Below are positions 1 through 10,461 of a stretch of 10,461 nucleotides of DNA, one piece after another. Positions within the stretch are counted from its first letter, which is position 1. Every line of letters starts with the position of its first letter. Where the stretch lies: IMG/VR virus record IMGVR_UViG_2526164651_000009. One strand, 5' to 3'. The stretch is from a virus (lineage: Duplodnaviria > Heunggongvirae > Uroviricota > Caudoviricetes). The notes under the pieces were generated by a model. That model saw only the letters and a program-made list of their open reading frames with translations. It did not search any database and had not been told where the DNA came from. The translations under genes and the position numbers were made by a program.

Positions 1-453
1 TTAGCAAAAATTAGCATCCTCCCCACCAGCCACCCGGTATACCTCTGATAAATCACGAACATTTTTCATGTCTGCTTTCCCGGACGTTTCCATCAGTGCG
101 TTAATATCATCCCCCGTATAGCGTGATTGCGCGACGATACCAGCCAGAGAGATAACCATAGCCCGGCATACCTGGTCTATCAGACGTAACCTGGTGTCAT
201 CATTCGAGAGGGTGTAAGACTTAACCTCAGCCACATTCCGTGGATAGTTGGCGTGCCATACCGCGACAGCTCCACATTCATCAACATCGCCGCTAAGGTA
301 GGTTTTTGCCACTCGGTTATTACCCGATAACGCAATTTCTACCTCCTGTATGCCGAAAAACCATGCGGCTATCGCATGACCTGCTTCATGTATTGCAAGA
401 TGTCTGGGCCAGCGATAGCTGCCGAACTCAATAATGATGGGGTGCGTACTCAT
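1..453 (-). CDS. Small putative zinc metallopeptidase-like protein (HEAGH motif), about 150 aa; function unknown
   Basis: ORF 1..531 on the minus strand with TAA at 1-3. Preferred start is the ATG at 453-451, preceded by GAGAGGGAAG and lying 10 nt downstream of the ssb stop; the track start at 531 would overlap ssb by 68 nt. The protein contains HEAGHAIAAWFFG, an HExxH zincin-type motif resembling the FtsH/M41 signature. Family assignment is by motif only. Confidence 0.5.
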   Translation of the reverse strand: MSTHPIIIEFGSYRWPRHLAIHEAGHAIAAWFFGIQEVEIALSGNNRVAKTYLSGDVDECGAVAVWHANYPRNVAEVKSYTLSNDDTRLRLIDQVCRAMVISLAGIVAQSRYTGDDINALMETSGKADMKNVRDLSEVYRVAGGEDANFC

Positions 454-463
454 ATCTTCCCTC

Positions 464-898
464 TCAGAATGGCGTTTCATCGTCGAATGGTGGGCGTTGG
501 TCGTATTCATCACGGGATGGCTGCTGCGCACGTCTCAGCGCGTCCGTTGCCTGTCCCTGCTGTCCTGCCTTCCCGCCGGGGCGTACCGTTCTGGCGCTGA
601 TCACACTGTCTGCAATCACCTGATACCCGGTCTGTATGCCACCGTCCTGCCCTGTCCACTGGTTAACCTGCATATTGCCCGCCACGCTAACAAGGTCGCC
701 TTTCTGGTGCTTCGCCAGCGCATCGGCCTGCTTCCCAAAAGCAATAACGCCCAGCCAGAAGGTTGACTCTCCCGCCTCTGCCGCATTACAGGGGAGCGAC
801 ACCGCCAGCCGCGCCATAGCCATGTTGTTACCGTTCGTTGTGGTGCGGGTCTGGGGATCTGCCACCAGCCGCCCGTATGCTGAAATTTGTGCTGTCAT
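464..898 (-). CDS. ssb: Single-stranded DNA-binding protein (SSB), 144 aa
   Basis: ATG at 898-896 preceded by GAGGGG about 6 nt upstream. OB-fold-like N-terminal region (FWLGVIAFGKQADALAKHQKGDLVSVAGNMQVNQWTGQDGG), a Gly/Gln-rich linker and the acidic C-terminal tail PPFDDETPF, which matches the conserved SSB tail (DDDIPF in E. coli SSB). Confidence 0.85.
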   Translation of the reverse strand: MTAQISAYGRLVADPQTRTTTNGNNMAMARLAVSLPCNAAEAGESTFWLGVIAFGKQADALAKHQKGDLVSVAGNMQVNQWTGQDGGIQTGYQVIADSVISARTVRPGGKAGQQGQATDALRRAQQPSRDEYDQRPPFDDETPF

Positions 899-986
899 TT
901 TCCCCTCACTGGATTATTAGTTTTGCTAATGACGATTTCTTAATGTGGGACACCTGCCGATTTTTTTTCATAGTAAGCAAAAATAG

Positions 987-1246
987 TGTTGTCTCTGTTG
1001 TCTTTGTTGTCTCACGGCTCTACAGGCCGCGCCACGTCTGGGTTTTGCTGAGACAACATTTGCAATTTCGTGTTGTCTCACCCGGCATAAATGTTGTCTC
1101 ACTGCCTGCCAGACTAAAAACACACTTTCGCCCTGTTGTCTCAAAATGGCTAAATGTTGTCTCGGTGTTGTCTCAGAAATTAAAATAAAATCCTTATAAA
1201 TCAATCTCAATTACAAATTGAGACAACAAAGACAACCGAGACAACA
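987..1246. repeat. Iteron array, probable replication origin: about 12 copies of the 9-mer TGTTGTCTC in both orientations plus an AT-rich tract
   Basis: Direct copies at 987-995, 996-1004 (TGTTGTCTT variant), 1005-1013, 1071-1079, 1092-1100, 1134-1142, 1155-1163 and 1166-1174. Inverted copies (GAGACAACA) at 1050-1058, 1220-1228 and 1238-1246, with a degenerate one at 1229-1237. Several direct copies are spaced 21 or 42 bp apart. An AT-rich tract lies at about 1175-1219. The array sits immediately downstream of the primase-helicase gene. Confidence 0.8.
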
Positions 1247-1271
1247 CTAAAACTACGCATGTGAAGAAATA

Positions 1272-4031
1272 TTATTTTTCTGGCTGGCTGCTTTCCTCCG
1301 CCATGAAATTGAGTACATAGACGCGAATCTGTCGCCCATCCTCCCTTACTCGCCCCTGATAGCCTCGCCCGCTCGTTGGTGGTGTAAGCATTCCTGCATT
1401 CTTTAGAACTTCGGCAAACTGTTTGGTATTGAAGCCCTTTGCAATCTCCTGCTCAAACGCTGCCGGGAAGGTGTAGAAAATTATCGGGTCGCCGTCGTGG
1501 TTCCCCTTCTTCCTGTACCCGGCTAAATCACGGATGGGTAAATCGCGCGGGTCATAACCCAGCGGCGCGAATCGACTCAGCCCATAGGCATTCAAAAACG
1601 CCTCCGTCTGCTCAATAATCTGCTGGTGCTCTTTGTTCCCCGTGCCGAACTCACGCAACCACGCATTGTAGCTGTGCTGTATCGCATCACGGCACGTTTG
1701 ATCATCCCAGCCAGTAACCACGCCACCCAGCAGTAAAGCAGCCTCCAGAATGGCGAACCTTGCCCCTACACGGTGAACCTGTTCCCCATAGTCGGCAGGA
1801 ATAAGACTGCGCCAGCGAGCTTCACAGTCACGAACGGTATCAATGGCCTGCTGCTGGTGGCCTGCAAGCCATCTGATCCACTCCCGCCCGGCAGCGCCGT
1901 GATTGCTCTGCCACGCGGATTTTAATGCGTCTGCATGGTCTTTCCCTGTCTGGTGCTCATGAAAGCGCACCGCCTTACTTAACGGGATATTCAGCAGGCG
2001 CACCAGTTGCCCCGCTTTTGTCTTGCGTCCTGCGGTGGCAATGAACGTTTCTAAATCCATTTCCCCGGTGCTGATTGCCACGGTACGCCAGCGTTTTAGA
2101 TCCCGGTTTCCGCCTTCTTTCGCGCCCTGCAATTTCCCCACGCCGTTAAACAGGGCATAGGCAGACTGAGAAACGCTTATCGGGTCTGCGCCCTGTCCGA
2201 CTTCATCCAGCGGCATCAGTCCGTCATTGTGGGCGGCGGCCTCGTTTATCAGCCCCAGCGCCGTCCCGTACCACGTCAGGCGCAAGGCATCAGGGTTCCC
2301 GTATAGACTGCTAGCCACGTTCTGCGTGGTTGTTTTCCCGGCGCTCGATTGCTCATAAAAATGAATCCCGAATCCGTCACGCTCTGCCACCCCGATTAAT
2401 GGCGCTGCCAGTGCTGCGGCAATGCCTGTCATCATCGCGTAGTTGCCGTATGCCAGCCGCGCGACACTGTTGCGCCAGCTTTCCGGCGTTCCTGCTACGG
2501 TATACCCGGCAGCGGCTGAACTGCGCCCGCTGAACAAAACAGGCCGCTCAGGTGTGCCGATGATTTCCCCGTCCGGCATGATGTATGCCCCGCACTGCCA
2601 GCCTGTAGCATGAGCAACGCGCCACAATTCACGCGAGCCGCTCCGCTGTAGCCAGTCGGCAAGGATCGCCCGTAAACTGCTTTTGGTCGTGACGTTAACC
2701 CCACCAGCTTTCAGGGTGCGCCAGCCTTCACGCTCGCCAATATCAGCCAGCGGGATAGCCGCTGTTGTCGGTATGCCTGCACCGAATGCCAGCCATGAGA
2801 TAATAAGATACTGATCTTTGTCGTCGCGTCCCGTGCCGATAACCTCCAACGGGGAACATAACCAGCTTTCAGCGTTGACGATCTCCCCGCTTTCCTTGTC
2901 CACCTTCGGCGTTACCCAGAAAACGCCATCTTTGCGGCTCTCAATGTGGGGTTTTAGTGGATCTTTCTCTGGATGGTCAGTTTTACCGCCCTCAATGGCT
3001 TGCAATCGCGGTTTCACGGCTTCCCCTTGAATCTGGTACATCGAATCGTTAAACGCAGCCGTAGCGACTTCCAGCCCGTTTTGCTGGCGGTAGTCGTCCC
3101 AGTCGGCTTTGTAGTCTGTCGGCGGCAGCGCCACCCAGCCAGCCACGGATAAGGCGGCTTTCTCTGCGGCATCTTTGCCCGTGTTCGCCTGGTCGTCCTG
3201 CTGGTGGTCGTTATCTGCGGCAATGATAATTTGCGACTGCGGGTGTTTCCGGCGCATTACTCCGGCAACGTGGATCAGGTTCCCGGCGTCAATTGCCGCC
3301 ACTGTAAGCGCGTCCGGGCGCATCAGGTGGACTGATAAAGTGGTTGCCAGCCCCTCGGCAATAATCACCGCCTGCGGCTGTTCCGGTGCGTTAACGGCGT
3401 GATATGCCCCGCGCTTTGCTGAACCTGTCAGGAGTCGCTTCTCTCCCTGCGGTGTAATGGTTTGCGCTGCTGCCACTGCGCCGGATTCGTCCACCAGCTC
3501 CAGCAATAACGAACCATCCGGCATTACCGGATATTTAAACCCGGTCAGCCCTTTTGATTGCAGGTAATCAGATTCTCCCTGTGTGGCACTCTGGCGCATT
3601 CCGGCATACAGACGGGCAAACGTAGCCCTTCGCTGCTCTGCATCCTCTGCTGCCTGTTTCTGGCGCTCCTGCTCACGCTGCTGGCGGTCAGCTTCCAGTT
3701 GCTCTCTTCTATGGCTCGCTGCCACCGGGTCGGTTTCCGCTGCCCGGTAATCAATACCCAGCACGTCAGCGGCAAGCTGTGCCGCCTCCGTAGTGTCGCA
3801 GTTGTTAACCCGCTTGATTAAATCCAGCCCGTCACCAGCGCCACACTGGTTGCAGATAAAGCTACCGCGCCCGTTGTCGTCGAATCTGAAACGGTCTTTT
3901 CCACCACATGCAGGGCATGGAGAATGGCGGCGCGATGAATCAGGCACGTCGATAGACAATCCAGCCAGCACATAAGGCCAGCGCCCGGCGGCGGCACTGG
4001 TCACTTCGCGGATAAGGTCGATATTACGCAT
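1272..4031 (-). CDS. Primase-helicase replication protein (N-terminal zinc ribbon, TOPRIM domain, C-terminal P-loop NTPase), 919 aa
   Basis: ATG at 4031-4029 with AGGGGG about 6 nt upstream. Zinc-ribbon motif CPACGG...FICNQCG near the N-terminus; TOPRIM-like IIAEG and IIIAADNDHQQDD (DxD); Walker A-like EQSSAGKTT and Walker B-like LMPLDEVG in the C-terminal half. The start overlaps the stop of the upstream gene in the 8-nt sequence ATGCGTAA. Confidence 0.85.
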   Translation of the reverse strand: MRNIDLIREVTSAAAGRWPYVLAGLSIDVPDSSRRHSPCPACGGKDRFRFDDNGRGSFICNQCGAGDGLDLIKRVNNCDTTEAAQLAADVLGIDYRAAETDPVAASHRREQLEADRQQREQERQKQAAEDAEQRRATFARLYAGMRQSATQGESDYLQSKGLTGFKYPVMPDGSLLLELVDESGAVAAAQTITPQGEKRLLTGSAKRGAYHAVNAPEQPQAVIIAEGLATTLSVHLMRPDALTVAAIDAGNLIHVAGVMRRKHPQSQIIIAADNDHQQDDQANTGKDAAEKAALSVAGWVALPPTDYKADWDDYRQQNGLEVATAAFNDSMYQIQGEAVKPRLQAIEGGKTDHPEKDPLKPHIESRKDGVFWVTPKVDKESGEIVNAESWLCSPLEVIGTGRDDKDQYLIISWLAFGAGIPTTAAIPLADIGEREGWRTLKAGGVNVTTKSSLRAILADWLQRSGSRELWRVAHATGWQCGAYIMPDGEIIGTPERPVLFSGRSSAAAGYTVAGTPESWRNSVARLAYGNYAMMTGIAAALAAPLIGVAERDGFGIHFYEQSSAGKTTTQNVASSLYGNPDALRLTWYGTALGLINEAAAHNDGLMPLDEVGQGADPISVSQSAYALFNGVGKLQGAKEGGNRDLKRWRTVAISTGEMDLETFIATAGRKTKAGQLVRLLNIPLSKAVRFHEHQTGKDHADALKSAWQSNHGAAGREWIRWLAGHQQQAIDTVRDCEARWRSLIPADYGEQVHRVGARFAILEAALLLGGVVTGWDDQTCRDAIQHSYNAWLREFGTGNKEHQQIIEQTEAFLNAYGLSRFAPLGYDPRDLPIRDLAGYRKKGNHDGDPIIFYTFPAAFEQEIAKGFNTKQFAEVLKNAGMLTPPTSGRGYQGRVREDGRQIRVYVLNFMAEESSQPEK

Positions 4032-4365
4032 GGTTGCCCCCTGCCACGGTCGCGCCCATGTCTTTAACCATGCTTTGCCATATCTCGCGCCCGACGTCAG
4101 TCAATCCGTCCTTAGTGACGCAACGCTCAAGAAGCTCGACCCCCACGGTTTCCCACTGCGGGTAGGATACTTTCATGGCTGCCAGTGTGTAGCTATCGAT
4201 CAGGCTGCGAACGCCTTTTACTCCATTGACGATTTCCACACGGACGGCGAGGCCGTCCGCATCAACCATGAAATAGTCCCCGCCGCTGGTGGAGGTAATG
4301 TGGTTATACAGTGCCGATGCATACTTATTCGCCAGCGCATTCAGTCGGAAATTTTTAGTAATCAT
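4024..4365 (-). CDS. Hypothetical protein, 113 aa
   Basis: ATG at 4365-4363 preceded by GAGGGGG. The stop overlaps the primase start (ATGCGTAA). No recognisable motifs. Confidence 0.65.
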   Translation of the reverse strand: MITKNFRLNALANKYASALYNHITSTSGGDYFMVDADGLAVRVEIVNGVKGVRSLIDSYTLAAMKVSYPQWETVGVELLERCVTKDGLTDVGREIWQSMVKDMGATVAGGNHA

Positions 4366-4374
4366 GTCACCCCC

Positions 4375-5001
4375 TCAGTGCGCCAGCGGCATTTCAGGCC
4401 AGCCGTTTTCATCCAGTTCAGCTATAAAGCTGTTGTGAAGTTCAGCAAGCGTTTCACGCCCGAACGGGGTCAACTCGCCGCGCTCCGTGTCGATCATGGC
4501 CTGATAAAAAACAATGGCGTTCGCTGTTCCCTGCTCAATGCCGTAGCGCTCAACCATTGCGCCCTCCATGTTGTTAGCCATCGCCAGACGTTCCGCGAAC
4601 GGGTAAACCACAATCCCCGCCGTGCCATTGGAGTAAATCGCCACCTGCGATGAAGTGTCGTCAGACTCAGTTACCGTGGTTGTGCCGTTTTCGCGCTTCA
4701 TCTCAGAAATGAACGTCGCAGCAATCAGCCAGCGCCACATAGTGACGTTATGCTGCGCGGTGAAGTCGAACCAGCCACGCGCCCCGTCATCAGCAACGGC
4801 AAAATGAATGGCGTATCCGATATCTGGCTTATCGTCGTACTCTCCGGCGTCAAGGCCGTTCACGGCGCTCTCGTAGCTGATAAGAGCAACCTGCTCATAT
4901 CCCCCGGCATCATTGCGGGTCATGATATTGACGCCGTGCGGTGTGGCTTCGGCGTGTAATAAGTCGGCATTTCCCGATTTAATGGTCGGTGCGTTGCTCA
5001 T
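4375..5001 (-). CDS. Hypothetical protein, 208 aa
   Basis: ATG at 5001-4999 preceded by GGAGGG about 7 nt upstream. The start overlaps the stop of the upstream gene in ATGA. No recognisable motifs. Confidence 0.7.
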   Translation of the reverse strand: MSNAPTIKSGNADLLHAEATPHGVNIMTRNDAGGYEQVALISYESAVNGLDAGEYDDKPDIGYAIHFAVADDGARGWFDFTAQHNVTMWRWLIAATFISEMKRENGTTTVTESDDTSSQVAIYSNGTAGIVVYPFAERLAMANNMEGAMVERYGIEQGTANAIVFYQAMIDTERGELTPFGRETLAELHNSFIAELDENGWPEMPLAH

Positions 5002-5261
5002 GCGCTGCCCTCCGCATCAATTCTGGCTATATCGACAATCATCAGGACTTTACTCAGCCAGCAATACGCGATGGCTGCTTGCTCAACTTCGAGGAGTGGT
5101 AATAAATCGGTCATAACGTGAGCCAGCCCATTGCGGGCGCGGGTCATGCGTTCTGCTGTTCGGTCTGCCAGCGTAAAATCATCCGGGCATGCTTCTTTAC
5201 GAGATAGCATCGATTCGGCTTCCAGATCTGCCGGGTGGCGATAGATGGTATTTATGTTCAT
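4998..5261 (-). CDS. Hypothetical protein, 87 aa
   Basis: ATG at 5261-5259 preceded by AGGGAGGG. ATGA overlap with the upstream gene stop and again with the downstream gene start. Confidence 0.6.
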   Translation of the reverse strand: MNINTIYRHPADLEAESMLSRKEACPDDFTLADRTAERMTRARNGLAHVMTDLLPLLEVEQAAIAYCWLSKVLMIVDIARIDAEGSA

Positions 5262-5572
5262 TTGCCCGCCCTCCCTTTGGCTTCTTTTTCACTGATTGAG
5301 CGCAAGAATGCGGCGTTTGCAGCGCTATCGTTCAGCGCCCGCGCAACTTCTCCGATATGTCCCAGCATTGCGCCTAATCTGTACATATCAGCCTTAGCGC
5401 TTTCCTCCGGGTAGCCATCGCTACCAGCCGCCCAGAACATGAGGCTACCAATGGCACTTACGCCCAGCATTAAATCATCCACGGCATCACTGGCGCGGCT
5501 CTCAATTCCGTTCAGATCATCAGGTGTACAACCATCAAATTTGCAGGACACTAAATCGTCATACATGCTCAT
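5258..5572 (-). CDS. Hypothetical acidic protein, 104 aa
   Basis: ATG at 5572-5570 preceded by GAGGTGG. ATGA overlaps at both ends. Confidence 0.6.
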   Translation of the reverse strand: MSMYDDLVSCKFDGCTPDDLNGIESRASDAVDDLMLGVSAIGSLMFWAAGSDGYPEESAKADMYRLGAMLGHIGEVARALNDSAANAAFLRSISEKEAKGRAGK

Positions 5573-5748
5573 GCCGCCACCTCACGAACGCGGGTAATCT
5601 GGATGTGGGAAAGGCGTTCATTTCTGGCCTGATTTAGCGCCTCAGCTTTGGCGCTGATCGCGCTGCGGGCGTCAACGATATAAACGAACTCGACTAATTC
5701 GCCGCTCTGGGCGGTGGCGCATCCTGCAACACGGAAGTAATTAAGCAT
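5569..5748 (-). CDS. Hypothetical small protein, 59 aa
   Basis: Preferred start is the ATG at 5748-5746 with AGGGGG about 6 nt upstream; the track start at 5778 is a TTG and would overlap the Icd-like gene by 38 nt. The start overlaps the Icd-like stop in ATGCTTAA. Confidence 0.5.
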   Translation of the reverse strand: MLNYFRVAGCATAQSGELVEFVYIVDARSAISAKAEALNQARNERLSHIQITRVREVAA

Positions 5749-5932
5749 GTGCGCCCCCTGTGCGAATACGTCCGGCAAAAAAGCAAACGTGATCCCGCGC
5801 CAGAATGCGGCGGGCTTCCTGCTCAGTCTCTGCGGCGATATGGTGAATTTTGGCGGTAATTGTCGGCATATCGCGGCGAACTGCTGCGATAATCCAGATA
5901 AATTGCGGTTTTTGGGTAGGGGTAGTAGCCAT
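5741..5932 (-). CDS. Icd-like small protein (host cell-division inhibitor Icd family, tentative), 63 aa
   Basis: C-terminal 63 codons of track ORF 5741..6493. ATG at 5932-5930 is preceded by a strong SD, AAGGAGG, 8 nt upstream; the longer ORF has no such signal and contains a terminator-like hairpin. The family name is from recalled resemblance to Icd-like proteins of P4-like prophages, not from a search. Confidence 0.6.
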   Translation of the reverse strand: MATTPTQKPQFIWIIAAVRRDMPTITAKIHHIAAETEQEARRILARDHVCFFAGRIRTGGAHA

Positions 5933-5940
5933 TATGGCAG

Positions 5941-6035
5941 CCTCCTTTGTGTTTAAGGAGTCACCGCCTGACGTCTCAATGTCATGATTGGCGGTGACGT
6001 CAGCGGGGTTGAGACTACCGGACACAAAGGAAACC
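5941..6035 (-). ncRNA. Candidate C4-type antisense RNA or structured regulatory leader upstream of the Icd-like gene
   Basis: A perfect 10-nt inverted repeat: 6022-6031 (ACACAAAGGA on plus) is the reverse complement of 5943-5952 (TCCTTTGTGT), and the latter covers most of the SD of the Icd-like gene. Between them is a 9-bp stem (5960-5968 GTCACCGCC with 5990-5998 GGCGGTGAC). A local 6-bp hairpin (5942-5947 with 5955-5960) also includes the SD. Exact RNA ends cannot be determined from sequence. Confidence 0.3.
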
Positions 6036-6121
6036 GGCCTATCCGAAGATAGCCCCACTGACGCCACCATAGATACAGTACGGGCAAGGCCGCTGATTTG
6101 ATGTGCGTGGTGATCGGACAC

Positions 6122-6144
6122 AAAAAAAGACGCTTTCGGCGTCT
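6122..6144 (-). terminator. Candidate rho-independent terminator for the upstream alpA-side operon
   Basis: On the minus strand: stem AGACGC, loop CGAAA, stem GCGUCU, followed by six U (plus-strand A-run at 6122-6127). The stem is short (6 bp) but GC-rich. Confidence 0.35.
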
Positions 6145-6282
6145 GTGTCGCCCTTAGTGTGTTCGGGGTCTCAATCCCGGTTGCTGATTTTGCAGCAACG
6201 CTTGGACTATAACAGCTTTTCTCTGCTAGGTGGTCATACCAGATAAAACCGTAACCCTTTAAGAGTTTTCCCTGTGCACGGC

Positions 6283-6435
6283 TCACCATCTTTTTGTTGA
6301 GGGTAAGCGCCTCGCGTACTGGTAACGGAACTCCGGGCGCTGCGGTATCAATATCAGGTTTTGTAAGGTTGCAGATGTCAACTTTTGACAACATGCCAGC
6401 CAGATTAAAGGCTTCTTTCTGGGCGGCAGGTTCAT
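6283..6435 (-). CDS. Possible small basic ORF, 50 aa (MNLPPRKKPLIWLACCQK...), uncertain
   Basis: ATG at 6435-6433 overlaps the TGA of the upstream DUF4222-like gene (ATGA coupling); TGA at 6285-6283. No independent SD and the composition is unusual. Not in the supplied track because it is under 60 aa. Confidence 0.15.
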   Translation of the reverse strand: MNLPPRKKPLIWLACCQKLTSATLQNLILIPQRPEFRYQYARRLPSTKRW

Positions 6436-6614
6436 TCAGTATCACGGCGCACCTCCACGAACTCATTAACGAATCTCTCCAAAGGCTGAACACATGGCGA
6501 CTGATAGCCCTCGCGGTAAAAGGTCACTCGGTTATGCTCGACGCGCTGTACGGTCACTACAGCCCCGTGACTGTCCTTGTAACGGCTTCCCGGCATCGGA
6601 TTATGGTTACGCAT
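6432..6614 (-). CDS. Small protein, DUF4222-like (tentative), 60 aa
   Basis: ATG at 6614-6612 with GGAGG about 7 nt upstream. The start overlaps the upstream stop in ATGCGTAA. The sequence pattern (GAVVTVQRV...VTFYREGYQSPCVQPLERF) resembles small DUF4222 proteins of P4-like prophages, from recall only. Confidence 0.55.
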   Translation of the reverse strand: MRNHNPMPGSRYKDSHGAVVTVQRVEHNRVTFYREGYQSPCVQPLERFVNEFVEVRRDTE

Positions 6615-7440
6615 GGTTTACCTCCAGACGCTTAGCGAGCCAGCGTTGCGACAGGCGGGTGAGTTCTCCTTTGCGCTGCTCATATTCCATGCCCATATCA
6701 ATTAACGTGATATTGGTGCTTTCGAGATAGGCGAGGTGTTCAAGCTGTGCTGCGTTCATGCTGTCCCGTGGTTCGCCAGTAATGCCATTTGCCTGCGCCC
6801 ACTGCTTCGCCGTCATGCCACCCAGCACGATACGGGCGATCATGTTGCTCTCGTTGCTGTAGTGGCGCTGCTGCGTCGTTTTACCCAGCTCGGCACGGGC
6901 CATATTCAGCGCATCGCACATTGGCTTAAAATTGTTTGCGGCACTGATACGGGCTTTTAGCTGGCGACGATAGCGGGCGGCGATTTCAGGCACGCTACGC
7001 TGTAATTCTTCCTCGCACTGGATGAAATAACGGCGGATAGCGCGGCCCTGTTCGGTGCGTTCGACCATCGCCAGTTCTTTCGCCATTCCGACACTTAACA
7101 GATAGTCTTTGCCGGGTCTGCCAGACTGTTTAATCTTGCTGTAAGCCACGCCATTCGGGCTTTTCCCCAGATTTGGGGAAATTGTTTTATGGACTGAGTA
7201 ATCGTGCCCAATGGTGAAGTCATATTCAGAGATGCGATCAGTGATCCATGTAGAGAAGTCTTTTCCCACGCCCAACGCTTTGTGTAACGCTTTGGCGCTA
7301 ACAATATTGGTTTCACGCCCACCGATATGACCAGGAATAACCGGGACAATTGTGGCAAATTCATTACCGTTAATTGTGCCCTGATAGGCGTTCAGATGAG
7401 GGGCGGCCTCAGAAATTAATCTGCTTTTTTCGATGTTCAT
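6607..7440 (-). CDS. Phage antirepressor-like regulatory protein (AntA-type N-terminal domain, tentative), 277 aa
   Basis: ATG at 7440-7438 with GGAG about 8 nt upstream. N-terminal region SAKALHKALGVGKDFSTWITDRI resembles the AntA/ORF6N-type antirepressor signature (F-S/N-D/T-W-I..RI). The C-terminal half is unassigned. Confidence 0.5.
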   Translation of the reverse strand: MNIEKSRLISEAAPHLNAYQGTINGNEFATIVPVIPGHIGGRETNIVSAKALHKALGVGKDFSTWITDRISEYDFTIGHDYSVHKTISPNLGKSPNGVAYSKIKQSGRPGKDYLLSVGMAKELAMVERTEQGRAIRRYFIQCEEELQRSVPEIAARYRRQLKARISAANNFKPMCDALNMARAELGKTTQQRHYSNESNMIARIVLGGMTAKQWAQANGITGEPRDSMNAAQLEHLAYLESTNITLIDMGMEYEQRKGELTRLSQRWLAKRLEVNHA

Positions 7441-7452
7441 TTTCAGTCTCCG

Positions 7453-7884
7453 TTAGGCGGCGGTGAGATTGTCCGGGTATAGATTGAGAATGTCGGCAAT
7501 TTCAGGCTGAGAAAGTCCCTGATAGCCGCCAGCGTCGGCGTTATGGTTCACAAGCCGAATAACTTTTAGAACGTCACCGCGCCCGGTAAAGCGATAGCGT
7601 AAATGTGACCCTATCCCGTCGGGGTTCTTTTCGTCTATACGCTCAAGCTGAATATCAAGCCTGCGCTCTAACTCGCTGGCGTAGTTCCTTCCAGACGAAA
7701 GGCGGCAATAACGCAGAATATCGTTTTCTGTCCATCCCTCTATACCAGTACGCAGCATATAGACGCGGGCGCGGTGTTTCTTTGGGGTACGCCTAGGTAC
7801 TTGTACCGGGCTGGTGGTCGGCGTAATATCAGACGTGCGAATATCTGAGTTAGCCGCCTGTAATGGGCGGTTTTTCTTTTTCAT
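7453..7884 (-). CDS. Hypothetical basic protein, 143 aa
   Basis: ATG at 7884-7882 overlaps the alpA stop by 1 nt (TGATG); GGTGG lies upstream. The track start at 7887 is a TTG. Basic, proline/threonine-rich N-terminus; no recognised domain. Confidence 0.6.
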   Translation of the reverse strand: MKKKNRPLQAANSDIRTSDITPTTSPVQVPRRTPKKHRARVYMLRTGIEGWTENDILRYCRLSSGRNYASELERRLDIQLERIDEKNPDGIGSHLRYRFTGRGDVLKVIRLVNHNADAGGYQGLSQPEIADILNLYPDNLTAA

Positions 7885-8093
7885 CAAGCCACCTTTCCCC
7901 GACGTTCTGCCAGCCAGTTGTTAATCTCTACCGCATCAAAGGCGGTAATCTTCTCGCCCAGCTTTACCGGGCGCGGCAGTCGCTTATCTCGAACCCAACG
8001 ATCAATGGTTGCTACATGGACGCCCAGCGCTTGAGCCAGGCGGAAGCGGCGAATATAGCCGCTTGTGGGAAGTGGTGATTGGTGTTCTGTCAT
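7884..8093 (-). CDS. alpA: AlpA-family phage transcriptional regulator (helix-turn-helix), 69 aa
   Basis: Preferred start is the ATG at 8093-8091 with AAGGAG about 9 nt upstream; the track start at 8117 has no SD. Motifs RLAQALGVHVATIDRWV...PRPVKLG...EINNWL match the AlpA pattern. It is the first gene after the int-cargo block, as is typical for P4-like and PICI elements. Confidence 0.8.
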   Translation of the reverse strand: MTEHQSPLPTSGYIRRFRLAQALGVHVATIDRWVRDKRLPRPVKLGEKITAFDAVEINNWLAERRGKVA

Positions 8094-8194
8094 ATGTCCC
8101 GTAACTCCTTTCTGCATCGTTACGGGAATACTGAATAAAAAACCAGTGTTTATCTATACAGAATCAAAATATTAAAAATCCGAATAGATTCAGA
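8094..8194 (-). promoter_or_regulatory. AT-rich leader and probable promoter region of the alpA operon, with a hairpin around the alpA SD
   Basis: A 9-bp inverted repeat, 8097-8105 (TCCCGTAAC) with 8119-8127 (GTTACGGGA), has a 13-nt loop containing the SD AAGGAG. Further upstream are AT-rich repeats of AATCTGAA/TTCAGATT (8189-8196 and 8221-8228). No confident -35/-10 hexamers could be assigned by eye. Confidence 0.4.
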
Positions 8195-9046
8195 TTATTG
8201 AAAATCTATCAATTTCAGAAAATCTGAAAACCTCATGTTTTTTATGTGGGGGTTATCTGCGTAGTATTTTTTTAATTCCACTCGACTAAGCACATCTCTC
8301 ACAGACTCTGCAAATGGTTTCACAGTGTCACGGATGTGAGCGCCACCCTTAACCGTTCCGTCAGGTAGTGGCTCAGGGAACAGTAGACGCGCATAAAGCT
8401 CATTGGACACCATAATGCCGTTAATCCTCGCCCATCTTGATATATCAAGATATGGGATTATCCGGTAATGATGGATCTTGGCAATTGTTGACGCCCCGAA
8501 CCTCTTTTTTTCTTTGACGGCACTTTCAGGTATACCGGTCTGAACCCTCCACCTTTTTAGCAATGTTTTAAATCCAGCTATCATTTCGTCATCGTCCATC
8601 AAATCAAGCCCGATATCGACAAATATCCCCGTTTTACCTTCTGACCTTGGATCATCGGTATCATATAGCATCGACTGGTTGTATATATCGCAATTTTCTA
8701 TGTCTGCTCTTGCTTCAATTCTGCCATTATCCGTTATCGTCATACGCCCATCACTCAGGCAGCTGTTAACAAAAGCGCAAATCATCGAAAAAGGTAGAGG
8801 CATAATTCCTCTGTCATCAAAGGATAGACTACCCTCCGGCAAATCCTCATCCCAGAGGGTAACATCCGTTATAAGGGGGAATGGAATAATTGAGAAAACC
8901 TCATCTTTTCGTAACTCAAGACTATCAGAGTGATAACTCATCATGAACATCTCGCTTACCACATGGTTGACACTTAGATCCAACACGTAGTCGTACCTGT
9001 CCAGTGAAAACCATTCCATCACATCGCCGTATTTAGCCCGTTTCAT
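8195..9046 (-). CDS. Hypothetical protein, 283 aa; AT-richer cargo gene between integrase and alpA, function unknown (candidate accessory or defence gene)
   Basis: ATG at 9046-9044 with AAGGTGG about 7 nt upstream; TAA at 8197-8195. The gene looks AT-richer than its neighbours (not computed). No Walker, HExxH or nuclease motif was recognised by eye. Confidence 0.75.
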   Translation of the reverse strand: MKRAKYGDVMEWFSLDRYDYVLDLSVNHVVSEMFMMSYHSDSLELRKDEVFSIIPFPLITDVTLWDEDLPEGSLSFDDRGIMPLPFSMICAFVNSCLSDGRMTITDNGRIEARADIENCDIYNQSMLYDTDDPRSEGKTGIFVDIGLDLMDDDEMIAGFKTLLKRWRVQTGIPESAVKEKKRFGASTIAKIHHYRIIPYLDISRWARINGIMVSNELYARLLFPEPLPDGTVKGGAHIRDTVKPFAESVRDVLSRVELKKYYADNPHIKNMRFSDFLKLIDFQ

Positions 9047-9141
9047 AACGCCACCTTTTACGCTGCGCCTTATTTTGTGATTGAGCCAGGCGGTAAGGCT
9101 TCCCGCTTTTCGCCCCGTCGGGCTAGACTCAATCTATTCAG

Positions 9142-10401
9142 TTAGTTCGCCCTTCTGAGAGGCGTCACGTTGTAATCTTCGCCCTTCTCCAGAGCCACCA
9201 GCAAGCCCGCCCACTGTGTTAACGCAGCCCGTCGCTCGTCAAAGTATTGGTGACGGTTATAAATCCCCTCTACGCCCTTAATGCGATGATTGAGGCATCG
9301 TTCCGCCACTACCGGATCAACGCCCAGCGCTGCTAAATGGGTGCGGGCCGTGCGTCGGAAGTCGTGAATCGTGAAATTAGGCACATCCGGTATTTCGGCG
9401 CGAACCTTAGCCAGTGCTACGGGCAGGGTGCTTTCCTGAATATGGGGGATCATGCGGTTTTGCATCTTTCTGGCTGGCAGTACCCATGCGCTGTTGCATG
9501 AGAACGTTTTAAGCTCTCTCAGCCATTCGACGGCTGGGGAAGGTAGAGGTATATCAATAGGGTCTCCGTTTTTGCTGCGTTCTTCCGGCAAATGCCATAC
9601 CGCACCATCTAAATCAAACTCTTCCCATCGTGCGGCGCATAATTCCATTTTGCGGACGCATAACGCTAACAGTAATTTGAACGTGATTTCGTTCTGGCGA
9701 CTGAATCCCTTAGCCGTGCGCATGGCTTTGAATAGCTGGATTAACTCATCGCGGGTTAACCAGCGGTCACGGGCAACTTCTTTCCCTCCGGCGTCTGCCA
9801 CCTCAAAGGCTGAACAGGGGTTAATCTCTAGCGCGTGCCGTTTGATTCCGTAGTCGAATATGCGGCGCGTCCATCTCAGCACGTCCGTTGCTATGGTCGA
9901 CGCTCCACGGTCAACAATACCTTTCAGCATGTCATCGATATGGCGCGGTTTCACGTCCTCTACCTTCATGCTGCCAATGCAGGGGTTTATATCTTTGTCG
10001 ATACGGCGGCGGAGTATATCGGGGTGCTTCCAGCGCGGGAGGATCTGACGCTCAAAGTATTCAGCGGCAAGCTCTGAAACGCGCATAGCGTTCTTCTCTG
10101 CTTCCATCTTCGCCAGTGCTTCGGTTTTGCGCTTCTGCTTCTCTCCTGCAACGTCATAGCCCAGCGCAACGCGAGCCGATAGCTCTTTGGCTGTCTCTCT
10201 GGCCTTTGATAGTGATAGCTCGCTATACGAACCAATTAGCATGGCGCGGGACTTCCCTGCGAGTTTATAGCGGAATCTCCATGTGGGGGTTTTGTCGGCT
10301 TCACGGTAACGTAGGTATAAACCGTTACCGTCTGCCCGCCCCTCGAATCGCTCTCCGCTCTTAATCCATGCGCGGATCTGCATGTCTGTTAGTTTTGGCA
10401 T
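9142..10401 (-). CDS. int: P4-type tyrosine integrase (site-specific recombinase), about 419 aa
   Basis: Preferred start is the ATG at 10401-10399 (MPKLTDMQIRA..., matching the usual P4-type integrase N-terminus); the ORF remains open to the window edge at 10461. The C-terminal catalytic region carries HDFRRT and the active-site tyrosine context GIYNRHQY. Confidence 0.9.
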   Translation of the reverse strand: MPKLTDMQIRAWIKSGERFEGRADGNGLYLRYREADKTPTWRFRYKLAGKSRAMLIGSYSELSLSKARETAKELSARVALGYDVAGEKQKRKTEALAKMEAEKNAMRVSELAAEYFERQILPRWKHPDILRRRIDKDINPCIGSMKVEDVKPRHIDDMLKGIVDRGASTIATDVLRWTRRIFDYGIKRHALEINPCSAFEVADAGGKEVARDRWLTRDELIQLFKAMRTAKGFSRQNEITFKLLLALCVRKMELCAARWEEFDLDGAVWHLPEERSKNGDPIDIPLPSPAVEWLRELKTFSCNSAWVLPARKMQNRMIPHIQESTLPVALAKVRAEIPDVPNFTIHDFRRTARTHLAALGVDPVVAERCLNHRIKGVEGIYNRHQYFDERRAALTQWAGLLVALEKGEDYNVTPLRRAN

Positions 10402-10461
10402 TTTGCGAATATCCAAACTTTGAATAGGGGGTGTACCCAAAGCAATGTACCCAAACCTCAT

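Follow-up and report, generated by a model that had tools for sequence, protein, structure and literature searches.

A probable PICI-type phage satellite in the 3' end of Escherichia coli yicC with a predicted P4-type antisense-RNA immunity switch

We propose that the stretch of viral DNA analysed here (the window, 10,461 nucleotides) is probably the main body of a phage satellite of the Gram-negative PICI type residing in the 3' end of E. coli yicC. ORF listing combined with Pfam, PHROGs and NCBIfam scans places all 15 genes on the minus strand, in the order int, cargo, alpA, p143, antA, a block of leader targets, C4/CI RNA and icd-like ORF, five small genes, primase-helicase, iteron origin, ssb and an accessory gene. 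Adjacent genes often overlap, by 1-14 nt, so that the layout is operon-like. In the same three collections no protein of the window falls into a family of capsid, portal, terminase, tail, holin or lysin proteins. The original prediction, made from the letters alone, had recognized this co-directional backbone and the lack of capsid, terminase and tail genes; both observations are borne out, and lysis genes are missing as well. The insertion site and the integrase type are already known from PICI EcCIRM13514 and the element is ordinary for its family. On this otherwise family-typical element the sequence points to a clear P4-type small-RNA immunity switch.

Extent and insertion site

Flanks were recovered from public E. 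coli contigs that are 100% (L011) and 99.96% (L004) identical to the window. In these contigs the element measures 13,230 bp in total, of which the window covers 10.46 of 13.23 kb, about 79%; it stops about 127 bp short of the element's end at the int side and ~2.6 kb short at the opposite side. The ends of the window coincide with gene ends, namely the start of a 439-aa int ORF and the stop of p150. The caution that part of the element may lie beyond the window was well placed, but its description as one 'half' was not, as the remainder is non-structural: the 2.6 kb contain four further genes, and none of the 19 genes of the complete element, all with intact ORFs, is structural.

The element lies between yicC and dinD, with rph-yicC as chromosomal neighbours on one side and dinD-yicG-ligB on the other. 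Extension of the flanks had been suggested, with phage structural modules there as the refuting outcome; housekeeping genes were found instead. Comparison with the empty K-12 site and with sister elements reveals precise junctions. The att repeat core CAGATTCA bounds the element, and the last 21 nt of yicC are replaced by the element's own copy, a synonymous substitute at the sequence level. At the dinD-side junction (attR) about 8 nt of the displaced yicC remnant have been lost in this lineage, therefore the exact att repeat is now 8 bp only. The anticipated repeat is present, but the tRNA 3' end at which such repeats often lie gives way to the 3' end of a protein gene, and a tRNA scan found none within the window. 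Near-identical copies of the element are listed in many assemblies, and 384 of 5426 complete E. coli genomes encode a member of this integrase family.

Integrase, regulators and replication genes

All features described below are on the minus strand unless stated otherwise. The tyrosine integrase gene int (419 aa, 9142..10401, frame open to 10461) encodes Arm-DNA-bind_3, Phage_int_M and Phage_integrase domains (Pfam; phrog_1), and its product is 85.6% identical to the integrase of EcCIRM13514 (BLASTP). Two copies of the arm-type repeat GGTGTACCCA (10430..10453) are putative integrase arm-binding sites; two more are located just beyond the window and two near the far end of the element. Contig L004 harbours 23 matches to GGTGTACCCA versus 12.3 expected, a count that 0 of 100 shuffles reach, and the exact or one-mismatch copies cluster at L004 positions 416-469 and 13433-13454. 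Directly 3' of the int stop is an int-alpA RNA motif (Rfam RF02996, 9067..9133; 59.5 bits versus a gathering score of 35.8), which is also found 3' of int in sister elements L003 and L007. The slot between int and alpA contains a cargo gene for a DUF6387 protein (283 aa, 8195..9046; Pfam PF19924), with a GC content of 42.6% versus 53.7% for the rest. This slot is variable, accommodating four unrelated protein families among six relatives; the DUF6387 protein has no PADLOC match and no fold match.

The AlpA-family HTH regulator (69 aa, 7884..8093; Pfam Phage_AlpA, phrog_66) is 61% identical to AlpA of EcCIRM13514 and, by analogy with characterized elements (PMC6092414, PMC11773190), is presumed to be both master activator and excision factor. 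The start of the lineage-specific gene p143 (7453..7884) overlaps the alpA stop by one base. Its product is 79% identical to the EcCIMP1 homologue, and homologues fall into 614 clusters, the best 120 of 614 being at least 81% identical, across Enterobacterales. An AF2 model of p143 (pLDDT 73.6) gave weak winged-helix matches, and the protein is possibly a winged helix. The AntA/AntB-type antirepressor (277 aa, 6607..7440; Pfam AntA, phrog_5817, phrog_377 (anti-repressor Ant)) is 91% identical to the EcCIMP1 protein; we speculate that it might act on the repressor of a resident helper, like P4 epsilon. Over 49 nt, antA shares 96% identity with Stx phages, and the longest DNA match of the window in phage records is 49 nt. 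The DUF4222 protein (60 aa, 6432..6614; Pfam PF13973) has homologues in EcCIMP1 and EcCICFT073.

Five overlapping small genes, p59, p104, p87, p208 and p113 (4024..5748), lead into the primase gene. Their PHROG matches (phrog_6805, phrog_1515 and phrog_37628) are each of unknown function, and identities to EcCIMP1 proteins are 60% for p87, 64% for p208 and 95% for p113. The primase-helicase (919 aa, 1272..4031) combines Zn-ribbon, Toprim and DUF927 domains (Pfam) and matches phrog_1139 (DNA primase) with 591 bits. It is 79% identical to the EcCIMP1 primase, and its N-terminal half (331 aa) is 34% identical to P4 alpha over 338 aa. Relatives occur in 148 species-level genomes; the full primase is carried by no bona fide phage. 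A replication origin is predicted at 984..1250 (strand not applicable), where iterons TGTTGTCTC/GAGACAACA form inverted sets round an AT-rich core. Within the primase-ssb gap (987-1246) there are 11 copies of GAGACAACA with one mismatch allowed, as against 1.8 expected, and 0 of 200 shuffles reach 11; the two inverted sets flank the AT-rich stretch 1176-1218 and extra copies lie downstream. Of 44 relatives, 38 keep this layout 3' of the primase while the iterons change (11 classes); it also matches the PICI description (Fig. 2 of PMC6092414). The single-strand DNA-binding protein encoded by ssb (144 aa, 464..898; Pfam SSB, phrog_44) shares 57-61% identity with its counterparts in EcCICFT073 and EcCIRM13514. 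The accessory protein p150 (150 aa, 1..453) displays a HEAGH (HExxH) motif, with a Peptidase_M50B match that is sub-threshold only and no PDB, PHROG or PADLOC match; its slot is occupied by PerC in five sister elements (L003, L005, L006, L007 and L008).

The antisense-RNA immunity module

For the most part, the gene annotated as Ash/Icd-like (234 aa, 5741..6445) is an RNA immunity locus, behind which comes a 63-aa icd-like ORF (ATG 5932, stop 5741). The Icd-like domain (NF033153, NCBIfam phage_ICD_like) maps to aa 182-229 of the long frame, whose icd-like part alone is conserved in alignments, and the product of the short ORF shares 82.5% identity with an Icd-like protein of 64 aa that is annotated in its own right in EcCIMP1. 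The Icd-like gene of the original prediction thus holds for these 63 residues, while the rest corresponds to a C4/CI antisense RNA and its targets (Rfam). A leader RNA with upstream targets (6123..6212), the equivalent of P4 seqA, matches the Rfam models isrK (71.1 bits, gathering 50) and c4-a1b1 (52.8 bits, gathering 46.7) and is closed by an intrinsic terminator (6144..6123, terminator scan). Its target boxes are TTGAGAC (6174..6168) and ACACACTAAGG (6162..6152). The C4 or P4-CI-type antisense immunity RNA (RF01695, 5987..6074; 82.1 bits versus gathering 45) contains the specificity boxes UCCUUUGUGU (6032..6023) and GUCUCAA (6015..6009). Downstream targets are TTGAGAC (5979..5973) and ACACAAAGGA (5952..5943), the latter overlapping the Shine-Dalgarno sequence AAGGAGG (5947..5941) of the icd-like ORF. 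RF01695 also matches P4 CI (P4 8507..8420), and the same Rfam models match P4 CI and seqA. Across five elements the specificity boxes co-vary with both target sets, upstream and downstream, and in 5x5 duplex matrices the most stable pairing is the cognate one in every row.

How might such a switch be embedded in the life cycle? Judged from the sequence, Int recombines at the core CAGATTCA within the 21 terminal nt of yicC. As long as the element is quiescent, its replication operon would be silent, as in EcCICFT073 and EcCIMP1 (PMC6092414, PMC11773190). If the RNAs behave like those of P4 and P1 CI/C4, the processed antisense RNA would pair with the two leader boxes and with the two boxes that immediately precede the icd-like ORF, where one box covers the Shine-Dalgarno sequence; pairing may then block translation and cause premature termination, keeping the primase operon off until upstream transcription overwhelms the block. 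On the model of EcCICFT073 and EcCIMP1, a helper phage entering lytic growth would increase alpA expression, and self-activating AlpA would promote excision with Int and rightward transcription of the operon. The primase-helicase may fire the adjacent iteron origin with the assistance of SSB, and concatemeric DNA would enter particles made by the helper. From these parallels we infer that this element, too, is induced, served by a helper, packaged and transferred.

Alternative readings and comparison with known systems

Is the element a satellite at all? Protein comparison with PICIs found no Rpp homologue, a capsid-remodelling gene and TerS are absent from the complete element, and neither lambda nor P2/P4 cos has a match in it above chance. 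It has three of the five SatelliteFinder PICI core components and, owing to the absence of Rpp, TerS and capsid-remodelling genes, would be classed as 'Type C', sets which the SatelliteFinder authors warn are possibly defective or other kinds of element (PMC10085698). An integrative island that excises and perhaps replicates but is not a phage satellite, being a defective 'Type C' remnant or spreading by another route, is unlikely, even though no packaging, interference or capsid genes are recognizable: none of the 19 ORFs is disrupted, RNA switch and origin are both conserved, each co-varying with its partners, near-identical copies are found in many assemblies, and a Pfam scan detected no relaxase or oriT-type protein families. 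The short exact att repeat, the eroded attR remnant and the uncertainty attached by the same authors to int, alpA and primase sets (PMC10085698) have to be weighed against the closest relative, EcCIMP1, which shares backbone and Type C score and is phage-induced and transduced (PMC11773190).

A strict P4-like satellite, parasitic on a P2-type helper and with its sid-delta-psu late operon outside the window, is highly improbable and, as judged from the full element, already largely refuted: BLASTP and phmmer reveal no sid, delta, psu or epsilon homologue, no P4/P2 cos sequence is found, and three of the seven core components defining P4-like elements are present (PMC10085698). P4 has counterparts of the integrase, AlpA/Vis, the primase N-terminal half (34%) and, with 40% identity across 107 aa, the 'cI' region; both elements are matched by the Rfam models C4 and isrK, and the P4 prophage order int - accessory - vis - immunity - ... 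- alpha is identical; however, the helicase half belongs to the DUF927 and not to the D5 type, and the origin is directly 3' of the primase, PICI-style, not split into ori and crr. The element is not strictly P4-like because sid, delta, psu and epsilon are absent, though P4's RNA immunity module is shared. From the pair offered by the original prediction, P4-like or PICI-like, the second is retained, and the proposed comparison with catalogued PICIs yielded the site of EcCIRM13514 and the backbone of EcCIMP1. That the window represents a decayed prophage, or the early or regulatory part of an ordinary one, is scarcely conceivable and already refuted by the flanking sequence, since, despite antirepressor, Icd-like, AlpA and integrase genes also occurring in temperate phages and the antA stretch resembling Stx phages, chromosomal housekeeping genes begin no more than 130 bp beyond one end of the window and 2.6 kb beyond the other, the total is 13.2 kb with precise junctions against the empty K-12 site, phage-record DNA matches do not exceed 49 nt and no bona fide phage has the full primase.

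The PICI-type satellite that we favour shares with EcCIMP1 the order alpA - p143 - AntA - DUF4222 - isrK/C4 RNAs - icd-like - small genes - p113 - Toprim/DUF927 primase - inverted-iteron origin, with backbone protein identities of 60-100%. Both end in p61 - PRiA4_ORF3 - p119, these three terminal genes being 97-100% identical, neither has capsid, terminase or Rpp genes, and by SatelliteFinder criteria both are Type C. In contrast, the integrases are 28% identical and the EcCIMP1 site is tRNA-Thr near proA, the AlpA proteins are only 33% identical, the EcCIMP1 iterons are GTTGGTTCA as opposed to GAGACAACA, and the antisense-RNA specificity boxes also differ. EcCIMP1 measures 20 kb and has no ssb, but possesses a second alpA, PerC and ejection-protein genes of the P22 type, the last of which are missing here; ssb, DUF6387 and the HExxH protein are present here instead. 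In E. coli MP1, EcCIMP1 excision is seen only with the P22-like phage Kapi1, which transduces it; excision and transduction both require alpA and int, and transfer amounts to only about 5x10^3 particles per ml (PMC11773190).

EcCIRM13514, catalogued as a PICI at yicC-dinD with core GAGCAGATTCAA (PMC6092414 Table S1), shares the att site and core (GAGCAGATTCAA / CAGATTCA), the closely related integrase and the layout int - cargo - alpA - antirepressor - icd-like - primase - ssb - accessory genes. Homology is limited to int, alpA, ssb and one terminal gene: its 607-aa primase belongs to another type and gives no BLASTP match, neither C4 nor isrK reaches the gathering score, the cargo is another one, and ProQ/FinO and PerC follow ssb. 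The model Gram-negative PICI, EcCICFT073 (PMC6092414, PMC6739421), has the same unidirectional int - alpA - ... - pri - ori - ssb, an origin with an AT-rich core between iterons, and homologues of the DUF4222, Icd-like and SSB proteins, whereas its integrase is only 26% identical, it has no C4 or isrK match, and its capsid-protein homologue, head-decoration gene, RppA and lambda-type cos sites were not found here.

With P4 the element shares the CI/C4 antisense RNA with upstream and downstream boxes, heading an operon that ends in the primase gene, as well as a Vis/AlpA-family regulator, an arm-type integrase and the primase N-terminal half; sid, delta, psu, epsilon and cos are all lacking, no functions of a plasmid state were recognized, the helicase domain differs and the origin is placed as in PICIs. 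The immI region of P1/P7 (c4 - icd - ant) has in common the C4-type RNA with a'/b' boxes, targets of the a1b1 and a2b2 kind, and a short icd-like ORF with one target lying over its ribosome-binding site. Here, however, the antirepressor gene lies upstream of the RNA module, and the module would control replication genes, not ant.

Extent, attachment site and origin of the island

Gene calling from the ORF list together with Pfam, PHROGs and NCBIfam scans placed all 15 genes of the window on the minus strand, where they take up ~94% of the sequence and commonly overlap their neighbours by 1-14 nt. The series opens with a tyrosine integrase carrying an arm-binding domain (10401..9142), followed by a low-GC DUF6387 gene (9046..8195), alpA (8093..7884), the gene for p143, a 143-aa protein whose ATG shares one base with the alpA stop (7884..7453), an AntA antirepressor (7440..6607), a DUF4222 gene (6614..6432), an 'Ash/Icd-like' ORF (6445..5741), five small or unknown genes (5748..4024), a 919-aa Zn-ribbon/Toprim/DUF927 primase-helicase (4031..1272), ssb (898..464) and the gene for a 150-aa HExxH protein, p150 (453..1); p143 and p150 come from the ORF list. 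The original prediction of a single-strand backbone running from int through cargo, alpA, regulators, an Icd-like gene, primase-helicase and origin to ssb is borne out item by item, with int, alpA, primase-helicase and 12 others in the canonical order. A sigma-70 promoter scan was uninformative, as it found fewer sites in the real sequence than in shuffles.

The flanks were recovered through exact-protein look-ups of SSB and DUF6387, which led to E. coli contigs that were then compared with the window by BLASTN. Contig L011 (GCA_000213735.2) is 100% identical across all 10,461 bases, and L004 (GCA_014000175.1), at 99.96% identity, spans the complete element. The suspicion that the window did not cover the whole element was correct: on the int side it stops ~127 bp from yicC, and on the other side 2.6 kb are missing, with four further genes in L004 that encode proteins of 203 and 61 aa, a PRiA4_ORF3 protein and, on the opposite strand, a 119-aa product, none of them structural. 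Past the far end come dinD, yicG and ligB.

Generic long direct repeats across the element gave chance-level pairs only, so the junctions were mapped by alignment to the empty K-12 site and by comparison of sister-element junctions. Integration takes place in the last 21 nt of yicC, and the element measures 13,230 bp between two CAGATTCA cores in L004. The att direct repeats expected in the flanks are therefore there, CAGATTCA being the exact repeat at both junctions; the tRNA 3' end suggested as their frequent location is ruled out here, as neither the window nor L004 holds a tRNA at the ends and the 3' end of yicC is the site. At the left junction ...GAGCAGATTCAGAATATCGAGTAA runs into GCTATC, and the element supplies a synonymous new yicC end. 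The right junction is the displaced original yicC end, intact in the sister-element contig L001 as CAGATTCAGAACATTGAATAA, 1-2 bases short in EcCIRM13514 and ~8 bases short in the lineage of the window (CAGATTCAAGTAA). This erosion of the attR remnant, at L004 13517-13529 in comparison with L001 and L016, leaves 8 bp of exact att repeat. Within each end of the element lies a group of GGTGTACCCA copies: four on the int side, of which the window contains two, and two near the far end, as expected of putative arm-type integrase sites. In a non-exhaustive sample, all 13 yicC-inserted occupants inspected were satellite-like.

Between primase and ssb, at 987-1246, GAGACAACA occurs 11 times with one mismatch allowed, against 1.8 copies expected and with 0 of 200 shuffles reaching 11. 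Three copies in one orientation are followed by an AT-rich core (1176-1218), inverted copies and further copies. In EcCIMP1, the E. coli MP1 PICI mobilised by the P22-like phage Kapi1, the same arrangement follows the primase, the iterons there being GTTGGTTCA. We surveyed the 450 nt that follow the primase in 44 full-length relatives from different species; in 38 of them a single 9-mer occurs four or more times. These sets fall into eleven iteron classes, and their layout comprises 2-3 copies, an AT-rich window ~50-65 nt past the primase gene and inverted copies at ~97-135 nt. The GAGACAACA class is also seen in Shimwellia, Enterobacter and Kosakonia, with primases 89-93% identical to that of the window. 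A conserved layout with changing iterons supports a predicted working initiator-origin pair whose specificity is diversifying. An enterobacterial GTTGGTTCA iteron origin and a primase 84% identical to that of the window are also found on L025, a contig labelled Chryseobacterium sp. 18061 (CACSKA010000004.1); the label probably reflects assembly contamination or mislabelling.

The RNA module in the Icd-like locus

An Rfam search of the window returned four minus-strand matches, all above their gathering scores. Three lie inside the annotated 234-aa Ash/Icd ORF: a C4 antisense RNA (6074..5987; 82.1 bits, gathering score 45), isrK (6199..6123; 71.1 bits, gathering score 50) and the c4-a1b1 target motif (6212..6160; 52.8 bits, gathering score 46.7). 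The Icd-like domain of NCBIfam is limited to residues 182-229 of this ORF. A 63-codon ORF starting at 5932, with a strong AAGGAGG ahead of it, equals the separately annotated Icd-like gene of EcCIMP1, and when six homologous long ORFs are aligned, good conservation is confined to this part; upstream of it the frame is open in six relatives, poorly conserved and rich in indels. In EcCIMP1 the counterpart of the long ORF is a pseudogene. Because the long ORF overlaps the RNA elements and only its last 63 codons are well conserved, it may be an annotation artefact or a nested gene. Public annotations of 'Ash family' or 'host cell division inhibitor Icd-like' proteins (234-303 aa) overlap c4-a1b1, isrK and C4, and most of the Pfam Phage_ASH match (aa 95-195), like most of the similarity to the P4 'cI ORF', lies over the RNA genes. 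Annotation pipelines label an RNA locus 'Ash/Icd-like protein' and the island a cluster of hypothetical proteins.

The C4 and isrK models also match P4, at the CI RNA and the seqA leader, as well as EcCIMP1 and two further relatives; they gave no match in EcCIRM13514 or in EcCICFT073, the model Gram-negative PICI. These profiles have been reported to pick up relatives of CI and seqA in a number of Gram-negative PICIs (Mageeney et al., PMC10111431), so the presence of the module in PICIs is not new. The present analysis adds a functional test by comparison, in which the predicted pairing boxes of the RNA co-vary with their targets. In the window, the RNA boxes UCCUUUGUGU and GUCUCAA are complementary to two leader boxes and also to a second pair of boxes immediately ahead of the icd-like ORF; of this second pair, one covers the Shine-Dalgarno sequence. 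Across five elements (the window, the relatives L003 and L007, EcCIMP1 and P4), the second box exists in five different versions and the loop box in four variants, and both target sets change in step with them. In the 5x5 duplex-energy matrices of both targets, each row has its most stable duplex at the cognate pair.

With its C4 fold and its upstream and downstream targets, the latter at the ribosome-binding site, the locus fits RNA immunity of the P4/P1 type. P1 C4 has the same arrangement, a'/b' pairing with a1b1 and a2b2, and so has P4 CI, where seqB pairs with seqA and seqC. In both, pairing stops translation and leads to early termination ahead of the genes under control; Sabbattini et al. 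(1995), as cited in PMC10111431, reportedly described these effects. By analogy, the genes predicted to be controlled here are the five small genes and the primase. We regard this co-varying P4-type RNA switch in a PICI-like island as the most instructive feature of the element, its outline being already in the literature. It offers a comparative case of a P4-type antisense switch, with diversified specificities, guarding the replication operon of PICI-like islands, and a testable handle on how islands stay silent and avoid cross-talk.

Cargo slots and distribution among relatives

The fourth Rfam match is the int-alpA RNA motif (RF02996; 9133..9067; 59.5 bits, gathering score 35.8), which lies 9 nt past the int stop, as it also follows int in L003 and L007. 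The DUF6387 gene is inserted between this motif and alpA, a slot filled in six relatives by genes of four unrelated protein families; GC is 40-45% in five of these six genes, compared with ~54% for the backbone. DUF6387 genes (L099 7001-7852; L098 7001-7852) occupy the int-alpA slot of a yicC-inserted Yersinia island and adjoin int-alpA in Pantoea ananatis. The family counts only 19 homologous clusters in a database of 5.8 billion proteins, and it gave no PADLOC match and no fold match (from a poor model, pLDDT 65). A second slot follows ssb, where most relatives carry PerC and this element carries p150. This protein has a HEAGHAIAA motif, which we take to resemble the FtsH/M41 zinc site. Pfam gave nothing above threshold for it, and PHROGs, PADLOC and a PDB sequence search gave no match. 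The genes in the two slots are plausible candidates for accessory or defence functions. A PADLOC search of the cargo and unknown genes and of the alternative cargo of relatives returned just a partial PDC-S22 on AntA and PDC-M59A in the relative L006. The latter, a candidate-defence gene (E = 6e-103), adjoins a Fic-domain gene in the 3' accessory region of that contig (12068-13551), which shows the stretch past ssb to be a variable cargo zone as well. The p143 protein is unusually conserved: it has 614 homologous clusters, and the best 120 listed, which span E. coli, Pectobacterium, Serratia and Cedecea, are at least 81% identical. Its AlphaFold model has a winged-helix-like core of the helix-helix-helix-hairpin form; structural matches are weak, and none was to the Rpp or TerS fold.

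Of 5,426 complete E. coli genomes, 384 carry an integrase of the same family, and relatives of the primase were found in 148 species-level genomes across Enterobacterales. An identical SSB protein is found in elements with different neighbours: L003 (GCA_033031435.1) sits at yicC and adjoins yicG and capsule genes, without dinD, and L007 (GCA_053762605.1), with a different integrase, lies downstream of a GTPase gene (MMR_HSR1, FeoB_N, KH_dom-like; possibly der). These contexts are evidence that modules have probably been shuffled among integration modules. A megablast search against 50,697 phage records gave a single type of match, a 49-nt stretch shared with Stx phages. It corresponds to window positions 7133-7181 inside antA and is 96% identical to a hypothetical gene in 38 Stx-converting and related Escherichia/Shigella phages; this hints at exchange with lambdoid phages. 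Homologues of AntA (35%) and of the primase (68%) also appear at ~95.9-100.8 kb, near one end of the 106-kb 'Klebsiella phage P12620-1' (PQ569648.1), and two 2-kb records of 'Escherichia phage ECO95 1-6-1' from E. coli O157:H7 (OR845527.1, OR845563.1) are made of AntA/primase-type genes. All three may be satellite DNA co-assembled or packaged with phage DNA.

Satellite class and comparison with known elements

The published definition of Gram-negative PICIs (Fillol-Salom et al. 2018, PMC6092414) asks for a unidirectional int, alpA and replication module and for an origin that immediately follows the primase gene and has an AT-rich stretch flanked by two sets of iterons. It also asks for specific att sites that are never taken by prophages, a length of 12-15 kb and the lack of structural and lytic genes. 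Of these features the element has the organisation, the origin, the length (in L004) and the lack of structural and lytic genes. Its site and core are shared with the PICI EcCIRM13514, which Table S1 of that study places at yicC-dinD, with the core GAGCAGATTCAA (PMC6092414). SatelliteFinder calls a PICI from at least four of five components, namely integrase, regulator, primase-replicase, capsid morphogenesis and small terminase (PMC10085698); by component count, the element falls below this threshold with int, alpA and primase alone and corresponds to 'Type C'. EcCIMP1 was also assigned to 'Type C' by its authors and has no capsid or terminase genes (PMC11773190). We consider the island likely to be a PICI-type satellite of the EcCIMP1/EcCIRM13514 kind.

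Could the EcCIMP1-like lineage instead be a distinct satellite family, and not a reduced PICI? We think this unlikely. Such a family would combine a P4-type CI/C4 RNA switch, an alpha-like replication operon and an AlpA-antirepressor front end, without a known packaging-redirection gene. The element has no BLASTP match to RppA (c1503), no capsid or decoration gene of the EcCICFT073 kind and a lambda cosN pattern no commoner than chance, and Pfam and PHROGs detected none of the cf-PICI set (own capsid, portal, protease, head-tail connector, terminase). Were the family distinct, the helper would be hijacked by an undescribed route, perhaps through the very conserved p143 or through p208 or p113, and the DUF6387 cargo between int and alpA and the HExxH cargo after ssb would be uncharacterised anti-phage or helper-modulating genes. 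The same missing packaging genes might suit an island that phages no longer move, or never moved, a reading that we hold to be improbable. Helper-dependent induction, packaging and transfer, along with interference with the helper, are features demonstrated only for relatives, EcCIMP1 (PMC11773190) and EcCICFT073 (PMC6092414); EcCIMP1 circularises solely in the presence of Kapi1, which transduces it at low frequency, and both processes need alpA and int (PMC11773190).

Membership among P4-like satellites was assessed against their seven core components, int, psu, delta, sid, alpA, epsilon and alpha (PMC10085698, PMC8628076), by comparing the 19 element proteins with the P4 proteome (BLASTP, phmmer). 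P4 Int is 26% identical to the integrase, P4 Vis matches AlpA weakly (phmmer 5e-5), and the N-terminal primase half of P4 alpha is 34% identical over 338 aa, whereas the helicase halves are non-homologous, DUF927 in the element and D5-like in P4. The old P4 'cI ORF' has a 40% match. Sid, Delta, Psu and Epsilon found no match among the 19 proteins, and the element has no P2/P4 cos. The element thus has three of the seven, namely int, alpA/vis and a primase of the alpha type. This is too few for a P4-like satellite in the strict sense, a reading of very little probability. Of the original 'P4-like or PICI-like', the second term holds for site, organisation and origin, and the first falls with the missing Sid, Delta, Psu and Epsilon. 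A prophage remnant is just as improbable: capsid, portal, terminase, tail, holin and lysin families are absent by Pfam and PHROGs from the 15 window genes and the four outside, as had been claimed of capsid, terminase and tail, and the flanks, where structural modules had been named as the sign of an ordinary prophage, lead through four non-structural genes directly to dinD-yicG-ligB.

How would a PICI-type satellite of this composition work? Integration chemistry and site, operon layout, RNA module and replicon can be read from the DNA; for the remaining steps we infer a course from EcCICFT073, EcCIMP1, P4 and P1. The island would lie silent while the antisense RNA holds the replication operon off. 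A lytic helper phage would raise alpA expression, upon which AlpA and Int would excise the island and AlpA would drive rightward transcription past the RNA block. The primase-helicase and SSB would then replicate the circle from the iteron origin, and the DNA would be packaged in helper capsids. It is a speculation that the antirepressor de-represses a resident helper, like P4 epsilon.

'Type C' satellites number thousands in enterobacterial genomes and are left unclassified by automated tools, and EcCIMP1 is the only close relative that has been tested. Towards EcCIRM13514, the proteins of this element show 85.6% identity in the integrase, 61% in AlpA, 61% in SSB and 64% in one terminal gene, the remainder being unrelated. 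Towards EcCIMP1, the values are 79% for p143, 91% for AntA, 70% for DUF4222, 83% for the icd-like part, 60% for p87, 64% for p208, 95% for p113 and 79% for the primase, and three terminal genes are 97-100% identical. Because the integration module resembles EcCIRM13514 but the regulation and replication core resembles EcCIMP1, we interpret the element as a mosaic of an EcCIRM13514-type integration module, an EcCIMP1-type core and cargo of its own. It is a new mosaic in a kind already catalogued, and it illustrates how such islands are assembled from parts: the integrase and att site of one PICI, the regulation-replication core of another and exchangeable cargo.

What the first reader, a model, noticed from the sequence alone, without database searches (positions are those of the whole stretch)
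1..898. SSB plus an HExxH metallopeptidase-like gene directly beyond the origin
A dedicated SSB next to the origin is unusual for small P4-like satellites and is more typical of plasmid leading regions or larger phages. The adjacent 150-aa HEAGH protein could be a regulatory protease (ImmA/IrrE-like logic) or an anti-restriction or anti-SOS factor. The pairing hints at a module that handles single-stranded DNA during replication or transfer.
Basis: partly seen in the sequence, partly recalled or inferred. Interest (0 to 1): 0.42.

Follow-up and report, generated by a model that had tools for sequence, protein, structure and literature searches.

The report
Satellite SSB plus truncated FtsH-like peptidase
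Next to the replication origin of a small phage-satellite island sit an ordinary single-strand DNA-binding gene, which is standard equipment for this island family, and the front 70% of a rare accessory gene for a stand-alone FtsH-type zinc protease domain that a 1-kb deletion has cut short.

Summary
Both ORFs are real and sit at the stated coordinates on the minus strand.

**SSB (464-898).** This is a bona fide bacterial-type SSB: an OB fold, a disordered linker and a DDETPF acidic tip. It is not unusual here. Related SSB genes lie after the primase and iteron origin in islands of 1,766 of 5,426 complete E. coli genomes.

**HEAGH ORF (1-453).** It belongs to a roughly 213-aa family that is a stand-alone FtsH-type (MEROPS M41) zinc-peptidase domain, with no AAA+ ATPase and no membrane anchor.
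- A family profile hits FtsH structures at E = 4e-12.
- H22, E23, H26 and D128 are invariant. D128 aligns with the FtsH Asp that is the third zinc ligand (identity of that ligand recalled from the literature).

It is not ImmA/IrrE-like.

**Truncation.** The window's copy lacks the C-terminal 66 residues, the best-conserved part of the family. A 1,023-bp deletion removed them along with the next gene. The copy is probably an inactive remnant.

**Rarity.** The peptidase gene is a rare accessory, present in 28 of 5,426 complete E. coli genomes. Its function is untested.

Overall this is ordinary; the family itself is a modest curiosity.

The parts
1..453 (-). 3'-truncated gene for a stand-alone FtsH-type (M41) zinc-peptidase domain. 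It encodes 150 aa: residues 1-147 of a roughly 213-aa family, followed by three foreign codons (NFC) and a stop.
9..16 (.). Deletion junction. Homology to full-length genes ends here.
   Evidence: The alignment with E. coli DY612 is identical from nt 13 on and diverges below nt 10. L010 9682-10437 matches L002 7682-8437, and L010 10439-11380 matches L002 9461-10387, so 1,023 bp are missing.
376..390 (-). HEAGH zinc-binding and catalytic motif (residues 22-26).
   Evidence: Read directly from the sequence. H22, E23 and H26 are invariant in 45 diverse family members. The motif aligns with HEAGH of T. thermophilus FtsH.
70..72 (-). Asp128, the predicted third zinc ligand. It is retained in the truncated copy.
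   Evidence: Invariant in alignment A3. It aligns with the Asp of FtsH 'GAENDF'. That this Asp is the third zinc ligand in FtsH is recalled from the FtsH crystal-structure literature.
454..463 (-). 10-nt spacer with a GAGGGA ribosome-binding site, linking the SSB stop codon to the peptidase start codon (operon arrangement).
   Evidence: Sequence.
464..898 (-). SSB gene (144 aa): OB fold at residues 4-99, a Gly/Gln/Pro-rich linker, and the C-terminal acidic tip DDETPF (encoded at 467-484).
899..1271 (.). Origin-like non-coding region with GTTGTCTC iterons around an AT-rich core. It is context for the finding, not part of the two genes.
   Evidence: GC content falls to 0.40-0.41 here.
1272..4031 (-). 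Primase-helicase (Zn-ribbon, Toprim, DUF927), the replication initiator that precedes the origin and the SSB gene.

Best explanation
**The element.** The window is a Gram-negative PICI-type phage satellite. Its gene order is integrase, AlpA, AntA antirepressor, Icd-like protein with P4-type C4/isrK RNAs, primase-helicase, iteron origin, SSB, then cargo.

**SSB.** The SSB gene is a core gene of the satellite's replication module.
- Inferred mechanism: after induction, the primase-helicase opens the iteron origin. The satellite SSB coats the exposed single strands. Through its DDETPF tip it recruits host replisome partners.

**HEAGH ORF.** This ORF is the first gene of the variable cargo zone and is co-transcribed with SSB.
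- Its intact relatives are soluble proteins of about 213 aa.
- They consist only of an FtsH-type (M41) zinc-peptidase domain with a complete H-E-x-x-H...D metal site, so they are probably active, ATP-independent peptidases or FtsH-like ring formers. The substrate is unknown.

**The copy in this window.** A 1,023-bp deletion removed the last 66 codons, the following 116-aa gene and about 470 nt of spacer.
- The lost segment carries four predicted helices and the most conserved residues of the family.
- The 150-aa product is therefore most likely a non-functional remnant carried along in a clonal E. coli lineage.

**Shown versus inferred.**
- Shown: family assignments, fold, truncation, frequencies and synteny.
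- Inferred: catalytic activity of the intact family, inactivity of the truncated copy, and the role of SSB in satellite replication.
For: **SSB.**
- Pfam, NCBIfam, PHROG and PDB matches.
- Three of the four aromatic ssDNA-stacking positions of E. coli SSB are conserved.
- The same position after primase and origin is seen in E. coli, Klebsiella, Dickeya and a contig labelled Pseudomonas graminis.
- Relatives occur in 1,766 of 5,426 complete E. coli genomes.

**Peptidase family.**
- 23 close clusters, almost all about 213 aa.
- A search of 1.84 billion representatives found 68 relatives, mostly 190-230 aa.
- H22, E23, A24, H26, G105, A108, D128 and A172 are invariant, and W165 nearly so.
- The family profile hits FtsH 2dhr at E = 4e-12, 2di4 at 2.4e-10 and YME1 at 1.2e-6.
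- 16 of 45 members hit Pfam Peptidase_M41, best E = 1e-13.
- AF2 model: pLDDT 93.7, pTM 0.89.
- Foldseek agrees, with probability 1.0.
- Stand-alone M41 proteins of about 214-230 aa also exist in phages.

**Truncation.**
-.
- The missing residues 148-213 are more conserved than the retained part: 78.6% versus 70.0% mean pairwise identity, and 88.8% for residues 155-187.
- They form helices 149-163, 165-176, 183-193 and 203-211 of the model.
- They align with the C-terminal helices of the FtsH protease domain (second stretch).

**Accessory status.**
- Only 28 of 5,426 complete E. coli genomes carry the gene.
- In most sister elements PerC follows SSB directly.
Against: - The truncated product keeps the catalytic helix, the beta-sheet and all three predicted zinc ligands, so residual activity is not excluded.
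- The exact 150-aa sequence is found in 66 blocks of the assembly collection. That shows the allele persists, although clonal spread explains this equally well.
- The truncated protein was never modelled on its own.
- No experiment supports peptidase activity for any member of the family.
- This protein alone does not reach Pfam's M41 threshold: 13.2 bits against a cut-off of 29.9.
- A first AF2 run with a shallow alignment failed (pLDDT 39.5), so the good model depends on the deeper alignment.
Confidence: 0.78

Rival explanations
1. The 150-aa product is still a working 'mini-zincin'. The N-terminal 147 residues fold on their own and retain peptidase activity, or act as a dominant-negative or regulatory fragment, so the deletion created a functional short variant.
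For: - HEAGH and D128 are retained.
- The ORF keeps its RBS and its operon position.
- The identical protein recurs on many contigs.
Against: - The lost third is the most conserved part of the family. It contains invariant A172 and near-invariant W165.
- It corresponds to four helices that belong to the FtsH protease domain.
- None of the 28 complete E. coli genomes carrying the gene has the short form.
- The allele differs from full-length alleles by only about 0.7% in DNA, so it is recent, and its persistence is not evidence of selection.
Confidence: 0.15
2. An ImmA/IrrE-like regulatory protease that cleaves a repressor to induce the element.
For: An HExxH motif in a small protein on a mobile element.
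Against: - No Pfam hit to Peptidase_M78/ImmA at E up to 0.1.
- Structural neighbours are exclusively M41.
- There is no adjacent HTH or XRE partner. The neighbours are SSB upstream and, in relatives, a 116-aa unknown protein, PerC, or another gene with no recognised domain downstream.
- The element's immunity signature is RNA-based and P4-like: C4, isrK and an AntA antirepressor.
- About 98% of E. coli genomes with related SSB-bearing elements lack the gene, so it cannot be their induction switch.
Confidence: 0.03
3. SSB and the peptidase work together as an ssDNA-handling module: ArdC-like anti-restriction, anti-SOS, or a protease that acts on SSB-bound or SSB-tail partners during replication or transfer.
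For: - 10-nt spacing and co-orientation.
- SSB lies immediately or closely upstream of the peptidase gene in E. coli, Klebsiella, Dickeya and the contig labelled Pseudomonas graminis, and even for a homologue of only 31% identity.
Against: - The SSB occurs without the peptidase in the great majority of elements.
- In Dickeya and in L012 other genes sit between the two.
- Remote family members lie in islands with no SSB nearby.
- There are no PADLOC hits and no plasmid homologues.
- The synteny is explained simply: SSB is the last core gene and the peptidase is the first cargo gene.
Confidence: 0.06

Closest known systems
Protease domain of FtsH / AFG3L2 / YME1 (MEROPS M41, Pfam PF01434)
   Same: - HEAGH on the active-site helix, followed by a small beta-sheet.
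- A long LAG..AE helix.
- An Asp in a G-x-x-D motif aligned with the FtsH Asp, which I recall as the third zinc ligand.
- C-terminal helices aligned with those of FtsH.
   Different: - No AAA+ ATPase module, no transmembrane segments and no periplasmic domain. The whole protein is about 213 aa.
- Sequence identity to FtsH is only 14-21%.
- This protein is below Pfam's gathering score.
- It is carried on a phage satellite.
- The window copy also lacks the C-terminal helices.
Stand-alone 'Peptidase M41 domain-containing' proteins of phages and islands (for example UniProt A0A6J5RJ76 from an uncultured Caudovirales phage, 214 aa, and the Dickeya homologue P0010, so named by UniRef)
   Same: Same size, the same single-domain architecture, and residence on a mobile element.
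   Different: These proteins carry automatic names only. No function has been tested, and no paper was found in the searched library.
Bacterial homotetrameric SSB (E. coli Ssb; PF00436, TIGR00621) and the SSBs listed in the replication module of Gram-negative PICIs (PMC10111431)
   Same: - OB fold.
- Conserved counterparts of the aromatic residues W54, F60 and W88.
- A disordered linker and an acidic tip ending in PF.
- Position next to the primase and the origin.
   Different: - 32% identical to E. coli SSB over the 87 aligned residues of the OB domain.
- A shorter linker (144 aa in total).
- The W40 counterpart is not conserved.
- The tip is DDETPF rather than DDDIPF.
ImmA/IrrE (M78) regulatory metalloproteases
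   Same: A small HExxH protein on a mobile element.
   Different: A different zincin family and fold, no partner repressor, and no profile match.

Membership tests
Bacterial SSB (PF00436 / TIGR00621) | OB-fold domain that matches the family profile above the curated threshold | tested here: met
   Pfam scores 60.7 bits against a cut-off of 26. TIGR00621 scores 56.1 against 53.95. phrog_44 E = 1.4e-34.
Bacterial SSB (PF00436 / TIGR00621) | C-terminal acidic, amphipathic tip (D-D-D-I-P-F type) after a disordered linker | tested here: met
   The protein ends ...QRPPFDDETPF. The tail aligns with the tail of PDB 7r4w.
Bacterial SSB (PF00436 / TIGR00621) | Aromatic ssDNA-stacking residues (E. coli W40, W54, F60, W88) | tested here: inconclusive
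   The counterparts of W54, F60 and W88 are conserved. W40 falls at a gap.
Bacterial SSB (PF00436 / TIGR00621) | Binds ssDNA; forms a tetramer | not testable with these tools
   Needs EMSA, SEC, or complementation of an ssb(ts) host.
Peptidase M41 (FtsH protease domain) | HExxH motif on the active-site helix | tested here: met
   HEAGH at residues 22-26. It is invariant in 45 relatives and aligns with HEAGH of FtsH.
Peptidase M41 (FtsH protease domain) | Third zinc ligand: an Asp about 75-105 residues downstream, in a G-x-x-D motif | tested here: met
   D128 is invariant and aligns with the D of FtsH GAENDF. It is present in the window copy at nt 70-72.
Peptidase M41 (FtsH protease domain) | M41 three-dimensional fold | tested here: met
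   [not shown]
Peptidase M41 (FtsH protease domain) | Score above Pfam's gathering threshold for PF01434 | tested here: not met
   13.2 bits against a cut-off of 29.9 for the window protein. 16 of 45 relatives match at E <= 0.01.
Peptidase M41 (FtsH protease domain) | Complete domain, including the C-terminal helical bundle | tested here: not met
   The window copy stops after residue 147 and lacks helices 149-211.
FtsH proper (ATP-dependent membrane protease) | AAA+ ATPase module and N-terminal membrane anchor fused to the M41 domain | tested here: not met
   The family is about 213 aa with no AAA hit. The matches to FtsH cover only its protease domain.
ImmA/IrrE (Peptidase M78) | Profile match to PF06114 and an adjacent HTH repressor partner | tested here: not met
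   No such Pfam hit at E <= 0.1. The neighbours are SSB and unknown proteins or PerC.
Known anti-phage defence proteins (PADLOC-DB 2.0) | Match to a defence-system model | tested here: not met
   No significant hit for the truncated protein, the full-length protein or the neighbouring ORFs.
Gram-negative PICI-type satellite (context) | int, alpA, primase-helicase and origin present; no phage structural or lysis genes; size about 10-13 kb; accessory genes downstream of the primase | tested here: met
   Window ORFs and Pfam results. Full elements lie between yicC and dinD. The layout matches the description in PMC11773190. Helper-dependent mobilisation was not tested.

The most novel reading that the evidence does not exclude
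The intact 213-aa family may be an ATPase-less FtsH protease ring, or a subunit that co-assembles with host FtsH. Satellites and phages would use it to re-programme FtsH-dependent proteolysis, for example the stability of helper-phage lysis-lysogeny regulators of the lambda CII/CIII type, or of host stress factors. The window's copy would be a recently inactivated allele, or possibly a dominant-negative one. Nothing here tests this. It rests only on the fold, the intact metal site, the residence on mobile elements, and established knowledge that isolated FtsH protease domains form hexamers and that FtsH controls lambda CII.
Probability: 0.08. Interest if true: 0.7.

Novelty: new variant of a known kind. 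Interest (0 to 1): 0.27.

Why it matters
**What this corrects.** It is mainly an annotation correction.
- The SSB is routine equipment of Gram-negative PICI-type satellites. It is not a sign of a plasmid-like leading region.
- The HExxH ORF is a deletion remnant, and experiments should not be designed around it.

**What remains open.** The residual interest lies in the intact family. It is a soluble protein consisting only of an FtsH-type protease domain, found on satellites, islands and phages across Enterobacterales and beyond, with every catalytic residue conserved and no known function. If it is active, it would be an ATP-independent relative of a protease otherwise known only as part of an AAA+ machine. 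It could be a tool by which satellites manipulate host or helper-phage protein turnover.

Tried and rejected
1. Direct family scans of the 150-aa protein gave only sub-threshold hits in Pfam (M50B E = 0.006, M41 E = 0.08) and nothing usable in NCBIfam, PHROGs or PADLOC.
2. A profile of close homologues against the PDB gave only E about 0.6 to FtsH. The link became significant only after distant relatives were added.
3. The first AlphaFold run, with 17 close sequences, failed with pLDDT 39.5 and was discarded.
4. tblastn against 50,697 phage records (150-aa query) and against 72,556 plasmid records (213-aa query) found no match.
5. Literature searches for stand-alone M41 proteins, M41 in defence systems, and PDB entry 5iqj found nothing relevant.
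6. I first read the truncation as a cassette replacement, based on comparison with E. coli DY612. Comparison with L002 showed it is a clean 1,023-bp deletion, and that DY612 carries a different rearrangement further downstream.
7. The PDB chain 5iqj could not be reached by sequence profile, so which part of the fold it matches is unresolved.
8. Promoter and terminator scans of 1-1400 gave no more hits than chance.
9. ORFs on the plus strand within 1-920 (for example 434-766 and 636-920) are antisense shadows of the two genes. They have no independent support and were not pursued.

Full report
**1. The observation**

The window carries a single run of minus-strand genes:
- integrase, 9142-10461
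- a DUF6387-type protein, 8195-9046
- an AlpA-like regulator, 7884-8117
- an AntA antirepressor, 6607-7440
- an Icd-like ORF, 5741-6493
- several small ORFs
- a 919-aa Zn-ribbon/Toprim/DUF927 primase-helicase, 1272-4031
- a 373-nt non-coding stretch
- the two ORFs of the finding

The non-coding stretch is origin-like. All ten exact GTTGTCTC copies in the window lie in 988-1245, against 0.32 expected. They are framed by 31-nt inverted arms around an AT-rich core with GC 0.40-0.41.

The SSB ORF (464-898) and the HEAGH ORF (1-453) are at the coordinates given. They are separated by ten bases containing a GAGGGA ribosome-binding site.

**2. The SSB**

Evidence that this is a bacterial-type SSB:
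- Pfam SSB E = 1.6e-16.
- TIGR00621 above its curated cut-off.
- phrog_44 E = 1.4e-34.
- 25 solved SSB structures matched.
- It ends in DDETPF after a Gly/Gln/Pro-rich linker, the signature partner-binding tip.
- The counterparts of E. coli W54, F60 and W88 are conserved (the E. coli sequence was entered from memory).

It is not unusual for this kind of element:
- Relatives detectable at the DNA level occur at 2,292 places, nearly all chromosomal, in 1,766 of 5,426 complete E. coli genomes.
- The protein family has 883 clusters at 90% identity with E <= 1e-10 across Enterobacterales.
- In every related element I opened (E. coli, Klebsiella, Dickeya and a contig labelled Pseudomonas graminis), the SSB gene sits downstream of the primase.
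- Mageeney et al. already place 'Primase, SSB and DUF5906' in the replication category of Gram-negative PICIs, colocalising with mapped origins (PMC10111431).

The element type matches the published description of E. coli PICIs: int, AlpA, antirepressor, Ash, primase, and PerC-type accessory genes downstream (PMC11773190). It also carries P4-type RNA signatures (C4, isrK, c4-a1b1, int-alpA).

**3. The HEAGH protein: family and fold**

Direct scans gave only sub-threshold hints: M50B E = 0.006 and M41 E = 0.08.

Close homologues form 23 clusters, nearly all 213 aa. UniRef names one of them 'Peptidase M41 domain-containing'. An exhaustive HMMER search of 1.84 billion representatives found 68 relatives, mostly 190-230 aa single-domain proteins.

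In an alignment of 45 of them, H22, E23, A24, H26, G105, A108, D128 and A172 are invariant, and W165 is nearly so. That profile gives the following:
- It matches FtsH structures at E = 4e-12 (2dhr), 2.4e-10 (2di4, the isolated protease domain) and 1.2e-6 (YME1).
- HEAGH aligns on HEAGH, and D128 aligns on the Asp of GAENDF. I recall that Asp as the third zinc ligand from the FtsH crystal-structure literature.
- The C-terminal helices align on the FtsH C-terminal helices.
- Sixteen of the 45 members hit Pfam Peptidase_M41 on their own.

AlphaFold needed the deeper alignment. With the shallow one it failed (pLDDT 39.5). With the deep one it gave pLDDT 93.7 and pTM 0.89 for the full-length relative P0001.
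- Foldseek agrees.
- Foldseek also finds stand-alone M41 proteins of 214-230 aa in phages.

The zincin is FtsH-type M41 without its ATPase and membrane anchor, not ImmA/IrrE (M78).

**4. The copy in this window is truncated**

E. coli DY612 carries the same SSB and peptidase genes, 97.6% identical over window nt 10-898. The peptidase DNA alone is up to 99.3% identical to the copies in complete E. coli genomes. In DY612 the peptidase is 213 aa.

The two sequences are identical down to window nt 13 and unrelated below nt 10. The window protein reads ...VAGGEDA-NFC-stop, where relatives continue for 66 more residues.

The exact 150-aa protein is on record on at least 24 contigs (66 index blocks). 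In the two loci shown, the element sits at the same site next to dinD as in the complete genomes.

Comparison with the contig labelled P. graminis shows a clean deletion: L010 9682-10437 aligns with L002 7682-8437, and L010 10439-11380 aligns with L002 9461-10387. This means 1,023 bp are missing:
- the last 205 nt of the peptidase gene;
- the whole 116-aa gene that overlaps the peptidase gene's stop codon in relatives;
- about 470 nt of spacer.

The lost segment is the best-conserved part of the family. Mean pairwise identity is 78.6% there, against 70.0% for residues 1-147, and 88.8% for residues 155-187. It forms four of the model's helices.

All three predicted metal ligands are retained, so residual activity cannot be excluded. 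Inactivation is still the more likely outcome. None of the 28 complete E. coli genomes that carry the gene has the short form.

**5. Is SSB plus peptidase a module?**

Synteny is conserved within the satellite subfamily, even at 31% identity (L012: SSB, PerC, peptidase).

Against a functional module:
- Other genes can lie between the two.
- The SSB occurs without the peptidase in about 98% of E. coli genomes that have it. In those elements PerC typically comes next.
- Two remote family members lie in an integrase-adjacent island and in a phage-like cluster of small ORFs, with no SSB nearby.

The simplest reading is positional: SSB is the last core gene and the peptidase is the first gene of a variable cargo zone.

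No match to defence models, to PHROGs or to plasmids suggests an anti-restriction or anti-SOS role.

**6. Mechanism, with its status**

Shown:
- gene identities, fold, metal-site conservation, truncation, frequencies and synteny.

Inferred from established knowledge of SSB and of PICI or P4-type replication:
- the primase-helicase opens the iteron origin;
- the satellite SSB coats the single strands and recruits host partners through its acidic tip.

Inferred from the M41 fold and the invariant H-E-H-D residues:
- intact family members are zinc peptidases that act without ATP, perhaps as rings like isolated FtsH protease domains. Their substrates are unknown.

Inferred from the conservation and position of the lost segment:
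- the window's 150-aa product is non-functional.

**7. Novelty and verdict**

The SSB is already known. The peptidase is an uncharacterised, ATPase-less variant of a very well known protease family. Automatic annotation recognises it, but I found no study of it. The copy at hand is a remnant.

Interest is low to moderate. The useful outputs are the corrected annotation and a pointer to the intact 213-aa family as the object worth testing.

Noticed in passing
L010 10454-10823 (the DNA immediately beyond window nt 1) and L010 10824-11435: The roughly 370-nt non-coding stretch just past the deletion junction is packed with short repeats (TACGAAAC, GCGCAGT, GTACGCAA). It precedes a conserved 203-aa ORF with a CPHC...CRAC zinc-ribbon-like motif. 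A 189-aa orthologue lies at L002 9831-10400. The ORF has no Pfam, PHROG or PADLOC match. It could be an operator or iteron array for an unknown DNA-binding protein.
   Followed up: partly
window 5987-6212 and 9067-9133 (minus strand): Rfam matches above the gathering score to C4 antisense RNA (82 bits), isrK (71 bits), the c4-a1b1 target sites, and int-alpA RNA. This is a P4-type RNA immunity signature, embedded in or beside the Icd-like ORF, in an element that otherwise looks like a PICI.
   Followed up: no
L001 13456-13806 (E. coli DY612) and L002 8639-8989: A 116-aa ORF overlaps the stop codon of the full-length peptidase gene by 4 nt in E. coli and in the contig labelled P. graminis, which suggests translational coupling. 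It is absent after the Klebsiella and Dickeya copies and is deleted in the window lineage. It has only a weak PHROG hit (phrog_3443, E = 0.006).
   Followed up: partly
[not shown]
   Followed up: partly
window 899-1271 versus L001 14886-15500: Sister elements with near-identical SSB and peptidase genes have a different segment between the primase and SSB genes. There, a 100-aa ORF overlaps the SSB start where the window has the iteron array, and the primase is a different allele (about 814 aa rather than 919 aa). The origin and initiator appear to be swapped as a unit, independently of SSB.
   Followed up: no
L001, L008, L009, L010: All the E. coli copies of this element family that I opened are inserted between dinD and yicC (the window-lineage loci L010 and L011 were opened only as far as the dinD side), with no tRNA gene annotated at that junction. 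The cargo end, near dinD, varies by deletions and by an ISKox3 insertion.
   Followed up: no

Follow-up and report, generated by a model that had tools for sequence, protein, structure and literature searches.

The locus raises the question of what a dense set of 9-bp repeats is doing directly behind a primase-helicase gene. The repeats lie at positions 987-1246 of the window, as we call the whole 10,461-bp stretch of DNA analyzed, which is cut at both ends of the element it comes from. A first-pass annotation of the letters had called this interval an iteron-type origin. The best explanation overall, which we regard as very likely together with the initiation mechanism proposed below, is that 987-1246 is the replication origin of a Gram-negative satellite of the phage-inducible chromosomal island (PICI) type. 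What leads to this reading is the match in position and layout to the published PICI and SaPI origins, conservation across homologous loci, and covariation of the repeats with the initiator.

The repeat array and its AT-rich tract

The repeat unit TGTTGTCTC is present in 10 exact and 2 degenerate copies, in both orientations and all confined to 987-1246, which bears out the earlier count of about 12. Allowing up to 1 mismatch, the 10,461-bp window has 11 matches, every one within 987-1246 and none elsewhere, against a shuffled-window expectation of 1.84 ± 1.32; 11 matches are reached in 0 of 200 shuffles. The twelfth iteron, GGTTGTCTT, has 2 mismatches and occupies 1229-1237 on the − strand. 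Eight iterons are on the + strand, starting at 987, 996, 1005, 1071, 1092, 1134, 1155, and 1166, and four are on the − strand, at 1050-1058, 1220-1228, 1229-1237, and 1238-1246. Within both outer triplets, the copies are contiguous at 9-bp spacing. The inner iterons are 21 bp apart at 1050-1071-1092, 42 bp at 1092-1134, 21 bp at 1134-1155, and 11 bp at 1155-1166, so the proposed phasing of 21 or 42 bp, two or four helical turns, is found where the copies are not contiguous, the last interval apart. The stop codon of the primase-helicase gene, pri-rep, is at 1272-1274, leaving 25 nt to the nearest iteron; the array does adjoin the gene, as had been stated.

The outer triplets are the arms of a 31-nt inverted repeat (984-1014 and 1219-1249, 97% complementary) that brackets the array. 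It was considered as a cruciform or terminator and rejected, its arms being 204 nt apart and simply consisting of oppositely oriented iteron triplets. A known RNA was rejected as well: positions 700-1500, scanned against Rfam with E allowed up to 1, gave only chance matches to eukaryotic snoRNAs and miRNAs, far below threshold.

Two convergent iteron sets, 1134/1155/1166 on the + strand and 1220/1229/1238 on the − strand, face each other across positions 1175-1219, a tract with a GC fraction of about 0.27. When 40-bp stretches are ranked by nearest-neighbor energy, the least stable in the window start at 1174-1181, with dG = −40.3 kcal/mol compared with a whole-window mean of −56.7 kcal/mol (sd 4.2) for stretches of that length. 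Loci L002 and L004 likewise have their least stable DNA at the equivalent AT-rich gap. The first-pass annotation had recognized an AT-rich tract but described it as flanking the repeats; it is strongly AT-rich and the least stable DNA, but its place is inside the array, between the 1166 iteron and the gene-proximal triplet. Table 1 collects the coordinates.

Table 1. Features of the array, its initiator gene, and the surrounding element (a dot marks features listed without strand)
Feature	Position	Strand	Remarks
150-aa ORF	1-453	-	directly after ssb
ssb	464-898	-	Pfam SSB; TIGR00621; directly downstream of origin
Exchangeable cassette: origin plus helicase/C-terminal coding (aa 351-919)	899-2981	.	
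Distal iteron triplet TGTTGTCTC, TGTTGTCTT, TGTTGTCTC	987-1013	+	9-bp spacing; one inverted-repeat arm
GC-rich spacer with box AAAACCCAG..TGGCGCGGCCTG (gene strand)	1014-1049	.	box conserved in classes A and B
Lone iteron, opposite orientation	1050-1058	-	21-bp register with next two
Two iterons (1071-1079, 1092-1100), 21 bp apart	1071-1100	+	
Three iterons (1134, 1155, 1166) facing the AT-rich tract	1134-1174	+	spacing 21 and 11 bp
AT-rich tract, putative DNA-unwinding element, with box TTGATTTATAAGG (gene strand)	1175-1219	.	
Gene-proximal triplet TGTTGTCTC, GGTTGTCTT, TGTTGTCTC	1220-1246	-	other inverted-repeat arm
pri-rep, 919-aa primase-helicase	1272-4031	-	Pfam, PDB, NCBIfam, PHROG
Predicted winged-helix C-terminal domain, aa 838-909, strand-strand-helix-helix-hairpin	1305-1520	-	
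Codons for aa 893-897 (G-R-V-R-E), first hairpin strand	1341-1355	-	
Small ORFs	between Ash-family ORF and 1272-4031	-	
Ash-family ORF	5741-6493	-	
DUF4222 protein	6432-6614	-	
AntA-like protein	6607-7440	-	
AlpA	7884-8117	-	
DUF6387 protein	8195-9046	-	
Tyrosine integrase	9142-10461	-	

The element carrying the array

All substantial ORFs of the window are on the − strand, and the combination of integrase, AlpA, and Pri-Rep under one direction of transcription is that of Gram-negative PICIs. Structural genes are absent within the window, the far end of the element being outside it. Gram-negative PICIs are elements of about 10-15 kb with attachment sites of their own; the window is cut at both ends, and E. 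coli islands that are 91-95% identical to it are about 12 kb long and sit between yicC and dinD, the chromosomal site that these relatives share with the PICI EcCIRM13514 (Table S1 of Fillol-Salom et al. 2018, PMC6092414). The gene order in both EcCIRM13514 and EcCICFT073 is primase, a gap of 290-490 bp, then ssb and perC. The array therefore very probably belongs to a Gram-negative PICI, a phage satellite. The window's ssb probably provides the element with the single-strand binding protein that its replication uses. In the RefSeq relatives, the array carries no feature annotation; the description given here assigns a probable origin and its cognate initiator to a satellite island hitherto without annotation.

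Whether the array might instead belong to a common phage replication module was considered and rejected, because a protein search of a phage collection finds the helicase with its C-terminal domain in no more than 13 phage records, of which most are small or fragmentary. At the DNA level, the same kind of search against deposited phage genomes finds similarity to one piece of the window only, the 49-nt stretch 7133-7181 in the antA-like gene, which matches 38 phages, Stx-converting and related ones, at 96% identity.

Layout across homologous loci

The comparison set is 60 loci from many Enterobacterales genera encoding Pri-Rep relatives of 49-93% identity, plus E. coli alleles. A locus is scored as having an array if, in the 500 nt that follow the stop codon, an 8-mer is repeated to 4 or more copies; 57 loci have sequence of that length available. 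By this measure, 53 of the 57 have a repeat array at that place; among 717 control windows taken from these loci, 17 do. The first iteron is found 23-30 nt beyond the stop, and a common spacing pattern is kept by 8 iteron classes. Counting from the stop on the gene strand, the conserved register is a forward triplet at about +26, +35, and +44, then the AT-rich gap of about 45 bp, then reverse iterons at about +99, +110, and +131. In about half of the loci, there are extra iterons at +173, +194, and +214 (forward), with a reverse triplet at +260, +269, and +278.

Translated to the window, the 1134/1155/1166 iterons and the proximal triplet form a 3+3 core present in nearly all relatives, and the six distal iterons (987-1100) are those missing in about half of them. 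Hence, we regard the 3+3 core as the origin proper, with the distal six probably accessory, in cooperativity or copy control.

The register is kept, and the words written into it change. The iteron TGTTGTCTC defines class A, to which the window belongs; TGTTGGTTC(A) defines class B, the commonest; and the other groups have xGGGTTA, GTCGGTTC, GTCGGTTA, CTTGTCCC, and more. When 12 full-length origins are aligned, the iteron columns are 97-99% identical within a class, whereas the spacers are 60-78% identical, with indels. Conservation of the iterons while the spacers vary in this way indicates selection on the repeats themselves and a noncoding region. Two ORFs do overlap the array, at 838-1188 (+) and 968-1210 (−), but the 1-, 2-, and 10-nt spacer indels in relatives rule them out as coding.

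Some signals other than iterons are kept across classes A and B. These are TTGATTTATAAGG at about 1190-1203 in the AT-rich tract, CTGGCWGG at about 1103-1110, AAAACCCAG..TGGCGCGGCCTG at about 1017-1046, and the 25-nt linker from the stop codon to the first iteron (1249-1266). Such boxes could be binding sites for host factors or other proteins. Matches to DnaA boxes are at chance level, with no good one within the origin.

Pri-Rep and its predicted C-terminal fold

By Pfam matching, Pri-Rep has a Zn ribbon (aa 34-69), a Toprim domain (aa 222-319), and a DUF927 SF3-type helicase (aa 367-645), followed by a C-terminal domain. The helicase part matches PDB ID: 8tch, the Rep of SaPIbov1, with E = 5 × 10−8, and also 5dgk, the Cch of SCCmec. 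Other assignments of the protein are Cch1 by NCBIfam and DNA primase by PHROG.

The alignment of the C-terminal domain, used as a sequence profile, has 0 matches in the PDB at E up to 10. An AlphaFold model of the helicase and C-terminal domain together (aa 355-919) was discarded at pLDDT 57. The model of aa 790-919, made from 82 sequences, has a pLDDT of 79.9 in 1 of 5 models, the sole confident one, and exhibits two strands, two helices, and a beta-hairpin. The best structural match to it is SaPIbov1 Rep, followed at lower rank by a long run of winged-helix domains including ORC2, MCM8, and MarR; Foldseek gives the same top matches with weak E-values (6 × 10−3). The model fits the assignment of the Pri-Rep C-terminal domain as a predicted winged-helix origin-binding domain. 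With it, the predicted architecture is that of a PICI or SaPI initiator, a self-loading SF3-type helicase with a C-terminal winged helix and a fused primase.

Iteron-initiator covariation and cassette exchange

The first-pass annotation had suggested comparing iterons across related elements for replicon specificity. In such a comparison, iteron class tracks an initiator patch at aa 893-897. Over all 52 of the 52 loci compared, a given variant of the hairpin motif goes with a single iteron class. Between the class A (n = 7) and class B (n = 35) proteins, just 5 of 919 alignment columns fully separate the classes, and 4 of the 5 are aa 893, 894, 895, and 897, reading G-R-V-x-E in class A and R-K-S-x-I in class B. 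In the predicted model, residues 893-897 map to the first strand of the hairpin. On going from class B to class A, RKSPRI in the patch gives way to GRV-RE, and all 12 iterons change at 2 nt, from GGTT to GTCT; the spacers diverge no more between classes A and B than within class B. This covariation of motif and iteron is a correlation confounded by physical linkage; the motif codons are only about 90 nt from the first iteron, within reach of one recombination tract, so linkage could produce much of it.

A larger exchange is exhibited by the island of E. coli ET979 (L066), which is 86-96% identical to the window over 10-898 and 2982-10461 and has no homology to it over 899-2981. The replacement block encodes a P4-family helicase with TATCCCTAC iterons and contains no copy of TGTTGTCT. 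From comparisons of the window with L066 and L003, the cassette breakpoints are exactly the ssb start codon and the primase/helicase junction (aa ~350). The ET979 swap implies that the integrase, AlpA, AntA, Ash, SSB, and the primase domain are not the specificity partner of the repeats. The island family accordingly has at least 2 unrelated initiator/origin cassettes on one backbone. A smaller exchange is seen in L010, L011, and L048, close relatives with class B iterons whose DNA is 80-90% identical for most of the gene's length; identity falls to 63-75% in the final ~120 codons and in the origin. L018, with class A iterons, has the reverse identity pattern. In these sequence patterns, the C-terminal domain with the origin, and the helicase and C-terminal domain with the origin, behave as exchange units. 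The two exchange patterns and the class-separating columns point to the C-terminal end of Pri-Rep as the part that would read the repeats.

The swap bears on two further uses that short repeats can have. One is that the array consists mainly of operators, bound by Pri-Rep or another element regulator, for a promoter of ssb and the genes downstream of it. There is a weak sigma-70-like match (TTGAGA-17-TATTTT) on the − strand at 1210-1182, in the AT-rich tract and directed toward ssb, and no terminator-like site is found on that strand between pri-rep and ssb. The −35 hexamer is, however, unconserved in relatives, and pri-rep is followed by the array also in loci that lack ssb or have it split off by an ORF (L002, L005, L003, L004). 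Moreover, all of the other regulators keep 86-96% identity between L066 and the window although the iterons are wholly different, and 12 sites spread across 260 bp around a central unwinding element would be excessive for an operator. We consider operators as the main role to be highly improbable, although operator and origin functions could coexist.

The other use is as a platform for packaging (cos/pac), for partition (a parS-like centromere), or for integrase arm binding, since cosB, centromeres, and att arms also have short repeats in both orientations. This reading has the least to recommend it and we find it scarcely credible: lambda-type cosN matches are at chance level only, par or terminase genes are not found in the window, and the array is about 8 kb from int and away from the ends of the element. 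The repeats co-vary with the Pri-Rep C-terminal domain, and in L066 int is kept at 96% identity while the iterons change.

Returning to the origin and its initiator, the hairpin patch (aa ~891-899) and the 9-bp iteron might amount to a simple, evolvable recognition code, an idea we put forward tentatively and would sooner doubt than rely on. If such a code were true, the C-terminal domain with the origin would be a swappable specificity module, generating mutually orthogonal replicons, that is, incompatibility groups, among satellites with hosts and helpers in common. Competition between co-resident islands could then be the driver, or phage-encoded nucleases directed at origins.

Comparison with known origins

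The published PICI origin has two iteron sets of opposite orientation around an AT-rich region immediately 3′ of pri-rep, and a pri-rep-ori fragment of EcCICFT073 is sufficient for plasmid replication (PMC6092414). The Rep helicase of SaPIs loads itself; with a C-terminal winged helix, it binds 6-12 iterons that surround a central AT-rich region (PMC9371898). The window resembles the Gram-negative PICIs in having int, alpA, pri-rep, ori, and ssb/perC in one direction with the origin immediately 3′ of pri-rep. It has the convergent iterons around an AT-rich region that both descriptions call for, and iterons cognate to the initiator insofar as the linkage-confounded correlation above is a guide.

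The EcCICFT073 initiator, that of the experimentally validated E. coli PICI origin, is P4-alpha-type in both its helicase and its C-terminal domain, with 40% identity to alpha, and no similarity is detectable between it and the Pri-Rep of the window. Functional precedent for the DUF927-type Pri-Rep and its origin consequently comes from the staphylococcal islands only. The iterons differ accordingly, being a TCTACC core in EcCICFT073, TGTTCACC in EcCIRM13514, and TGTTGTCTC with the DUF927-type helicase in the window. The SaPIs (SaPIbov1, SaPI1, SaPI5; PMC9371898) have iterons of 5-6 nt as against 9 nt here, where the host is Gram-negative. Unlike theirs, the AT-rich tract of the window is off-center, with 3 iterons to one side and 9 to the other, and the outer triplets form the 31-nt inverted repeat. 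By analogy with EcCICFT073 and the SaPIs, we infer that the element would replicate autonomously after induction.

Phage P4 is the next system to compare, and its iterons were checked in the P4 genome record. The Zn-ribbon/Toprim primase of P4 alpha is homologous to that of Pri-Rep, 34% identical over aa 7-331 with E = 4 × 10−43, and P4 also has iterons of 8-9 nt starting TGTT, in both orientations, with an array right after the primase-helicase gene. In contrast, the DUF927 helicase and the DNA-binding domain of the window are unalignable with alpha, and P4 needs two separated iteron regions, ori and crr, versus the single 260-bp array here. The window has 0 copies of TGTTCACC, and the P4 genes sid, psu, and delta are undetected in it. 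It has neither the alpha-type (P4-family, D5-like) helicase and DNA-binding domain nor the two-region TGTTCACC iterons of a P4-like replicon. Of the PICIs themselves, EcCIRM13514 (L067, 8555-9045) has 9 copies of TGTTCACC, identical to the P4 type I iteron, after a P4-alpha-like primase, and EcCICFT073 (L069, 6997-7284) has an array of 11 TCTACC-core iterons likewise placed; PICI and P4 replication modules therefore overlap.

The P4 record is also the source of an alternative for the window. The array immediately 3′ of alpha (4636-6969) is crr, at 4291-4590, and the P4 origin is at 9086-9809, 4.5 kb away. The array of the window might by that precedent be a crr-like cis-acting enhancer or copy-control site, working by handcuffing or by titration of Pri-Rep, with synthesis starting elsewhere. 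About half of the relatives do without the six distal iterons, so part of the array may be accessory. But no further iteron copy occurs in the 10.4-kb window, leaving no second Pri-Rep site at which the origin could lie; the DNA that is least stable in the window is between convergent iterons; and a PICI rep gene with its neighboring array suffices for plasmid replication (PMC6092414). We judge a crr-like role for the whole array to be improbable.

The word classic in the first-pass annotation needs a qualification, which concerns plasmids. The origin of the window has in common with Rep_3-type plasmid origins (pPS10, R6K, RK2, F, P1) a winged-helix initiator, here a predicted one, and repeats next to an AT-rich unwinding element. 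Iteron plasmids have direct repeats of 17-22 bp and DnaA boxes, and load the host DnaB. Unlike these, the sites in the window are 9 bp and in both orientations, and the initiator itself is helicase and primase. Pfam finds no Rep_3 domain, and the locus as a whole does not have the makeup of a Rep_3-type iteron plasmid. It is an iteron origin, then, as first described, but of the satellite type, with a self-loading SF3 helicase-primase, 9-bp iterons, and no DnaA boxes, and not of the iteron-plasmid type. A literature search with the iteron strings returned primer and miRNA coincidences only, and TGTTCACC with P4 returned nothing useful.

Proposed initiation mechanism

That the origin is served by the adjacent primase-helicase, as had been supposed, is supported computationally by layout, conservation, covariation, the cassette swap, and the predicted winged helix. 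In the mechanism we propose, induction would lead to AlpA-driven transcription and so to production of the 919-aa Pri-Rep. Its winged-helix C-terminal domains would bind the 9-bp iterons, with specificity coming from the hairpin strand at about aa 893-897. The core would be the two convergent sets of three iterons flanking the 45-bp tract 1175-1219, where the DNA would melt and two helicase hexamers would self-load, needing neither DnaA nor a separate loader. Primers would come from the N-terminal Zn-ribbon/Toprim part, the host polymerase would extend them, and the SSB of the element (464-898) would coat the single strands.

This kind of origin is already known, and its description here leaves the existing picture of PICI replication unchanged. 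The layout conserved at ~55 Enterobacterales loci, together with a 5-residue patch that predicts the iterons, may be an aid to designing orthogonal mini-replicons or to predicting incompatibility among satellites.

Other observations

The second least stable DNA of the window, at 8149-8190, falls in the intergenic space upstream of alpA (7884-8117, − strand). Probably it is the promoter region of that gene and controls induction. The 150-aa ORF at 1-453 (− strand) has an FtsH-like zinc-protease motif, HEAGHAIA, and no family in Pfam, NCBIfam, or PHROG; the position after ssb is usually taken by a PerC regulator in E. coli relatives. The island at locus L011, in an assembly labeled Chryseobacterium sp. 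18061, is Enterobacter-like, and its Pri-Rep has 84% identity to that of the window; the assembly is probably contaminated or mislabeled. In L002 (E. coli M15) and L005 (E. coli GN02100), pri-rep and the origin are followed by P22-like DNA-ejection genes with no ssb or perC, which indicates that the replication module occurs in a different kind of element as well.

Follow-up and report, generated by a model that had tools for sequence, protein, structure and literature searches.

The five small genes that lie between an Icd-like gene and a primase-helicase gene in the 10,461-nucleotide stretch of viral DNA analysed here (the window) are genuine genes, and the fourth of them, orf208, encodes what profile comparison identifies as a distant relative of P4 ORF106, which we take to be Cnr (DUF5375). 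The element that the window covers belongs to the EcCIMP1-type phage satellites and is a close relative of a published E. coli PICI. The explanation that we favour, and to which we give about an even chance, is that these genes belong to the replication operon of an EcCIMP1-like PICI built on the plan of the P4 left operon. Under this explanation orf208 and orf113 would act on the initiator in the manner of Cnr, and the slot of epsilon and orf151 would be taken by the three upstream genes.

The five ORFs (59, 104, 87, 208 and 113 aa) were confirmed by an ORF listing and a script and are all on the minus strand. The first cistron of the operon is the Icd-like gene (5741-5932, minus strand, 63 aa), with AAGGAGG upstream of its ATG. 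Downstream follow orf59 (5569-5748), orf104 (5258-5572, encoding an acidic protein of pI 4.5), orf87 (4998-5261, also acidic), orf208 (4375-5001, a two-domain protein) and orf113 (4024-4365, a small helical protein); the last large cistron is the primase-helicase gene (1272-4031, minus strand, 919 aa), with the Pfam domains Zn_Ribbon_Prim, Toprim_3 and DUF927. As a sequence-only reading had described, each of the five has a Shine-Dalgarno: all start with ATG, and a G-rich Shine-Dalgarno-like run lies 6-9 nt upstream (GGGGG, GAGGTGG, GGGAGGG, GGAGGG and GAGGGGG from orf59 to orf113). The same reading had the genes chained by stop/start overlaps, which holds for the 8-nt overlap at Icd-like/orf59 and the 4-nt ATGA overlaps at orf59/orf104, orf104/orf87 and orf87/orf208, but not for orf208/orf113, where a 9-nt gap separates two ORFs in the same frame, with TGA and three codons between them. 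The string does run into the primase-helicase gene without a gap, orf113 overlapping its start by 8 nt. A scan of the minus strand found no promoter-like or terminator-like site within 4024-5748.

Four other E. coli copies, at 95-99% DNA identity, keep every one of the five ORFs intact, and among the E. coli copies pN/pS is 0.28-0.40 for orf59 (0.31), orf87 (0.40), orf208 and orf113. Exact copies of all five proteins occur in public genomes, and their 90%-identity clusters hold 50-882 members. The ORFs are therefore more than chance open frames, with coding support weakest for orf104. Their products are small and mostly acidic, without enzymatic motifs or membrane segments, and Pfam, NCBIfam and PADLOC searches returned no curated family for any of them. 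To that extent the earlier description of the five as being of unknown function stands, but it no longer fits the C-terminal domain of orf208.

Upstream of the Icd-like gene, the antisense-controlled leader proposed from the sequence is borne out by three RNA elements that score above the Rfam gathering scores: a C4 RNA (5987-6074, 82 bits), isrK (6123-6199, 71 bits) and c4-a1b1 target sites (6160-6212, 53 bits), all on the minus strand. Together the leader spans 5987-6212, with the isrK terminator at 6144-6128. The Icd-like protein matches NF033153 phage_ICD_like (E 1e-20) and shares 41% identity with the C-terminal end of the P4 'cI' ORF. By analogy, the leader would be an immunity element of the P1 immI / P4 cI type controlling the operon downstream. 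In the integrated state the C4-type RNA should silence the whole gene string; upon induction the genes would be transcribed as one unit, the translation of each probably coupled to that of the preceding gene via the ATGA and 8-nt overlaps, and the five ORFs would act as early genes of a replication (lytic-cycle) operon. The tight packing downstream of a C4/isrK leader agrees with what had been read from the sequence, and translational coupling can be presumed.

The predicted link to replication control comes from orf208. About aa 1-80 of its product form an N-terminal extension; about aa 83-208 make up a C-terminal domain that is Cnr/DUF5375-like and has a beta-hairpin insertion. The family of P4 ORF106, phrog_5991, matches residues 140-196 (E 1.3e-3), and hhalign of a diverse orf208 profile (70 sequences, Neff 6.5) against ORF106 aligned orf208 83-194 with ORF106 8-101 at 94.5% probability, E 7.8e-8 and a score of 45.5. 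By comparison, 16 control proteins scored at most 17.1 and 200 shuffled ORF106 sequences at most 18.8. The same comparison with a shallow alignment reached a probability of only 5.7%, and Pfam DUF5375 matched none of 57 orf208 family members at E<=0.01. On the strength of the deep profile, we consider the C-terminal domain of orf208 homologous to ORF106. The Cnr protein of P4 is a negative regulator of replication that binds the alpha initiator, and Cnr-resistant mutations of alpha map to its DNA-binding C-terminus. Both the identity of ORF106 with cnr and the binding of Cnr to alpha are said to go back to work by Terzano in 1994 and Ziegelin in 1997. The P4 cnr gene lies between epsilon and alpha and controls plasmid copy number (PMC8628076). 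Helper-phage interference, replication accessory and regulatory functions had all been suggested for the module; the ORF106 homology picks out replication accessory for orf208.

We regard orf113 as probably a paralogue of the orf208 C-terminal domain, a relationship that is statistically only suggestive, and probably as the physical partner of orf208: one complete genome encodes them as a single fused ORF, which overlaps the primase start. The structure prediction called for at the outset gave confident models of both proteins, which have no relative among solved structures or viral predicted structures. We infer that orf208 and orf113 would bind the island primase-helicase and tune origin firing and copy number, and, coming from the same message as the primase, would be produced in parallel with it. 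Islands with primases 90-93% identical to that of the window lack orf113, so it is dispensable for primase function, a point against this model.

The N-terminal 331 aa of the primase are 34% identical to P4 alpha. Directly downstream of its gene is a candidate replication origin, ori/crr-like, in the form of an iteron cluster (984-1250) with 11 copies of TGTTGTCTC in both orientations and an AT-rich stretch. All 11 matches in the window fall in this interval, against 1.8 expected in the whole window, and none of 200 shuffles reached 11; the same cluster occurs at the same place in L008, L012, L013 and L018. Residues 1-351 of the primase share 94% identity with the E. coli XJ5.2 primase, which has a P4-alpha-like C-terminus instead. 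The same five-gene module (97-99% DNA identity) occurs with two different helicase/origin-recognition C-terminal domains and with different iterons, which speaks against contact being made specifically with the DNA-binding C-terminus.

That pairing also fits a different account, in which the small proteins, orf208 and orf113 included, are host-takeover or counter-defence cargo that binds host or competitor proteins (nucleases, defence systems, replisome parts) and adjacency to the primase reflects shared expression timing only. The sequence-only reading had treated the five genes as one satellite module, and neither half of that holds: they are a mosaic of cassettes with very different distributions, in which orf87 and orf113 recur with orf208 while orf59 and orf104 are rare, and temperate phages, too, encode homologues of orf208 and orf113 in their early-left operons. 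Orthologues of orf208 are found in phiP27 (L06) and about 20 Stx phages (Stx1/Stx2), and homologues of orf113 in phi467 and EKP1, beside ORF6N/KilAC genes. Several of the phages with orf208 or orf113 homologues, phiP27 and Stx phages among them, have replication genes of the O/DnaC/DnaB type, so the orf208 family is not tied to P4-type primases; the examined regions of phiP27 and the Stx phages yielded no P4-type primase. These homologues argue for caution on a Cnr-like role, and exchanged cassettes encoding small, mostly acidic proteins without enzymatic motifs or membrane segments are what cargo would look like. Against cargo stand, besides the ORF106 homology, the position of orf208, which in all 16 related islands (a set found with orf208 as the search bait) directly precedes either the primase or orf113 with the primase after it, the fused orf208::orf113 overlapping the primase start, and the co-occurrence of an orf208 homologue with a P4-type Zn-ribbon primase in eight Klebsiella phages and phi467. 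None of the proteins matches PADLOC or a known anti-defence family. We consider cargo possible but rather unlikely.

[quoted passage not shown] A prophage locus of ECOR61 offers a precedent: expression of the phage accessory gene orf24 causes growth arrest, transposon suppressors fall in an Icd-like gene and in two small ORFs (about 61 and 63 aa; QOYT01000045.1:8940-9317) that follow it with an 8-nt overlap, a primase lies farther along, and rebuilding the effect takes all six linked genes (bioRxiv 10.1101/2023.04.06.535777). In a P4 prophage of ECOR15, transposon suppressors of a toxic phenotype map to the Icd-like gene, a 106-aa gene at the cnr position and the primase, which we count in favour of the Cnr-like explanation. 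The ECOR61 effect, however, was put down chiefly to the Icd-like protein; derepressing any P4-type left operon should be toxic, without toxicity having to be what the operon is for; and PADLOC gave no matches. Such a device is decidedly unlikely as the purpose of the window operon.

The three primase-distal genes differ from orf208 and orf113 in having no homologue in any of 50,697 phage records searched by tblastn, and are thus satellite-specific. orf59 has no match in Pfam, PHROG, NCBIfam or PADLOC, occurs in one of the 13 related islands that come from other genera, and belongs to a 90% cluster of 114 members in Escherichia, Shigella, Klebsiella and Enterobacter. orf104 occurs in none of the 13 islands; its RefSeq name, 'ubiquinol-cytochrome C reductase', is spurious. 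Both are rare, exchangeable cassettes. Conversely, orf87, present in 14 of 16 related islands and 60% identical to an 87-aa ORF of EcCIMP1, is a core gene of the island family, yet an orphan without PDB or PHROG match; its high pS (0.20) points to allele exchange. In summary view the three are exchangeable orphan genes, which in our favoured explanation fill the position of P4 epsilon and orf151 and would most probably target proteins of the helper phage or the host, with derepression, takeover or toxicity as the outcome. More specifically, at least one of them could be the equivalent of P4 epsilon, binding and so disabling the repressor of a resident helper prophage, with cassette exchange tracking helper specificity. 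Their position directly after the Icd-like gene, the same 8-nt overlap, a similar size and acidity, their absence from phages, and the high turnover of orf59 and orf104 together with the allelic divergence of orf87, as at an arms-race interface, are consistent with this. None of them resembles epsilon or the Pfam Derepression or Ash families, an AntA/AntB antirepressor is already encoded upstream in the island, and EcCIMP1 left Kapi1 induction and titres unchanged (PMC11773190), all of which makes derepression very unlikely. That some ORFs are chance or recently decayed frames is extremely improbable even for orf104, whose narrow distribution, lack of phage matches and pN/pS of 1.9 (on very few substitutions; the weakest evidence of purifying selection among the five) are outweighed by its intactness in all five copies compared, its Shine-Dalgarno and ATGA junctions on both sides, matches to two function-unknown PHROGs, phrog_6805 (E 1.2e-12) and phrog_15327 (1.2e-9), and a 90% cluster of 81 members on hundreds of contigs, and the low pN/pS of the other four speaks against it too.

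Gene order and shared proteins place the window, as suspected, in a satellite. The order int-AlpA-orf144-AntA-(DUF4222)-Icd-[small ORFs]-orf208-(orf113)-primase-(SSB) is kept in 13 islands from about 10 genera, and orf113 is present in 11 of the 16 related islands. The E. coli PICI EcCIMP1 is helper-dependent by experiment, its mobilising phage being Kapi1, a temperate podophage (Pick, Stadel & Raivio 2025, PMC11773190); no gene between Ash/Icd and the primase is characterised in that paper. EcCIMP1 has the same order from AlpA to primase as the window, with homologous proteins, among them the pair WP_001058743.1 and WP_000628966.1, which match orf208 and orf113. The NC101 locus, which shares its RefSeq protein accessions with EcCIMP1 in E. 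coli MP1, is 95% identical to the window in orf113, 63% in orf208, 60% in orf87, 79% in the primase, 91% in AntA, 79% in orf144 and 70% in DUF4222. The 64-aa and 73-aa ORFs of EcCIMP1 are replaced by orf59 and orf104, and its 123-aa ORF before the primase has no counterpart in the window. A complete relative in E. coli XJ5.2 has the same distal-end pRiA4b ORF-3 and 61-aa proteins as EcCIMP1 but differs in integration site (yicC/dinD versus tRNA-Thr) and length (about 12 kb versus 20 kb), lacks the DUF2824 and ejection-protein genes and carries an SSB gene; unlike P4, it has no sid, delta or psu genes.

The resemblance extends to other systems. P1 immI (c4 RNA - icd - ant) and the Gifsy-1 isrK locus share with the window C4, a1/b1 targets and isrK directly upstream of an Icd-like ORF; unlike in P1 immI, the AntA antirepressor lies upstream of the RNA and icd is followed by a replication operon rather than ant. 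The ECOR61 locus is similar in layout, with six genes versus seven in the window (Icd-like gene and primase included). In temperate enterobacterial phages (phiP27 L06, phi467, Stx1/Stx2, Klebsiella prophage-derived), the homologues of orf208 (29-37% identity) and orf113 (about 60%) are, as in the window, uncharacterised early genes, but they are not adjacent to a primase. The P4 left (alpha) operon reads cI RNA/Icd-like ORF - epsilon - orf151 - cnr (ORF106, DUF5375) - alpha, then crr, and has in common with the window a leader with an antisense RNA of the C4 family, an Icd-like ORF, small ORFs that overlap by 8 nt, a protein of Cnr type close to the initiator, and iterons that directly follow the initiator gene. 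The window differs in having nothing similar to epsilon or orf151, in a Cnr-like protein twice the length of P4's, with its extension, its insertion and a probable paralogue, and in an initiator whose helicase part is of the DUF927 type, not the P4 type. Since orf208 is a distant Cnr relative, orf113 its probable partner and the other three exchangeable orphans, the window operon is a variant of a known design, that of the P4 left operon, and not a new system.

The five small ORFs between the Icd-like gene and the primase-helicase were located with an ORF listing and a junction script. They lie on the minus strand, which is the coding strand for every gene in the window: orf59 at 5569-5748, orf104 at 5258-5572, orf87 at 4998-5261, orf208 at 4375-5001 and orf113 at 4024-4365. 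Each has an ATG start preceded by a G-rich Shine-Dalgarno-like run. ATGA overlaps link orf59 to orf104, orf104 to orf87 and orf87 to orf208, and 8-nt overlaps link the Icd-like gene to orf59 and orf113 to the primase. The junction of orf208 and orf113 is an in-frame 9-nt gap consisting of TGA plus three codons (window 4363-4377). Overlaps of 4 or 8 nt at five of six junctions, with one 9-nt gap, are the layout predicted for translational coupling, and a scan of the minus strand inside the block (4024-5748) found no promoter-like or terminator-like sites. The sequence-only reading had described five ORFs of these sizes, each with a Shine-Dalgarno sequence and chained by stop/start overlaps. Our coordinates and junctions confirm the sizes, the ribosome-binding sites and the chain, and that description is therefore correct save for the strand and for the orf208/orf113 junction, which is a gap. 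All five frames are intact in four further E. coli copies (95-99% identity); pN/pS is 0.28-0.40 in four ORFs, and in orf104 it is 1.9, a value based on very few changes. Public records contain exact copies of all five proteins, and Shigella flexneri K-227 matches the window exactly in protein sequence.

Read from the high-coordinate end, the minus strand carries a P4-type integrase (9142-10461, truncated by the window end), the int-alpA RNA (RF02996, 9067-9133; Rfam 59.5 bits, gathering threshold 35.8), the DUF6387 gene, AlpA, orf144, an AntA/AntB antirepressor and DUF4222. These are followed by isrK, the c4 a1/b1 targets, the C4 antisense RNA, a 63-aa Icd-like gene and the five ORFs, and then by a 919-aa Zn_Ribbon_Prim/Toprim_3/DUF927 primase-helicase, an intergenic iteron cluster and SSB. 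The C4 RNA leader (RF01695, 82.1 bits, gathering 45), the c4 a1/b1 targets (RF03163, 52.8 bits, gathering 46.7) and isrK (RF01394, 71.1 bits, gathering 50) all lie upstream of icd on the minus strand. A leader with both the C4 RNA and the repeats that it targets suggests C4 antisense-RNA immunity of the P1 immI / P4 cI type. RefSeq proteins of 300-355 aa named 'Icd-like' or 'ash family' cross the isrK and C4 genes in the complete relative from E. coli XJ5.2 (L001, 13718-14629) and in another locus (L003, 10597-11664), and a 250-aa GTG ORF in the window (5741-6493) likewise runs across isrK/C4. The plausible gene is the ORF of 63 aa, which has an AAGGAGG to itself, so the long Icd-like calls are probably over-extensions. 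Downstream of SSB, a 176-aa ORF (window 1-531, minus strand) overlaps the 3′ end of SSB by 68 nt; it contains an HEAGH (HExxH) motif, gives a weak Peptidase_M50B-like match (E 0.008), is 91% conserved in a related island (L007) and may encode a small metalloprotease.

This gene content is that of a PICI, with integrase, Phage_AlpA, AntA, DUF4222 and Zn_Ribbon_Prim/Toprim_3/DUF927 all identified by Pfam. The window stops short of the far attachment site; the complete XJ5.2 relative is an island of ~12 kb between yicC and a duplicated dinD, and it contains no structural or lysis genes. The two dinD genes flanking that island (5018-5842 and 6193-7017, within L001 5018-7017) suggest either that the island brought its own copy or that integration duplicated the gene. 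Among described elements the nearest is EcCIMP1, a PICI that phage Kapi1 mobilises (PMC11773190). Seven consecutive genes are kept in order between the window and EcCIMP1/NC101 at 60-95% identity: AntA 91%, orf144 79%, DUF4222 70%, orf87 60%, orf208 63%, orf113 95% and the primase 79%. The NC101 locus and EcCIMP1 in strain MP1 have the same RefSeq proteins; ejection-protein genes at NC101 had suggested a complete podovirus prophage, a reading that was rejected, the locus being EcCIMP1 itself. The MP1 counterparts of orf208, orf113 and orf87 are WP_001058743.1, WP_000628966.1 and WP_001024679.1, and the 123-aa protein of EcCIMP1 is WP_001208877.1. Excision, replication and packaging of EcCIMP1 depend on the helper phage, and its genes between Ash/Icd and the primase were all left uncharacterised (PMC11773190). 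P4-like satellites are defined by the joint presence of alpA, int, epsilon, alpha, psu, delta and sid (PMC8628076). Of this set the window has no more than int, AlpA and a primase whose N-terminal domain is alpha-like; sid, delta and psu are absent from both the window and its complete relative, and Pfam searches returned no match to the Ash/epsilon family.

Searches of Pfam, NCBIfam and PADLOC with each of the five ORFs gave no match: known anti-restriction families were missing from the Pfam and NCBIfam results, and nothing in PADLOC fell below E 0.03 that would place any of the five in a known defence or anti-defence family. The block matched PHROG solely in families of unknown function, sequence and profile searches of the PDB found no relative of the five ORFs or of the orf87 family, and direct blastp against P4 epsilon, orf151 and ORF106 yielded nothing significant. 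A reading of the ORFs as membrane proteins was rejected on finding no 19-residue segment at the usual hydropathy threshold. For the proteins of window 4375-5572, public records carry names that no family search supports: 'ubiquinol-cytochrome C reductase' for orf104, 'nicotinic acetylcholine receptor subunit beta' for orf87 and '2-polyprenylphenol hydroxylase related flavodoxin oxidoreductase' for the orf208 family. These look like propagated annotation errors; Pick et al. noted a comparable false UvrB name on EcCIMP1_002 (PMC11773190).

Searched against Pfam including PF17345, orf208 hit no family even at E<=10, and none of 57 members of its family matched at E<=0.01; some members bear faint precomputed PF17345 marks. 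The P4 protein ORF106, which we take to be the product of cnr, belongs to DUF5375 and to phrog_5991, and the latter weakly matches orf208 residues 140-196 (E 1.3e-3) in the same register as hhalign. Using a diverse orf208-family profile (70 sequences, Neff 6.5), hhalign against ORF106 gave a probability of 94.5% and an E-value of 7.8e-8 over 92 columns. The alignment pairs orf208 residues 83-194 with ORF106 residues 8-101 (of 106), skipping a beta-hairpin missing in ORF106, and scores 45.5 compared with at most 18.8 for 200 shuffled ORF106 sequences and at most 17.1 for 16 unrelated small proteins. A shallow alignment gave a probability of only 5.7%, significance being reached only with the diverse 70-sequence alignment built from a representative search. 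The hhalign result and its controls thus place the homology over most of the length of ORF106. At 208 aa, orf208 is larger than a single-domain protein of ~106 aa, with an N-terminal domain (about residues 1-80) and a beta-hairpin insertion of roughly 22 residues in addition; stand-alone relatives of its C-terminal domain are known (126-135 aa). The homology to ORF106 argues that orf208 is a member of a widened Cnr/DUF5375 family, an assignment that is new here.

The genomic position of orf208 is consistent with this assignment in the islands, where it would be co-transcribed with, and upstream of, a P4-type primase-helicase. In all 16 related islands it stands directly before the primase or before orf113 and then the primase, and our scan found no terminator between orf208 and the primase. 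In P4, cnr is located between epsilon and alpha and controls plasmid copy number, and its family occurs in 90% of P4-like elements (PMC8628076). Homologues in phages do not share this position. The orf208 family is small: 1.84 billion proteins yielded 154 clusters at 50% identity. Its phage homologues are found in 36 records, among them phiP27, phi467, EKP1, eight Klebsiella phages and about 20 Stx phages. In phages, an orf208 homologue is accompanied by a P4-type Zn-ribbon primase in phi467 and in the eight Klebsiella phages, which are nearly identical to one another, so that few independent lineages are represented. An obligatory pairing of orf208 with a P4-type primase was rejected on the gene content of phiP27 and Stx2_112808.

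A region of phiP27 resembling the P4 'cI'/ash ORF (L027, 9499-9777) adjoins its two Ant genes, and in P4 this region is the C4-type RNA region; C4-type immunity may thus operate as well in phages with orf208 homologues. A contig labelled Chryseobacterium sp. 18061 (L007) holds an island of the enterobacterial family at about 80-90% protein identity, and a record assigned to Elizabethkingia phage EKP1 (L026) has orf208 and orf113 homologues amid enterobacterial-type neighbours. Mislabelling, contamination or an unexpected host range could account for these host labels.

There is good evidence that orf208 and orf113 work together. In a related island on the complete 5.7-Mb chromosome CP033893.1, a single 336-aa ORF is orf208-like over its first 214 residues and 37% identical to orf113 over its last 116; the joint is at the site of the window's TGA plus three codons, and the end of this fused ORF shares 8 nt with the start of the primase gene. 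The two genes are in frame in seven of nine related islands (judged by eye from tblastn coordinates). EcCIMP1 has an extra 123-aa ORF before its primase that aligns over its full length with the orf113 family (29.2 compared with at most 19.4 in 100 shuffles). The structural models of orf208 and orf113 present their elements in the same order, namely a long helix, a hairpin, two helices, a short hairpin (L-T-x-x-G-R-E) and a final helix. Profile-profile comparison of the two gave E 4.5e-4, with one of 100 column shuffles matching or beating the native score, and adding secondary structure to hhalign gave P = 0.045. We take the fusion, the models and the profile comparisons as good evidence for cooperation of orf208 and orf113 and as fair evidence for their paralogy, toward which we lean. 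The partnership and its natural fusion are new here. In phi467 and EKP1, which contain the phage homologues of orf113, an ORF6N/KilAC gene lies between the orf208 and orf113 homologues. In one genome (L031) a sense codon replaces the orf208 stop, and in the window read-through of the in-frame TGA at the orf208/orf113 junction is a possible route to a fused product.

The five ORFs are not inherited as a unit. Some part of the block is present in 370 of 5,426 complete E. coli genomes and at least 80% of it in only 35, the commonest piece being orf113 with the 3′ third of orf208. A scan with the orf208 alignment, limited to one genome per species, returned 20 loci, 13 of which are islands of like build from about ten enterobacterial genera. 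We tabulated the interval from Icd to primase in 16 islands, with orf208 as bait. The orf208 family recurs in all 16 accordingly, the orf87 family in 14 and the orf113 family in 11; orf104 is found in two, orf59 in one or two, and other cassettes of 64-123 aa in three to six each. Between near-identical islands, synonymous divergence is 0.20 in orf87 and 0.11 in orf113, as against 0.006-0.03 elsewhere, and this unevenness indicates gene-by-gene exchange. The block splits into core genes and cassette genes, a division that is new here. The coupled operon of the sequence-only reading is thus, in its gene content, a mosaic.

The remaining ORFs, orf59, orf104 and orf87, are satellite-specific and turn over fast. 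By tblastn they have no match in 50,697 phage records, no PDB relatives were found for them, no membrane segments are predicted, and the orf87 family has no PHROG match. Reasoning from position, we suggest that they fill the epsilon/orf151 slot. The ECOR61 locus, on contig QOYT01000045.1, resembles the window in layout; there, genetic evidence in a preprint indicates that two ORFs of roughly 60 aa immediately after the Icd-like gene are needed for phage-triggered growth arrest (bioRxiv 10.1101/2023.04.06.535777).

The interval that separates the primase stop from SSB has, at 984-1250, a dense cluster that includes an AT-rich stretch and contains 11 copies of TGTTGTCTC in both orientations, against 1.8 expected and none elsewhere in the window. 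The same cluster lies 3′ of primases of 89-93% identity in four other loci (L008, L012, L013 and L018), and we regard it as a candidate replication origin. Window 2982-5931 and XJ5.2 (L001 10959-13908) share one 97% block spanning the Icd-like gene, the five ORFs and primase residues 1-351 (Zn-ribbon and Toprim), which are 94% identical in XJ5.2. Beyond residue 351, the XJ5.2 primase has a P4-alpha-like helicase/DNA-binding part (38.5% identity to alpha over 812 aa), and its 3′ repeats are of a different kind, with seven copies of GTAGGGATA. Since the primase C-terminus and the repeats both differ, the helicase/origin-recognition part and the iterons are swapped as a unit. This exchange of the helicase/origin module, which proceeds independently of the five-ORF block, is a new observation.

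The evidence best fits a replication operon of the P4 type, which C4-type RNA would silence and induction would open. Cnr is reported to bind alpha and to stimulate iteron binding by that protein. By analogy, orf208 and orf113 would act on the primase-helicase as Cnr does on alpha, and the iteron cluster at 984-1250 would serve as the origin; we infer all activities of these proteins. A strict Cnr model has to contend with one module joined to two different helicase/origin domains, with islands that have nearly the same primase but are missing orf113, and with a Pfam model that itself falls short of the orf208 family. A further difficulty is that phiP27 and Stx2_112808, which replicate by modules of the O/DnaC/DnaB type, have orf208 homologues in their early-left operons. 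A broader reading would make orf208 and orf113 a Cnr-like superfamily beyond P4, a two-part and sometimes fused governor of replication initiators. Satellites would govern their own primase-helicase with it, while phiP27 and many Stx phages, which carry the governor in early operons without such a primase, would act on the initiators of others, for example to restrain resident satellites or rivals; orf87 and the variable cassettes orf59 and orf104 would be the matching proteins for specificity or sensing on the side of the satellite, in the manner of the ECOR61 cell-death locus. Taken as a whole we consider this broader reading improbable. If true, replication control would be a weapon traded between helpers and satellites.

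The P4-type replication operon remains our preferred model. Islands of the EcCIMP1 type are common in E. coli, Shigella, Klebsiella and their relatives, and their genes between the Icd-like gene and the primase are annotated as hypothetical or with nonsense names. Three results point to experiments on EcCIMP1 and phage Kapi1, already a working laboratory system: the islands appear to run a P4-type left operon, they encode an enlarged putative Cnr relative with a probable partner, and they carry exchangeable cassettes at the position of the P4 helper-derepression gene. The very small Cnr/DUF5375 family would now reach proteins in Shiga-toxin phages, which could bear on mutual replication interference between helpers and satellites. 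At present these results sharpen the annotation and the mechanism of an element type that is already known; they do not define a new kind of system. The block is real and reasonably interpreted, and it represents a variation on a known design in a recently described satellite family: the left operon of P4 runs from the Icd-like 'cI' ORF through epsilon, orf151 and ORF106 to alpha, and the window shares its 8-nt overlaps.

Follow-up and report, generated by a model that had tools for sequence, protein, structure and literature searches.

A C4/CI-type antisense RNA leader precedes the Icd/Kil-like gene and primase-helicase operon of a P4/PICI-type satellite island

The DNA analyzed here is a 10,461-nucleotide stretch of the IMG/VR virus record IMGVR_UViG_2526164651_000009 (Caudoviricetes), and this whole stretch is referred to below as the window. 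It carries an island with genes for an integrase, a DUF6387 protein, AlpA, an AntA-family protein, a DUF4222 protein, a primase and SSB, together with the immunity RNAs that are the subject of this analysis. The first gene after the leader, at 5741–5932 on the minus strand, encodes an Icd/Kil-like protein of 63 amino acids that matched the NCBIfam family NF033153 'Icd-like' with 73.5 bits. The Kil protein of satellite P4 scored 73.9 bits against the same family, and the two proteins shared 41% identity in BLASTP (E = 1e-9). Downstream, and also on the minus strand, an operon with overlapping starts and stops (1272–5748) comprises five small genes of 59, 104, 87, 208 and 113 amino acids and a 919-amino acid primase-helicase with Zn_Ribbon_Prim, Toprim_3 and DUF927 domains, which PGAP labels 'phage/plasmid primase, P4 family' in E. 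coli. A scan from 6122 to 1272 returned a single further minus-strand site, a weak match at 3533–3515 inside the primase gene. Neither the window nor the 18.8-kb E. coli locus L001 contained sid, delta or psu, so that the element falls outside the strict SatelliteFinder definition of a P4-like satellite; its int-alpA-primase layout is that of a Gram-negative PICI rather than of P4 proper. No antirepressor gene was found downstream of the Icd-like gene, and the AntA-family gene (6607–7440) sits upstream of the leader promoter.

Every relevant feature of the leader is carried by the minus strand. An earlier sequence-only reading of this DNA had proposed a C4-type antisense leader in front of the Icd-like gene and a scan with the Rfam C4 model as a check, and the scan returned a match to the C4 antisense RNA family RF01695 at 5987–6074(-), with 82.1 bits against a gathering threshold of 45 (E = 2e-15). 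The match is full length, covering model positions 1–87 of 87. In the window as a whole, four Rfam matches exceeded gathering: C4, isrK, c4-a1b1, and an int-alpA motif at 9067–9133 that is unrelated to the leader. The c4 RNA of P1/P7 and the CI RNA of P4 both belong to RF01695. When the 88-nt C4 RNA was folded in isolation, its minimum free energy structure was the Rfam consensus (-44.2 kcal/mol, z = -6.0), in which a long stem closes the structure around a tetraloop hairpin, another hairpin whose loop has about 12 nt, and a single-stranded junction. The three helices were paired in 100% of the cells of an alignment of 52 leaders, with compensatory changes in 12 of their 27 pairs. The closing stem is followed by CCA, as it is in P4 and in the relatives, which is at most an indirect hint that the RNA may be cut out of the transcript by RNase P. 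Two elements of this RNA are available for pairing. The 12-nt loop of the second hairpin, UUUCCUUUGUGU (6022–6033), is the b' element, and it includes the 10-nt element at 6022–6031 that had been noticed in the sequence-only reading. The a' element, GUCUCAA (6009–6015), lies in the single-stranded junction. Read in the RNA sense, the order of features is the -10 element, the transcription start, a hairpin, the a1 hairpin, b1, a terminator, a 47-nt spacer, C4, a2, b2 with the Shine-Dalgarno (SD) sequence, and the Icd-like gene.

The claim that a perfect 10-nt complement of the SD region lies about 70 nt upstream on the same transcript was borne out. The sequence UCCUUUGUGU (RNA 6031..6022) is perfectly complementary to ACACAAAGGA (RNA 5952..5943), and the arms are 69 nt apart. 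The downstream site, b2 (5943–5952), overlaps the SD sequence GGAGG (5945..5941), which is located 8 nt 5' of the ATG at 5932, so that b2 and the SD are fused into one element at 5941–5952. The whole 12-nt b' loop can pair across this element, forming 12 pairs, including two G-U pairs, and covering all of GGAGG. The predicted duplex has a free energy of -15.0 kcal/mol compared to -7.4 ± 1.9 for shuffled loops, of which 3 in 2000 were equally good. When 5941–6144 was subjected to 2000 dinucleotide shuffles, 24 of them contained some perfect inverted repeat of 10 nt or longer. Within the window, b2 is the unique target site of b'. The a' element has its own downstream target in a2, UUGAGAC (5973–5979), with 7/7 complementarity, and together a2 and b2 make up a two-part site, complementary to the C4 RNA and overlapping the first gene's ribosome-binding site. 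Two further copies of TTGAGAC, at 1138–1144 and 1218–1224, were considered as additional C4 targets and set aside as parts of origin-like iterons.

The strongest evidence against chance complementarity is comparative, because pairing is kept through many different sequences in the relatives. We retrieved 80 IMG/VR loci with the Icd-like protein, and aligned 52 distinct leaders, P4 included. These leaders contained 21 b' loops and nine a' variants in 26 a'/b' combinations. The mean b'-b2 complementarity was 8.9 nt for cognate pairs and 4.0 nt for non-cognate pairs, while a' and a2 were complementary at 7/7 positions in all 52 leaders. Upstream, a1 follows a' across the relatives, and b1 follows b' in most leaders. 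Conserved complementarity and covariation in homologous elements had been suggested as a check on the original observation, and the b2 and a2 targets do co-vary with b' and a' across the 52 leaders. The fold of the leader co-varies as well: when C4 and three leader hairpins were considered together, 99.0% of cells were paired, with double changes in 20 of 45 pairs. This was matched in none of 500 shuffles, and slid controls were 35–48% paired; the shuffle statistics, like the Fisher test given below, overstate significance because related sequences are not phylogenetically independent. The combination of a' GUCUCAA with b' UCCUUUGUGU found in the window was unique among the 52 leaders, and it predicts the immunity specificity of the island.

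The region upstream of C4 contains a second copy of the C4 target within a short RNA unit of its own. A TG-extended -10 element, TGtTATAGT (6206–6214), is the putative leader promoter, and its TATAGT is in register with the TATAGT located 5' of P4 seqA. A consensus sigma-70 promoter scan found no -35/-10 pair for the leader, and therefore only the extended -10 is proposed; the conserved -35 sequence GGGCTTGC, present in P4 and most relatives, is missing from the window. Transcription probably starts near 6199, the nucleotide at which position 1 of the isrK model falls. The c4-a1b1 motif RF03163 matched 6160–6212 with 52.8 bits (gathering 46.7), and its structure consists of a hairpin at 6199–6180 followed by a hairpin that holds a1 in its loop, both helices showing covariation. 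The isrK model RF01394 matched 6123–6199 with 71.1 bits (gathering 50) over model positions 1–77 of 77, and this unit has the two 5' hairpins and the Rho-independent terminator of that family, the terminator having also been found independently. It is the equivalent of the P4 seqA region and its terminator. Within it, a1 (UUGAGAC, 6168–6174) is complementary to a' at 7/7 positions, extending to 12 nt at 92%. The b1 element, ACACACUAAGGG (6151–6162), complements b' in an interrupted form of 5 + 4 pairs; b1 is thus degenerate in this element, compared to 8–9 nt of perfect complementarity in most relatives.

The intrinsic terminator at 6122–6144, GACGC-CGAAA-GCGUC followed by U7, had been taken in the sequence-only reading to define a separate transcription unit. 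We reject this interpretation, since the terminator belongs to the isrK/seqA match and sits inside the leader, with a1/b1 on one side and C4 on the other, both in P4 and in all relatives. At this position, 69 of 69 relatives have a hairpin together with a T-run. The location of the terminator between the promoter and C4 indicates that the output of C4 depends on read-through. The interval originally marked, 5941–6144, was too short, omitting a1/b1 and the leader promoter (6145–6214).

Between C4 and the Icd-like gene, a 9-bp helix (5960–5998, with arms at 5990–5998 and 5960–5968) presents a2 in its loop. This hairpin had been described as containing two GACGTC palindromes; both palindromes are present, at 5970–5975 and 5996–6001, and the helix is conserved, with 97.6% of cells paired and compensatory changes in 5 of 9 pairs, but the palindromes are not conserved, being confined to this element, and appear to be incidental. 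A role for GACGTC as a binding or restriction site was discounted, as the relatives keep the helix with CCACCACC/GGUGGUGG or with GCUAUCGCC/GGCGAUAGC, the latter being the form found in P4. The 5' arm of the helix comprises 7 nt from the outer end of the closing stem of C4, on its 3' strand, together with the CC that follows. Because they share strands, the 9-bp helix and the outermost part of the C4 stem are mutually exclusive, making this an alternative helix. At a guess, it could serve to present a2, or act as a switch linked to processing.

A long open reading frame runs through the entire leader and ends as the Icd-like gene (5741–6466, minus strand). This frame, which is also that of the Icd-like gene, stays open between 6493 and 5741, and its candidate starts are ATG 6466 (SD GGAGAG), GTG 6445 (SD GGAGG) and GTG 6493. 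The Pfam family Phage_ASH matched residues 95–195 of this eta-like ORF, corresponding to leader positions 6211..5909, and PGAP annotates a 234-amino acid 'Icd-like' CDS over the leader in E. coli, with no RNA annotated. From the transcription start to the ATG, the frame was stop-free in 68 of 69 relatives, and the other two frames contained 1–7 stops. A 50-amino acid ORF at 6283–6435 was not retained as a gene, as it has no SD and no family match, and is overlapped by the eta-like frame with its two good ribosome-binding sites. Substitutions in the Icd-like gene showed codon-3 periodicity (0.107/0.107/0.319 by codon position), whereas those in the leader did not (0.28/0.26/0.27 in C4), which led us to discard the leader as ordinary coding sequence. 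The long frame was in frame with icd in 27 of 71 loci, the window and P4 among them, and shifted in the other 44, where it passes icd in the +1 frame and terminates at the stop of the next gene. This +1 frame through icd was open in 44 of 44 shifted loci compared to 10 of 27 others (Fisher 8e-10, uncorrected for relatedness). A frame that is kept free of stops in this way would fit selection for the uninterrupted passage of ribosomes rather than for an amino acid sequence. The long ORF is probably translated, and its amino acid sequence is apparently not under selection.

Given the family membership, the fold, the co-varying complementarities, the homology to P4 kil/eta and the layout of the operon, we consider it highly probable that the leader serves a P4/PICI-type satellite island as its RNA immunity module, silencing the replication genes by pairing with the SD of the first gene. 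The way in which it would operate can be postulated from P1, P4 and Gifsy-1, on which we draw for the promoter, the processing, the action in trans, the part played by Rho and the translational override. A constitutive promoter near 6206–6214 would produce a leader transcript from about 6199, and many of these transcripts would end at the terminator 6144–6122, yielding an IsrK/seqA-type RNA of about 77 nt. Transcripts that read through may be processed into a stable C4-type RNA, as RNase P does in P1 and P4. The b' and a' elements of this RNA would pair with b2/a2 and b1/a1, either on the island's own transcripts or on incoming transcripts of the same specificity. Pairing with b2 would cover GGAGG and block translation of the Icd/Kil-like gene, and the untranslated, C-rich start of the gene could then be subject to Rho-dependent termination. 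A candidate Rho-utilization region is the C-rich, G-poor stretch at 5800–5960 on the minus strand (C/G ~2), and in the initial ~130 nt of the Icd-like gene C/G is ~2, the highest value in the scan, which is suggestive only. As a result, the five small genes and the primase-helicase would stay off, and the island would not replicate. The immunity could be overridden by transcripts started farther upstream, which would carry the eta-like ORF; ribosomes translating it would prevent the RNA structures and the termination, making expression insensitive to immunity. The proposal that the leader gates the replication genes was part of the original observation, and it agrees with what has been described for the homologous immunity region of P4 (PMC10111431, PMC4825925).

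Other explanations would assign the regulation to different parts of the leader. It is conceivable that the leader acts purely in cis, with b'/b2 and a'/a2 sequestering the SD on the same mRNA and no processed trans RNA involved. A single transcript does hold all of the elements, a1/b1 and a'/b' are paired with each other in cis in the minimum free energy structure predicted for the leader (291 nt), and the Gifsy-1 study demonstrated such cis helices in a homologous leader. We nevertheless regard this explanation as improbable, since the RNA scores highly over its full length against a family in which the representatives from P1 and P4 are trans-acting immunity factors, and the Gifsy-1 homologue gives a stable, processed species of about 80 nt. 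Furthermore, if selection favored trans specificity (heteroimmunity), diversification of the kind observed, into 26 a'/b' combinations each with its matching targets, would be expected. We judge it slightly more improbable still that the main regulator is the IsrK/seqA-type RNA (6199–6123), acting as a trans activator or decoy that binds C4, or the C4 segment within the long transcript, and turns on translation of the Icd-like gene and the operon. The isrK match of 71 bits and the full complementarity of a1 to a' are consistent with such a role, as is the finding that Gifsy-1 IsrK, provided in trans, raises downstream translation more than 100-fold. However, the degenerate b1 of this element would weaken a decoy, and the perfect complementarity of b' to b2/SD, the best-conserved interaction of all, would be left unexplained. 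Such an activity is also compatible with repression by C4, and would be an extra layer rather than a true alternative.

By far the least probable explanation, which we consider very unlikely, is that the region is simply protein-coding, producing the 234-amino acid Icd-like/Ash-family protein of the PGAP annotation, and that the complementarities are incidental. The frame that is open from 6493 to 5741, its Phage_ASH match, its freedom from stops in 68 of 69 relatives and the PGAP CDS itself would all be expected of a gene. In contrast, codon-3 periodicity is present in the Icd-like gene and absent across the leader, a strong SD and ATG mark an internal start, and the long frame is out of frame with icd in 44 of 71 relatives (P4 counted in the 71). 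Three RNA models above threshold, with helices and intermolecular sites that co-vary, also argue against incidental complementarity.

Much of this system is known. Rfam has included the C4 RNA family since the work of Weinberg et al. 2010, and the equivalence of C4/isrK with CI/seqA and the occurrence of these RNAs in PICIs have been published (PMC10111431), so that the present result correctly adds one more element to those in which this known system occurs. With C4/CI antisense immunity in P4 and PICIs being established, it would hold little surprise for a specialist. Its value lies mainly in annotation, as it identifies the switch that most likely holds the replication genes of the island off, in a region where the RNA leader is assigned by current pipelines to a 234-amino acid 'Icd-like' or 'Ash family' protein and no RNA is recorded. 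The sequence comparisons suggest some modest extensions, namely a stop-free but unconstrained frame in two configurations, a competing helix, and the breadth of the a'/b' repertoire. That these reflect, jointly, an override by ribosome passage, a two-part a'/b' address code and a competing helix serving as a processing or presentation switch is a possibility that we put forward tentatively, and it is somewhat more likely to fail than to hold in all its parts. If true, the P4 eta model would be broadened by the override to include 'translation without a selected protein', the Pfam family Phage_ASH would be largely the conceptual translation of an RNA, and the address code could allow numerous related satellites to coexist in one host with no cross-immunity between them.

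The sequence-only reading had likened the leader to the c4 system of P1/P7. This likeness holds with respect to the C4 family and the SD complement, but the nearest characterized relative is the CI RNA/seqA/seqC/kil-eta region of P4 and not the P1 c4-icd-ant operon, there being no antirepressor downstream. The immI region of P1/P7 and the window share the Rfam family, the a1 b1 - c4 - a2 b2 layout, the position of b2 at the icd ribosome-binding site, and a first gene of the Icd family. The leader is ~72% identical over 88% of its length to those of the P1-like phages RCS47 and D6. In P1, C4 reportedly blocks the translation of icd, leading to Rho-dependent polarity, a finding associated with Biere, Citron and Schuster in 1992. 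The precursors of both C4 and CI are said to be RNase P substrates, as Hartmann et al. and Forti et al. are each understood to have reported in 1995. The C4 RNA of P1/P7 controls an antirepressor (ant), whereas the window has replication genes in that place, and no C4-controlled ant follows its icd-like gene. P1 and P7 exist as plasmid prophages, and the window holds an integrated island with an integrase and AlpA. Full repression of icd-ant in P1 needs C4 (PMC8198154).

The isrK - orf45/STnc1160 - anrP region of Salmonella Gifsy-1 offers a second comparison, as the isrK model matches the a1/b1 leader of the window, terminator included, with 71 bits. In Gifsy-1, a transcript that reads through the terminator is processed to an RNA of about 80 nt downstream of IsrK, and an ORF spans that RNA; an ORF running through the RNA in the C4 position is thus common to Gifsy-1 and the window. 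The gene regulated in Gifsy-1 is an antirepressor, unlike that in the window, and the authors of the Gifsy-1 study did not treat STnc1160 as a C4 repressor. Because IsrK of Gifsy-1 is an activator of downstream translation and not a repressor, a1/b1 could have either net sign. Among the PICIs, Mageeney et al. 2023 found that the Rfam C4 and isrK models match CI/seqA relatives in several Gram-negative elements (PMC10111431). The 'Bro zone' arrangement of these elements corresponds to that of the window, with integrase and AlpA, a Bro/AntA-type zone with immunity RNAs, a primase and SSB; the element in the window and its a'/b' specificity are not described in that study (PMC10111431).

The closest correspondence is with P4. 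A scan of the P4 genome with the same models placed C4 at 8420–8507 (the CI RNA or seqB, 74.9 bits), isrK at 8615–8692 (60.8 bits) and c4-a1b1 at 8653–8705 (44.1 bits), in the same order and orientation as in the window. Both have the -10 TATAGT, the terminator after seqA and the a2-presenting helix, as well as a common junction, GGAGGCUGCCAU(A/C)AUGGCUAC, and a common GGAGGCUGCCAUCAUGGCUAC start. In P4, a constitutive promoter lies inside eta, and RNA interactions involving CI and seqA soon bring its transcript to an end; processing of this transcript yields the stable immunity RNA CI, and Kil is translated only upon occasional read-through. Full-length Eta is made exclusively from a late promoter located upstream, and termination is prevented by its translation (PMC10111431). 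The same picture of P4 has been drawn in a study that links IsrK to seqA (PMC4825925), and the Rho-dependent terminator timm has been mapped to X51522 8365–8209, in the kil coding region (PMC3177188). P4 Kil corresponds to the final 65 codons of the ORF formerly labeled 'cI gene product'. In both elements a long ORF, eta in the case of P4, begins upstream of the leader promoter and has the small gene as its 3' end, and in both the Phage_ASH match falls exactly on the portion of the ORF that coincides with the RNA leader. The primase gene, which in P4 belongs to the alpha operon, lies a few small genes downstream in both, although the intervening small genes are unrelated and the primase-helicase of the window, unlike that of P4, has a DUF927-type C-terminal part. 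The window also differs from P4 in lacking the conserved -35 and sid, delta and psu, and the spacer from terminator to C4 is 47 nt in the window compared to 107 nt in P4. The pairing elements have diverged in sequence while keeping their matches: the a' of P4 is UUCUCAC (GUCUCAA in the window), and GUGAGAA occurs both upstream and downstream of it; likewise, UUCACAGG occurs on either side of its b', CCUGUGAA, the P4 loop being UAUCCUGUGAAG compared to UUUCCUUUGUGU in the window. Predicted cross-duplexes between the window and P4 are weak, at about -6 to -7 kcal/mol compared to -14 to -15 for cognate duplexes, and the element in the window should therefore be heteroimmune to P4.

Both in the window (5909-6211, minus strand) and in satellite phage P4, the closest relative, the match to the Pfam family Phage_ASH (PF10554) covers exactly the protein sequence obtained by conceptually translating the RNA leader. 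Substitution analysis revealed no codon periodicity in the leader, and the Phage_ASH family may therefore be largely a reflection of RNA conservation. In the 18.8-kb E. coli locus L001, the PGAP annotation places a 234-aa 'Icd-like' CDS over the leader (9042-9746), without any RNA annotated. Comparison of the leader and first two genes among the related loci (L002-L081) demonstrated two configurations of the stop-free leader frame. It is in register with icd/kil in 27 loci, including P4, and shifted in 44 others, where it crosses icd in the +1 frame and ends at the stop of the next gene. This +1 frame through icd is open in all 44 of the shifted loci, compared to 10 of the 27 in-frame loci.

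The eta-like frame, named for the long P4 ORF through the leader, has two potential starts on the minus strand of the window, each with a good ribosome-binding site: an ATG at 6466 (GGAGAG, 8 nt spacing) and a GTG at 6445 (GGAGG, 6 nt spacing). Both lie within the end of the DUF4222 gene, and their position suggests that the frame is translationally coupled to that gene. The eta-like frame also overlaps a 50-aa ORF (6283-6435, minus strand), for which neither an SD nor a family match was found.

Most relatives carry a conserved AAAAAGGGCTTGC in the -35 region upstream of the leader. This element is missing from the window (6215-6260, minus strand), and P4 differs in retaining just GCTTGCC of the region. 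Just upstream of the -10, the window ceases to be homologous to its relatives, which points to a recombination joint at the leader promoter; a TG-extended -10 may compensate for the missing -35 region. In most relatives, the spacer between terminator and C4 also holds a TATAAT box (GGTTATAATCC; columns ~225-240 of the leader alignment), a possible second promoter serving C4 alone. The box is absent from window positions 6075-6121, and the spacer is 15 nt shorter, without the box, in both the window and the related locus L006.

Directly downstream of the primase-helicase gene, at window positions 984-1249, the iteron TGTTGTCTC(A) recurs about 13 times, in either orientation, and the array includes a 31-nt inverted repeat (97% complementary). 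It is a likely replication origin, and a mechanically called ORF overlapping it (968-1210) is probably spurious. The iteron and the a' element of C4 have GTCTCA in common, probably by coincidence. Elsewhere on the minus strand, an int-alpA RNA motif (Rfam RF02996; 9067-9133; 59.5 bits vs 35.8) is flanked by an integrase gene and a DUF6387 gene.

In one IMG/VR contig (L028, 1-120), unrelated sequence replaces the a1/b1 part of the leader, and the terminator, C4 and a2/b2 are still there; this may be a natural variant without the upstream target, or simply a contig end. Among phage records H21-H35, lambdoid and Stx phages also match the C4 half of the leader, adjoining Rha or antirepressor genes, as do the APSE phages of Hamiltonella; the APSE-7 record labels the matching region 'C4 antisense family sRNA' and notes a 'putative b' antisense region'.

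Follow-up and report, generated by a model that had tools for sequence, protein, structure and literature searches.

The insertion sequences IS10 (Tn10) and IS50 (Tn5) reportedly protect their transposase genes from external promoters by folding back the transcripts that enter from outside, a mechanism said to go back to Davis, Simons and Kleckner in 1985, Krebs and Reznikoff in 1986 and Schulz and Reznikoff in 1991. In Gram-negative phage-inducible chromosomal islands (PICIs), AlpA is a self-activating master regulator (PMC6092414; PMC10111431). Overexpression of AlpA leads to runaway replication of the island and is harmful to the cell (PMC6092414). The protein activates its own promoter, and repression of that promoter is not the reported mode (PMC6092414).

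Judged by its genes alone, the window analysed here (the whole stretch of 10,461 nt) has the layout of a Gram-negative PICI, that is, of a PICI-like phage satellite. All of its genes are on the minus strand (ORF list, Pfam and Rfam), with int, alpA and a primase gene in one orientation and without a phage structural module. On that strand alpA is followed by a 144-aa ORF, a gene for an AntA-domain protein, a zone with C4, isrK and a1b1 RNAs (Rfam matches on the same island) and an Icd-like gene, and a DUF927/Toprim primase gene. An island 98.9% identical to it, adjoining yicC and carrying the same annotation, is found in E. coli ET979 (NZ_CP100876, positions 84.8-86.1 kb). Of 5426 complete E. 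coli genomes, 354 carry the alpA family of the window; a tblastn search with AlpA against 50,697 phage records gave no match. Between int and the gene upstream of alpA lies the int-alpA RNA motif (RF02996), which is context and separate from the hairpin described below. The alpA start used throughout is ATG 8093, on which the PGAP annotation in ET979 agrees and at which the N-termini of the homologues align. The in-frame ATG 8117 given as the start in the ORF list lies in the hairpin loop and is lineage-specific, not a conserved start. The features of the region are collected in Table 1.

Table 1 Features of the alpA region, in positions of the whole window.
Feature	Position	Strand	Basis or remark
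Integrase gene	9142-10461	-	Pfam; cut by window edge
Rfam int-alpA RNA motif, RF02996	9067-9133	-	Alignment; 59.5 bits against a gathering score of 35.8
DUF6387 gene, 283 aa	8195-9046	-	ORF list and Pfam; co-directional, upstream of alpA
8-bp inverted repeat, AATCTGAA copy	8221-8228		Pairs with TTCAGATT copy
8-bp inverted repeat, TTCAGATT copy	8189-8196		Pairs with AATCTGAA copy
Mini-palindrome TTTCAGA/TCTGAAA	8213-8229		Present
Second dyad, ATAGATT-N12-AATCTAT	8184-8209		Centre 8196.5, about -75.5; spans the upstream stop codon
Imperfect palindrome, ATCTAT-N26-ATAGAT	8152-8189		Centre 8170.5, at -49.5; candidate operator or activator site
Predicted -35-like hexamer TAGATA	8151-8156	-	17-bp spacer; overlaps the promoter-proximal palindrome half
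Predicted -10-like hexamer CAGTAT	8128-8133	-	Abuts the 5' arm; family consensus TATAAT, PWM offset
Hairpin 5' arm, UCCCGUAAC	8119-8127	-	Repeat search; covariation with the 3' arm
Predicted alpA transcription start, A8121 or A8120	8120-8121	-	Inferred, 7-8 nt past the -10; inside the 5' arm
Hairpin loop, GAUGCAGAAAGGA, 13 nt	8106-8118	-	SD at its 3' end; AUG at 8117
alpA Shine-Dalgarno, AAAGGAG	8105-8111	-	Read from sequence
Hairpin 3' arm, GUUACGGGA	8097-8105	-	Most of the 11-nt SD-AUG spacer
alpA coding sequence, 69 aa	7884-8093	-	Pfam Phage_AlpA, E 2.3e-08; ATG 8093, stop included

In front of alpA a repeat search returned two 9-nt arms that are 100% complementary and 13 nt apart, and the minus (coding) strand reads UCCCGUAAC-GAUGCAGAAAGGA-GUUACGGGA-CAU-AUG. 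An earlier note on this DNA had reported the repeat as a stem-loop enclosing the alpA Shine-Dalgarno (SD) sequence, so that translation could be structurally gated. The repeat is as it described, with perfect arms, and the SD does lie in the loop, at its 3' edge. The enclosure is not complete, as the final G of the SD, and only that base, is paired and sits in the stem as part of the closing pair. The spacer between the SD and the AUG is unusually long (11 nt). The hairpin has an energy of -13.5 kcal/mol in the window and a median of -12.5 kcal/mol (median z -3.5) over 75 distinct homologues. RNA folding of the 81-nt alpA leader, a check proposed in the same note, gave -20.6 kcal/mol and was better than for shuffled sequences (z -3.5). 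Taken alone, one perfect inverted repeat of 9 bp is nothing unusual, being near chance for 10 kb; the window holds seven overlapping hits at four sites, with 1.2 expected from Markov simulations. We judge the hairpin to be real because it is conserved with covariation, not because of the length of the repeat.

No intrinsic terminator is called at the alpA stem by the minus-strand scan, and the stem is followed by CAUAUGACAG with no U-tract. Features of ROSE or fourU RNA thermometers were not found either: the stem, of 8-9 bp, is G+C-rich and free of mismatches, and in the window the alpA hairpin is without an anti-SD. At 8090-8135 Rfam gave no family even at E values up to 10, its sole int-alpA hit being RF02996, and a literature search found no description of an alpA leader structure. 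The same architecture had also been claimed for the Icd-like gene. An SD hairpin is present there (anti-SD CUCCUU at 5960-5955, AAGGAG at 5947-5942), but it is a different motif, to which the alpA covariance model described below gives no hit.

To follow the hairpin through its family, relatives of alpA were gathered from 15 genomes, 67 viral contigs and 80 metagenome contigs, yielding about 99 distinct upstream regions. The hairpin ends 1-4 nt 5' of the AUG in nearly all of them. The arms change in sequence and keep their complementarity, as in the variants CCCGUAAC / GUUACGGG, CCCAUAAC / GUUAUGGG, CCUGUAAC / GUUACAGG, CUCGUAAC / GUUACGAG, CCCCUAAC / GUUAGGGG, CCCCGUUAC / GUAACGGGG and CCCUAUUAC / GUAAUGGGG. 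Covariation was scored on a plain MAFFT alignment of 32 sequences that was not fitted to the structure. In this alignment 93% of cells were paired, compared with 26-43% in controls with slid partners, and double-sided changes affected 5 of the 9 pairs (22 cells), a result reached by 0 of 500 shuffles. The same helix was predicted independently by RNAalifold. Among 76 distinct rows the middle pair is GC in 45, AU in 13 and CG in 13, and the UA at positions 6-7 of the 5' arm is invariant (76/76); G.U cells number 20 against 13 A.C cells. In 87 of 100 sources, a covariance model built from the 32-sequence alignment hit each locus once on the sense strand, with the end of the hit at the first alpA codons. 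Its misses were mostly distant alpA relatives, its other hits were weaker antisense copies of the same sites, and elsewhere in the window it matched nothing.

The loop is 13-23 nt long in the relatives, with no helical phasing (arm spacings of 13, 16, 17, 19, 22 and 23). Variable loops together with compensatory arms fit an RNA helix better than a protein operator, and the compensatory changes, the RNAalifold helix and the variable loop length show that the arm complementarity is under selection as an RNA helix. The hairpin is thus real, selected and conserved across enterobacteria, at 87 related loci. It is limited to this alpA clade and is absent from EcCICFT073 alpA and P4 vis, both of which had been considered as experimentally anchored relatives and were rejected on that account. 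Its distal (3') arm overlaps the region of SD, spacer and start codon in the window and in 75 distinct homologues. Between one and four of the 4 nt of the SD core are paired in 75 of 75 distinct sequences, and all four in 26 of them; in lineages with a fully paired core a CUUC anti-SD lengthens the stem. The SD-AUG spacer is about 70% paired in the relatives. The hairpin is so placed that it would hinder 30S binding at alpA, and structural gating is plausible.

Where alpA transcription starts relative to the stem was addressed in 51 clusters of upstream flanks (<70% identical), anchored on the first paired base; these clusters are partly dependent, as the 7 nt nearest the hairpin may have been passed on along with it. 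Directly ahead of the first paired base, six positions give the consensus T-A-T-A-A-T, and no preference was seen further upstream. The mean score of a -10 position weight matrix (PWM) peaks at that offset only (0.09, against about -2.8 elsewhere). In 29 of the 51 clusters the hairpin-abutting offset agrees with the -10 at 4 or more of 6 positions, and at any other offset at most 14 clusters do. A smaller -35-like peak with a 17-bp spacer was present in 10 clusters (for example ATGACA-17-CATGAT). The hexamer of the window matches the consensus at 3 of 6 positions, including A2 and T6. The 5' arm is therefore predicted to serve at once as discriminator and start-site region for the alpA promoter, and from these signals the gene's own transcript probably starts inside the 5' arm, where the invariant UA lies. 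Such a start would point to a fold-back mechanism, not to a refutation of gating.

The proposed promoter is weak and lies in AT-rich DNA with many similar-looking sites. A generic promoter scan of the window made no call there, and a combined PWM ranking among 140 offsets placed the site first in 6 of 51 sequences and in the top ten in 20 of 51. The possibility that the TATAAT-like flank is a mere extension of the stem, paired with the start codon, was rejected because it shows no covariation with the start-codon flank; paired fractions equal those of shuffles at every outward step. In two lineages (L089 and L030) the stem does run through the hexamer to pair with the AUG, and there part of the TATAAT signal is complementarity. 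Further upstream, the strongest inverted repeat differs in sequence between lineages. Anchored on the hairpin, 16 of 36 of these palindromes have their centres between -51 and -47.5 relative to the predicted start; anchored on the ATG, 9 of 36 do. Centres near -50 occur in 16-18 lineages, each with a lineage-specific palindrome.

In the window this zone is part of an AT-rich region (8128-8260, 27% G+C) in which the earlier note had read AATCTGAA/TTCAGATT repeats straddling the stop codon of the upstream gene as possible operator sites or a possible weak terminator separating cargo from backbone. The repeats are present and straddle the stop (8195-8197), but their conservation fails in L087, the closest relative with the same upstream gene, where two motif copies are mutated without compensation. 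A role as operator or terminator was not supported: the repeats are at chance level (one such 8-bp inverted repeat arises in 19% of simulated sequences, P about 0.19), they are not conserved, and no U-tract follows them, nor is any terminator called on the minus strand. Both are probably incidental parts of a region that holds two conserved dyads, the imperfect palindrome and the second dyad of Table 1. The imperfect palindrome is kept in L087 and overlaps the predicted -35.

By analogy with IS10 and IS50, our preferred reading, put tentatively at somewhat less than even odds, is that the hairpin is a fold-back protection of alpA against read-through. Most likely it blocks AlpA synthesis from transcripts that run in from upstream genes, and it most likely does so by an occlusion of the ribosome-binding site (RBS) that is selective for read-through transcripts. 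RNA reading through from int and the DUF6387 gene would carry both arms, as no terminator intervenes, and would fold, leaving alpA poorly translated with its RBS region occluded. The own mRNA of alpA, starting inside the 5' arm as predicted, could not form the hairpin and would have an open, A/C-rich leader of 27 nt. Such an arrangement would be a gate on read-through, not a switch on the alpA mRNA itself. The alpA promoter would be weak and factor-dependent, with the 5' arm in its start-site region, and the hairpin would insulate the self-activating AlpA so that firing of the island would require its own promoter to be on. Since accidental AlpA leads to runaway replication (PMC6092414), insulation from read-through would be advantageous. 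The gating proposed in the earlier note thus stands in so far as a selected stem-loop is placed to hinder the 30S subunit, with the amendment that the gate probably acts on read-through transcripts. By folding prediction, the SD-AUG region is unpaired with a probability of 0.31 in read-through RNA and of 0.46 in RNA from the own promoter, a modest gain; in 77 of 84 sequences the own-promoter RNA is predicted to be the more accessible of the two. We infer the start site, the actual read-through and the effect on translation from these data.

The surroundings of the hairpin are consistent with incoming transcription. An upstream ORF within 400 nt was found in 46 of 51 clusters and was co-directional in all 46, and a terminator-like site upstream of the hairpin was present in 5 of 51. 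In the window no terminator is called between the DUF6387 gene and alpA, and this gene is the likely source of read-through into alpA. The gene before alpA belongs to one unannotated family in 38 of 51 lineages; the DUF6387 protein of the window shares only an N-terminal motif with that family. The last ~60 residues of the upstream proteins end in an AlpA-like motif, 'S..T[LI]..W[LI][KR]..G'. The C-terminus co-varies one-to-one with the type of palindrome, and AlpA alleles are shuffled relative to the palindromes. A functional pairing of the C-terminal domain with the palindrome is suggested by this pattern, for which physical linkage could also account. The division into cargo and backbone is probably wrong, because the upstream family is conserved in position and its C-terminus co-varies with the dyads.

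As to identity, the only Pfam match of the DUF6387 protein is DUF6387, and its PHROGs family is of unassigned function. A PADLOC search with the upstream protein gave nothing. An AlphaFold2 model from a 15-sequence alignment had a mean pLDDT of 65, with confident helical parts at the N- and C-termini, and Foldseek against the PDB returned nothing below E = 2 for this model.

The main rival reading puts the hairpin inside the alpA mRNA proper, with transcription starting further upstream or with alpA expressed only from int and upstream transcripts. The hairpin would then throttle translation constitutively, or act as a switch that a trans factor opens, for instance a protein of the helper phage or the host, a helicase, a CsrA-type protein at the loop GGA or an sRNA. 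All of the structural evidence fits this reading equally well, and it gains from the proposed promoter being weak and not top-ranked in most sequences. The induction of alpA by helper phages (PMC6092414; PMC11773190) also speaks for it. However, it leaves without explanation both the TATAAT consensus against the 5' arm and the phased palindromes. A perfect, G+C-rich stem of 8-9 bp is also unlike an RNA thermometer. Nor does the leader show complementarity above shuffles to the C4, isrK and int-alpA RNAs of the island, and antisense control by these RNAs was rejected because the duplex energies were within those of shuffles (z 0.1 to 1.0). On balance we consider a hairpin acting within the alpA mRNA possible but doubtful.

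The remaining explanations are less likely than this rival. A palindromic operator at the DNA level, lying over the start site and bound by a repressor, by AlpA or by the upstream gene product, would also be expected to show symmetric changes in its half-sites if it co-evolves with its binding protein. The arm variant does correlate with the AlpA allele, a correlation confounded by the linkage of adjacent sequences, and roadblock operators typically lie where this one would, from -6 to about +35. The arm spacing nevertheless varies over 13-23 bp without phasing where a fixed spacing would be expected, there are 20 tolerated G.T cells, it is the AUG and not the 5' arm from which the 3' arm stands at a constant distance, and AlpA is reported to activate, not repress, its own promoter (PMC6092414), which together make an operator distinctly unlikely. 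We rate as very unlikely an element of mRNA stability or processing with no direct role in translation, either a protective stem-loop at the 5' terminus or a structure beside an AU-rich RNase E site. An AU-rich segment does lie directly 5' of a stable stem, and a start a few bases upstream would bring the hairpin near the 5' end. The -10-like peak, however, abuts the stem instead of lying 7 nt upstream, so the stem would not be 5'-terminal; every flank position prefers its TATAAT base, beyond general AU-richness; and such an element would need neither the fixed apposition of 3' arm and AUG nor the inclusion of the SD. That the repeat is a functionless product of chance agrees with the near-expected rate of one 9-bp inverted repeat per 10 kb and is refuted by the comparative data, namely conservation at 87 loci in many genera with compensatory changes; its probability is close to nil.

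The fold-back reading can be extended to a hitherto unrecognised control module of this PICI family made up jointly of the hairpin, the regulator gene, the palindrome and constant read-through, a proposal that we consider unlikely as a whole. The gene between int and alpA would be a modular sensor-regulator with an Stl-like role as in SaPIs. The lineage palindrome over the -35 of alpA would be the binding site of its variable, HTH-like domain at the C-terminus, and the fold-back would be needed since the regulator gene would be transcribed constantly into alpA without AlpA being made. If true, such a module would identify where the helper-phage induction of Gram-negative PICIs acts. Genes in this place between int and alpA usually pass as cargo, a role that the control-module proposal recasts. 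On the fold-back reading itself, an RBS-masking hairpin with its 5' arm in the promoter would explain how constant transcription of int and its neighbour is tolerated without self-induction of the island. The hairpin also pins down the predicted alpA promoter and the candidate operator locations in this family.

Compared with the described PICIs, the window shares the order int, alpA and then primase with EcCICFT073 (PMC6092414) and EcCIMP1 (PMC11773190), as well as AlpA as an autoregulated master activator induced by helper phages. In EcCIMP1, too, int and alpA are separated by an uncharacterised gene. The two studies differ from the present case in that they deal with transcriptional control only and mention no leader structure (PMC6092414; PMC11773190). 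EcCICFT073 alpA, in turn, belongs to another allele family, has a GTG start and is without the hairpin. For phage satellites there is no report of an RBS occlusion that is selective for read-through. Antitermination of the P. aeruginosa AlpA type (ABE and a sigma-dependent pause) was considered as an analogy and dropped, because the window AlpA is a 69-aa HTH protein only; in the P. aeruginosa protein, functional residues lie past position 128 and the N-terminal segment is ring-forming (PMC9371919).

Two further RNA systems touch on this island. RF02996 lies in the corresponding intergenic zone, between int and alpA, of islands of this kind and is found in the window and at 8 of 15 genome loci, but it is a three-stem element placed before the intervening gene, ~1 kb upstream of the alpA hairpin. 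The c4 antisense RNA of P1/P7, with its icd-ant RBS occlusion, and IsrK differ from the alpA leader in sequence, structure and partners, and the leader has no special complementarity to C4 or isrK. In common with them, the island carries C4, isrK and a1b1 and an Icd-like SD hairpin, and RBS masking appears to be used twice on the island of the window.

The closest parallel is with IS10 and IS50. There the host elements are not phage satellites and the protected gene encodes a transposase, whereas alpA encodes a transcriptional activator or excisionase-type regulator in a PICI-like satellite. No antisense RNA partner was found for the alpA leader, and the alpA start site is a predicted one. The likeness lies in the arrangement: the distal arm of the inverted repeat covers the RBS region, transcription from the own promoter begins inside or beyond the proximal arm (as predicted for alpA) so that only transcripts from outside would fold, and a dangerous gene of a mobile element would be kept silent under read-through. 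The fold-back principle is thus known from IS10 and IS50, and what is new is its proposed use in a phage satellite.

The gene that separates int from alpA is not random cargo: 38 of the 51 lineages, defined as clusters of the upstream flank among the alpA-related loci L001-L164, have here a member of one unannotated family of 208-368 aa, whose proteins carry an HTH_17-like ending within the ~60 C-terminal residues. The palindrome whose centre falls at about -50 relative to the predicted promoter of alpA, compared over the region 90-130 nt upstream of alpA in L001-L164, co-varied one-to-one with these C-terminal ~60 residues. The AlpA allele was shuffled with respect to both the palindrome type and the C-terminus of the intervening protein. 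The product of the intervening gene may be a regulator of alpA, a candidate role for which physical linkage is a confounder.

Features of the satellite and their coordinates in the window
Feature	Position	Strand	Remark
C4 antisense RNA match	5987-6074	-	inside 250-aa ORF
isrK match	6123-6199	-	inside 250-aa ORF
c4-a1b1 match	6160-6212	-	inside 250-aa ORF
Icd-like gene	ATG 5932	-	comes after 250-aa Phage_ASH ORF
int-alpA intervening gene	8195-9046	-	family and C-terminus compared across loci L001-L164
int-alpA RNA motif	9067-9133	-	Rfam match

The Rfam int-alpA RNA is, its name notwithstanding, the leader of the intervening gene and not of alpA. It is placed directly after int and before the intervening gene, ~1 kb upstream of alpA, and the match ends in UAAGG just ahead of the start of the intervening gene. 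The same RNA was also found in L002, L003, L005, L007, L009, L011, L012 and L013, at about 1320-1490.

The hairpin upstream of alpA takes other forms elsewhere. One lineage of about 7 loci (L006, L040, L146 and relatives) lacks the 5' arm as well as the -10-like hexamer, the two having been removed by a recombination break within the loop (…TTCCATCACCAGC…), 40-60 nt upstream of alpA, with the 3' arm and SD retained; it is a natural 'stem-disrupted' variant, usable for experimental comparison. In L089 and L030 the stem, within 20 nt of the alpA ATG on both sides, is lengthened to ~15 bp (GCAUGCUUCUUGUAAC / GUUACGAGAAGCAUG), and the -10-like hexamer sequence doubles as the pairing partner of the alpA start codon. 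At L062, a more distant alpA, the hairpin is replaced 100 nt upstream of the gene by a larger, G+C-rich multi-stem leader which, unlike the hairpin, reads GUGAGCCUG…GGAACGCCG…CGGCGUUCC…CAGGCUCAC. In the window itself, perfect 9-bp inverted repeats overlap one another in a cluster at 1049-1098 (1049-1061 with 1071-1098), downstream of the primase gene, and could form a terminator or origin-related structure.

Within the hairpin loop, an in-frame ATG at 8117 (minus strand) gives the 77-aa alpA of the ORF listing. This codon has no SD, is not present in other lineages and would be only 3-4 nt away from where the mRNA is predicted to begin.

A stem of 9 bp, GUCACCGCC/GGCGGUGAC (5998-5990 / 5968-5960), also occurs at the Icd-like gene, just upstream of the pairing between CUCCUU (5960-5955) and its SD AAGGAG (5947-5942). 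The ORF enclosing the C4, isrK and c4-a1b1 matches has a Pfam Phage_ASH match, and this region (5930-6212, minus strand) is a P1-like immunity module inside the satellite.

Follow-up and report, generated by a model that had tools for sequence, protein, structure and literature searches.

What does a lone AT-rich gene do between the integrase and alpA of an integrative island: is it exchangeable cargo, perhaps for defense against phages, or does it belong to the recombination module that surrounds it? The question is raised by a stretch of 10,461 nt of Caudoviricetes DNA (IMG/VR record IMGVR_UViG_2526164651_000009), referred to in its entirety as the window, in which the gene at 8195-9046 occupies the integrase-alpA interval (hereafter, the slot). 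A first-pass annotation made from the letters alone had proposed this gene as a candidate single-gene defense or accessory function in a variable cargo site. Here, we follow its family across mobile elements, its replacement within Escherichia coli, and the systems that it resembles.

The slot gene and its island

The features of the window on which the argument draws are the following, in the order of transcription.

9142..10461, minus strand: P4-type tyrosine integrase, directly upstream of the slot gene (Pfam Arm-DNA-bind_3, Phage_int_M, and Phage_integrase)
9079..9134, minus strand: GC-rich stem-loop in the integrase-to-slot spacer, without a T-run (fold of -34.1 kcal/mol, z -2.2)
9051..9057, minus strand: Shine-Dalgarno sequence AAGGTGG, 4 nt before the ATG of the slot gene (read from the sequence)
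8195..9046, minus strand: coding sequence of the slot gene, a DUF6387 family protein of 283 aa (open reading frame list, Pfam, homologues, AlphaFold, and GC)
8094..8194, minus strand: AT-rich slot-to-alpA spacer with a weak hairpin and T-run after the stop codon, without counterpart in the E. coli island L002
8097..8127, minus strand: predicted alpA leader hairpin (fold), CCCGTAACG...GTTACGGG, the 3' arm of which covers the alpA ribosome-binding site
7884..8093, minus strand: alpA, AlpA-family regulator/excisionase (Pfam Phage_AlpA), with the start at 8093 as annotated in the E. coli island L001 or, alternatively, at 8117

The description of a 283-aa reading frame with a good Shine-Dalgarno sequence, lying between integrase and alpA, is borne out: the frame listed for 8195-9046 opens with an ATG at 9046 on the minus strand, and AAGGTGG precedes it. 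The apparent drop in GC is likewise real. The gene has a GC content of 0.426 compared with 0.537 for the remainder of the window, and its GC3 is 0.444, whereas the other genes range over 0.51-0.65 in GC3 and 0.50-0.60 each in GC. In the windowed computation that had been suggested, all 310 other 852-nt windows lie at or above 0.469 (mean 0.543, sd 0.03), leaving the slot gene as the lowest.

Transcription on the minus strand runs from the integrase through the slot gene, alpA, a 144-aa gene, an AntA/AntB protein, DUF4222, an Ash/Icd-like gene, and small ORFs to a primase (919 aa, Zn-ribbon/Toprim/DUF927, minus strand) and SSB. Co-oriented integrase, alpA, and DUF927/Toprim primase genes in an island of ~12 kb at a fixed site correspond to the layout of Gram-negative PICIs (about 10-15 kb), an assignment made by gene layout. 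The same island, of about 12 kb, is located between dinD and yicC in E. coli ET979. The integrase of relatives adjoins yicC, and database records of the identical integrase and slot protein come from Shigella flexneri and E. coli and in every case place them at the yicC site.

Several observations concern the rest of the island. The 144-aa gene (7453-7887, minus strand) overlaps the stop codon of alpA with its start (TTGATGA) and is conserved after alpA in every E. coli relative, with some RefSeq copies labeled "PM1773 family protein"; searches of Pfam, PHROG, and PADLOC returned no match for it. Residues 165-266 of the AntA/AntB-domain protein (6607-7440, minus strand) match the PADLOC candidate model PDC-S22 (E 1.7e-11). 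Positions 899-2981, which comprise the C-terminal two-thirds of the DUF927 primase and the downstream spacer, lack a counterpart in L001 and L002, E. coli islands otherwise 94-97% identical to the window. The primase of relatives has about 813 aa compared with 919 aa, and the stretch is a second swapped module, presumably for replication specificity.

The DUF6387 family

The slot protein had been described as lacking a recognizable motif, which profile searching overturned. Pfam PF19924 (DUF6387) matches at 103.9 bits against a gathering cutoff of 28.9 (E 1.4e-29), placing the protein within the family, and phrog_23422 matches as well; neither family has an assigned function. The PF19924 model aligns to residues 137-251 only, and the N-terminal motif and middle domain diverge from the Pfam seed. 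An identical protein is found in RefSeq as "DUF6387 family protein" from a Shigella/E. coli island beside yicC, and the two papers found to mention the family do so only in an annotation line. A profile search of 1.84 billion representatives retrieved 608 relatives (E<=1e-3), most of them 250-330 aa long, and a word-indexed search with a deep alignment added one protein. Full-length homologues span 99% to ~20% identity, and all 140 of the relatives that were aligned match the PF19924 model. Given the full-length homologues, the 608 cluster representatives, and the conservation of N- and C-terminal residues, the slot gene is, by comparative criteria, a genuine coding gene.

Conservation is confined to the two ends of the protein. 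Near-invariant positions among the 140 relatives are W12, F13, Y18, and R36 in the N-terminal part and L163, R167, D201, and W205 in a C-terminal core with the motif K-I-x-x-Y-R-I-I-P-x-L-D-L-x-x-W. The middle (about residues 45-140) shows little conservation and is strongly acidic (median charge across these relatives, -8), and the pI is 5.1 for the window protein and 5.3 for the family median. The conserved set contains no catalytic-type cluster of His, Cys, Lys, or Glu and no catalytic-type invariant residue, and no effector, nucleotide-binding, or membrane domain was found in the DUF6387 protein. AlphaFold, supplied with the 140-sequence alignment, returned a confident model (pLDDT 92, pTM 0.81) composed of helices at the N-terminus, a small middle domain of mixed alpha/beta structure, and a C-terminal domain that is entirely helical; an earlier model from a 12-sequence alignment (pLDDT 57) was discarded. 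Foldseek with the predicted model found no match in the PDB or BFVD, and an NCBIfam scan of the window protein gave nothing.

Three candidate resemblances were rejected. The best solved structure by sequence profile was a mitoribosomal protein at E 0.42, judged to be chance. A weak Slx4-CCD Pfam match in 5 of the 140 relatives was judged to be local helical similarity. An AlpA/Xis-type N-terminal helix-turn-helix (HTH_17) was sought by hhalign against an alignment of 33 AlpA proteins, which gave E 0.97 over residues 1-48. The motif common to slot proteins and the AlpA-type helix-turn-helix is not significant (hhalign E 0.6-1), the likeness of WFSLDR... to YFTLDR... or LLRL... is visual only, and neither the window protein nor the 140 relatives have a Pfam helix-turn-helix match. 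Separately, two metagenome contigs encode, immediately after an integrase fragment, a 645-aa protein (P0105) in which DUF6387 is duplicated in tandem (L021:558-2495 and L022:556-2493); it offers no informative fusion partner.

Linkage to alpA and the integrase across elements

DUF6387 loci were collected regardless of context by exact-protein look-ups (of close as well as very distant representatives), scans of IMG/VR using two alignments, tblastn against plasmids and phages, and one GTDB match; a scan of genome contigs gave only one locus. The loci were annotated with HMMs built from the integrase and alpA of the window. The resulting linkage sample comprises 22 nonredundant DUF6387 genes, a gene being informative when at least 350 nt downstream (20 genes) or at least 1.5 kb upstream (17 genes) could be read. 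The next gene downstream is alpA, on the same strand and 58-194 nt away, at all 20 informative genes, and a co-directional P4-type integrase lies directly upstream at 13 of 17. The linkage persists even where identity to the window protein falls to only about 20-25%. The four genes that have no co-directional integrase upstream belong to loci L005, L006, L023, and L032, with at least the first two being EARL/ROD21-type islands in which DUF6387 is the terminal gene. Spacing from the integrase is 95 nt in the window, -4 nt in L045, 13 nt in L043, and 20 nt in L020, and reaches about 390 nt as measured between HMM envelopes. The reading frame of the slot gene is intact at all loci.

The elements that host DUF6387 have nothing in common beyond the recombination module. 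They include primase-bearing satellites (the window and L020, the latter with RepB_primase and Terminase_2), a cI/Cro/DnaB prophage-like element (L010), and EARL/ROD21-type mobilizable islands with H-NS and RepL (L005 and L006). Integration sites comprise yicC and the tRNA genes for Arg, Gly, Leu, and Phe.

Constancy of place is not matched by constancy of partners. The DUF6387 proteins of L010, L013, and L014 are 59-62% identical to that of the window, and normalized scores against the window are 0.63-0.67 for the slot gene but 0.24 for alpA and 0.16 for the integrase. Co-evolution of the slot gene with alpA or the integrase was rejected, with a mirror-tree comparison giving weak correlations (rho 0.28-0.40) and clear discordant cases. 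As judged from these sequence comparisons, the DUF6387 gene keeps its position and changes its partners, with no specific co-evolution with integrase or alpA.

Exchange of the slot gene in E. coli

A search of 5426 complete E. coli genomes found 701 that match part of 7800-10461, with just 3 of the 701 covering the DUF6387 gene. Seven other yicC-site islands were sampled, each carrying one co-directional gene of 216-321 aa between integrase and alpA. Occupants of the slot in E. coli yicC islands form at least four mutually unrelated groups, all AT-rich and all orphan; the GC content of the alternative genes in the seven islands is 0.355-0.43 compared with about 0.54. The alternative genes are located as follows.

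L002:12398-13279 and L039:689-1570, minus strand: A3 family slot gene, 293 aa
L036:675-1625, L037:681-1526, L041:683-1648, and L042:711-1634, minus strand: mosaic-group slot genes, 281-321 aa, with L038 grouped with L036
L040:1055-1705, minus strand: gene for a 216-aa slot protein

Members of the mosaic group share about 40 N-terminal residues, with the motif LPP.YF.L.RAA..L.C...DL, and about 70 C-terminal residues around a variable middle. The alternative slot proteins of the seven islands have no Pfam or PADLOC match, and in the eight E. coli alleles examined the slot always holds one gene, never a multigene or recognized defense system. Hidden homology between DUF6387 and the 293-aa protein replacing it in E. 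coli DY612 was considered and rejected (BLASTP E 48, hhalign probability 0.2%); at the profile level, too, DUF6387 and A3 are unrelated, and the same integrase-X-alpA order is found for A3 in Thalassotalea and Pseudoalteromonas. K-12 YfjH (318 aa), encoded in the intA-alpA slot of CP4-57 (L033, 3645-4601), was rejected as a DUF6387 member; it is on the opposite strand and unrelated to both DUF6387 and A3.

The limits of the exchange can be read from a comparison with L002, in which homology to the window is lost at 8060, some 30 nt into alpA, and picked up again at 9043, at the start codon of the slot gene. The swapped block therefore consists of the slot coding sequence, the spacer, and the beginning of alpA. 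Across one island lineage, the integrase and alpA stay about 90% identical even as the slot passes from one unrelated protein to another. Between the window and ET979, the slot gene is identical (dS 0) and the integrase has a dS of 0.25, which indicates recent lateral exchange of the slot gene.

The idea of a variable cargo slot is thereby divided. The interval itself is polymorphic, with other orphan genes in the seven islands, and its cassette has been swapped and has recently moved; DUF6387, however, is not generic cargo, with alpA next to it at all 20 informative nonredundant loci. The alignment of related elements that the first-pass annotation had recommended thus yields both results, a slot that varies in E. 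coli yicC islands and a DUF6387 position that is fixed.

Counterparts in other elements and the preferred reading

By analogy of position, the closest precedent of the DUF6387 slot gene is the iolg/icg class of PICMI satellites in Vibrionaceae (Barcia-Cruz et al. 2024, PMC10803314). These integrase-overlapping and integrase-contiguous genes lie between int and alpA, with iolg overlapping int by 1-13 nt and icg contiguous with it, and they comprise 13 unrelated families without assigned function in 35 subfamilies (PMC10803314). They are expressed constitutively with int. In PICMI115, the sole element tested, deletion of iolg abolished helper-induced excision, and complementation was achieved with int and iolg together, not with iolg alone (PMC10803314). 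Three PICMI subfamilies have no gene between int and alpA (PMC10803314). The window gene is similarly placed on the same strand between the two, as in 13 of 17 informative relatives, and the occupants are mutually unrelated in both cases, with 13 PICMI families set against at least four groups in the E. coli yicC islands. Some DUF6387 genes overlap or abut the integrase (-4, 13, and 20 nt). The differences are that the window gene, at 95 nt from the integrase, is "contiguous" at best and is likened by position, not sequence, and that its host is a 12-kb enterobacterial island with AntA, Ash/Icd, DUF927 primase, and SSB.

A second parallel comes from EARL genomic islands, where the terminal gene next to the recombination directionality factor (RDF) is a conserved backbone gene without assigned function, and where ORF28 of ICEKp258.2 is annotated as DUF6387 (PMC10763509). 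As in the window, the DUF6387 gene of EARL/ROD21 islands is directly upstream of, and co-directional with, an AlpA-family RDF. The integrase of these islands, in contrast, is at the opposite end, facing the DUF6387 gene only across attP of the excised circle and divergently, and the DUF6387 proteins there are only about 21-33% identical to the window protein. Its standing as a backbone gene of EARL islands and its synteny elsewhere bring the slot gene near to, without fully making it, a conserved backbone protein at this position, the outcome that the first-pass annotation had set against its cargo proposal.

Our preferred reading, held tentatively and at somewhat less than even odds, is that the slot gene encodes a nonenzymatic binding protein serving as an accessory factor or gatekeeper of the Int/AlpA excision switch in P4-integrase-type elements. 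The argument for a role at this switch is the invariant linkage to Int and AlpA, the only module common to these elements, together with the EARL backbone status, the PICMI precedent, and the lack of an enzyme or defense signature. The protein would be made with Int in the quiescent island, its transcript being that of int or one begun in the short integrase-proximal spacer. Its conserved core, presumably the N-terminal helices (W12, F13, Y18, and R36) packed with the C-terminal domain (L163, R167, D201, and W205), might dock on the recombination machinery or its DNA, and the acidic variable middle domain (about 45-140) could provide allele-specific recognition. Once AlpA appears, the slot protein would join in or license excision of the island, as the putative counterpart of the PICMI iolg/icg genes. 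The combined evidence suggests that the gene is not an exchangeable payload in the ordinary sense; its biochemical role is hypothetical.

The gatekeeper role accords with neighbors that hold across deep divergence (20/20 for alpA downstream and 13/17 for the integrase upstream), with host elements diverse in all but the recombination module, with the EARL islands and the DUF6387 annotation in ICEKp258.2 (PMC10763509), with the loss of excision in PICMI115 lacking iolg (PMC10803314), with the tight integrase spacing in L045, L043, and L020, and with the same integrase-X-alpA order around the unrelated A3. Partner mismatch in both directions argues against it, since a subunit contacting Int or AlpA specifically should co-vary with them: slot genes are swapped under ~90% identical integrase and alpA, and similar DUF6387 proteins are found beside near-unrelated ones. 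The three PICMI subfamilies without an interposed gene imply a function that is dispensable or replaceable (PMC10803314), and the PICMI support comes from one element in which int and iolg were complemented jointly. Conflict or accessory genes typically show the low GC and recent lateral transfer seen here, and the N-terminal likeness to AlpA-type helix-turn-helix motifs, as given above, lacks significance.

Conflict cargo as an alternative

Allelic replacement by unrelated proteins, the absence of co-variation with the integrase and alpA, low GC, and recent transfer keep alive a second explanation, that the slot gene is lysogeny-expressed, single-gene anti-phage or anti-element cargo in an integrase-proximal hotspot, the product of which would bind a component of an invading phage or rival satellite and block it. 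We consider this less probable than the excision role but a live alternative, at about one chance in a few. PICIs are reported to have immune systems at the 5' or the 3' end (PMC11364771), P4-like satellites have defense hotspots (PMC9122126), and nonenzymatic defense proteins such as Tai exist (PMC11364771). The slot resembles these hotspots as an integrase-proximal, polymorphic position whose cassettes are exchanged by recombination in conserved flanks (PMC11364771, PMC9122126). It also holds orphan AT-rich single genes, the alternatives among which end in a terminator, as morons do, and the DUF6387 cassette combines recent transfer with a hypervariable acidic middle domain and no co-variation with integrase and alpA.

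The defense label itself has so far gained no support from the searches. PADLOC-DB 2.0 had no match at E<=1 for the window protein, and the 140 relatives gave only scattered single matches (E>=4e-4) to unrelated models, none of them consistent; the Pfam, PADLOC, and Foldseek checks that had been proposed returned the DUF6387 match only, with no defense model and no fold match. Nor is there an effector, nucleotide-binding, or membrane domain. DUF6387 is always upstream of alpA (20/20), whereas known defense genes occur in many contexts, and it is a backbone gene of EARL islands, which are not known as phage satellites (PMC10763509). Unlike in the PICI and P4-like hotspots, one gene of 216-321 aa is found in the alleles examined, none matching a known defense system (and, in the eight from E. 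coli, never as a multigene arrangement), and the slot families remain beside alpA over deep divergence. The observations on replacement, co-variation, composition, and transfer also suggest a sensor or gatekeeper variant of the excision-switch idea.

Spacers, transcription, and control of alpA

The 95-nt integrase-to-slot spacer contains the stem-loop at 9079-9134, and homology to L002 from 9043 through the integrase spans this element at 92% identity despite the different slot gene in L002. A promoter scan of 9047-9141 found no promoter-like site, and a consensus scan for promoters and terminators plus a repeat search around the slot gene gave nothing above shuffled expectation. With no promoter-like site in the spacer and a stem-loop devoid of a T-run, the slot gene is probably co-transcribed with the integrase. 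The stem-loop could be a processing, pause, or protein site.

On the other side of the gene, the fold of 8135-8235 is unexceptional (z -0.8), and clear terminator hairpins follow the slot gene in the alternative cassettes, whereas the window cassette has only a weak one. The spacer at 8094-8194 must hold the alpA promoter. The predicted alpA leader hairpin recurs in layout in 20 of 23 alpA leaders, with stem sequences that differ and compensate mutually (e.g., CCCGTAAC/GTTACGGG, CCCCCTGT/ACAGGGGG, and TCGTATCG/CGATACGA). Besides the window, it is found in L002, L004, L007, L010, L011, L013, L015, L017, L019, L020, L034-L037, L039-L042, and L045, and it is absent from the EARL-type L005 and L006 and from K-12 CP4-57. 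By folding back on the ribosome-binding site, the hairpin probably blocks AlpA translation on read-through transcripts from the integrase and slot gene.

These spacers bear on a third explanation, which we regard as improbable: that the slot protein is an allele-specific alpA regulator, analogous to Stl of SaPIs, that binds the alpA promoter of its own cassette to hold or license expression of alpA, while its variable domain senses a signal from the helper phage or host. The block swapped relative to L002 includes the slot-to-alpA spacer; sequence upstream of the leader hairpin differs by slot allele despite identical or near-identical AlpA proteins; and, judged by eye, some 35-40 nt following the slot stop codon resemble each other in the window and in L010/L013, although alpA is unrelated there. 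Gram-negative PICIs, moreover, have no known repressor, nor an identified helper signal for switching on alpA (PMC6092414). As an analogy only, the slot gene shares with Stl a place next to the integrase, high diversity between islands, presumed expression in the quiescent state, and a division into conserved and variable parts.

The analogy, however, weakens on inspection. Stl has no sequence or fold similarity to DUF6387, DNA binding by DUF6387 is hypothetical, and the slot gene is co-directional with the regulator that it supposedly controls. Deletion of the slot gene in PICMI115 abolished excision (PMC10803314), the opposite of de-repression, and a plasmid-borne alpA reporter from EcCICFT073 responds to helper phage in island-free strains (PMC6092414). 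No repeated operator-like motif has been demonstrated, the protein is acidic, and it has no significant helix-turn-helix match. We give very little credence to a last possibility, passive filler in which AT-rich DNA acts (e.g., as an H-NS-bound insulator between integrase and alpA) and the protein has no role, for although all slot alleles are AT-rich (as given above) and EARL islands with DUF6387 also encode an H-NS homologue, the protein is conserved over 608 cluster representatives, has invariant residues, and is given a confident fold, and its frame is intact at all loci, all of which points to selection on the protein.

Implications for AlpA-controlled islands

The sequence of the slot gene was already catalogued; as biology, the gene is a new member of the recently described class of genes interposed between int and alpA. 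Among the islands under AlpA control are Gram-negative PICIs, PICMIs, P4-like cryptic prophages, and EARL islands, of which ICEKp258.2 of Klebsiella pneumoniae ST258 is an example. Linked to alpA across element types, DUF6387 is an obvious candidate for a missing component of their excision control, given this linkage, the lack of an enzyme signature, a predicted fold unlike solved ones, and a position equivalent to that of the one tested analogue, which was required for excision. Were it a defense protein instead, it would represent a new single-gene system restricted to a single niche of the genome.

A wider and distinctly speculative reading, to which we assign a low probability, extends the gatekeeper role to the whole slot: DUF6387 and its unrelated replacements would all serve the P4-integrase/AlpA switch as sensor or gatekeeper subunits, each exchangeable for another, and would form the missing, Stl-like specificity layer in Gram-negative satellites and EARL-type islands. 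In this scheme, docking on the excision machinery or on the alpA promoter would fall to the conserved core, and the sensing of a helper-phage or host signal to the hypervariable acidic domain. If so, a cassette swap would re-target the island to a new trigger.
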